This document shows, in pieces, positions 1 to 38,123 of a stretch of 38,123 nt of DNA. Where the stretch lies: contig JBHLRP010000031.1 in the NCBI GenBank assembly GCA_048882485.1, positions 1 to 38,123 on the forward strand, in the 5' to 3' direction. The stretch's first letter is position 1. Each line of letters begins with the position of its first letter. Both the position numbers and the translations under genes were made by a program. The notes under the pieces were generated by a model. It saw nothing but the letters and a program-made list of their open reading frames with translations. It had not been told where the DNA came from and made no database searches. Source of the stretch: Candidatus Thorarchaeota archaeon (GTDB taxonomy: Archaea > Asgardarchaeota > Thorarchaeia > Thorarchaeales > Thorarchaeaceae).

Positions 1-36
1 AGCTGCAGCATCTATTCCAGCTTCTGCTTCAGTCAC
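1..36 (-). CDS. 5' end of the next gene of hdr operon B (MTEAEAGIDAAA..., cut by window edge); possibly a paralog of the 117-aa wHTH protein
   Basis: GTG at 36-34 overlaps the hdrA TGA (GTGA coupling), is preceded by GGAGGTGA and stays open to the edge. GIDAAA loosely matches RIQAMA of 7892..8245, which sits in the same operon position. Confidence 0.55.
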   Translation of the reverse strand, partial: MTEAEAGIDAAA

Positions 37-2771
37 TTTACTTCACCTCCCCTCGAGAGGACAATAGTTGCCCTCATCGCTGCTGCACTCCCAGCTGCAA
101 CTGAGTCCGGAATGTCTTTCGGACCATCAGAGCAGCCGCAAGTGTAGATGCCATCCACGTCAGCATCAACTGGATACAGCAGCGGGTGTTCAACCTTCAC
201 GTATCCATCATTATCAAGTTCAATTCCAATGTCATCTGCGAGAATTTGCATGCCTTGTGAAGGTTGGATTCCTCCGCTCAAAACGATTAGATCATGCTTG
301 TTCTGCAGGAACTTCAGGTCCTCTGTGTCCTCAACACGAACAATGGCTTTCTCATCCTCGGTCTCCACTACTTCAGCGACTCTGCCTCTGATGAATTTGA
401 CTCCAAATCGTGTCTTAGCCATCTCTAGGAACTCCTCGAAGCCTTTCCCAAATGCTCTAATGTCAGCATAGTAGACGGTGACATCCACATCAGTATCATG
501 CTCCTTGGCCATTACAGCGTTCTTGATAGAATACATACAACATACTCTTGAACAATTAGGTACTCCTTTGTTCAAATCTCTCGCGCCAACACAGTTGATG
601 AACCCAATTGACTCAGGCGCTTTGCCATCACTCAGGCGAACTAGATGGCCCGCTGTCGGTCCAGCTGCATTGATCAGGCGCTCGTATTCCATTGCAGTGA
701 TCACATTGGGATGCGTCTCATAGCCTAAACGCGGATATTCTTTGACATCAAATAGCTTGTAGCCAGTTGACATCACGATTGCGCCCACTTCAAGTTCAAT
801 TATTTCATCTTTCTGACTGTGATCAATAGCTTCACGTTGACATGCTTCAACGCATTCCATGCACTCAGAGCACATGGTACAGTTCAGACAACGCCCGGCT
901 TCGACAATTGCAGTTTCAGCGTCAAAGCCAGTTTCTACCTCCTTGAAGGTTGTCCTTCTGTTGTAGATTGAAATCTTTGGCATTGGTGCTCGTGGATGAA
1001 CTCCAAACCGTGCTCTTCTGACATCTTCTGAAGCAAATTCAAGAAAGGTCTCGGGGCGACCTGATTTCAAATCCTCACCTTGGAGGAATCGATGAATTGA
1101 CTCAGCAGCGGCATTGCCTTGACCTACAGCCTCGACTACAAGTCCAGGACCAGTAGCTAAATCGCCACCAGCAAAGACATTTTCCATGCTTGTTTGGAGA
1201 GTGACGGGGTCGACCACTGGAGTTCCCCACTCAGTCACTTCCAATTTAGCATGAGGGCCTTTTGGATCAGCACGCTGACCAATTGCAATGACCATGTTCT
1301 CGAATGGAATCGAGAACTCTGATCCAGGAATTGGTATTGGTCGTCTTCTCCCTGAGTCATCAGGCTCCCCGAGTTTCATCTCAATGCAAGTAACTCCCAC
1401 GAGTCTCCCCTTGGATTCAATGCATTCTACTGGGTTGGTCAGAACTTTCAGTTCGATGCCTTCCTCGAGTGCATCATCGATTTCCGAGTGAATTGCAGGC
1501 ATCTCTGCTCTTGACCTACGGTAGATGATAGTCACATTCTTAACGCCCAGTCGCTTAGCCACTCGAGCTGCATCGATGGCTGCGTTGCCTCCACCAATAA
1601 CAGCTACATTGTAGCCAAGGCGGACTTTTTCTCCACGGTTGACTCTATCAAGGAAATCAATTGCATGATATACTCCATTTGAATCCTCATTCTTTATTCT
1701 CAGTTTGGAGCTAATCGGAGCACCAGTGCCGAGAAACACAGCTTTGAAGCCTTTGCTGAGAAGACTCTTGACTGAAGTAATTTCCTTTCCGTACAGAATC
1801 TTGACACCCATGTCCTCAACTATCTTGATTTCATTGGCGAGTACATCCCTTGGGAGTCGATGCGCAGGAATTCCATACCGAAGCAAGCCCCCGGCCTCCT
1901 CCCGCTTCTCGAAAATAGTGACTGGGTAGCTGAGTCTGGCCAGCTTCTCAGCGCATGCAATACCCGCAGGGCCAGCTCCAATGACAGCAACTTTGTCTTT
2001 TTTATCTATGACAGGAGCATCTACCTTGTAGCCACCTTGTTCGCGCTCTTTGTCATAGAGCCATCGGTGTAGATTCCGTATACTCACAGGATCATCAACG
2101 GAGCTTCGCTCACACTTCTCTTCACAGAGCGCGGGGCATACGCGGCCAAGGGAGCCTGGAAATGGGATTGCATCCCTGACCAGTCTCAGTGCCTTTTCAT
2201 TCTCTCCTCTTCGCATCAGAGCTGTGAAACCTTGAGGATTCACATGTGCTGGGCAATTGGTATAACAAGGCGCATGGCCACGCTTGTCTATGGTGTGCGT
2301 GTTCGGGGTTGCTTGCGGAAAGGGGATATAGATTGCTTTCTTGAATCCGATTCCTTGGTCGAACTCGTTGGGAACCTCTATTGGACAAGCAGATACGCAG
2401 TCTCCGCAACCATTGCACTTCTCCTCGTCTACATACCGAGCCTTTCTAAGCACCTTCACCTTGAAGGCCCCTGCACTTCCTTTTACTTCCTGGACCTCAC
2501 TATAGGTTAGCAAGTCGATGTTTGGATGGCGCTGCACTTCACTAAGTCGAGGTGTTAAGATGCATGCTGAGCAGTCTAAGGTAGGGAATGTCTTATCGAT
2601 CATGGCCATTCGCCCGCCGATGCTGCTTGACTTCTCTAGCAAATACACCTTGTAGTTTTGGTCGGCAATGTCCAGAGCGGCTTGCATTCCTGCGACACCA
2701 CCGCCCACTACAAGGGCATTTTCAGACCACTTGCCTTTCACAGCTCTGGTCCTTGATTTGGACAGGGTCAC
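33..2771 (-). CDS. hdrA: HdrA-like flavoprotein lacking the N-terminal Fe-S domain and C-terminal ferredoxin, with an inserted GltD/NfnB-like NAD(P)H oxidoreductase module (HdrL-like)
   Basis: VVGGGVAG Rossmann motif, DKTFPTLDCSAC, CNGCGDCVSACP, INCVGAR/CSRVCCMY and GPKDIPDSV are HdrA motifs. The internal CPAHVN/GRVCPALCE, GAGPAG, RYGIP, GGGNAA, YRRS and FAGGD motifs are typical of GltD/NfnB. Confidence 0.92.
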   Translation of the reverse strand: MTLSKSRTRAVKGKWSENALVVGGGVAGMQAALDIADQNYKVYLLEKSSSIGGRMAMIDKTFPTLDCSACILTPRLSEVQRHPNIDLLTYSEVQEVKGSAGAFKVKVLRKARYVDEEKCNGCGDCVSACPIEVPNEFDQGIGFKKAIYIPFPQATPNTHTIDKRGHAPCYTNCPAHVNPQGFTALMRRGENEKALRLVRDAIPFPGSLGRVCPALCEEKCERSSVDDPVSIRNLHRWLYDKEREQGGYKVDAPVIDKKDKVAVIGAGPAGIACAEKLARLSYPVTIFEKREEAGGLLRYGIPAHRLPRDVLANEIKIVEDMGVKILYGKEITSVKSLLSKGFKAVFLGTGAPISSKLRIKNEDSNGVYHAIDFLDRVNRGEKVRLGYNVAVIGGGNAAIDAARVAKRLGVKNVTIIYRRSRAEMPAIHSEIDDALEEGIELKVLTNPVECIESKGRLVGVTCIEMKLGEPDDSGRRRPIPIPGSEFSIPFENMVIAIGQRADPKGPHAKLEVTEWGTPVVDPVTLQTSMENVFAGGDLATGPGLVVEAVGQGNAAAESIHRFLQGEDLKSGRPETFLEFASEDVRRARFGVHPRAPMPKISIYNRRTTFKEVETGFDAETAIVEAGRCLNCTMCSECMECVEACQREAIDHSQKDEIIELEVGAIVMSTGYKLFDVKEYPRLGYETHPNVITAMEYERLINAAGPTAGHLVRLSDGKAPESIGFINCVGARDLNKGVPNCSRVCCMYSIKNAVMAKEHDTDVDVTVYYADIRAFGKGFEEFLEMAKTRFGVKFIRGRVAEVVETEDEKAIVRVEDTEDLKFLQNKHDLIVLSGGIQPSQGMQILADDIGIELDNDGYVKVEHPLLYPVDADVDGIYTCGCSDGPKDIPDSVAAGSAAAMRATIVLSRGGEVK

Positions 2772-3682
2772 TTCTTTGCCTCCTGCTCTCGGCGGATGAC
2801 CTTGGACTCGATTCTGTGAGCGAACTCGAGCAAGACATCAGGGCTAATCTTGTTCAGGGGCATACCAAGGGTTTCTTCGTCGATGCCCATCGCAGCTCCC
2901 ATGAACTGAGGTAGCGTGATAATAGGGATGCGATCTTTTGGCTCTCCACCTTCGCCAAATTGAACCTGAGTCAACTGAATGTTACAGAAGACACAGGCGG
3001 TCACAACTCCTTTGGCTCCGGCAGCCTTGACATTTCTTATTTTTTCAGCTCCAATCTTATTGGCTACCTCCTCATCCATAGCAAGCATTGGACCCCCGCA
3101 GCATCGAACCTTTCCAGCATAATCAATGGCATCAGCACCGCAAGCTTCAATGATGTCGTCAATGATTCTCGGTACTTCAGGATCATCAACTTTCACTATC
3201 TCAGCTGGACGAGTCACATGGCAACCATAATGAGCGGCCAAAGCAACTCCGTGATAAGGTTGGACTACAGCCCTCTTTATTGCATCATAGCCCACGTCAT
3301 CTCGAAGTATCTGAAGAATGTGCTTAACCTCAACTTTTCCAGTGTATTCTAGACCTTCTTCAGCGAGGAGATCATTGACTTCTTCTTTGAGTTCCGGTTC
3401 GGTGTCAAGCATGTGCTTCACGTGCTTCAAAGAACCAGAACAAGCTCCACAGACTGCGATAATATCTTTGTCGAACCGCTCTGCAACTGCCAAAATGCGA
3501 CCACTCATGGCTGCGAACGCAGGTCTACTCAATGATTCAATATACTGAGCTCCACAGCAGTTGACATCCTTCATATGGTGCGCATTTATGTCTAGATGCT
3601 TCAATATCGCCATGGTCGCAGCCTCATAGGCAGGAAGTCTGACAGGTGTTGTACAGGCGACATACACAAAATAATCGCTCAT
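2768..3682 (-). CDS. hdrB: Heterodisulfide reductase subunit B (CCG domains)
   Basis: Two CCG modules (NCCGA...CGAC; HYGCH...CCGG...CVFC); lies between hdrC and hdrA with overlapping stop/start codons. Confidence 0.92.
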   Translation of the reverse strand: MSDYFVYVACTTPVRLPAYEAATMAILKHLDINAHHMKDVNCCGAQYIESLSRPAFAAMSGRILAVAERFDKDIIAVCGACSGSLKHVKHMLDTEPELKEEVNDLLAEEGLEYTGKVEVKHILQILRDDVGYDAIKRAVVQPYHGVALAAHYGCHVTRPAEIVKVDDPEVPRIIDDIIEACGADAIDYAGKVRCCGGPMLAMDEEVANKIGAEKIRNVKAAGAKGVVTACVFCNIQLTQVQFGEGGEPKDRIPIITLPQFMGAAMGIDEETLGMPLNKISPDVLLEFAHRIESKVIRREQEAKK

Positions 3683-4206
3683 TCGAATACACCTCCAGAG
3701 AAATACCTCTTCCTCACTCTATGTGCAAATTCTTTATCCCAACCCAAGTCGGTGTCAAGTCCCAGATCTTGTCTGTCGTCCTCAATAAAGTCGGAATATG
3801 AGTCACCCAACATCCAACCGTCACTGAGAACTTTATTCACGATATTCTTGAATACCTCTGGAATATGTCCTTCCCGAGCAGCTATATGCCGGACAGCCTT
3901 GAATATCTCAGCTGGGCTGACACCCTCCTGGCATCTCTCTTCACACATTCTACAGGTCATGCAGAGCCATTGAAGTTCGCTCTGCAAGACTTCATCCCTC
4001 TTTCCAATAATGATCTTCTGAATCATCTGACGGGGGCGGTATCTATCTGAATAGGAAGCTACTGCACAAGAGGCAGTACAAATACCACACTGAATGCATT
4101 TGTTAATACCTTCACCACCAGGTTCAGCTGCAACTTCTTTAGCAAAATCAGAAGAAGGGGTATGTTCATTCTCAATTCCTTTATTGGACTCTGTTCGAGC
4201 ACCCAT
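3679..4206 (-). CDS. hdrC: Heterodisulfide reductase subunit C (2x[4Fe-4S])
   Basis: CIQCGICTASC and WLCMTCRMCEERC motifs; adjacent to hdrB. Confidence 0.92.
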   Translation of the reverse strand: MGARTESNKGIENEHTPSSDFAKEVAAEPGGEGINKCIQCGICTASCAVASYSDRYRPRQMIQKIIIGKRDEVLQSELQWLCMTCRMCEERCQEGVSPAEIFKAVRHIAAREGHIPEVFKNIVNKVLSDGWMLGDSYSDFIEDDRQDLGLDTDLGWDKEFAHRVRKRYFSGGVFE

Positions 4207-4335
4207 GTTTGGTCGACCTCTTCCAGACAGATTCTTCGGTTCATTCCACCTGTAATCTCGGGGAACTTCCCCTTATCCGTCTGTAATTTGTGGTGGAATT
4301 CCAGTTACAGGATGTGCCGACCCTCCTCCAGAATC

Positions 4336-4346
4336 ATTATATGTCT
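4336..4346 (-). promoter_or_regulatory. Putative TATA box of hdr operon B
   Basis: Minus-strand AGACATATAAT, nearly identical to AGAGATATAAT upstream of operon A. Confidence 0.45.
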
Positions 4347-4413
4347 ACTGTCTTCGAGGAGTAAGTATCTCGTTCATCTTGGTTTTGTATAATGAACACC
4401 AAGGCTGCGCTTT

Positions 4414-4430
4414 ATGTTCGATATCGACAT
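4414..4430. promoter_or_regulatory. Palindromic operator-like site ATGTTCGATATCGACAT
   Basis: Contains the perfect palindrome TCGATATCGA; a near-copy lies at 11654-11670 upstream of the other hdrC. Confidence 0.45.
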
Positions 4431-4512
4431 TATCGCCCATATTCATGAAATCAATGTTTTTTGTAACATTTTTGGCCGATTTCTTCTCCCAATCCTATGA
4501 GTGGTTAGCCGG

Positions 4513-7500
4513 CTACATGGTTCTGGACGCAGTTTCAATCATTGGCATGAGTTGAAATGTCTTATAGTGTTTCATATCTATGGCGTTCTGTGGACAAGCG
4601 GCGCTGCAAGTACCACAGCCTTGACACTGCTCACGTGCGATCATCATGATCTCATCTTCAAGCCTTGGAGCTCCATATGGACAGACATCAGCACAAAGCT
4701 CACATTTAATGCAGCTATCAGTGTCAATCTCTGCATAGATGGGCTCTATATCGAATTTTCCAGGACCCATTAATGCCTGTGCTTTAGCAGCAGCGGCCTC
4801 TCCCATAGCCACAGCCTTTGCTATGTCCATTGGACCAAGGCAAGTACCAGCAACAAACACACCATCTTGGAATGACTCCACCGGCCTTAGTTTCGGATGA
4901 GCACAGAGAAAGTATCCGTATCGATCAGTTGTCATCTTCAACATGCGTGCCATTTCGGGATTCTCAGGTTGTGGATGCAATGCTGTCGCCAAAACCACCA
5001 GGTCATAGGTGAGTCCGATGTTCATTCCAGTATAAAGATCTTCAGCATATACCTGAATCTTGTCATCTATCGGGTCATGCTCCAACTCAGATGCCCTACC
5101 CTTCACAATATTGACGCCCATCTCACGTGCTCTTTGATAGAGTTCTTCATATCCAATTCCATGAGTCCGAATATCCATTGTGTATATCGTTACATCGGTA
5201 TCAGGATACTTCTCCTTGACCTGAGTTGCCTGCTTCAAAGAGTTTTCACATCCAACATAGCAGCAATAGTCTCTGTCGAATCTCGCATCACGCGACCCCA
5301 CACACTGGAGGAATGCAATACTGGTTGGGATTCTTTCATCAGAAGGTCGCTTTATCTTACCATGAGTCGGACCAGCTGCATTTGTCAATCGTTCGAACTG
5401 TGCATTAGTAATGACATGAGGTAGAATTCCATAACCGTATTCACGAGTGTCCACTGGTTCGTATGATTGGGACCCAGTAGTAACGATAATGGTTCCTACA
5501 TTTCGATTCAGAAGTTGACCAGTCATTTTGTGGTCTATCGCATTCGGCTTACATACCTCGACACATTGATTGCATTCACAACATACTGCACAACTCATAC
5601 ATCTCTCAGCCTCAGCTAGAGCTCTCTTCTCATCAAATCCAAGTTCGACTTCAGCAAAGCTATTCTTCCGCTTTCCTGCGCTTAGCACTGGCACAGCATT
5701 TCTGGGGTGTACCTGAATCCCATCCTTGATGATGATATCCTCAGGGACAGGAGATGGTTCTTCTCCCCTTCCCAGAGCAAGATCCTCCCCAGCTAGGAAT
5801 CTATCAATGGAGATGGCTGCCTCTTTGCCCGCTCCTATCGCCTCAACGACAGTAGCAGGTCCCGAAACCACATCACCACCCGCAAAGACTCCTTTCTTAC
5901 TTGTCTGATAAGTGAGCTCGTCAACAGCAACAGTGCCCCACTGGCTAAGCTCTAGCCCCTTTAAAGGACCCTTTGGATCGACTAGCTGACCAATCGCAAT
6001 GATGATGTCATCAACCTTCAAATCAAATTCCGAGTCTGGGATTGCAATTGGGCGCTTTCTCCCTGAAGCATCAAGTGCACCCAACCGCATCTGAATACAT
6101 CGGATCCCTGTCACTCTGCCTCCGGTTTCGAGTATCTCCACAGGAGAGGATAGAATCTTTATCTTAATGCCCTCTCGTTCAGCCTCATCTATCTCGCTGC
6201 GGATTGCGGGCATCTCATCCCTTGACCGACGATAAACGATAGTGACTTGATTTACACCTAAGCGCTTTGCACTTCTAGCCGCATCGATAGCGGCATTCCC
6301 TCCGCCAATAACAACAACATTTTCACCAAGTGTGACCTTCTTTCCTTGATTGATTCGATTCAAGAAGTCAAGAGCATGATGAACGCCCTTCGCGTCTTCT
6401 CCATTCACTCTCAACTTGCTACTCAATGAAGCACCAGTTGCCAGAAACACAGCGTTATAGCCCTCTTTCTTTAGATCAGCAAGAGATTCCACATTCACTC
6501 CAGTCTTTATTTCGACACCTAGAGATTCAACCGCTGCAATCTCCTCTCTAAGAATATCTCTTGGAAGGCGGTACTCCGGGATCCCAAATCGTAGCAAGCC
6601 GCCTGGCTCAGTCTTTGCTTCGAAGACTGTGACCGGATAGCCCAATCTAACCAAATCGTACGCACATGCTATGCCAGCAGGGCCCGCACCAACTATCGCC
6701 ACCTTCTTCTTTTTGGTTGGCACGATTGGTGCTAATGGCTCCTCACCCTTCTCATGAGCGTTGTCAGCTAGGAAGCGATGAAGATTCCGAATGGACAATG
6801 GCTCGTCGATTGACGCTCGTTCGCATTTCTCCTCGCAAAGACTGGTGCATACTCTACCTAGAGAACCTGGGAATGGATTTGACTCTCGAAAGATTTCTAA
6901 TGCCTTGTCGAGGTTCTTTTCACGCATCAGTGTGATGAACGCGTGGCCATTGACTCCTGCTGGACATGCTATTCGGCAAGCAGCAGTGCCTCTCTTATCA
7001 ATGGTGAACGTGTTGGGTACTGCCTGCGGAAATGGTCGATAGATTGCCTTCCTATCAGCCAGACCATATTCGTATTCATTCTTCACCCGAACAGGACATA
7101 CTGGTTCACACTCACCGCATCCATTGCAAATATCAGCATCGACATAGCCTGCTTTCTTTCTAATTGAGAGTTTGAAATCACCCACATGTCCCTCAACCTT
7201 CTCTAGCTCACTATACGCAAGGAGGTCTATCTCAGGATGCCGCTCTACTGACGCCATGATGGGTCCAAGAATACAGATTGCACAGTCATTTTGCGGAAAT
7301 ACCTTATCTAAGAGAGCCATCTGCCCACCTATAGTTGGACGCTTCTCAATGAGAGTGACCGGATAGCCAGCGTTAGCTAGGTCTAGAGACGCTGATATTC
7401 CAGCAACTCCTCCACCCAATACAGCTACTCGAGGTATGACTACTACTGATTCCATTTCCAGTGATTCAAGTTCACGAGCACGTGCAATAGCCATCTCTAC

Positions 7501-7878
7501 AAGGTGCTTTGCCTTTTCAGTCGCCTTTTCCTTCTCATCCATATGGCACCATGAAACATGTTCCCGAATGTTCACCATCTCAAAGAGGAATCGATTTAGT
7601 CCAACCTCTTCAATTGTCTTTCGAAACACAGGTTCATGTGTCCTAGGTGTACATGATGCAACTATGACTCGATTAATATCATGCGTTTCTATGGTCTCCT
7701 TTATTGACTTGAGACCGTCTGAAGAGCAAGTAAACATAAGGTCGCCGCTGAAGACTACGTTTGGAAGATCTTTGATATGATCACGAACAGCTTCTACGTC
7801 AACAGTCCCTGCAATGTTTAGGCCACAATGGCAAGTCCAAATGCCAATTCGTACATCATCGCTTTTGTCAACTGTCAT
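4513..7878 (-). CDS. hdrA: Full-length HdrA (N-terminal Fe-S domain, C-terminal ferredoxin) with an inserted GltD/NfnB-like NAD(P)H module (HdrL-like); start 7878 or 7887 rather than 7944
   Basis: RIGIWTCHCGLNIAG, ASCTPRTHE, NIREHVSWCH, GGGVAG, DKVFPQNDCAIC, inserted GltD motifs, QCVGSRD, HPKLRPV and terminal CIKCELC/CQGCGTC. AGGAG at 7888-7892 is well spaced from ATG 7878. Confidence 0.93.
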   Translation of the reverse strand: MTVDKSDDVRIGIWTCHCGLNIAGTVDVEAVRDHIKDLPNVVFSGDLMFTCSSDGLKSIKETIETHDINRVIVASCTPRTHEPVFRKTIEEVGLNRFLFEMVNIREHVSWCHMDEKEKATEKAKHLVEMAIARARELESLEMESVVVIPRVAVLGGGVAGISASLDLANAGYPVTLIEKRPTIGGQMALLDKVFPQNDCAICILGPIMASVERHPEIDLLAYSELEKVEGHVGDFKLSIRKKAGYVDADICNGCGECEPVCPVRVKNEYEYGLADRKAIYRPFPQAVPNTFTIDKRGTAACRIACPAGVNGHAFITLMREKNLDKALEIFRESNPFPGSLGRVCTSLCEEKCERASIDEPLSIRNLHRFLADNAHEKGEEPLAPIVPTKKKKVAIVGAGPAGIACAYDLVRLGYPVTVFEAKTEPGGLLRFGIPEYRLPRDILREEIAAVESLGVEIKTGVNVESLADLKKEGYNAVFLATGASLSSKLRVNGEDAKGVHHALDFLNRINQGKKVTLGENVVVIGGGNAAIDAARSAKRLGVNQVTIVYRRSRDEMPAIRSEIDEAEREGIKIKILSSPVEILETGGRVTGIRCIQMRLGALDASGRKRPIAIPDSEFDLKVDDIIIAIGQLVDPKGPLKGLELSQWGTVAVDELTYQTSKKGVFAGGDVVSGPATVVEAIGAGKEAAISIDRFLAGEDLALGRGEEPSPVPEDIIIKDGIQVHPRNAVPVLSAGKRKNSFAEVELGFDEKRALAEAERCMSCAVCCECNQCVEVCKPNAIDHKMTGQLLNRNVGTIIVTTGSQSYEPVDTREYGYGILPHVITNAQFERLTNAAGPTHGKIKRPSDERIPTSIAFLQCVGSRDARFDRDYCCYVGCENSLKQATQVKEKYPDTDVTIYTMDIRTHGIGYEELYQRAREMGVNIVKGRASELEHDPIDDKIQVYAEDLYTGMNIGLTYDLVVLATALHPQPENPEMARMLKMTTDRYGYFLCAHPKLRPVESFQDGVFVAGTCLGPMDIAKAVAMGEAAAAKAQALMGPGKFDIEPIYAEIDTDSCIKCELCADVCPYGAPRLEDEIMMIAREQCQGCGTCSAACPQNAIDMKHYKTFQLMPMIETASRTM

Positions 7879-7891
7879 CTTACTCATCTCC

Positions 7892-8245
7892 TTAAGTCTG
7901 CATGAAGCTCTTGGAATACAGATACTCCCGTTTTTCTTCGCCAACGATCTCTACCTTGTTCCACTTCATCAAGGCTAGAATATTCCAGAGGACTCGGTGC
8001 GGCTCAAGTCCCGTTGCTTTAGCAATCTGTGAAACTGTCACTGGACTATCACTCATGTGCTTCATTATATAGTGCCTTTCATACTCCTCTTGGATGGTCT
8101 TTTCCATCAACTCCTTGAATTTCTCTTGAGTCAACTCTCCATTTTGGACAAGGACATCGCCTTTTCCTATGAGCCATCTGAGACGCTCATCAGCGAAAGC
8201 ATCGGCCATCGCTTGTATACGATCGCTGTCTACAGTTTCTTTCAT
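7892..8245 (-). CDS. Small hdr-associated protein with a C-terminal winged helix-turn-helix
   Basis: PVTVSQIAKATGLEPHRVLWNILALMKWNKVEIVG fits an HTH followed by a wing; its ATG overlaps the stop of the upstream hdrA. Confidence 0.75.
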   Translation of the reverse strand: MKETVDSDRIQAMADAFADERLRWLIGKGDVLVQNGELTQEKFKELMEKTIQEEYERHYIMKHMSDSPVTVSQIAKATGLEPHRVLWNILALMKWNKVEIVGEEKREYLYSKSFMQT

Positions 8246-9585
8246 TACTTAGCCCCTCCTTGTGCGAGGGTGATACTAGCACGCATCGCGGCCGCACTCC
8301 CTGCCGCGACACTGTCAGGTATGTCCTTTGGAGATTCGGCACAACCACATACGTAGATGCCAGGGACTTTTGTGTCTACAGGAGTAATAGTTGCATTCTC
8401 AACAGTAAGGAATCCATCACTATCAAGCTCAAGCCCCATCTGGATTGAGAGGCCCTTCAACGTCTTTGGCGGCAGAATTCCTGGGCAGATTACAACCAGC
8501 TCGTGTTCGTTCTGCAAGAACTTTCCAGTTTCGGTGTCTTCCACACGTACAACGAGATTCCTGTTCTTTAGATTCTCAGTAACTTCGCCGACACGGCCCC
8601 GAACGAACTTCACGCCAAATCTTTCCTTCGCCATCTCCTTGAATTCTTCAAACCCCTTTCCGAAGGCTCGAAGGTCTGCATAATAGAGAGTGACATCTTT
8701 CACATGATCGTGAGCAAGCTCAAATGCCATCACTCCATTTTTGATTGAATACATACAACATATACGTGAGCAGTTGGGAACGCCCTTCTCAACGTCCCTG
8801 GCGCCAACGCACTGGACGAATCCAATCGACTTTGGAATCATTCCGTCGCTCAGCCGCATAAGATGTCCGCCAGTAGGGCCAGCGGCATTGATAATCCGCT
8901 CATACTCCAATGCATGCATGACATTCTTGTATCTACCATAACCAAGCCGTGGATACTTGGTTACATCATAGAGTTCGTAGCCTGTAGCAACCACTATAGC
9001 TCCTACCGGGATTTCGACTTCCTCATCCACCGCATCAAGCATCACTGCATCCCTTTGACAGGATTTCTCACACATACCACATTTGATGCAGTTCTCTTCG
9101 TCAATAGTGTACACAAGCGGCGTACTCTGTGGAAATCCAATGTAGACTGCCTTTCGAAATCCGAGGTCTTGATCGAACTCATTGGGCACTTCAATGGGAC
9201 AATGAGGCACGCAGTCGCCACAGCCTGAGCAGAGTTCCTCGCTAATCTTTCGAGATTTCCTCCTGACCTTGATTCGGAAATCTCCAGCCTTGCCAGTCAC
9301 GCCAATAACTTCGGAATATGTCAGGAGCTCGATATTTGGATGCCTTGCGACCTCCGACAATCTTGGTGTCAGGATACACGCCGAGCAGTCAAGAGTTGGG
9401 AACGTCTTGTCCAGCATTGCCATGACGCCGCCTATGGAAGGTGATTTTTCTACCAACACAACTTTGTAATTCTGGTCAGCGATGTCAAGCGCGGCTTGCA
9501 TCCCTGCGACGCCTCCACCAATGACCATGGCGGTTTCAGAAGGAAGCAGATGGTCATAAGTCACTTTGTCTCCGGCAATCGTCAT
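8245..9585 (-). CDS. hdrA: Short HdrA (FAD module plus inserted 2x[4Fe-4S] ferredoxin; no N-terminal or C-terminal Fe-S domains)
   Basis: GGGVAG, DKTFPTLDCSAC, CSGCGDC..CP, CIKCGMC, QCVGAR, CSRICCMYSIK, PKDIPDSV; very similar to the HdrA part of 33..2771. Confidence 0.92.
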   Translation of the reverse strand: MTIAGDKVTYDHLLPSETAMVIGGGVAGMQAALDIADQNYKVVLVEKSPSIGGVMAMLDKTFPTLDCSACILTPRLSEVARHPNIELLTYSEVIGVTGKAGDFRIKVRRKSRKISEELCSGCGDCVPHCPIEVPNEFDQDLGFRKAVYIGFPQSTPLVYTIDEENCIKCGMCEKSCQRDAVMLDAVDEEVEIPVGAIVVATGYELYDVTKYPRLGYGRYKNVMHALEYERIINAAGPTGGHLMRLSDGMIPKSIGFVQCVGARDVEKGVPNCSRICCMYSIKNGVMAFELAHDHVKDVTLYYADLRAFGKGFEEFKEMAKERFGVKFVRGRVGEVTENLKNRNLVVRVEDTETGKFLQNEHELVVICPGILPPKTLKGLSIQMGLELDSDGFLTVENATITPVDTKVPGIYVCGCAESPKDIPDSVAAGSAAAMRASITLAQGGAK

Positions 9586-10049
9586 TTTCCAGCACCTCCT
9601 GCTGCTGCTTTCTTTCGTTTCGATGGCGGGATTGATGGTTTAGCCAATGGACTAGGACCCAGTTTCTTGATGTTTTTAGTCATCTCGGTTATCCCCTCAG
9701 CCCATTGTTGACCCTCTGATGCACTTGCCCAAAGGAGCTTCAGTCTATCAGGATGCAGACCCATCAGACTCATAGCTGAGGAAAGAGCTTCATATCGGAC
9801 GAGCGTACGATAATTGCCGGTAGAATAGTGACAATCTCCAATGTGACATCCGCTAATCATAACGCCGTCAGCTCCATTTTTGAACGCTTGGAGAACCATC
9901 GACGGATCCACACGGCCGGAGCACATCAGGCGGATGACCTTTGCATTTGTGGGATACTGGATTCGGGAGATTCCGGCTAGATCAGCCCCTCCATATGAAC
10001 ACCAATTACAGGTGAAAGCTACAATATTCGGCTCAAAACGCTTGCTCAT
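9582..10049 (-). CDS. mvhD: MvhD/FlxD-type [2Fe-2S] subunit
   Basis: FTCNWCSYGGADLAG, RLMCSGRVDP, GCHIGDCHY, WASASEG. Confidence 0.95.
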   Translation of the reverse strand: MSKRFEPNIVAFTCNWCSYGGADLAGISRIQYPTNAKVIRLMCSGRVDPSMVLQAFKNGADGVMISGCHIGDCHYSTGNYRTLVRYEALSSAMSLMGLHPDRLKLLWASASEGQQWAEGITEMTKNIKKLGPSPLAKPSIPPSKRKKAAAGGAGK

Positions 10050-10960
10050 GTCGCTGCCCCTCCTTTTCCAGCTGCCTCTCCTTTGAGTTTAGCAACAAAG
10101 GAAGCAGTACTGGCAGTATGCTGCTGAAGTCCGATTTCCCTAGGACTAAAACCAAAAGCCAAAGCAAGTATCTGGGGGTAATGAAGGACTGGGATGTTTA
10201 GGTCTTCGATATCGTACTTGTTCTTGATAATTCTCTGGCCCATATCATGCTGTATGTGACATAATGAGCAGACGGTGACTAGTCCGTCGACATCAGCTTC
10301 CTTAGCATCAAGAAGACGTTCCTTTAGCACCTCATCCGCGAGGTCATCAGCTGTTCCTCTGAGAAGTCCTCCGCAGCACCTGTGTCTGCCCGCATAGTTC
10401 TTGCTGGTTGCTCCAATACCCTCCAGAATTTCGTCTGCAAATGTAGGTCGCTCAGAGTACTCTATGTTGAGGATCTCATGTGGCTTCAGCATATGGCATC
10501 CATAGCGAAGTCCAAGCTCAACACCTTCGAAATCCCTCACCATCTTGCTCTGAATGACATCAATACCAATCTCATGGTAGAAAAAGTCGATGAGGTGAAA
10601 CGCCTCAACAGTTCCATCGTATCTTAACCCAGCAGGCCGCAGAATGTTGTTGATTTGTTCATGGACCCCTGGATACTTCTTTATAGTGTGATTCACTCTC
10701 TTATATGAGTGAAAGCAGCCACTGCAAGGCGTAAGCATGTCTAGACCCATCTCCTCCGCCTTGGCTAGATTCCTAGCAGCAAAAGCTAGGCTAGTTGTGA
10801 GGTCCAGCGACTGCATCCAAAATGGAGCGCAGCAAGTCTCGTTTGGAACATCAACTATTTCAACATCGAGATGATCAAGGACTTTTCGAGTGGCCGCTTC
10901 ATAACCAAGAAGCGAGCGTCGTGAAGGGACTAGGCATCCCCAAGCGATTGCCATCTTCAT
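10046..10960 (-). CDS. hdrB: Heterodisulfide reductase subunit B
   Basis: WGC, TCCAP, PCSGC, YGCH, CCGG and VCSLCHIQHD CCG-domain motifs. Confidence 0.92.
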   Translation of the reverse strand: MKMAIAWGCLVPSRRSLLGYEAATRKVLDHLDVEIVDVPNETCCAPFWMQSLDLTTSLAFAARNLAKAEEMGLDMLTPCSGCFHSYKRVNHTIKKYPGVHEQINNILRPAGLRYDGTVEAFHLIDFFYHEIGIDVIQSKMVRDFEGVELGLRYGCHMLKPHEILNIEYSERPTFADEILEGIGATSKNYAGRHRCCGGLLRGTADDLADEVLKERLLDAKEADVDGLVTVCSLCHIQHDMGQRIIKNKYDIEDLNIPVLHYPQILALAFGFSPREIGLQQHTASTASFVAKLKGEAAGKGGAAT

Positions 10961-11523
10961 TTCGATGTATCCCTCCCTTTGTAAAGCGCCAAGATCTTGT
11001 CAAATCCAGATGCCTGAATGATCTTGCTAATCTCCTCCATTGCAGGTTCCTGTAAGGGAGGAAGATCCAACTTCTCACGCATTCTGTCTACCGCGAATGT
11101 CTTCGGAACAACTCGACCGTGTGCTACCACAGTCCTAGCCATCTCCAAATAGCCATCAGCTGCATAGCCCTCTTTAACTGCCATATTCCGGAGGATTGTC
11201 ACGATGTCAGTGAAGTTGACTTCCTGAACGCACCGCTCCTCACAAGTGAAGCAAGCGGCACACATCCAGATGTCTTCGCTGGTCAACACTAGATCCTTTA
11301 GGCCCAGCAGTACATTTCCAAGCACTTTTCTGGGTCGATAATCAGTCACTGCTCCAACCGGACAGCCTCCACTGCAGGCTCCACATTTTAGGCAGCGTAA
11401 GAGCCCCTCTCCCCCAACGTGACTTGCCACCTCATACTTGAATCCCCTATTTACATCTTCATCATGTATTGGAGCATCATCTCGTTGGGTCCTGACTTCA
11501 TCAGTCTGTCCCATGTTCGTCAC
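10957..11523 (-). CDS. hdrC: Heterodisulfide reductase subunit C
   Basis: CLKCGACSGGCP and WMCAACFTCEERC; start GTG 11523 or ATG 11514. Confidence 0.92.
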   Translation of the reverse strand: MTNMGQTDEVRTQRDDAPIHDEDVNRGFKYEVASHVGGEGLLRCLKCGACSGGCPVGAVTDYRPRKVLGNVLLGLKDLVLTSEDIWMCAACFTCEERCVQEVNFTDIVTILRNMAVKEGYAADGYLEMARTVVAHGRVVPKTFAVDRMREKLDLPPLQEPAMEEISKIIQASGFDKILALYKGRDTSK

Positions 11524-11653
11524 CCAGTACCCCTGTCTGATCCCTGATATGCATTCGATGGTATCGGGGTTCAGTTGAATACAAGTCTCGATGTCCCGAG
11601 ACGAGTAAGAGCCAATGCCACGCTTTCGATGTCCCTACTTTGAATCAGGTTTC

Positions 11654-11670
11654 ATGTTCAATATCGTACA
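11654..11670. promoter_or_regulatory. Imperfect palindrome ATGTTCAATATCGTACA, operator-like
   Basis: Matches 4414-4430 at 12 of the first 13 positions. Confidence 0.45.
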
Positions 11671-11693
11671 AAGTAATATGGGCAAATCGAAGT

Positions 11694-11704
11694 ATTATAT
11701 CTCT
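11694..11704 (-). promoter_or_regulatory. Putative TATA box of hdr operon A
   Basis: Minus-strand AGAGATATAAT, matching the 4336-4346 element. Confidence 0.45.
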
Positions 11705-11988
11705 GACGATTCTGAATTCCATTCAACTATAAGCAATCACTAATGTTATGCTAAGTAATTCTTGAATATCGTGATTGAAAACATACATTTCCGGACATAT
11801 CATGTCGAGGGGACATTTTCGTTGTCCAACTGACTCTAATCACTCATCACAGCAAATATGGCCTATGTCGACTACACAAAAGCTGCGAGATTTGCGATTT
11901 CTCTAACGTTTTTCATTATTGGTGATTTGCGAATCCATTCAATACACCATTTAATGAGTAACAGAAACGGGCAAATGATGTTTGAAAT

Positions 11989-13128
11989 CTAAAGCGTCTG
12001 GATCAGTTCATCAAATCTAGACAAGCCTGCTTTCAGCTTCTCCGAGTCATAGCCAAATCCAATTCTGAGATACTTCTCCATGCCAAAGTGCTCTCCAGGA
12101 ATGATTAACAGACTCTTCTCACGCAGCAATCGGTCAACTAGCTCAAGTGAACTGATGGGAAGGCTATGCTTGGGAAAGCATATTGCGGCCGCTTGAGGAG
12201 GAATGTACTCGAAGATTCCGGATCGCTCATCCAGCCACTCCTTAAGTAAGTTCCAATTCTTCATCACTATGCCTGCGGTTCTCCCTAGTATCTTCTCACG
12301 CATCTTCGGTTGTAGGGCAATTGTAGCCAGCATATCACTAAGCTTTCCGGGACAGATTGTAGTATAGTCAGAGTAAGACCACAACTCCTTTGTGTGTGGC
12401 TCCATGGAGGTCAAGAGCCACCCTAGTCGAAGTCCAGGAAGACCGTACGCCTTGGACAGACTATTTGTGACAATGACCTTATCATATACCCCAAAAATAC
12501 TCGGACTCATTTTTGACTCGAGCTCAGCGCCCTGATAGATCTCATCTGAGACAACCCATGCGTCAACATCTGCTGCAATGTCAGAGATCGCCTTCAAGTG
12601 ATTCACATCAAAGATAGCACCTGTTGGATTATTCGGATTGCAGACTAGAATAGCTGCAGTCTTGCTTGATACTGCGTTCTTCAGTCCTTCCAAATCAGGA
12701 AGCCACTGGTTTCCCTCCATTTGAAGATAATATGGGACTACTACACCGCCCAAGCCCAGTGTGAGGCCATGCATCTGCATGTAATTGGGAAGCATCATGA
12801 CAATCTCGTTGCGGTTCTTATGCTCATACAACAGATTCCAGATGGCGATGAAGTTAGCCTCCGCCCCCCCATTAGTCACAAGTACATTATCTGCTGTCGC
12901 GCCTTCATACATTCCAGCTATAGTCTCTCGAAGCTTAACGGTACCATTAGTCTGCGAATAGCCAATGCCTGTCTTAAGCAATGCATCAAGCTGTTCATCG
13001 TCATGAATCAAGTCAGCAATCGATAAGGGACTTACCCCGCTCTCTGTGAGATTGATCTCAACAATATTCTCCCATTCGGATTGCATCCGCTCCATTTCAA
13101 AAGCATCAAGCTTCAATATTCTCACCAA
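11989..13128 (-). CDS. PLP-dependent aminotransferase class I/II
   Basis: CNPNNPTG, SDEIY and SLSKAYGLPGLRLGW (PLP lysine); exact start uncertain. Confidence 0.93.
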   Translation of the reverse strand: MVRILKLDAFEMERMQSEWENIVEINLTESGVSPLSIADLIHDDEQLDALLKTGIGYSQTNGTVKLRETIAGMYEGATADNVLVTNGGAEANFIAIWNLLYEHKNRNEIVMMLPNYMQMHGLTLGLGGVVVPYYLQMEGNQWLPDLEGLKNAVSSKTAAILVCNPNNPTGAIFDVNHLKAISDIAADVDAWVVSDEIYQGAELESKMSPSIFGVYDKVIVTNSLSKAYGLPGLRLGWLLTSMEPHTKELWSYSDYTTICPGKLSDMLATIALQPKMREKILGRTAGIVMKNWNLLKEWLDERSGIFEYIPPQAAAICFPKHSLPISSLELVDRLLREKSLLIIPGEHFGMEKYLRIGFGYDSEKLKAGLSRFDELIQTL

Positions 13129-13220
13129 CAGCTAAACAGTTGCCTCGAGGTTTGGCCCAATCCGAGCTATATAAGAAGTCCGAAGCAGCCTGCGAGGTTT
13201 AACAGGGAGAAGGATAAGTA

Positions 13221-14123
13221 TTGGATGAATTCGCTTTTGGTGTCATCTTAGGAGTGTTGGGTGCATTATTCTTTGCTGTTCAAAATGTTGTCATTAAGTG
13301 GATAGGAGAAGATGTTCGACCAGTTGCCGCCAATTCGATTCGAGTTTGGATTGCGCTCCCCATTGTTTTCTTCATAGCAGTCAATCCTTTTCGTCAAGCC
13401 AACCTTGCACTACCGCTAGAAACCTATATAGCTCTTGCATTGTCTGTATTCTTCGCCGCAGGTTTTGGTGATGCAGTCTATTACCAAAGTCAGGATAGAA
13501 TCGGGGTTTCTTCTGCATTTGCCATAACAAACACCTATCCAATAGTGACCTATATCCTAGCAATTCCATTTCTTGGTGACTTGTGGATTCCAGTCCGTTT
13601 CCTTGGAGTGGTCCTAGCCATTTCTGGCATCATTCTGATTTCACGGGAACAGGATGTTCAATATCCTGACGAACCTGAAATGAATACGAAAGGATTAGAT
13701 AAGATTGGATACTTGTTGGCGGCTACCACAGCTATAATGTTTGCATTGGCGACCATTATGGTGGATATTGGAACCGCTGATGTTGATCCATTGGATGCCA
13801 ATATGATAAGATTAGCATGTGGGTCACTGATGCTTATGCCGACATTCTATTTCTCTAGACGAATGGGGATGCGAATGCCATCCAGACGAGGAATCAAAGT
13901 TGTAGCCGGTGCTGCAATTCTCGGGATGGCCTTGGCTTCCACTTTCTGGGTTGCATCAGTGAAATTCGTTGGTGCAACAATAAGCGCTGTCTTGGGTTCG
14001 ACATCACCACTTTTTGCATTGCCCCTCTCCATGAGATATCTCGATGAAACAGTCAATTGGAAGGTAGGACTAGGAACACTTGCAACGATAATAGGGATAT
14101 GGATAACTCTGATTGCCGGATGA
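13221..14123 (+). CDS. EamA/DMT family transporter
   Basis: About 10 hydrophobic segments in two repeats with a polar linker; GD..Y..SQDRIGV motif shared with 22687..23601. Confidence 0.9.
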   Translation: MDEFAFGVILGVLGALFFAVQNVVIKWIGEDVRPVAANSIRVWIALPIVFFIAVNPFRQANLALPLETYIALALSVFFAAGFGDAVYYQSQDRIGVSSAFAITNTYPIVTYILAIPFLGDLWIPVRFLGVVLAISGIILISREQDVQYPDEPEMNTKGLDKIGYLLAATTAIMFALATIMVDIGTADVDPLDANMIRLACGSLMLMPTFYFSRRMGMRMPSRRGIKVVAGAAILGMALASTFWVASVKFVGATISAVLGSTSPLFALPLSMRYLDETVNWKVGLGTLATIIGIWITLIAG

Positions 14124-14144
14124 GCGGGATCTATCTATTTGATT

Positions 14145-16028
14145 CTATTCAACTATTTCAAAGAGTGATGGTGAGATGCAATCTCCATGCGCCTGCTTTG
14201 TTTCCAGTAATCTTTCTCTTTGCTCATTCAGCAGAATGTACAGAATTTCTGGGGCATCGGATACGCACTCGTTGTATTCTTGTTCGACTCTATCGATTTT
14301 CGCCAGCAATTCAGGGACACGTATCATGAATTGCTTCTCATATTGCTCCACTGTGTATTCCTTATCCAAATGCTCTTTGAAGAGCCGCTTCACATCTTCG
14401 AACAATGGTATGTATCCTGTAGGTGTTCTTCTCGCCTTTGCTTCTCCGTGAACCCGTAGATCCATCCATTGAAGCCAAACTCGTTTGTCTGCCTTGTCAG
14501 TAATGAAGTTTCCATCATCATCTCTCTGGAAGTAGTTCACACTGAATATCTTTGGGACCTTTTCGAGTGATTCAGCAAAGACCAGATGGTTATTGATGTA
14601 ATTGCCCAACGGAATTGAAATGAAGTCCATGTTGGAGAATGCCTGAAACTTTCGGACTCCACTTGGGCCAAGAGTTGCAGCAGTAGACTCCGACTCCAGA
14701 CTCGCACCCATAGTGATTACTCCATGGGCCCAATCAAACGATTCCTGTACAGGTACCCATGTATCAGCGTCCCTTCCTCCATAGATAACTGCACCAACTT
14801 CTACTCCATTTGGGTCTTCGAGAGTCTTGTCAACATTGGACAGACCCTCTAGGCCTATCGTATATCTTGCATTCTTGTGAGCATAGGGAATATCTTCACC
14901 GTTTACGTCCTTCTTCCCCTCAAACCAGTCTCCTGAGAAATTGATACCCCTCTTCGGCGGATTTCGGCCGTCCTCTAGCCAATATGGAATTCCGTCATAA
15001 CTTACCAAGACATTGGAGAAGATGGCGGGCTCATGCGAATTAAGCACCTCCCATATTACAGGATCGCTCTTTGCACTCACTGAGCGGATTATACCGAAGA
15101 TTCCCCGTTCAACATTTACTGCGGTCGCGACACCATCAATATTCTTGATATACGCTAAATCATCACCTACTATTGTGCAGCCAGGAATCATTGACGTACT
15201 TGTCTTTCCACAGCCGGATGGAAATGCACCAGTCATGTATGTCTTCCGTCCATTTGAGCCAAAAACTGACATCAGAAACATATGCTCAGCTAGCCAGCCC
15301 TCTCTGTCAGCCTTTCGTATTGCCAGACGGAGAGACAGTTTCTTCAGCCCTATGGAATTCCCAGCATACTGGGTGTTGAAACTGTACACAATATTCTCTT
15401 TGTAGTCAATGGCAACTCCTCTGTTCTGCCAATCAATACTCACGGAATGGATCAGCTTGCCGGAACTGTGAAGCATCTGAAAGATCTCTGCATCTTCTGG
15501 TAGTCTGCGAAAGTAGTCATAACCTCGCCTGTATAGCAAGTCCTCACTGTGTGCCACATAGAATGAGTCGGTGATTTGAATAACTGGAATCGAGAACACT
15601 GAATCTCTTGGTCCAAGGCAGAAGAAACGCACAACCATCTTTTTGTGTTCCATACTTCCCCTTAGTCTATCCTGTACCATTTCGAGACCTTTCTTCCTAT
15701 CCATCTGGTTTAGCTGCTCCCCCAGGGTTTCACCCTCAGGAACGAGATAGGTGGTCTGCTCTCTATCCCGCGCTTGGTCATGCAATCCATCAAAGTGAAC
15801 CGTGTGCGTTGGAATTGCAAGAGGAGTCTCCTCGCCCCGTGCAATAGCTGTCCTTCTGATATACTCTACATCCATCCTACTATCATCACAGATGAATACC
15901 TTCATTGGATCGCATAGCTCGATAGCGTCAGCGATGAACTTGTGCACTTTCTTGTTGGGAATCGTAAGCAACTTGCGTAGATTGGCATCAGTCAGGCGTG
16001 ACTCGAGGACAGTCATGTAATCATTCAT
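14145..16028 (-). CDS. pckG: Phosphoenolpyruvate carboxykinase (GTP)
   Basis: YAGNSIGLKK, WLAEHM, GAFPSGCGKTS, VGDDLA, NARY, YGGRD, FSVNYF; GAGGTG upstream of the start. Confidence 0.96.
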   Translation of the reverse strand: MNDYMTVLESRLTDANLRKLLTIPNKKVHKFIADAIELCDPMKVFICDDSRMDVEYIRRTAIARGEETPLAIPTHTVHFDGLHDQARDREQTTYLVPEGETLGEQLNQMDRKKGLEMVQDRLRGSMEHKKMVVRFFCLGPRDSVFSIPVIQITDSFYVAHSEDLLYRRGYDYFRRLPEDAEIFQMLHSSGKLIHSVSIDWQNRGVAIDYKENIVYSFNTQYAGNSIGLKKLSLRLAIRKADREGWLAEHMFLMSVFGSNGRKTYMTGAFPSGCGKTSTSMIPGCTIVGDDLAYIKNIDGVATAVNVERGIFGIIRSVSAKSDPVIWEVLNSHEPAIFSNVLVSYDGIPYWLEDGRNPPKRGINFSGDWFEGKKDVNGEDIPYAHKNARYTIGLEGLSNVDKTLEDPNGVEVGAVIYGGRDADTWVPVQESFDWAHGVITMGASLESESTAATLGPSGVRKFQAFSNMDFISIPLGNYINNHLVFAESLEKVPKIFSVNYFQRDDDGNFITDKADKRVWLQWMDLRVHGEAKARRTPTGYIPLFEDVKRLFKEHLDKEYTVEQYEKQFMIRVPELLAKIDRVEQEYNECVSDAPEILYILLNEQRERLLETKQAHGDCISPSLFEIVE

Positions 16029-16273
16029 GTGAACACCTCAAATGCTGGATACCCAACGAGCGCGCATGAAATGATTGGAATATAACATCCGCGCCAGCTG
16101 CAATGTCGCGAAAGGCTCATGCCTTTAACACTTTCTGTGCCATTTGAAAAAAGTGCCATTCAGCCTGTAGTCATTGGGCAAGAAGGGAACACTCAAATGT
16201 CGGCTAGAAACGAAGGCAGACCGTGCCTAGCTTAATTGTGTAGATGACTAGCTGCTGCTCGGAGTGTGTATGG

Positions 16274-18460
16274 ATGCTCAAGGAGTTCGATTATGATGTG
16301 CCAAAGATTGAGCGGGGGTATGCCAATCAGACCCTTTACATCAATCTCAATAGCAATTCTATCGAGATAAAGCCTGTCGATAAAAAGATGAAGGACACAT
16401 TTACTGGTGGAAAGGGCTACGACCTTTGGCTGATGTGGAATGGGCTTCCCAAAGACCGTATCGTAGCCTGGGATGATTCAGAAAACGAGATTTGCATTGC
16501 CAATGGCCCCCTGGGCGGAGTGACTCAATATCCTGGTGCAGGCAAATCTATTGTTACTACTATATCTCCAATGACGGGGATTCCAATCGATAGCAATGTT
16601 GGCGGCTACTTCGGTCCGCATCTCAAATTCTCTGGATTCGATGCAATGGAGATTCAAGGGAAGGCTGAGAAGGACGTCTATGTGCTTATTGATGGAGATG
16701 TCGGCAGGATAGAGATACATGATGCTATAGACCTTCCAGACACAGCTTATGAGATAACGCGAGTCCTTTCAGATCGACACACTAGCAAAGAAGGGAAAGA
16801 CATCTCTGTAGTGACTGCAGGGCCTGGTGGAGAACATGCCTACATGAGCTGTCTGAACTTCTCGTGGTGGGATATGAGAAGGAACATTCCCAGGTACAAG
16901 CAGGCTGGTCGTGGAGGCATAGGTACAGTCTTTCGGAACAAGAAGCTCAAGGCACTTGTCGCCAAACTTGAGAAGATTACTCTGGAGATGAACGGCCCTG
17001 CAGACATTGAAGCTGTGAAGAAGGTAGGTCGCGAGCACTCGAAGGAGATTCTTGACTTGGACCCGAAACAGAATAGAATGAGAACACTTGGGACTGTTCA
17101 CTTGCCATCAATCATGAATGAATTCGATTTGCTGCCTACACGCAACTTCCGTGCTGGGAGTGACCCAGAGGCAGAGAAGATCTTTGGAGAAGTATGGGAG
17201 AACATCTTCACAGACCATTCAAAGGGATGGGATGGCTGTTGGCGTCCTTGTGCGATTAACTGCTCACATTGCATAGAGAACTTTGAACCCAAGACAGGCC
17301 CGTTCAAGGGAAAGAAAGTCGTCGTCGATGGTCCAGAATATGAAACAATAGCCGGATGTGGCTCCAACCTAGGTATCTTTAATCCACACTGGGTTGCAGA
17401 ACTCAACTTCTATTGCGATGCATATGGAATCGACACCATCAGTTTTGGCACTACGATGGGCTTTGTCATGGAGCTGTTTGAGGAGGGCTATATCAACGAG
17501 AAAGTCACTGGAGGGCATGTGCTGAATTGGGGCGCTGCAGAAGCTGCCCTTGCGCTGCTTCATGAGATTGCTGAGGGCAAGGGATTTGGTGGCGAGCACT
17601 TTGGCAAAGGAGTTGCTTACCTTAAGAAGCACTTTGCAGAGGTATGTGACGTCAATGCAAATCATATGCATGATATAGGAATGGAGCACAAGGGCCTGGA
17701 ATACTCAGAATATGTCACAAAAGAGAGCCTTGCACAACAAGGCGGCTACGGTCTGACACTCAAGGGTCCCCAGCATGATGAGGCGTGGTTGATCTTCATG
17801 GATCAAGTCCACAATTACGTGCCAACTTTTGAGGACAAGGCGGAAGCACTTCATTATTTCCCGATGTGGCGAACATGGTTCGGCCTTAATGGACTGTGCA
17901 AGCTTCCGTGGAATGATGTTGTACCAGCTGATAATGCAGATACTGATGAACCTGCGAAAGTTCCTAAACACGTTGAATTCTATTCAAGATTCTTCTCTGC
18001 GATGACAGGCATAGAGTCTGATGGAGATGCACTTATTCTAAGGAGCGAGAGGGTCTATAATTTCCAGCGAATCTTCAACATTCGACAAGGAAAGGGCTTG
18101 AGGATTAATGACTCCAATCCTCCCTATCGGAGTGTGGGTCCAGTCACAAATTGGGAGTATGAGAGTAGGCAGGAGAGATACAACACGTTCCTGCAGGAGA
18201 AGTGCGGCATCGATTGCTCAAACATGACAACTACGGAAAAAGTGGCTAAACTCCGTGGATACCGAGAAGAGCAATACAAACTGTTAGCTGATGCAGCATA
18301 CAAGCGTCGTGGTTGGACTCGCAACGGTGTGCCCACTATGGAGAATATCAAGAAGCTAGGTCTTGATTGGATGCCTGAGGTTGTTAAGATCGTGAGGAAG
18401 TATGAAGGAACAGAACCTCCGAAGGATACGCTTCCAGCTTCTGATGAAGCCTGGATATAG
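16274..18460 (+). CDS. aor: Tungsten-dependent aldehyde:ferredoxin oxidoreductase family protein
   Basis: SPMTG..DSNVGG, KQAGRGGIG, CWRPCAINC, DGPEYET, CDAYGIDTIS, GLCKLPW, RRGWTRNGVP. GGAG at 16261 supports ATG 16274. Confidence 0.92.
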   Translation: MLKEFDYDVPKIERGYANQTLYINLNSNSIEIKPVDKKMKDTFTGGKGYDLWLMWNGLPKDRIVAWDDSENEICIANGPLGGVTQYPGAGKSIVTTISPMTGIPIDSNVGGYFGPHLKFSGFDAMEIQGKAEKDVYVLIDGDVGRIEIHDAIDLPDTAYEITRVLSDRHTSKEGKDISVVTAGPGGEHAYMSCLNFSWWDMRRNIPRYKQAGRGGIGTVFRNKKLKALVAKLEKITLEMNGPADIEAVKKVGREHSKEILDLDPKQNRMRTLGTVHLPSIMNEFDLLPTRNFRAGSDPEAEKIFGEVWENIFTDHSKGWDGCWRPCAINCSHCIENFEPKTGPFKGKKVVVDGPEYETIAGCGSNLGIFNPHWVAELNFYCDAYGIDTISFGTTMGFVMELFEEGYINEKVTGGHVLNWGAAEAALALLHEIAEGKGFGGEHFGKGVAYLKKHFAEVCDVNANHMHDIGMEHKGLEYSEYVTKESLAQQGGYGLTLKGPQHDEAWLIFMDQVHNYVPTFEDKAEALHYFPMWRTWFGLNGLCKLPWNDVVPADNADTDEPAKVPKHVEFYSRFFSAMTGIESDGDALILRSERVYNFQRIFNIRQGKGLRINDSNPPYRSVGPVTNWEYESRQERYNTFLQEKCGIDCSNMTTTEKVAKLRGYREEQYKLLADAAYKRRGWTRNGVPTMENIKKLGLDWMPEVVKIVRKYEGTEPPKDTLPASDEAWI

Positions 18461-18681
18461 GATTCGCTTTTTGGCTATCACCTGAAACCAAGGAATTGCT
18501 TTTAGGCTTGGAGCTGAAGGCTATCGATCTTATCTTGGCCTATCTTGAGTGTACCTTCTGAAGAGAAGCTGACTCTTTTGCGCAAGACACTAAAAGGTAG
18601 CTTGGAAAAAGGTACACAAGTCAACGTGAAGTAGATACTGCGTGCTGAAAGGAGGGACCGAGTTCGCCTCGCATCTGCAAA

Positions 18682-19590
18682 TTGATCACGATTCTACTAA
18701 TCTGCAGCATCTCTGTCTTCTCGACGAATTCAGTATATATGCCACAGGATAAAGAAGGGATTATAGAGCGCATGGATGTCCCTGCAACCGTTTCAAAAAC
18801 CAATGACATGGATGGTCTAACACTTAGCTCAGATGAATCTTTTCGAGACTGGGCGAATCTAAATGGGTTTCCTGGAGATGGAACTGGCTCAAGTCCATTC
18901 ATCATCGAAGGAATGGTTTTCTCGAATTATTCTAGTCCTCCTAGGGTTCTCGTCGATATTGTTGAAACTTGGTTCGTTTTTAGTGAATGCATTTTCATGT
19001 CAAATGATTCAAGACCTGCCCTCAGCACATTGGGGATTGCGAATGGAGTCTTTTCCGGTTGCGGCTTTTTGGGCGTTGTTGAATACAATTCATCATCAAA
19101 TTGTGTCTTTCATGACTCTCAATTCCTTTTTCCCGTTCAGGCTATTGAATCAAGTGATTCAGTTTTCTACAGCAACGTGTTTGATGATGAAGCGAATGTG
19201 TATGTAGGTTCCTGGGGGATTCCATCCAACAATGTGTCATTTTTCGAGAATGAATTCTATGGAGAATTACATCTTGCAGACGCCACGAACTGTTATGTCA
19301 TTAACAACATCTTTTACTGGCAAGCCATAGATGATGGATCGGATAACTATTGGGATGGAAATGATTACTTCAACTATGATGGAACTGGCCCCTATGAAAT
19401 CCCAGGACTTGCAGGGAGTGTGGATGACAATCCATTCGGGCGCCCAGGCACTACAACAGAGTGGCCTCCACCACTTCCACCGCCTCCAAACGGGGATTTT
19501 GGGATAGATTCGCTCTTGTTCCAGGTCATAATTATGGAACTTGTGATTATAGCAATAATTCTCTTCACGAGAAGACAGCGCGTTCAATAG
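18682..19590 (+). CDS. Secreted, C-terminally anchored parallel beta-helix (NosD/CASH-like) protein
   Basis: N-terminal hydrophobic signal, PGDGTGSSPFIIE, Asn/Phe-rich repeats, DDGSDNYWDGN, Pro-rich linker, TM segment and RRQR tail. Confidence 0.72.
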   Translation: MITILLICSISVFSTNSVYMPQDKEGIIERMDVPATVSKTNDMDGLTLSSDESFRDWANLNGFPGDGTGSSPFIIEGMVFSNYSSPPRVLVDIVETWFVFSECIFMSNDSRPALSTLGIANGVFSGCGFLGVVEYNSSSNCVFHDSQFLFPVQAIESSDSVFYSNVFDDEANVYVGSWGIPSNNVSFFENEFYGELHLADATNCYVINNIFYWQAIDDGSDNYWDGNDYFNYDGTGPYEIPGLAGSVDDNPFGRPGTTTEWPPPLPPPPNGDFGIDSLLFQVIIMELVIIAIILFTRRQRVQ

Positions 19591-19725
19591 CATCGGCACG
19601 GTGTTGTCATTGCTCCGAGCAGCGTATTTATTGAGTAATTGATGGAAAATTCTAAAAGCTCACTAGAGTATAGCTTCACAAATCAGCGATTAATTGTAGT
19701 TTCGTGAAATACGGAGGGACTGCTC

Positions 19726-20685
19726 TTGACTCATCTTCGGAATCTGGATGTGGCATTGCTATTCTGCTGCATAATCCTTTTCTCAGCTTCCTCAGTCTAT
19801 GCACCACAAACTCAAGATAATAGCGAAACTTCAACCGACCTACCCTCAATCACATCGCAATACAATAATATAGATCCCGTGAGCATTGACTCTGATAATG
19901 CGCTCCAAGCATTTGCGAGCCAGTTTGCTCTCTCAGGAGATGGTAGTTTCGAAACGCCATATTATTTTACAAGACTGAACATCACAGGCCTATCTGGTCC
20001 AACTCTACAAGTTTCTAATATTAGACATACTTGGTTCACCTTTGATGATTGCATGTTTCAGACCGATCCATCGCATATTGCCTTGGAGATATTCAACGTT
20101 ACAAAAGGCCATTTCGCGAATTGCTTTGTATCTGGAGCCATATACCATAACGATTCTGATTTCAATGTCATTATGCGTTCATACATCAGGGGCGCAGTTT
20201 ACATTGAGGACTCGTTGCATACAGGACTCTATCACAACACATTTGCTGTGGATTCTCCTGTATTCGTCATGTCGTTCTCTATCCTATCAACCAATGTGTC
20301 CTTTTACGATAGCAACTTTCTTTCGGAATTGGACCTCTTGGATTGCACTGAATGCTACGTTATGAACAACAGATTCTTCACTTCAGTCCGCGACAATGGA
20401 TATGCAAATACATGGGATGGCAATAGCTACGTAGACTATGTTGGAGTAGGACCGTACCTTATTCTCGGAACCGCCGGGAGCATCGATGACAATCCAAGTG
20501 CTCTTGAAACGAGCACGATAATATGGCCAGGATCCACAACTACGTCCACATCAGGAATTAGGACTACTACGACAGCTAGTAGTCTTACCGATAATCCATT
20601 TGATGATGTTCTCTTGGGAATGATTGGCATAGAGATAGTTGTAGTGATACTGATTGTCAACATCAGGAAACAGAGTGGTCAGTAA
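19726..20685 (+). CDS. Tandem paralog: anchored parallel beta-helix protein
   Basis: SGDGSFETPY, TWFTF..C.F, DNGYANTWDGN, GSIDDNP, Thr-rich linker, TM segment and RKQ tail; colinear with 18682..19590. Confidence 0.72.
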   Translation: MTHLRNLDVALLFCCIILFSASSVYAPQTQDNSETSTDLPSITSQYNNIDPVSIDSDNALQAFASQFALSGDGSFETPYYFTRLNITGLSGPTLQVSNIRHTWFTFDDCMFQTDPSHIALEIFNVTKGHFANCFVSGAIYHNDSDFNVIMRSYIRGAVYIEDSLHTGLYHNTFAVDSPVFVMSFSILSTNVSFYDSNFLSELDLLDCTECYVMNNRFFTSVRDNGYANTWDGNSYVDYVGVGPYLILGTAGSIDDNPSALETSTIIWPGSTTTSTSGIRTTTTASSLTDNPFDDVLLGMIGIEIVVVILIVNIRKQSGQ

Positions 20686-20902
20686 TGCGGCCTATGTTGA
20701 GGCTGGACTATCTAGAATTCATTTCTAGACTAGATATATGATAGCGAAAACCTCTCTCTGGATCCAATCCGAATCAGCAAGTTCCTACTACTCTTGGAAT
20801 TCTCGGAAAGAAACCATTTGCCAAGAGAGGACTGCTGGCCATCTGCCAAGCCCATACTATTTATCCATGAAAGTAAAATGAATAAGTAGTAAGAATGGAA
20901 CC

Positions 20903-21553
20903 ATGGTAGGTCAGGGATTTATGCTGATTCAATCTGTTTACACATTCCCACTAGGTATGGTGGCTATGGGCCTCGGCTTCTTGATACTCTATCTGCTATG
21001 TTCAAGCTGTTCGGGAAAGAAACCTGAGGACATTGGTGTGCTTGAAAGAGAGAGGGAAACCTACATTCCTTCTAGGGAAAAGACATGGACAACTGAAGAA
21101 GAACGACCAACTGCTCCAACGCGGAAGCCTAGGATGACCCCCTTTCCATCCATAGCTGAAGCCACTGCGGAACCAAGCGGAGACTTCAAACCGGAGAGAA
21201 TGGATCCAGTACTTTTTGAAAAGCTACTTGATGACATGACCAGCAGCGCCTTCACTTTTGAGATAGAGGGACTGACCACACCTGAGTTGAGAGATAAGAT
21301 AGGCAAGATACTTCGGGATTATGGATTTACAATTGTGAGGAATATCATTGAGGATGAAACTGCCTCACGAATTGAGGTGAAGATTGGCGGTTGGACTAGA
21401 CAAATCAGTACCGACAAGGGGTTGGGTGTCAGGATTACCCTAAAAGGAGTACCTGAAAGGGAGAAAGCATTTTGCCACATGACTGTTTCAGCAGAAGACA
21501 GGAGTCTGGTGCTTCCAACTATCAACGAACTGAGAAAGAGGATAATATCCTAA
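20903..21553 (+). CDS. Single-pass membrane protein with a C-terminal domain resembling the adaptin/coatomer appendage platform subdomain
   Basis: N-terminal TM, Pro/Thr/charged linker, then a ~120-aa alpha/beta domain. The ORF is solid; the domain call is by eye only. Confidence 0.45.
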   Translation: MVGQGFMLIQSVYTFPLGMVAMGLGFLILYLLCSSCSGKKPEDIGVLERERETYIPSREKTWTTEEERPTAPTRKPRMTPFPSIAEATAEPSGDFKPERMDPVLFEKLLDDMTSSAFTFEIEGLTTPELRDKIGKILRDYGFTIVRNIIEDETASRIEVKIGGWTRQISTDKGLGVRITLKGVPEREKAFCHMTVSAEDRSLVLPTINELRKRIIS

Positions 21554-21570
21554 GCCCTCAAGGCTGAGAG

Positions 21571-21624
21571 TAAAAAAGAAGAACGAGGAAAGGGAGCTTT
21601 CGCTCACCTCTCCTTTTGTATTTT
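21571..21624 (-). terminator. Stem-loop (GAAA tetraloop) plus U-tract between convergent genes
   Basis: Minus strand AGGAGAGG-U-GAGC GAAA GCUC-CCUUUCCU followed by UUCUUCUUUUUU; also T-rich on the plus side. Confidence 0.65.
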
Positions 21625-22446
21625 CTATTGTCCTAGCTTCTCTGCAATCCTACTCATACCGTAGATGTACAGAATGATCAACAGAATTGCAGCGAGGTTT
21701 CCGTCGCCTACCGCAGACATTCCTGAAAAGAAGGCTATTGATGTTGGGAATGATACTGCACCCCAGGCATTTAGGCCTAAGTAGTAGGTCACATTATAGG
21801 TGATACCTAGAAGGAAGACCAATACCATGAGAATGTAGAAAATCTTTGCCAAATCGCCAAAGAATTTCCCTGCTGTTTCACCGGTATACATCTTGAGGAG
21901 TTTGAATAGACCATACATGAACAGGATGATGCCGAAAGCCACAAACAAGCCGCCACCTATGTAGAGGAATGGGGGCATTATATGGTTGATGCTCGTCGTT
22001 CCAATGAAGTCATCTAGGACCCAGTTGGCATAGAAGCCGGCAGCGAGGATGATAAAGAGACCCTTCAGTATGTGAAAGATGTTCTTAATCAAATCCCAAT
22101 TGCTCATTCTTGGTTCCAGGATTGGACCTAGGAAGAATAGCAAACCGACAATTAGGATCATGACCGCCGCTGCTGATGCTGTTGGTTCAACAAGCAGCCA
22201 GACTATTGAATTGACAATAATAGCGAGGCCTAATACGATCCATGCCATGTTCTCTTGGCCTATTGCATAGTATAGGGGGAATAATAGCCCCAATACAAGT
22301 GCAAAGTAGTAGACCCAAACCTCTGCACCCATCCCTGACGCATATGACGATAGCGCAGTCCACGGAGTGTAAAGCAAGTAGAACAGCGCCAAAGCAACTG
22401 CGGACAGGTACAAGATTATGGTCTTGAAGTCCATTTCTTCACTCAA
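21625..22446 (-). CDS. Hypothetical polytopic membrane protein (~8 TM)
   Basis: Successive hydrophobic segments; GAGGTG upstream of the TTG start; no family motif recognised. Confidence 0.8.
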   Translation of the reverse strand: MSEEMDFKTIILYLSAVALALFYLLYTPWTALSSYASGMGAEVWVYYFALVLGLLFPLYYAIGQENMAWIVLGLAIIVNSIVWLLVEPTASAAAVMILIVGLLFFLGPILEPRMSNWDLIKNIFHILKGLFIILAAGFYANWVLDDFIGTTSINHIMPPFLYIGGGLFVAFGIILFMYGLFKLLKMYTGETAGKFFGDLAKIFYILMVLVFLLGITYNVTYYLGLNAWGAVSFPTSIAFFSGMSAVGDGNLAAILLIILYIYGMSRIAEKLGQ

Positions 22447-22686
22447 TAAAACTCACACCTCTATTGGCCCGTAAGCCACTATAGTTAAGTTTCTACACGC
22501 ACGGCAGCTTATATGGGTGATGATATATCGCCGAAAATCGATACGACAAAAGCCGAATATACATGCCAATCTTCGATTAAACGTACATTTTGCGCCTGAT
22601 TGGCGCCAGTCGAATGCTAACATGTTTCTAATTCCAATTAATCAACTCATATCATTATTAGGAAGGTTCATCCTACGTTTCTTCTC

Positions 22687-23601
22687 ATGCAGACTGGCTC
22701 TGATCTCTATGCCATAGGAGTTTTGAGTGCATTAGGAGCCACTCTTATTTTTGGCATCACTAATGTGGTATACAGGAAATTCGATGAAGACCTTAGCGCG
22801 CTTGATATCACCTTTTCTCGAATTTGGGTCAGTCTTCTGCCGGCATATTTCTTCGCAGTGTTGTCCGCTGGCACTTTTGAGTTAGAAGTCCCGCCGCAGT
22901 CTATGTTTCCGCTTGCCATTTCGATGATTCTGGGAATCGTCGTAGGGGACACTGTCTACTTTCTCAGCCAGGAGCGGATAGGAGTAGCTAGAGCCTTCCC
23001 AATAGCCATGAGCTATCCATTGGTAGTCTATCTTCTTGCAGCATTGTTCCTTCAAGAACCAATTATACTCCAGAGAGTAATTGGGGCGATTCTCGTTGTG
23101 ATTGGTGTTGCAGCAATAGCAAGAAAAGGCAAATCGGATGAGACCTTGAAAGAGTCAATTGCTGATGACAGAAAGAAGAGAGTGGGGGTTTTTCTTGCAT
23201 TTCTAACCGTCTGCCTATGGGCAATGAGCGACGTAATCTTCCAATTTGGGCTTACAGGCATCGGAGCAGCTGAAGCTAATTTCTTCCGGATGCTAGTGGC
23301 TTCTATAGTCTTGATTCCCGTCTTCTTCATCGCACAGGCAAAAGGCAAGCCTCTACCTAACAGGCGCATAGCAATAATCGCACTAGTTACCGGTGTCTTT
23401 AGCATAGGACTGAGTCTCATTCTATATAGCTATGCGGTGAAGTTTGTGGGGGCAACAATTACCTCTGTATTGGTAGCTTCTGCACCAATCTTCACTGCAC
23501 CCCTGTCGGCCATATATCTCAAAGAAGAAATGGATGTCAAGGTAATAGCCGGCACGATACTGACCGTGATAGGCGTTATCCTAGTTGTCATGATCTTTTG
23601 A
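22687..23601 (+). CDS. EamA/DMT family transporter (paralog of 13221..14123)
   Basis: Two EamA repeats; GDTVYFLSQERIGVARAFPIAMSYP and AVKFVGATI. Confidence 0.9.
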   Translation: MQTGSDLYAIGVLSALGATLIFGITNVVYRKFDEDLSALDITFSRIWVSLLPAYFFAVLSAGTFELEVPPQSMFPLAISMILGIVVGDTVYFLSQERIGVARAFPIAMSYPLVVYLLAALFLQEPIILQRVIGAILVVIGVAAIARKGKSDETLKESIADDRKKRVGVFLAFLTVCLWAMSDVIFQFGLTGIGAAEANFFRMLVASIVLIPVFFIAQAKGKPLPNRRIAIIALVTGVFSIGLSLILYSYAVKFVGATITSVLVASAPIFTAPLSAIYLKEEMDVKVIAGTILTVIGVILVVMIF

Positions 23602-23745
23602 CGGTTTACTGATGTTTCCCCATATGTGCGGAAATATGGGAAAATGGAAGATTCTGATTCACCTTCTGGATTTCCCGCTCTTTCTTAATACGTTAATAGT
23701 CAGCTTTTAGAAGGAGATAATGAATGCAGTTTGAAGTTGGTCTTG

Positions 23746-24936
23746 ATGAAAATAAGACGAGCAACGGAAGACGATTTTGATACAATTGCTGAACTTGAAA
23801 GGTATGTTTACAGCTTGCCACCAGATTACATAGAAATGAGCCGAGAGCGATTTCCATACACATTCGATGATCACTATTTACTTGAGGATGATGAGATAGC
23901 TGTTGCATCATCACGACTCATTCCTCTTCAACAAAATCTTCGCGGCACATGGAAAAAGATGGGTGCCATAGCAATGGTTACAAGCTATCCGGAAACCCGT
24001 AGAAGGGGGCACATTCGCAAACTCATGAATTATATGTTTCAAGCCATGCACGACGATGGATATGCATCAAGCGTGCTATATCCATTCAAAGACACTTTCT
24101 ACGGTGCATTTGGGTATGTCAACTGTCCACCGAGGCTCCGAGTGATTGCCAACCCTTCTCACCTCAGCAGATGGCAGCTCCCAGAGGGGTATAGTGTCAA
24201 GCGGTTGTCTATGAAGGAAGCTTCAGATTTCTACAAGAGCTTGTACAAAGCAATCGGTGCCGAAACACATGGTGCTACAGCCAGAAGCGAGAAACGCTGG
24301 AATGAACTAACTACAGCTTCAAGAATAGAGATTGCGGCCGTGTTTGGACCAACTGGCAATCCCGAAGGTATAATGCTCTATCAGCACAAAGGATTTTCTG
24401 ATTTCTTGGGGGACGCCAATGTTGGATCAATGACCGTCAGAGAGTGGTACTGGAGCAACAATTCAGCAAAAAGCGCTTTGCTGAATTTCGTTTATCTTCA
24501 TGCAGATCAATTAGTCCGAGCAACTCTTCCTGCCAATCCACTGAAAGATGATTACTATCAATGGATTGAGGGACGAAACATCCTAGAGCTCAAGACTGGA
24601 CTTACCTATATGGCCCGCTGCATAGATGTGCAAAACGCATTAGAAGGCCTTCCAGCAAAGAGCGATGGTCAACTTACATTTCAAGTCACGGATCCACTCT
24701 GCAAATGGAATAATCAAACATTCTGGGTTGACGCAAGTGGTGGAAGTATGAAAGTGGAACCAATTGGTGAAGCAGAAACCAGCACATCTCTGACTATCGA
24801 GGGAATTTCAGCACTGCTCTATGGAACATTGAATGCGGATGACCTTACATCATACAGCTGGATTTCAGGAAATGTACCGGGTCTACTCAAAGACTGGTTT
24901 CCAAAGAAATACATCTGGATGTATGAAGATTTCTAA
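23746..24936 (+). CDS. Eis-like GNAT acetyltransferase with C-terminal SCP2-like domain
   Basis: MKIRRAT start, V.SYPETRRRGH acetyl-CoA motif, LYPF...FYGAFGY, YMARCIDV, V.DPLC.WN and terminal EDF. Confidence 0.88.
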   Translation: MKIRRATEDDFDTIAELERYVYSLPPDYIEMSRERFPYTFDDHYLLEDDEIAVASSRLIPLQQNLRGTWKKMGAIAMVTSYPETRRRGHIRKLMNYMFQAMHDDGYASSVLYPFKDTFYGAFGYVNCPPRLRVIANPSHLSRWQLPEGYSVKRLSMKEASDFYKSLYKAIGAETHGATARSEKRWNELTTASRIEIAAVFGPTGNPEGIMLYQHKGFSDFLGDANVGSMTVREWYWSNNSAKSALLNFVYLHADQLVRATLPANPLKDDYYQWIEGRNILELKTGLTYMARCIDVQNALEGLPAKSDGQLTFQVTDPLCKWNNQTFWVDASGGSMKVEPIGEAETSTSLTIEGISALLYGTLNADDLTSYSWISGNVPGLLKDWFPKKYIWMYEDF

Positions 24937-24942
24937 TGTGAT

Positions 24943-24977
24943 AGGAACAGCGGAACTGCCATAGGTTCCGCATTCCT
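24943..24977. terminator. Stem-loop between convergent genes
   Basis: AGGAA..GCGGAAC / GTTCCGC.TTCCT inverted repeat. Confidence 0.5.
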
Positions 24978-24984
24978 GTATAAC

Positions 24985-25662
24985 TTACTGACTACGAGAG
25001 GCACCTACTCGCAGTTGGGTATGCTTGAAGTCTTTTGGCTTGTCACGAGAGGATAATTGCCTTTTGAGACGCTCGTAGTCCTTTTCACAATTCGATTCCA
25101 ATTGGAATCTCGTCCACTTTAGCTTGATTTCCTTATCCGTGAATACATCTATGTCCTTGGGTCCTGCAATCAAGTCAATGTCGGGCTGTATCCCGAGTTT
25201 CTCAAGTGCTTCTTCCAAGAATCCTCCACCCAAAAGGAGCCAAACCTCAGAATCCTCATCAAACCAAACGTCAATCACATTACCAATTTTGAAGCCATCC
25301 GAATCAATGACTTTCGCCTTTGAAATCTGAGATAGTCTTCTGTCATTCTCGGTGATAACGTCCTCACAAAGAGTTGAGCATAGAGTCTCTCCATCCACTG
25401 TCAATGTGACTTTGTCCTTTTCAATAACATCAATATTGTCGACGCTGAAAATTGGATCATCATCCGGTCGAACTCCGAGCGACTCCAGCAGTTCTTCCAG
25501 TCTCGTTCCTCCAACTATGATTGATTTTGGAATTAGTCTGTTCTCCCTAATTGTGAAGATGAAATCGATAATTTTCCCAAGAGTCTCTCCCTTTGAATCT
25601 ACAACAGGCTTCTTCTTGATCTCGCTGTATTTCACATCGATACATTTCTGCACGCAGTACAC
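24985..25662 (-). CDS. Tandem PRC-barrel domain protein (alternative start GTG 25635)
   Basis: Two repeats: SEIKKKPVVDSKGETLGKIIDF and SQISKAKVIDSDGFKIGNVIDV, each followed by GG.xLEE.LE.LG..PD.D. Confidence 0.85.
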   Translation of the reverse strand: MYCVQKCIDVKYSEIKKKPVVDSKGETLGKIIDFIFTIRENRLIPKSIIVGGTRLEELLESLGVRPDDDPIFSVDNIDVIEKDKVTLTVDGETLCSTLCEDVITENDRRLSQISKAKVIDSDGFKIGNVIDVWFDEDSEVWLLLGGGFLEEALEKLGIQPDIDLIAGPKDIDVFTDKEIKLKWTRFQLESNCEKDYERLKRQLSSRDKPKDFKHTQLRVGASRSQ

Positions 25663-25759
25663 CTCAGCTTGTTAACGATAGTGAAGATGTATATAGACTT
25701 ATCTATCTATATTATAGAGCCACGGGAACTCTCTCTCCCTTAATAGTTTCTGCTTTGAA

Positions 25760-25808
25760 GAGAGATAGAAAGAAATGAGCCCAAAAGGGCTCGCAGCTTT
25801 GCGAAAAG
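25760..25808 (-). terminator. Stem-loop plus pyrimidine tract downstream of the 100-aa gene
   Basis: GAGCCC-N4-GGGCTC at 25777-25792, followed on the minus strand by AUUUCUUUCUAUCUCUCUU. Confidence 0.55.
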
Positions 25809-25809
25809 C

Positions 25810-26112
25810 CTAATAGACTTCTCGGGGACTCTGTCGCAGTCTGTCTGGCAGTTGCCCGCCCTCACCTAGGACTTCCAGTTCATGGTCTCGGCCATAACGA
25901 CCGCCATCACCGAAAAGAAAGCCAGTCTTCTGAATCCCGCGAGCTTGGCGTTCAGCTGCTCTTCTGATGATCATTCCAACATTTGAGGGTACAGACATCA
26001 GCATCTTTTTCTGAGCTTCATCGATAACTAGCAGGATGGTGTCATCACTAGTTGTCCTAGTGGTTTCATGAAACTGCGAGTCGTTTTGGTTAAACTCCAG
26101 GTAGTACGGCAT
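25810..26112 (-). CDS. Small protein with a putative single gelsolin/ADF-H-like domain
   Basis: GGAGG ribosome-binding site; SDDTILLVID, KKMLMSVP, long helix IIRRAAERQARGI and LEVLGEG...P follow the gelsolin-domain element order. Confidence 0.5.
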   Translation of the reverse strand: MPYYLEFNQNDSQFHETTRTTSDDTILLVIDEAQKKMLMSVPSNVGMIIRRAAERQARGIQKTGFLFGDGGRYGRDHELEVLGEGGQLPDRLRQSPREVY

Positions 26113-26189
26113 CCGGGTCTAATCCTCCATAGGGGAGACTAGTTGATTCTTTGTTGGATGCCATATATACATTATTTGCGTGAGTACTT

Positions 26190-26879
26190 CTATGTGGGCA
26201 ATAGATGCGCAGTACCACAATGTGCGCACACGACAGCTTCTTCATAGGGTTCTGGTAGTGGCAGAGGAGCACCACAGTTCTGGCATTTCAGCCCCCTAAT
26301 ATCGGATCGTTCCTCAACTGGGATTTCCAGGCGAAAGACTTTCTGAGCTACATCACGTAGGGTTTTCCCGATTTTTCCAGCTGCCTTCGCGACCGCATCA
26401 GTTTCAGAGTCTGAGAGCGAACCTAGCCCTACAGCCTTGAAGAAGTTATCAATAGCCCTGCCTATCCTTCCGAATATCGAACCAGCTTTCCAGGACAGCA
26501 CATCGCTAACGTGCAATTCTGCTAGCTCATCGTCTGGATGACCCAGAATCTGATATCCTCGTTTCCATTCAATACGGTCAGATCTCGTTGATGACAATTG
26601 CTGACCGCAGCTGGGACAGCCCAGCCTCCAATCTGGTTTCCGAAACCAGCCTTTGCTGATCTTCATCTCTCCTGTATCGTACCAACACCTCTTGTGGGCA
26701 ACTTTGCCACAGTTGGGACAAGAGAAAAGATAGTACTTATCCGGCTTTGCTTTTTGCTCTCTTCCAGCAGGGAGTTGAAGATAGGCGAGATCGTTAGGCG
26801 TGTTATTCAGAAGGTACTTCCCGCAGATGAAACAAGTCTTACCATCATACTTGCCCATCTTGTCAACTGGCACTCTCAT
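26190..26879 (-). CDS. C4HC3 (PHD/RING-variant-like) finger protein with C-terminal C4 zinc ribbon
   Basis: CFIC...CPNC-x4-H-x2-C...CPSC, then CQNC...CAHC. Confidence 0.8.
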   Translation of the reverse strand: MRVPVDKMGKYDGKTCFICGKYLLNNTPNDLAYLQLPAGREQKAKPDKYYLFSCPNCGKVAHKRCWYDTGEMKISKGWFRKPDWRLGCPSCGQQLSSTRSDRIEWKRGYQILGHPDDELAELHVSDVLSWKAGSIFGRIGRAIDNFFKAVGLGSLSDSETDAVAKAAGKIGKTLRDVAQKVFRLEIPVEERSDIRGLKCQNCGAPLPLPEPYEEAVVCAHCGTAHLLPT

Positions 26880-27001
26880 CTTTCATGCCTCACGCAGGGC
26901 TGGTTCATTTTGGCTTAAAGCCCTTCGCACTCATGCCACCAAGAACCACGAAGTTATTCAGTGGGATTGTTGAGGACACGTGCCTACGAGTGATGAAGTT
27001 A

Positions 27002-27349
27002 ATGTCAGATACACCCTGCACACTTCGACTCCCGGATATTCAAGAGGACTATATCGTTGGAGGAAAAGCTGCTAGTCTGGCTCGGCTTATCAACAGAGGT
27101 GTGAACGTGCCAAAGGGATTTGTGATAACTATCAAGGGAGACACTGATTTAATGGCTGAAGGAAATCTTGGAGATGCAATTGATGACAATCTCAGCAACG
27201 TGGACTATGACGACCCTCAGACAATTGAAAGCGCTGCCAAGAGTATTGAAACAATGATTCTGGACCAAAGGATGCTAAATAAGCTGCTTGTGGCTGTAAA
27301 GAAAGCGTTTTCTGAAATGCGGGAAGGTCCTGTAGCAGTAGGATCATGA
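27002..27349 (+). pseudogene. ppsA: N-terminal fragment of a PEP synthase/pyruvate,water dikinase
   Basis: VGGKAASL, GVNVPKGFVIT, ending VAVGS-stop where the family has VAVRSS...ED...SFAG; no continuation recognised downstream. Confidence 0.75.
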
Positions 27350-27534
27350 ATTTCGGGATGACGGTCTATTCCCCTTGAGAACAGAAATGGAACTAGTAGA
27401 TGCGAATGGGGAGGGCGGGTATGGGGCTTATGAAACCCTGAGGAAAGAAAAGTAGACCGTGACAAGAGTGGAACGGCGTAATAGTGACTCATATTAACAT
27501 GTAGAGATTACACAGAGATGAGAGGATTCAGCGT

Positions 27535-28206
27535 ATGTTCGACCTTATCCAAGAAGGTGAAACTGGGCCGAGCTTAGCGCCAAGAACAATGGTCTATGTC
27601 ATTGTGAATGGAGAGACAGAATTAGACAGGATTGACAGATTAACTACTCGAGGCAAGAATCAGGTTGTGGAGCTTGCCAGATCTCGAGTTGCAACAGGAA
27701 TCCAAATCATCTATTCTGCTGCAAATGGCGCTGTAAGAGAAACCGCAAAAATCCTCGGTGATGAGTTCAGCATCGACGCCAAGAAGAAAGATTGCTTTGA
27801 AGATGTTAAGTTAGGCACGAGGAATCCAAATTCACAGGTCCTAGCAGAAACTTTGCCAGACCTCTGGAATGACATTGACCACGCACCAGAAAAGGGCGAA
27901 TCACTCATGATGGCACGAAAAAGGTTAGCGGAATGCATGAGAGGACTCATCGGTAGACATCGAGGAAACAGTATTGCCATAATTCTGAGTGCCACAATGG
28001 CCGTTCTATTTCATACGCTAGTTGTAGGTGGCGACCCGAATTTGGATGATTGGCTCGAAACAGGACATTCTTCATGTGCAGCATACGAATACGCTAAGGA
28101 TGGCTGGACTCTAATCATGCCTCTCGACAACAGTTTCCTATTAGATGGAAGCACTGTAAGAGATACTTTGCCGCATGAGGTAAAGGATGCACTTGGGATT
28201 CCATAA
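27535..28206 (+). CDS. Histidine phosphatase (PGM-like) fold protein, catalytic motifs degenerate
   Basis: YVIVNGETE, LTTRGKNQ, IYSA....RETA, GES and IAIILS align to the RHG, LT..G..Q, SSPL.RA.QTA, GES and SHG positions. Confidence 0.75.
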   Translation: MFDLIQEGETGPSLAPRTMVYVIVNGETELDRIDRLTTRGKNQVVELARSRVATGIQIIYSAANGAVRETAKILGDEFSIDAKKKDCFEDVKLGTRNPNSQVLAETLPDLWNDIDHAPEKGESLMMARKRLAECMRGLIGRHRGNSIAIILSATMAVLFHTLVVGGDPNLDDWLETGHSSCAAYEYAKDGWTLIMPLDNSFLLDGSTVRDTLPHEVKDALGIP

Positions 28207-28213
28207 TACATTA

Positions 28214-28260
28214 AGGGAAAAAGAAGAGATCCCGGGTCAAGCGCTTTGCCTGACCCGAGA
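28214..28260 (-). terminator. 13-bp stem-loop plus U-rich tract ending the large surface-protein gene
   Basis: Minus strand UCUCGGGUCAGGC AAAGC GCUUGACCCGGGA followed by UCUCUUCUUUUUCCC; the G-U pairs form only on the minus strand. Confidence 0.7.
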
Positions 28261-28274
28261 TTGGCGTATTCCTA

Positions 28275-31200
28275 TTACCTGCGTCGTGCCATCACCAGAA
28301 CAAGGACAAGCATTACCACCATTGCTCCAACCATAATGTATAGCGGAGATATACCATCAGGCGGTTGAGGCGGCGGAGGTGTGGTTGAGGGTGGCGGAGT
28401 AGTCGTTGTGCCATTGCCCTCCGCTGACAGGAATGCGCTAGAGTAAGACACGAACACTGGATCAACGATAAGGTCATGTCCTCCCCAGTTCTCATAGCCT
28501 GCTGTCATGAAGAGCATGGAAGCCTGGATATTCCAGTTCGTGACACTCATGCCTGATTCAGACTCAAACATCACACTGAACGCACCCAGAGGGGCTGTGG
28601 ATGAACCGGAGTAATAGGTAGTCGAATAGCCATCCCCACCCCAAAGGTATGGAAGTCCGCCCATTGACACATTGGCAAAGGGGCTATCCTCAGAGCCAAA
28701 CCGGTAGTAGTCAGCGCCTTGACTGTCCTGGTTCGTGTCAGTGACAGGTCTCTCACCGGCAGTGTAGCGGGTTGCAGTGCCAGTGGCCAGAATTCCAAAA
28801 TAATTCACGGCCAAGCTACGTCCAGCCAAGACACTATTCCCAAAGTCATGGAGTGTCCAGTTCCCAATTGTCTGGTCGATCTTGAACGAAACAGCGTGGT
28901 TCCACGTTTGCGGATCTTCTGCGTCATATTCGACCATATCAACACTGAATGTGACATCGAATGACATCACATCTATGGTTGCGGGAGTTATCCAGTAGTC
29001 AAAGCTGGTGCTATTTAGTCCAATTGCTCCGTCATATGACTCTCGAAAGGCCCATGGGCCTCGCAGCGAATCTGAGTGCTCAACGCGAAGCGGATAAATT
29101 GTCACGTCAACATCGCGAATGGTCACGCCAAAATCAATGACCGTGTCTGCTGTGACCCTGATGTCGCCAGAGTCATCAATGGAACCAAACGGACGTCTCA
29201 GTTCAATGCTTCCGATGTCATCTATTAAGACGACATGAGTCACCTCGTCTGTCTTCAATTGCCCGTTCTCAAATGAGAAGTCGGGAGCTGCAGGTGTGGG
29301 ACCAAGTCCATCATTGAAGATGAGCAGTCCAGCATACTCTGCCTGGAAGTGTGCTAGAGTCTTTTGGTTTTCAGTGATACTGACCCAGAAGTTCTGAGTT
29401 GTACCCCAAGCAAACCAAGTTGTTTTCCAATGATTTTGTTCAAGTCCGGTAATGCTGCTAAGGTCCACGGTTCTGTTCAATGTCATCCAAGCTACGTAGA
29501 GGTATCCAGGTTTCGCCTGTGTCATTGAATTGTCTGCCCAGACGGTGTCCTGGATGTCAGCCATTTCAGCGGCATTCACAGGCGTCCAGTCATCTGCATG
29601 GTACCAGTAGAAGGTTTCATTTGCTTCATACCAGAGATTCAGCTGAACAACGCCCATCCAGTTCTCTGACCAGAACTCATCGCCCATTCTACCAGGAGAT
29701 GGATCGAAGCCAACACCAACCCACATGCCGTCGATGCTCCAGTTGCCCCACTCTCTCCAATAGGCAGTCCTCTTGACGAAATACTGGTCATTGGTGGTGT
29801 AGACATTCCCGTCAAGATCGATGGCGCCATCCTCAGTGATGGTCCAAATCTCAGGCTTGTAGACTGGAATGTCACCCAATATCAAGTGACGGGGACTCCA
29901 AAATATGTCGGTCGAGATATCGGCCTGATTGTAGGTATCCGTCCAGGCATCAACAAGTTTGGTGTAATTCTCCACTGAGAGAATGGTCCCATTCAACCAC
30001 CAAGGGTAGCCCCATGTACCATTGGTTGCATCCCAGATTCTTAGATTATCAATCACACCAACTTGCACACGAGCACTATCGATTATCATGTCTGGGGCTC
30101 CTACAGGCCACCCACCAGGAACGAAACTGAATTGAACCTTCAGTGTAGTCAAAGATTCACCAATCTCGATCTCATAGCCGCTGACAGCGACATGATTGGC
30201 TGGGATAGGTATAGACCAGAGAAGGCCACCGCCACGCAGAAACATGCTCAACGTGTAGGTTGACTGTGTGGACACAAGGCCAGTCTTGAAGTCGATCTGC
30301 ATACTGTGGACTATATCTACTCTCCAATAATGAGTATCATTCCCATCCACTTGAGTCCCCATGACGTCGATAGTAAGGTCTGACAATTCACGTGTCAAGT
30401 TGAAGTCCCCCGTTGGTTCACCCTGTTGAAACACAAAAGAACCATTGATTTCTTCTCTGGGAGCATGGACAATCATGGTGAGATTCAAGTTGTCACCTTG
30501 CTGCGCAACATCTGCAATTTGACCGGAATCATTGAACACAAATGCCTCAATGAAACCTTTCTGAAACGCTAGTTTCATAGTCTGCTTGTCTTCGACATCG
30601 GGTCTAGCTGTGATTGGCCGACCATTGATGTCAAGAACCATTGAGAGGCTGAGTTCAGGCTCAATTGTGCCTCCTTTGAAGAGGCCTTGATCAAGGTCAA
30701 CTAGGTCAGTGAAGTATCCACTCCACTGAAGTCTATGGCCACCATCATAAACACCCATGTATGTGGAATTAGCTACGAAATAGTCTGCCATGGAGATAGT
30801 GGAGTTCTCGACGCAGTTAAGTAGGGGGAACCATAAACCGACACCACCGCCCAGGTCTACCCAAGTCCAGTTGACATCAAGATACCCTGCGAGAGCATAG
30901 ATGTCCGTCGAGTTGTACTTCAGGAACATGAACGGATAGAGTTCTACTTCCTGCTTTACCCATGCAACATCCTTGTTGAAGAGAACACTGTCGCTGTCTT
31001 GAAGACCCTCGGGGAAAGTCCAGTTTGCAGTTATTTTCAAGCTCTCATTGAAGGTGAGTTGCGTGAAAGGAATAAAGACATCTCCGAACTGCGCAGGTGA
31101 CATCATTCTAACTGTAAATGTATCACCCACATCTACGAAATGTGTAACTGCACCTTGAGGATTGATGATGTCAGCATAGTAGTAGTTAGGAAGTTGGAAG

Positions 31201-31886
31201 TCTCTAGGATCTACAGGCTTGCTGAGGCCTATTGGAGGTGTGATAAATCCGCCACCTTCCAACGCAGATATCCAAGATGGCGAAGCTGGACGATTCATTG
31301 TATCAATGGTCTGCATTCCAGTCCACATGATTGCTGGAACTATCATCAGCTCGTAGGTGATTGCAAAGACCACTCGATAGTAGTCAGTCTCTTCGGAGTA
31401 CTCACAGGAGAGTGAATCAAGTGTGATGAAGTTTGCAGCTACTGGCTCCTCCGCTACACCTATGTACCGGAAAGCCATGCTGTTCCATCTATCAGAAGTC
31501 ACATTGTATTCCAGGCCGAAGTATGGGGCTCGAGGACCTTCCTTTACACCCCAGAACTGGACTGCTTCCAGTTCATTTCCTTCTCCCAGGAAGATTTTCG
31601 GGACAGTGATATTGATCAGCAAATCTGTCCCTACGTTAACCAGATAGCTATTATCAGCTATATGCGTGAGGTTGTCAGCGTAACCAACCCAGACTTTCGG
31701 TTGCGGGCCGAATATCCATTCTGAGTGTTCCGCAGAGTTGTCAAATTGCCTTACATCATCTGCAACCTGCCATGCGACTCGAATAAACGGGTCCGTGGGT
31801 GTCTGAGCAGCTACGAAGCCTGCTGTTGAAACAACACTCACAGCGAATACTGCAATAATAGCAAGTGTTGAAATTCGCTTTTTCAT
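28275..31886 (-). CDS. Large secreted cell-surface glycoprotein, candidate S-layer protein
   Basis: Signal peptide MKKRISTLAIIAVFAVSVV (AGGTGA before ATG 31886), acidic/aromatic beta-rich body, over 20 N-x-S/T sequons by manual count, TTTPPPSTTPPPPQPP linker, TM segment and RRR tail. Confidence 0.72.
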   Translation of the reverse strand: MKKRISTLAIIAVFAVSVVSTAGFVAAQTPTDPFIRVAWQVADDVRQFDNSAEHSEWIFGPQPKVWVGYADNLTHIADNSYLVNVGTDLLINITVPKIFLGEGNELEAVQFWGVKEGPRAPYFGLEYNVTSDRWNSMAFRYIGVAEEPVAANFITLDSLSCEYSEETDYYRVVFAITYELMIVPAIMWTGMQTIDTMNRPASPSWISALEGGGFITPPIGLSKPVDPRDFQLPNYYYADIINPQGAVTHFVDVGDTFTVRMMSPAQFGDVFIPFTQLTFNESLKITANWTFPEGLQDSDSVLFNKDVAWVKQEVELYPFMFLKYNSTDIYALAGYLDVNWTWVDLGGGVGLWFPLLNCVENSTISMADYFVANSTYMGVYDGGHRLQWSGYFTDLVDLDQGLFKGGTIEPELSLSMVLDINGRPITARPDVEDKQTMKLAFQKGFIEAFVFNDSGQIADVAQQGDNLNLTMIVHAPREEINGSFVFQQGEPTGDFNLTRELSDLTIDVMGTQVDGNDTHYWRVDIVHSMQIDFKTGLVSTQSTYTLSMFLRGGGLLWSIPIPANHVAVSGYEIEIGESLTTLKVQFSFVPGGWPVGAPDMIIDSARVQVGVIDNLRIWDATNGTWGYPWWLNGTILSVENYTKLVDAWTDTYNQADISTDIFWSPRHLILGDIPVYKPEIWTITEDGAIDLDGNVYTTNDQYFVKRTAYWREWGNWSIDGMWVGVGFDPSPGRMGDEFWSENWMGVVQLNLWYEANETFYWYHADDWTPVNAAEMADIQDTVWADNSMTQAKPGYLYVAWMTLNRTVDLSSITGLEQNHWKTTWFAWGTTQNFWVSITENQKTLAHFQAEYAGLLIFNDGLGPTPAAPDFSFENGQLKTDEVTHVVLIDDIGSIELRRPFGSIDDSGDIRVTADTVIDFGVTIRDVDVTIYPLRVEHSDSLRGPWAFRESYDGAIGLNSTSFDYWITPATIDVMSFDVTFSVDMVEYDAEDPQTWNHAVSFKIDQTIGNWTLHDFGNSVLAGRSLAVNYFGILATGTATRYTAGERPVTDTNQDSQGADYYRFGSEDSPFANVSMGGLPYLWGGDGYSTTYYSGSSTAPLGAFSVMFESESGMSVTNWNIQASMLFMTAGYENWGGHDLIVDPVFVSYSSAFLSAEGNGTTTTPPPSTTPPPPQPPDGISPLYIMVGAMVVMLVLVLVMARRR

Positions 31887-32050
31887 TATATTCACCTTTC
31901 CAAGATCCACCGATTCCATCTCTTGTGACAAGCGGAAGATTCTGAGGGCTTGTCATCTCGTCTTGGAAAAGAGATTGTAGGTGGTTTTCTCGTATATGGC
32001 GCTTTCATAGAGGTACAATCCTATTGTCCTCTGATGGAAAAACCGACAAA
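31887..32050 (-). promoter_or_regulatory. Long structured 5' leader of the surface-protein gene
   Basis: Inverted repeats 31897-31905/31961-31969, 31926-31933/31948-31955 and 32009-32019/32023-32032; TATA-like sequence at about 32075-32090. Confidence 0.5.
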
Positions 32051-32108
32051 CTGCAATACATCATCCCTCTTAGAGTATATTAAGGTATATGGATGAATCA
32101 TACAACGC

Positions 32109-33095
32109 TCAGCCGGGCGATATTACCTCAACTATGCCCTCGTTATCTTCAATTATGGCTTCTCTCCTGCTCTCAAGTATCCTCAGAAGGTCGTAGGTTT
32201 CAGCCAAGGCCAAGACCATTGAGTTTGCGTCATAATCACCAAACTGCTTACGCGATAACCAGTAGAGAGTTCGAGGCTGGGAAGATAGGAAGCTCCTCAT
32301 CTGGCTCAGCTTCATATCATATTCAGATTGCAGCTCAGCAACCCTGCTTGCCAGGTCTGAAATGGGATCACGATGTCCAGGGAGGGCTGTAAAGCCAGAG
32401 AGGGCTTCCATTCGTCTCAGGGATTTCATATATCTGACCATGGATATCTGTTCGCTGATATCGTAGTCAAGACTTGGATTCGAGCTTATAGTGCCAAGGA
32501 TATGATCACCACTAAACACAACTCGAGAGGCTTCGCATACGAAACAACAAGAGCCTAGTGAATGACCTGGAACCCAAATTGCTCTTAGGGCACCAATACT
32601 TGTTTTGATTGTAGTACCTTCCTCCAAAAGAAACACGTCTGGAACAGACTCTCCGAATCTGAGGAAGTAGCTCTCAAGATATCCAACAGGCATCAACGGA
32701 CGCTCATCGGTACGAACTCCTGCCATTTCGATAATGCGATTATACGATTGAACACGCTCCCTTATGAAGCCCTCATAGTCCACCACTCTGTTGCTATCTG
32801 CCTCATGGATGCTTACCCCGGTGGCTGAGTCTCCCTTGTAAGCATTCTCTTGCACAATTGTTCTTGCGAGCCCGGTATGGTCCACATGGCCATGGGTCAA
32901 CAGAATACGGTCGATATCTTCTGTTGTATATCCGACTCGCAATAGACCTTTGCGAAGTGATGAAAGTGCTTCATCTGTCTTTGGTCCAGTGTCAATCAAT
33001 ACAACAGGATCGCCTTCTATAAGGTAGGCGTTCATGGATCCAACAGCAAATGGAGTTGGAATCTCCAACCGATGAATCTCCCTTGGAATCTCTAT
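32109..33095 (-). CDS. Metallo-beta-lactamase fold hydrolase (start uncertain: ATA 33095 or TTG 33068)
   Basis: LIDTG, THGHVDH, PGHS, FSGDH and LPGH motifs. Confidence 0.9.
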   Translation of the reverse strand: MEIPREIHRLEIPTPFAVGSMNAYLIEGDPVVLIDTGPKTDEALSSLRKGLLRVGYTTEDIDRILLTHGHVDHTGLARTIVQENAYKGDSATGVSIHEADSNRVVDYEGFIRERVQSYNRIIEMAGVRTDERPLMPVGYLESYFLRFGESVPDVFLLEEGTTIKTSIGALRAIWVPGHSLGSCCFVCEASRVVFSGDHILGTISSNPSLDYDISEQISMVRYMKSLRRMEALSGFTALPGHRDPISDLASRVAELQSEYDMKLSQMRSFLSSQPRTLYWLSRKQFGDYDANSMVLALAETYDLLRILESRREAIIEDNEGIVEVISPG

Positions 33096-33122
33096 TGTAG
33101 ATACCCTCCCGACAATCTGTTT

Positions 33123-35129
33123 CTACAGCTCCTCAAAGTAGACTCGCAAGAGTTCTGCTACATTGCGTGCCCTTGACACACAACCACGATCTCGATGTGG
33201 TGATGAACCATCAAATAAACCTGACATGGTGCCTAACGCCCCTCGTCGCACTGCTCCTAGGACTGGTCTGAAGAACTCCTGTTCGACAAACGCGCGTGTG
33301 GATTTCTTTCTCCCCATTACGGTGAGATACGCCGAAACATAAGGTCCAATCAGCCAAGGATGAACACTACCTTGATGAGTGGCATCTGCTCTGCTTCGAG
33401 GACCACCTGTGCACGCACGTGCATACCTTGGGTCCTGAGTTGATAGAGTTCTCAATCCATAGGGTGTTACGAGTTCCTTTGTTACAACCTTGAGAACTGA
33501 TCTTGCCATGTCACCTTTGAGCATTGGAAAAGGTAGACTCAAGGCGAATATTTGATTTGGTCGAATTGACGCATCATTCTCTTCGTCATTGACAACATCA
33601 TAGAGGTATCCCTTATCATCATCATAAAACGTCTGCAGGAAAGCCTCTAGAATCCAGGAAGCGACTGCCTTGAACTCATATGGATCACGACCTATTAGCT
33701 CGGACATACTAGCCATTGCCATCAACGAGTTGTACCAAAGAGCATTGGTTTCAACGCATTTTCCAACTCTTGGCGTTGCAACCCAGTTGCCAATCTTCTC
33801 ATTCATCCAGGAAACTTCGATGCCTTCGATTCCGGAGTAGATTAAGCCATCATGATCCTCATGAATATTATACTTGGTTCCTATTCGGAAGGCTGCAATA
33901 ATTGATTCCATTGTGTCCCAGATAATGCCACGGAGAAATTCAGTGTCGTTGGTAGCTTGGATATACTTGTACACACCCATTATATACCAGAGCGATGCAT
34001 CGACCGAGTCATACTGGGGCTGGATTCCTTTGTCAGGAAAGTCATTAGCAACTAGACCATAACGGGAGTACCTTGCATAAGTCGTTAGAATCGCCCTTGC
34101 ATCCTGGAATCTTCCAATTGACATTGTGAGTCCAGGAAGCGAGATGAGAGCATCAAGACCAATATCAGCCAATTGATGATAGCCAGCAATCACCGACCTC
34201 ATTCCTGTTGACGCCCTATCAACAATGAATGAGTCAGCATTCAGAACAAGCCACTCTATGTCTTCATCGCGTTCCTTTGCTGACATTGAATATGCGCGGT
34301 CATTAAGCACTTTTCGCCTCCGCAATTCTTCGAATCTTAGTTTTGCAAAATCCTTCTGCTCGGCATTTGCCAGGCTACCAAGTTCATCCATCAATTGCTT
34401 CCTTGTCGGGCTAACAGCAAAGAGGAATGACAGAAAATGCTCTCCAGGTTCCAGCACTGTGTGAAAGACACCAGGGATATACATTTGCTCTTGAAACGGC
34501 AAACCCATGTCTTTCTCTCTTCTATAGACCTGTGTATCGGTCGTTCGTATCCCAGAGGCTACGAATTCCGCATCTGGTGTATACGAAAACATCCATGGGC
34601 TGCTTGGCCGGTCATCAAATGAAAAAAAGGAGTTCTCATTGATGGATTCTGCTTGAGGTGTAAAATCTAGATGGGGGGGCCTTGCATGAAAGTCTCTGCA
34701 TGTTTGTATTGGAGTAACTGTAAACACCGTTTCCTCTTCATTCTTCACTTCGTAGTTTACAACAGTGTAGTTTCGTCTATACGCCATGAACATTGTCTTG
34801 TCTATAGTCACACCATCAGTTGCATACTTCATCTCAGGAAGAGGATTCAACTCAAAACGCTTCAACATCCGGTAACCTCGATGAACAACTCCGTTGATTG
34901 TCTGTTCAGTGGCGAGATTGGCTTCACCTTCAGATGTTGCAACAACTTCGTCTAGACGAGAGAGTGTGAGCCATCTATCAACGGGAGGATTCAGAGAGGA
35001 CACCAAAAGACCATGATAGCCCCTAGTATTGAGCCCCGCTATTGTGGAAGAAGCATAGCCACCTATGCCATTCGTATAGAGCCATTCGAATGTGACAGCT
35101 CTATTGAGCTTCAGATCAGATTCATCCAT
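33123..35129 (-). CDS. Archaeal-type glycogen debranching enzyme homolog (GDE_N + GDE_C), catalytic domain degenerate
   Basis: EWLYTNGIGGYASST, NTRGYHGLL, VIAGY, SVDASLW, PRVGK.VE.NALWYN, IRPNQ and TPYGLRTL; ATG 35129 preferred over TTG 35153. Confidence 0.88.
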   Translation of the reverse strand: MDESDLKLNRAVTFEWLYTNGIGGYASSTIAGLNTRGYHGLLVSSLNPPVDRWLTLSRLDEVVATSEGEANLATEQTINGVVHRGYRMLKRFELNPLPEMKYATDGVTIDKTMFMAYRRNYTVVNYEVKNEEETVFTVTPIQTCRDFHARPPHLDFTPQAESINENSFFSFDDRPSSPWMFSYTPDAEFVASGIRTTDTQVYRREKDMGLPFQEQMYIPGVFHTVLEPGEHFLSFLFAVSPTRKQLMDELGSLANAEQKDFAKLRFEELRRRKVLNDRAYSMSAKERDEDIEWLVLNADSFIVDRASTGMRSVIAGYHQLADIGLDALISLPGLTMSIGRFQDARAILTTYARYSRYGLVANDFPDKGIQPQYDSVDASLWYIMGVYKYIQATNDTEFLRGIIWDTMESIIAAFRIGTKYNIHEDHDGLIYSGIEGIEVSWMNEKIGNWVATPRVGKCVETNALWYNSLMAMASMSELIGRDPYEFKAVASWILEAFLQTFYDDDKGYLYDVVNDEENDASIRPNQIFALSLPFPMLKGDMARSVLKVVTKELVTPYGLRTLSTQDPRYARACTGGPRSRADATHQGSVHPWLIGPYVSAYLTVMGRKKSTRAFVEQEFFRPVLGAVRRGALGTMSGLFDGSSPHRDRGCVSRARNVAELLRVYFEEL

Positions 35130-35284
35130 TATTATCAATAGCAGGGTCCTCAATTCAACTGGTTTCTATAGAGTCGAATCGACTAGGCACTATAAGGATT
35201 CTGTGATTATGTGCAAAACACTACAACAGGTAGCATCATAAGGAACTCGTTGGCTCCTGAAATGCCTTAAAGGGGTAGTGCTCA

Positions 35285-36559
35285 ATGCCAGACATTTCTA
35301 GTGACATCTCGGCTAATGCCGAATCATTAGGAATCAACCAAGTTAGCTCAGACTTTCTTGGACTGAGTAAAAGTCTGTGGCGTCTAGCAATCGTGGTCGG
35401 TATCGCACAGTTTTCCGTTAGCATTTGGAATTGGGAGTTTAGCATCTTTCTCGAAAGATTTCTTGAACCTTGGCAAATGGGCTTGACCTTTTCGACAAGT
35501 ACACTGGCAAGTTTGATTGGTTATTTTCTATCTGGTACAATCGCTGATCGCATAGGTCGCCGCAAAACCATGATGTTAGCATTTTTGCCAGCGATATTTG
35601 GAGTCCTTTCATTGGCGAATTATCCTGTGTGGCCACTCATTCCGCTGGAGTATGCTTCTTTCATGTTTGGGTGGAGCTTCATATTAATAATGAGTAGAGC
35701 AATACCAGCTGATGAGATTGAGAGGACTGGGGGACATAACGCTGCGCGAAGATTTACAATGGTGCTTCTGCCTGCCTTTCTTGTTGATGGCATCAGTCCC
35801 GCGATTGGAGCTACTTTGCTGAATTTGGGTCTTGTTCCCAGAGACCTTCACATAATGGCAGGCATAGGAGCAATGATTGCCTGCATTGCTACTTGTTTCC
35901 TCATTCAGGAATCCTTAGCAGGAGAGATAATTGAGAGGACAAAGAAAGGTCCACTCATCTCCTTCAGACGATTAGGTTCAAACTTCTGGAAACTAACTAT
36001 AGGCATGTTCGCATTCATCTTCTTCTTCAATTCTGCTCTGGCATATTATGGAAATATTGTTGTGAGTGAATGGGGACTCGACGAAACAACTTTCGGATAT
36101 GCATGGAGTGGATTCTCCATAGCCATGGTATTGCTCATGCATTCTATTAGTGGCTATGTTGACAGAGGCTTGAGGAAGTCCCTATTCTTCGCAGTTCTGG
36201 GAAATGGGATAGTCATCACAATATTCTCATTTGGAAGTGGGGCGTGGACTCTTTTCCTTCTGAATTTCATCTGGGCTGTTCCTGTAGTGATGTGGATAGG
36301 TGCTGAGAGAACCCTAGTCGTTCAAGATGTCGATGAGGAGAATAAGGGAAGGGCACTTGGCACGTATCAATTCATCTCGAGTTCTACGAATCTTGTTGCA
36401 GCACCATTTGGCGCCTATATCTGGACCGTTACCGGAAGCCTTAGGACTCTCTGGATGATCTCAGGCATTGGTGGCATCTTTGCAGCTATGCTTCTTGGTG
36501 CCGCATTGAGGTCTATGACATCAGAGAGAAAAGCGAATATTATCGCTGACTCGGAGTAG
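35285..36559 (+). CDS. MFS transporter
   Basis: GTIADRIGRRK motif A, about 12 TM segments, ENKGRALG. Confidence 0.92.
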   Translation: MPDISSDISANAESLGINQVSSDFLGLSKSLWRLAIVVGIAQFSVSIWNWEFSIFLERFLEPWQMGLTFSTSTLASLIGYFLSGTIADRIGRRKTMMLAFLPAIFGVLSLANYPVWPLIPLEYASFMFGWSFILIMSRAIPADEIERTGGHNAARRFTMVLLPAFLVDGISPAIGATLLNLGLVPRDLHIMAGIGAMIACIATCFLIQESLAGEIIERTKKGPLISFRRLGSNFWKLTIGMFAFIFFFNSALAYYGNIVVSEWGLDETTFGYAWSGFSIAMVLLMHSISGYVDRGLRKSLFFAVLGNGIVITIFSFGSGAWTLFLLNFIWAVPVVMWIGAERTLVVQDVDEENKGRALGTYQFISSSTNLVAAPFGAYIWTVTGSLRTLWMISGIGGIFAAMLLGAALRSMTSERKANIIADSE

Positions 36560-36624
36560 CCGAGGAATCTTCTTATCTCGGTTCGCTGCGCATAGAGAGC
36601 ATAAGCAGGTAGCGGGGAACAGGT

Positions 36625-38123
36625 ATGGCAGAAGAAGGCTCACGAATTTCACGCAGGCTGAAGAGAACAGGTGAGCTTCTTCTGGGTGGAGCAAAGCAAC
36701 AGGTCACAGGCTATAAGAGTCGATTTGATGGTCTCAATGGAATCTATGATGAATTTCTCTCTGGATTTATCAATCAATATTCAGGGGAAAAAGCAGACCC
36801 ATCATTTGTGGATCGATTCTTTGGTAAGAGAGAACTCTCCTTTGCAGGCATTGATGGTACTATATGCAAGTATGATGTCTTTGACCTCATCATCTTCTTC
36901 GCAGGAGCCTACTCCTCACATGGAATAGCGCGAGTTGATGACTCAGGGAATATTGAGCTTGAGTATGAGGAGCAGTTCCTTGAAAGAGGCATTGGTTTGT
37001 CGAGTGTTCTTCCCATCTATATCAACGAAGTGCCCCTTATAGACCAGACAATTCTTGCGCGAGCTGAAGATGGAAGCGTGGATCATACAGTGGTGCACAC
37101 TGACTCTTGGATAATCGACAATTCTGCATTTGCAGATTACATGATGACATTGTCGGAATTCTATCTCGCCTACCGACTAGTCAGCGGAGAGAATCCTGTC
37201 GATATCCTTCTGATGGATAGGGTCTGCTCTTCTGAGATCTCATCATCTTATGCAGAAACCTCCGACTTCAGAATCGATATTGAGAAAGAATGTGGCCTTG
37301 TTGGACAGGATGTGGATGGTCGACCCTTTAGTGCTACAGAATGGGTTCAAGCGAGAAGGCTCTTTGGCAATATGAGACTTGGCACTCCCCCAGCCAGAGG
37401 CGAATACCTGCTACCTAGAATCATGGCAGAACTGAGCTCTGAAAGCTCCGGATTAACAAGGGATGAAATCATTACACGTCTGGGCATTGATTCGGAGCCA
37501 AGACGCGAACGACTTGATAAGGAGCTAGAATCAGCAATACGTGGAAAAGGAGCTTCCAAAGGAATTGTCGTACGAAAGGGTAGGCACTTCAGTCTCCGAC
37601 CTGAATACCGCGATCTTAGAAAGCGACTAGAGACCTTAGTTGTCGAAACTTGTGAACGCTTGTTCTCTGAAGATTCAACAGTCACATATGATGACAGGTT
37701 CAAGGTGGATAAACGATGGCTGACAACAAATGATCTATCATTCCTTGCTTTGGCTTCCCTCTACCTTACTATCGAGAAATCCTGGCAGAATAAGACACTA
37801 CTAATTGGAGTTGCCAAGGATACGTCTGCAAGGGACTTCAAGAGGCAGGTGATGCCTGTCCTGAATCATCTCGGTATATGTGACAAAGGGTTCTTTGGAG
37901 AACAAGGAGACACTCCCGATACAGATAGGATGATCTTGCAGTGGGTTTCTCTTCAGGAGAGAGAACGATTGAAGACGCCATGGGCCACCATTGAGTATGA
38001 TACAGCCTTCAAGACGATTGTGCCACACTTTGATAGAAAGCCCGGACTGGTATCAGGAGCTAGAAGGAATCAAATCTCATTAGAGAAGACTTTCGTCAAG
38101 GCCTATTTCCAGCTATGTGAAGC
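36625..38123 (+). CDS. NurA-like nuclease with internal wHTH-like insert; partial, runs off the window and is absent from the ORF track
   Basis: Manually translated open frame from ATG 36625 (MAEEGSRISRRLKRTG...) to the edge, about 499 codons. FAGIDGT, MTLSE, ILLMDR, LIGVAKD and TDRMIL match the NurA motif order. Confidence 0.75.
   Translation, partial: MAEEGSRISRRLKRTGELLLGGAKQQVTGYKSRFDGLNGIYDEFLSGFINQYSGEKADPSFVDRFFGKRELSFAGIDGTICKYDVFDLIIFFAGAYSSHGIARVDDSGNIELEYEEQFLERGIGLSSVLPIYINEVPLIDQTILARAEDGSVDHTVVHTDSWIIDNSAFADYMMTLSEFYLAYRLVSGENPVDILLMDRVCSSEISSSYAETSDFRIDIEKECGLVGQDVDGRPFSATEWVQARRLFGNMRLGTPPARGEYLLPRIMAELSSESSGLTRDEIITRLGIDSEPRRERLDKELESAIRGKGASKGIVVRKGRHFSLRPEYRDLRKRLETLVVETCERLFSEDSTVTYDDRFKVDKRWLTTNDLSFLALASLYLTIEKSWQNKTLLIGVAKDTSARDFKRQVMPVLNHLGICDKGFFGEQGDTPDTDRMILQWVSLQERERLKTPWATIEYDTAFKTIVPHFDRKPGLVSGARRNQISLEKTFVKAYFQLCE

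Follow-up and report, generated by a model that had tools for sequence, protein, structure and literature searches.

The window analysed here is the whole 38,123-nt contig JBHLRP010000031.1 (C31) of a Candidatus Thorarchaeota archaeon. Most of a Vhu/Mvh-Hdr supercluster lies in its bases 1-11523; in full, the supercluster spans ~16.5 kb and two operons of a Thorarchaeia-like Asgard archaeon, and operon B, the second of the two, continues past the left edge. Gene content was observed directly, and the nine genes of the cluster in the window were found where the original prediction had placed them, all on the minus strand. The genes and features are as follows:

11524..11988, minus strand: upstream region of operon A, 465 bp
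~11648-11669: near-palindrome upstream of operon A, related to that of operon B
10957..11523, minus strand: hdrC_A, 188 aa, two 4-Cys ferredoxin motifs (8 Cys; TIGR03290, E 1e-36)
10046..10960, minus strand: hdrB_A, 304 aa, two CCG domains (TIGR03288, E 1.6e-77, and PF02754)
9582..10049, minus strand: mvhD_A, 155 aa, [2Fe-2S] adaptor (PF02662, E 4e-51)
8245..9585, minus strand: hdrAs, short HdrA, 446 aa (5odc_A residues 143-569, E 4e-145)
7892..8245, minus strand: small winged-helix protein (wHTH), 117 aa (alignment, AF2 model)
4513..7887, minus strand: long HdrL, ~1120 aa, ATG start at 7887 or 7878 (NF040770 in two stretches)
5602..7005, minus strand: NfnB/GltD-like cassette of long HdrL (FAD GxGxxG, GGGNAA, YRRS, N-terminal Fe-S Cys)
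4207..4512, minus strand: intergenic region of 306 bp, presumed operon B promoter (gene spacing)
~4414-4430: near-palindrome in the presumed operon B promoter region
3679..4206, minus strand: hdrC_B, 175 aa, 8 Cys (TIGR03290, E 7e-27)
2768..3682, minus strand: hdrB_B, 304 aa, CCG cysteines complete (TIGR03288, E 3.4e-68)
33..2771, minus strand: HdrL912, 912 aa, short-type HdrA with NfnB cassette (domain search, paralogue alignment)
891..2291, minus strand: NfnB/GltD-like cassette of HdrL912 (domain search, paralogue alignment)
1..31, minus strand: first 10 codons of hdrA588, GTG start at 31-29 (translation; remainder at G000:C46:25563-27329)

Operon A runs hdrC-hdrB-mvhD-hdrAs-wHTH-hdrL, its six genes tightly coupled by overlaps of 1-4 nt. 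The cysteines of HdrB and HdrC are complete in both operons, and HdrB_A retains 10 of 10 noncubane-cluster cysteines (positions 9, 43, 44, 79, 82, 155, 195, 196, 231 and 234). The 117-aa wHTH protein, present in operon A across Thorarchaeia and highly conserved in its N-terminal helical half, gave an AF2 model with a pLDDT of 88.5 and weak fold matches to an ArsR/SmtB/DsrD-like winged helix. As previously proposed, the host appears to be a non-methanogen: mcrA was not found in its genome, and its closest relatives are Thorarchaeota/Promethearchaeota MAGs.

The first 77 bases of C31 match exactly the last 77 of a second contig, C46, and this overlap is unique within the assembly. The adjacency of the two contigs rests on this 77-nt assembly-graph overlap and on synteny in relatives, both observed directly. 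The gene order of the C46 part of operon B is also found on single contigs in four relatives (L005-L008), and a locus comparison shows that the order hdrL912-hdrA588-mvhD-(wHTH)-vhuG-vhuA is kept among relatives. Directly 3' of the 912-aa gene, C46 carries hdrA588, mvhD, a small wHTH gene (coding for a 79-aa paralogue of the wHTH protein), vhuG, vhuA and vhuU(Sec), and operon B reads across the join as hdrC-hdrB-hdrL912-hdrA588-mvhD-wHTH-vhuG-vhuA-vhuU. The hydrogenase is of the selenium-containing [NiFe] type, [NiFeSe]; its large subunit is split, as in Methanococcus Vhu, and a conserved VhuU-like peptide with Sec completes the enzyme. The cluster had been described as hydrogenase-free, a view that fails because operon B runs off the window into vhuG-vhuA-vhuU, with vhuG/vhuA ~1.5 kb past the edge. 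The accompanying statement that the cluster has no mvhAG holds inside the window and not beyond it, where C46 carries the hydrogenase small and large subunits in operon B. The prediction that operon B has a partner hdrA of the long kind to the left of the window is borne out by HdrA588, found there with an N-terminal Fe-S domain and a C-terminal ferredoxin.

Domain presence and absence and the cassette column were read from an alignment of five HdrA paralogues, Cys197 was assigned via the alignment offset to 5odc_A, and feature conservation was scored across ~25 Thorarchaeial loci. Domain anatomy and motif conservation, observed directly in this way, show that the cluster has three complementary kinds of HdrA: short, N/C and complete. 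HdrAs and HdrL912 make up the short type, in which a FAD core, the Cys197 equivalent and an inserted ferredoxin domain are present but both end domains, N-terminal Fe-S and C-terminal ferredoxin, are missing; 19 of 19 orthologues keep these features. In HdrAs the Cys197 equivalent is C70 in FPTLDCSAC, the inserted ferredoxin is intact and the 4-Cys cluster of the TrxR domain is present. The N/C type, HdrA588, carries both of these end domains but neither Cys197 nor the inserted ferredoxin (14/14 orthologues). Its domain set thereby exactly complements that of the short types of 912 aa and 446 aa. The complete type, the long HdrL, combines the N-terminal Fe-S domain, the FAD core, a split inserted ferredoxin and a C-terminal 2x[4Fe-4S] ferredoxin; its Cys197 equivalent is C224 (1143-aa frame), and the N-domain, Cys197 and both ferredoxins are kept in all 24 orthologues. 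E356 and K409, the signature of the bifurcating flavin, are conserved in all HdrA paralogues. The earlier division of the window's hdrA genes into two types by their end domains thus stands, the 446-aa and 912-aa proteins being without both and the long HdrL carrying both.

Both HdrL912 and the long HdrL contain a ~470-aa NfnB/GltD-like cassette at the identical alignment site, where it separates the two cluster motifs of the inserted ferredoxin. In the long HdrL, a profile search places the two NF040770 stretches on either side of PRK12771/Fer4_20+Pyr_redox_2, and the best solved relatives of the cassette are 9bov_A, 9n5u_A, 8oh5_C (StnA), 4ylf_B and 5jca_L (E 1e-124 to 1e-88 against NfnB/StnA/GltD). 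The cassette, whose extent in the two proteins the original prediction had understated, is by its motifs a complete NfnB-like module with 2x[4Fe-4S], FAD and a predicted NADP(H) site. GGGNAA and YRRS, already likened to the motifs of NADPH users, are found in both cassettes and align with the NADP site of Pyrococcus furiosus NfnI (5jca_L), where two Arg bind the 2'-phosphate (PMC6405883). The proposed pyridine-nucleotide link gains support from this predicted FAD- and NADP-type module. The NfnB flavin of the cassette may serve either as a plain NADPH dehydrogenase site or as a second site of bifurcation. HdrL912 is itself a mosaic, with flanks 76% and 63% identical to HdrAs and a cassette 57% identical to that of the long HdrL. 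Since both proteins carry the cassette in the inserted ferredoxin, they belong to the published class of type III HdrA/HdrL.

Taken together, the locus is probably best explained as a supercluster of three HdrA kinds wired to NADP(H), in which HdrL912 and HdrA588 would pair on the Vhu hydrogenase. We infer the electron path and the substrates, as well as every subunit pairing, the latter from domain complementarity, gene order and fusions. Operon B would most likely encode an asymmetric complex with an HdrL912-HdrA588 heterodimer that corresponds to the fused Moorella-type HdrA split in two. MvhD would link the [NiFeSe] hydrogenase to HdrA588 at its C-terminal ferredoxin, and the high-potential branch would run through HdrBC to a disulfide. 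The N-domain cluster of HdrA588 would be completed by Cys70 of HdrL912 and would lead through the inserted ferredoxin clusters and the NfnB module to NADP(H). Such a path would let the operon B complex couple H2/H+, disulfide/dithiol and NADP(H). Consistent with this pairing, the HdrA588 type lies directly 3' of the short-type hdrA in 11 of the 12 loci with a visible upstream neighbour, with stop/start overlap, and the host genome has two fusions of these halves, a 1152-aa protein (short, HdrA588-like and MvhD) and a 1047-aa protein (short and HdrA588-like). In Moorella HdrA both halves are fused in the order HdrL912-HdrA588, and the protein oxidises NADH (PMC9430772). Operon A probably encodes a second NADP(H)-wired Hdr without its own hydrogenase. 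Heteromeric HdrA, as a concept, is supported; the suggestion of two isoforms is not, operons A and B being different architectures and not variants of one.

The original prediction had placed the heterodimer in operon A. There, HdrAs and the long HdrL would form a hydrogenase-free complex with MvhD_A and HdrB_A/C_A, NADPH would enter through the HdrL cassette as mid-potential donor, and bifurcation would deliver electrons to a disulfide (HdrBC) and to ferredoxin (the free inserted ferredoxin of HdrAs). HdrAs needs an N-domain donor because it keeps Cys70 and has no N-domain of its own, and HdrL is the sole N-domain source within operon A. The tight coupling of the six genes, their recurrence as one set at every orthologous locus and the lack of an adjoining HdrA588-type gene at four loci (L012, L022, L024 and L034) argue for this pairing, as does the place of hdrL in the host genus, which is that of hdrA582 in other genera. 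The reaction is also thermodynamically sensible and parallels a proposal for FlxABCD-HdrABC. However, HdrL shows no complementary loss: with its own Cys197 and all four domains in 24/24 orthologues it is self-sufficient for a homodimer, and its pairing with the 446-aa protein is therefore less well supported than that of the short type with its complement, the HdrA588 type. Among the other genera, most couple the short hdrA translationally to a gene of the HdrA588 type and not to hdrL, every checked genome with a short HdrA has an HdrA588-type gene, and fusions join the short type to the HdrA588 type, never to HdrL. We consider an HdrAs-HdrL heterodimer possible but doubtful.

Somewhat less likely still is an exchange of subunits between operons, in which an HdrL homodimer would form the NADP(H)-linked Hdr with HdrB_A/C_A and MvhD_A, and HdrAs and HdrL912 would alternate on a single HdrA588 at the Vhu hydrogenase, giving ferredoxin-output and NADP(H)-output forms of one H2-linked complex. 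The two are close paralogues outside the cassette, and the host genus has two short-type HdrAs for one HdrA588-type gene, a count that speaks against a simple 912+588 pairing. Moreover, hdrB_B is followed directly by hdrA588, without hdrL912, at one locus (L008), and a plain short hdrA occupies the hdrL912 position at another (L092). Yet nothing indicates that HdrAs leaves the complex of its own operon, and the 306-bp gap points to separate promoters for the two operons. A single supercomplex uniting the hydrogenase with two MvhD, two HdrBC and three or four types of HdrA is very improbable: in L046 and L012 all genes do form an unbroken cluster, its two hdrCB pairs in tandem, but the operons lie ~140 kb apart in a congener complete genome (CP070658.1) and the domain count fits discrete dimers.

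FlxABCD-HdrABC of sulfate reducers links Hdr to pyridine nucleotide without a hydrogenase, as proposed for operon A, through a nucleotide module of separate NADH-dehydrogenase subunits, FlxABC. The cluster has no flx genes, and its nucleotide module is an insertion within HdrA itself. With the methanogen MvhAGD-HdrABC and Vhu-Hdr complexes (5ODC, 8RVU) the cluster shares HdrB, HdrC, MvhD and the small and large hydrogenase subunits, and its HdrA core is ~55-60% identical to methanogen HdrA (5odc_A), as read off the printed alignment. Methanogen HdrA, however, is one complete homodimeric protein reducing free ferredoxin, whereas here the domains are spread over two proteins and an NADP(H) module is wired to the inserted ferredoxin domain, which in canonical HdrA serves as low-potential outlet to ferredoxin.

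Both NfnB/GltD-inserted HdrA and complementary HdrA heterodimers have already been published (PMC9012536; PMC12054007; PMC2702500; PMC9430772). Type III HdrA (HdrA9/10/11) is known from ANME-1 and Bathyarchaeota (Chadwick et al. 2022, PMC9012536; Microbiol Spectr 2025, PMC12054007), with NAD(P)H proposed as direct redox partner. It has the same GltD/NfnB-like insertion of ~470-500 aa in the inserted ferredoxin domain, on the same two backbones, a complete HdrA and a short one, and mvhADG is also present in the Bathyarchaeota cluster. In contrast, the host here is an Asgard archaeon without methane metabolism, both backbones stand in tandem operons, and the motif (GGGNAA and YRRS) is of the NADP type where the type III HdrA paper argued for NADH. 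Compared with the nine sequences of the type III HdrA survey, the class is common here, in 58 of the 76 genomes sampled of the host's archaeal family.

HdrL of Desulfobacterium autotrophicum HRM2 fuses HdrA to glutamate synthase and has a pyridine-nucleotide site (Strittmatter et al. 2009, PMC2702500); mvhD follows each hdrL, and one locus has tandem hdrL/hdrA with hdrCB. Unlike the proteins here, it is bacterial and often a selenoprotein, in neighbourhoods with dsrABC and fdh. In the MetFV-HdrCBA-MvhD complex of Moorella thermoacetica (PMC9430772), the 1487-aa HdrA has as its N-terminal half a short-type HdrA into which a GltD module is inserted; its C-terminal half combines an MvhD-like N-domain with a TrxR core and a C-terminal ferredoxin, and is without the inserted ferredoxin. 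These halves match HdrL912 and then HdrA588, the order unchanged. In the archaeal host described here, by contrast, they are separate genes, and their partners are a [NiFeSe] hydrogenase and HdrBC in place of MetFV.

The gene content that the original prediction had drawn from the sequence was borne out by ORF listing and Pfam/NCBIfam scans. Nine co-oriented genes occupy the minus strand between 33 and 11523, forming two operons (A and B), given here in the order of transcription:

10957-11523, minus strand: operon A, hdrC_A
10046-10960, minus strand: operon A, hdrB_A
9582-10049, minus strand: operon A, mvhD_A
8245-9585, minus strand: operon A, 446-aa short hdrA (HdrAs)
7892-8245, minus strand: operon A, 117-aa winged-helix protein
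4513-7887, minus strand: operon A, long hdrA of ~1120 aa (long HdrL)
3679-4206, minus strand: operon B, hdrC_B
2768-3682, minus strand: operon B, hdrB_B
33-2771, minus strand: operon B, 912-aa hdrA (HdrL912), ending at base 33

Neighbouring genes of operon A overlap one another by 1-4 nt, and a 306-bp gap separates this operon from operon B. Both HdrB proteins keep all ten noncubane-cluster cysteines with both CCG motifs complete, and HdrC_A and HdrC_B have eight cysteines each (2x4 Cys). The remainder of the window holds unrelated genes (aminotransferase, EamA transporters, PEPCK, AOR and others).

The window spans contig C31 of the source MAG (G000; 3.96 Mb, 157 contigs, 90.5% complete) from end to end, and operon B continues on a second contig. 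The first 77 bases of the window are the last 77 bases of contig C46; this overlap is unique, and 77-nt end overlaps join many contigs of the same assembly. Window bases 31-1 are the first ten codons of a 588-aa hdrA (HdrA588), so that on C46 the 912-aa gene is followed by hdrA588, mvhD, a 79-aa winged-helix paralogue and the small and large subunits of a [NiFe] hydrogenase. The same order, hdrC-hdrB-hdrL912-hdrA588-mvhD-(wHTH)-vhuG-vhuA, is found on single contigs of the closest relatives, with the large-subunit orthologue at the expected coordinates; these are MAGs labelled Hermodarchaeota, Promethearchaeota and Thorarchaeota, and their long-HdrL orthologues are 85-96% identical. The original prediction had described both operons as hydrogenase-free and had named hydrogenase genes just outside the window as what would overturn that view. 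Such genes (vhu) lie on the adjoining C46, where operon B alone combines hydrogenase small and large subunits with hdrA and mvhD, and the description is thereby refuted for operon B; operon A has no hydrogenase genes of its own.

The large subunit, VhuA, has the RICGIC motif and lacks the C-terminal metal-binding motif. The latter (...DCULSCGAH...) is supplied by a separate small ORF whose in-frame TGA is conserved in nine relatives, so that VhuA and this peptide together account for both metal-binding Cys pairs. Given the conserved TGA, the predicted product is a VhuU-like selenopeptide and the enzyme a split [NiFeSe] hydrogenase. The ORF (~53 aa) lies just past the window, downstream of the truncated large subunit, at G000:C46:22481-22642 (13482-13643 of locus L083 on that contig, minus strand). 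A hydrogenase split in this way would be annotated as incomplete by ORF callers.

The HdrA proteins of the two operons differ in domain composition. Alignment places the 446-aa HdrAs over residues 143-569 of 5odc_A, a solved HdrA (E 4e-145). It has the FAD core and an inserted ferredoxin domain that is intact, and in its FPTLDCSAC motif C70 corresponds through the alignment offset to 5odc Cys197; the N-terminal Fe-S domain and the C-terminal ferredoxin are both missing. Long HdrL contains all four canonical HdrA domains plus a module of ~470 aa, which separates the two 4-Cys motifs within the inserted ferredoxin domain. HdrL912, an HdrA of the short type, carries the module in the alignment column where long HdrL has it, as does HdrL1161, a 1161-aa HdrA on C46. 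In the module-bearing proteins the thioredoxin-reductase-like FAD core and the 4-Cys cluster of HdrA are present (NF040770/NF041891 match in two stretches; CVGxR...CC motifs). E356 and K409, a signature for bifurcating HdrA flavins (criterion as cited in PMC9430772), are kept in five of five HdrA paralogues.

The best solved relatives of the module, hereafter the cassette, are NfnB-like: 9bov_A, 9n5u_A, StnA (8oh5_C), Thermotoga maritima NfnB (4ylf_B) and Pyrococcus furiosus NfnI (5jca_L), with E-values against NfnB/StnA/GltD structures of 1e-124 to 1e-88. In long HdrL and HdrL912 both Rossmann motifs are intact, GAGPAG for FAD and a second reading GGGNAA...YRRS. The latter aligns with GGGNTA...YRRT of 5jca_L, in which a conserved pair of arginines binds the NADP 2'-phosphate (PMC6405883); the motif observation and the proposed use of NADPH are thus upheld at the level of sequence. 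The cassette-bearing proteins are HdrL (PMC2702500), a class also named type III HdrA (PMC9012536, PMC12054007).

In HdrL912, a mosaic protein, the HdrA flanks share 76% and 63% identity with HdrAs (33-2771 versus 8245-9585) and the cassette shares 57% with that of long HdrL (4513-7887), against only 44% between the cassettes of the two long paralogues. These identities suggest transfer of the cassette between HdrA paralogues at the conserved ferredoxin motifs.

HdrA588 carries an N-terminal Fe-S domain and a C-terminal 2x[4Fe-4S] ferredoxin, has no Cys at the 5odc C194 and C197 positions and lacks the inserted ferredoxin domain entirely. It is the exact complement of the short type (HdrL912 or HdrAs), which keeps C70 and lacks the N-domain. 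From the same complementary pattern Chadwick et al. proposed HdrA heterodimers (PMC9012536). Across ~25 Thorarchaeial loci the pattern holds for all 19 short-type and all 14 HdrA588-type proteins. Of 12 loci that show what lies upstream of an HdrA588-type gene, 11 have a short-type gene immediately before it, cassette-bearing or not. The source genome also encodes natural fusions of a short HdrA with an HdrA588-like protein (1047 aa) and of the same two with MvhD (1152 aa). In the 1487-aa HdrA of Moorella thermoacetica, which oxidizes NADH, both halves recur in that order, and the first of them contains a GltD module (PMC9430772). From complementarity, gene adjacency, fusions in the same genome and the layout of the Moorella protein, we read HdrL912 and HdrA588 as a probable Moorella-type heterodimer in split form, bound to the Vhu hydrogenase.

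The original prediction had instead paired HdrAs with long HdrL. Such a heterodimer is possible, with HdrAs keeping Cys70 yet lacking an N-domain and the operon A genes, six in number, always travelling as a set, but the complementarity is absent, as long HdrL has its own Cys197 equivalent (in FPQNDCAIC), the N-domain and every other domain in 24 of 24 orthologues. In most other genera, moreover, the short gene has an HdrA588-type gene as its coupled partner. A genome with a short HdrA and no HdrA588 type would favour the HdrAs-HdrL pairing; five genomes targeted for this check yielded none, nor did sampling across the family produce a clear example. The window's genus has two short types to one HdrA588 type, leaving room for a further model that we consider improbable, in which hydrogenase-bound HdrA588 takes either short partner and the cell switches its low-potential outlet between ferredoxin and NADP(H) by subunit swap. 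Plain short HdrA could then present a free ferredoxin domain and HdrL912 one wired to the NADP(H) flavin. A single complex would contain two bifurcating-signature flavins besides that of NfnB, and it might even have two bifurcation sites acting in series.

For the HdrL912-HdrA588 heterodimer that we favour, electrons would follow the canonical path summarised in PMC9012536, from the hydrogenase through MvhD to the C-terminal ferredoxin of HdrA588, with the high-potential branch leading to HdrBC. The other branch would start at the N-domain cluster, whose ligand set the partner's cysteine completes, and lead to the inserted ferredoxin clusters; instead of ending at free ferredoxin, it would go on through the NfnB Fe-S clusters and FAD to NADP(H). 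Sequence cannot choose between two directions: H2 could drive reduction of NADP+ and disulfide, or NADPH could drive disulfide reduction together with H2 production, the direction proposed for a type III cluster of Bathyarchaeota that includes mvhADG (PMC12054007). A search of the source genome for mcrA found no such gene.

The source genome is very rich in HdrA paralogues. Those on C4:60917-70444, C50:1-3287, C74, C28 and C15 include the two fused double HdrAs (1047 and 1152 aa), a split short/long pair and two HdrA-MvhD fusions, as well as an 885-aa HdrA-MvhD with an N-terminal extension that adjoins a divergent [NiFe] hydrogenase. HdrL1161, the third type III HdrA (G000:C46:6472-9957, identical coordinates in locus L084, minus strand), is 56% identical to long HdrL and has neither hdrBC nor mvhD as neighbours. 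Its cassette replaces GGGNAA and YRRS by GGGNVG, CLET and a 5-residue insertion, kept in orthologues; the two NADP-phosphate arginines are thereby absent and the protein may use NADH or another partner. In some congeners a further hdrA, complete (660 aa) and cassette-free, stands between hdrB_A and mvhD_A (loci L007:5003-6985 and L010:3207-5192); the window's genome lacks it, showing rapid hdrA gain and loss within operon A.

Each operon also encodes a small winged-helix protein, of 117 aa in operon A (7892-8245), with a near-invariant N-terminal helical motif (DERLRWLIGKGD), and of 79 aa in operon B, between mvhD_B and vhuG (L083:15894-16133; G000:C46:24893-25132; 33% identity over 55 aa, E 4e-13). 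The AF2 model of the 117-aa protein, a confident one (pLDDT 88.5), gave generic Foldseek matches only (E > 1e-3), of ArsR/SmtB types and also DsrD, the small winged-helix protein of dsr operons. The protein could be a regulator or an enzyme-bound subunit; comparison with the DNA-binding extension at the N-terminus of the C15 HdrA-MvhD fusion found no similarity (E 0.75). Upstream of both operons, at ~4414-4430 and ~11648-11669 (minus strand), a related near-palindrome, CGATAT[C/T]GAACAT[A/G]AA, was picked out by eye and is a possible shared operator; it is degenerate, and the two promoter regions share no exact word of at least 10 nt.

No known relatives of eukaryotes are closer than the Asgard archaea, and models of how eukaryotes arose lean on Asgard hydrogen and redox metabolism. 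Of 76 genomes sampled from the window's family, 58 match the HdrA/cassette junction over its full length, and such matches extend to at least five further Asgard families; the open frames span ~860 to 1665 aa. HdrA588-type genes occur in 59 of the 81 family genomes searched (the source genome among them), with each of the 16 sampled genera represented. An Hdr with a built-in predicted NADP(H) port is encoded by most genomes of this Thorarchaeial family, at least one such Hdr being wired to a [NiFeSe] hydrogenase, which suggests direct coupling of H2, NADPH and thiol/disulfide pools. To our knowledge, type III HdrA/HdrL has never been purified, save for a partial study of the Moorella enzyme; the present locus offers cleanly separate subunits for expression. 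The published survey of type III HdrA comprises nine sequences, from methane- and alkane-metabolising archaea only (PMC12054007). Our literature search found no description of such Hdr clusters in Asgard archaea or Thorarchaeota; the papers found refer only in general terms to multiple or fused HdrA (PMC11237513) and to MvhADG-HdrABC. Published work already covers the building blocks as well as the heterodimer and NAD(P)H ideas, and the concept is not new.

Among known systems, an NfnAB transhydrogenase was rejected, as the cluster has no NfnA-like gene ([2Fe-2S], FAD, NADH site), and FlxABCD-HdrABC likewise, with no flxABC NADH-dehydrogenase genes in the window or on C46. The organism also possesses a conventional Nfn-type module, judging from a stand-alone NfnB-like/NfnA-like pair that adjoins a NuoG/FdhA-like molybdopterin protein and a NuoF-like protein (G000:C7:41192-46994, locus L094). 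At the level of its genes, operon B fits the Mvh/Vhu-Hdr complex, with hydrogenase subunits, hdrA, mvhD and complete HdrB/HdrC cysteines. The cassette-bearing proteins share with type III HdrA/HdrL the FAD core and 4-Cys cluster, the module between 4-Cys motifs and intact predicted FAD and NAD(P)H motifs; Moorella HdrA is the sole precedent found for NAD(P)H oxidation by this type (PMC9430772). The complementary HdrA pair of Chadwick et al. and of Moorella appears to be matched by HdrA588 with HdrL912 or HdrAs, in adjacent genes as well as in fused homologues.
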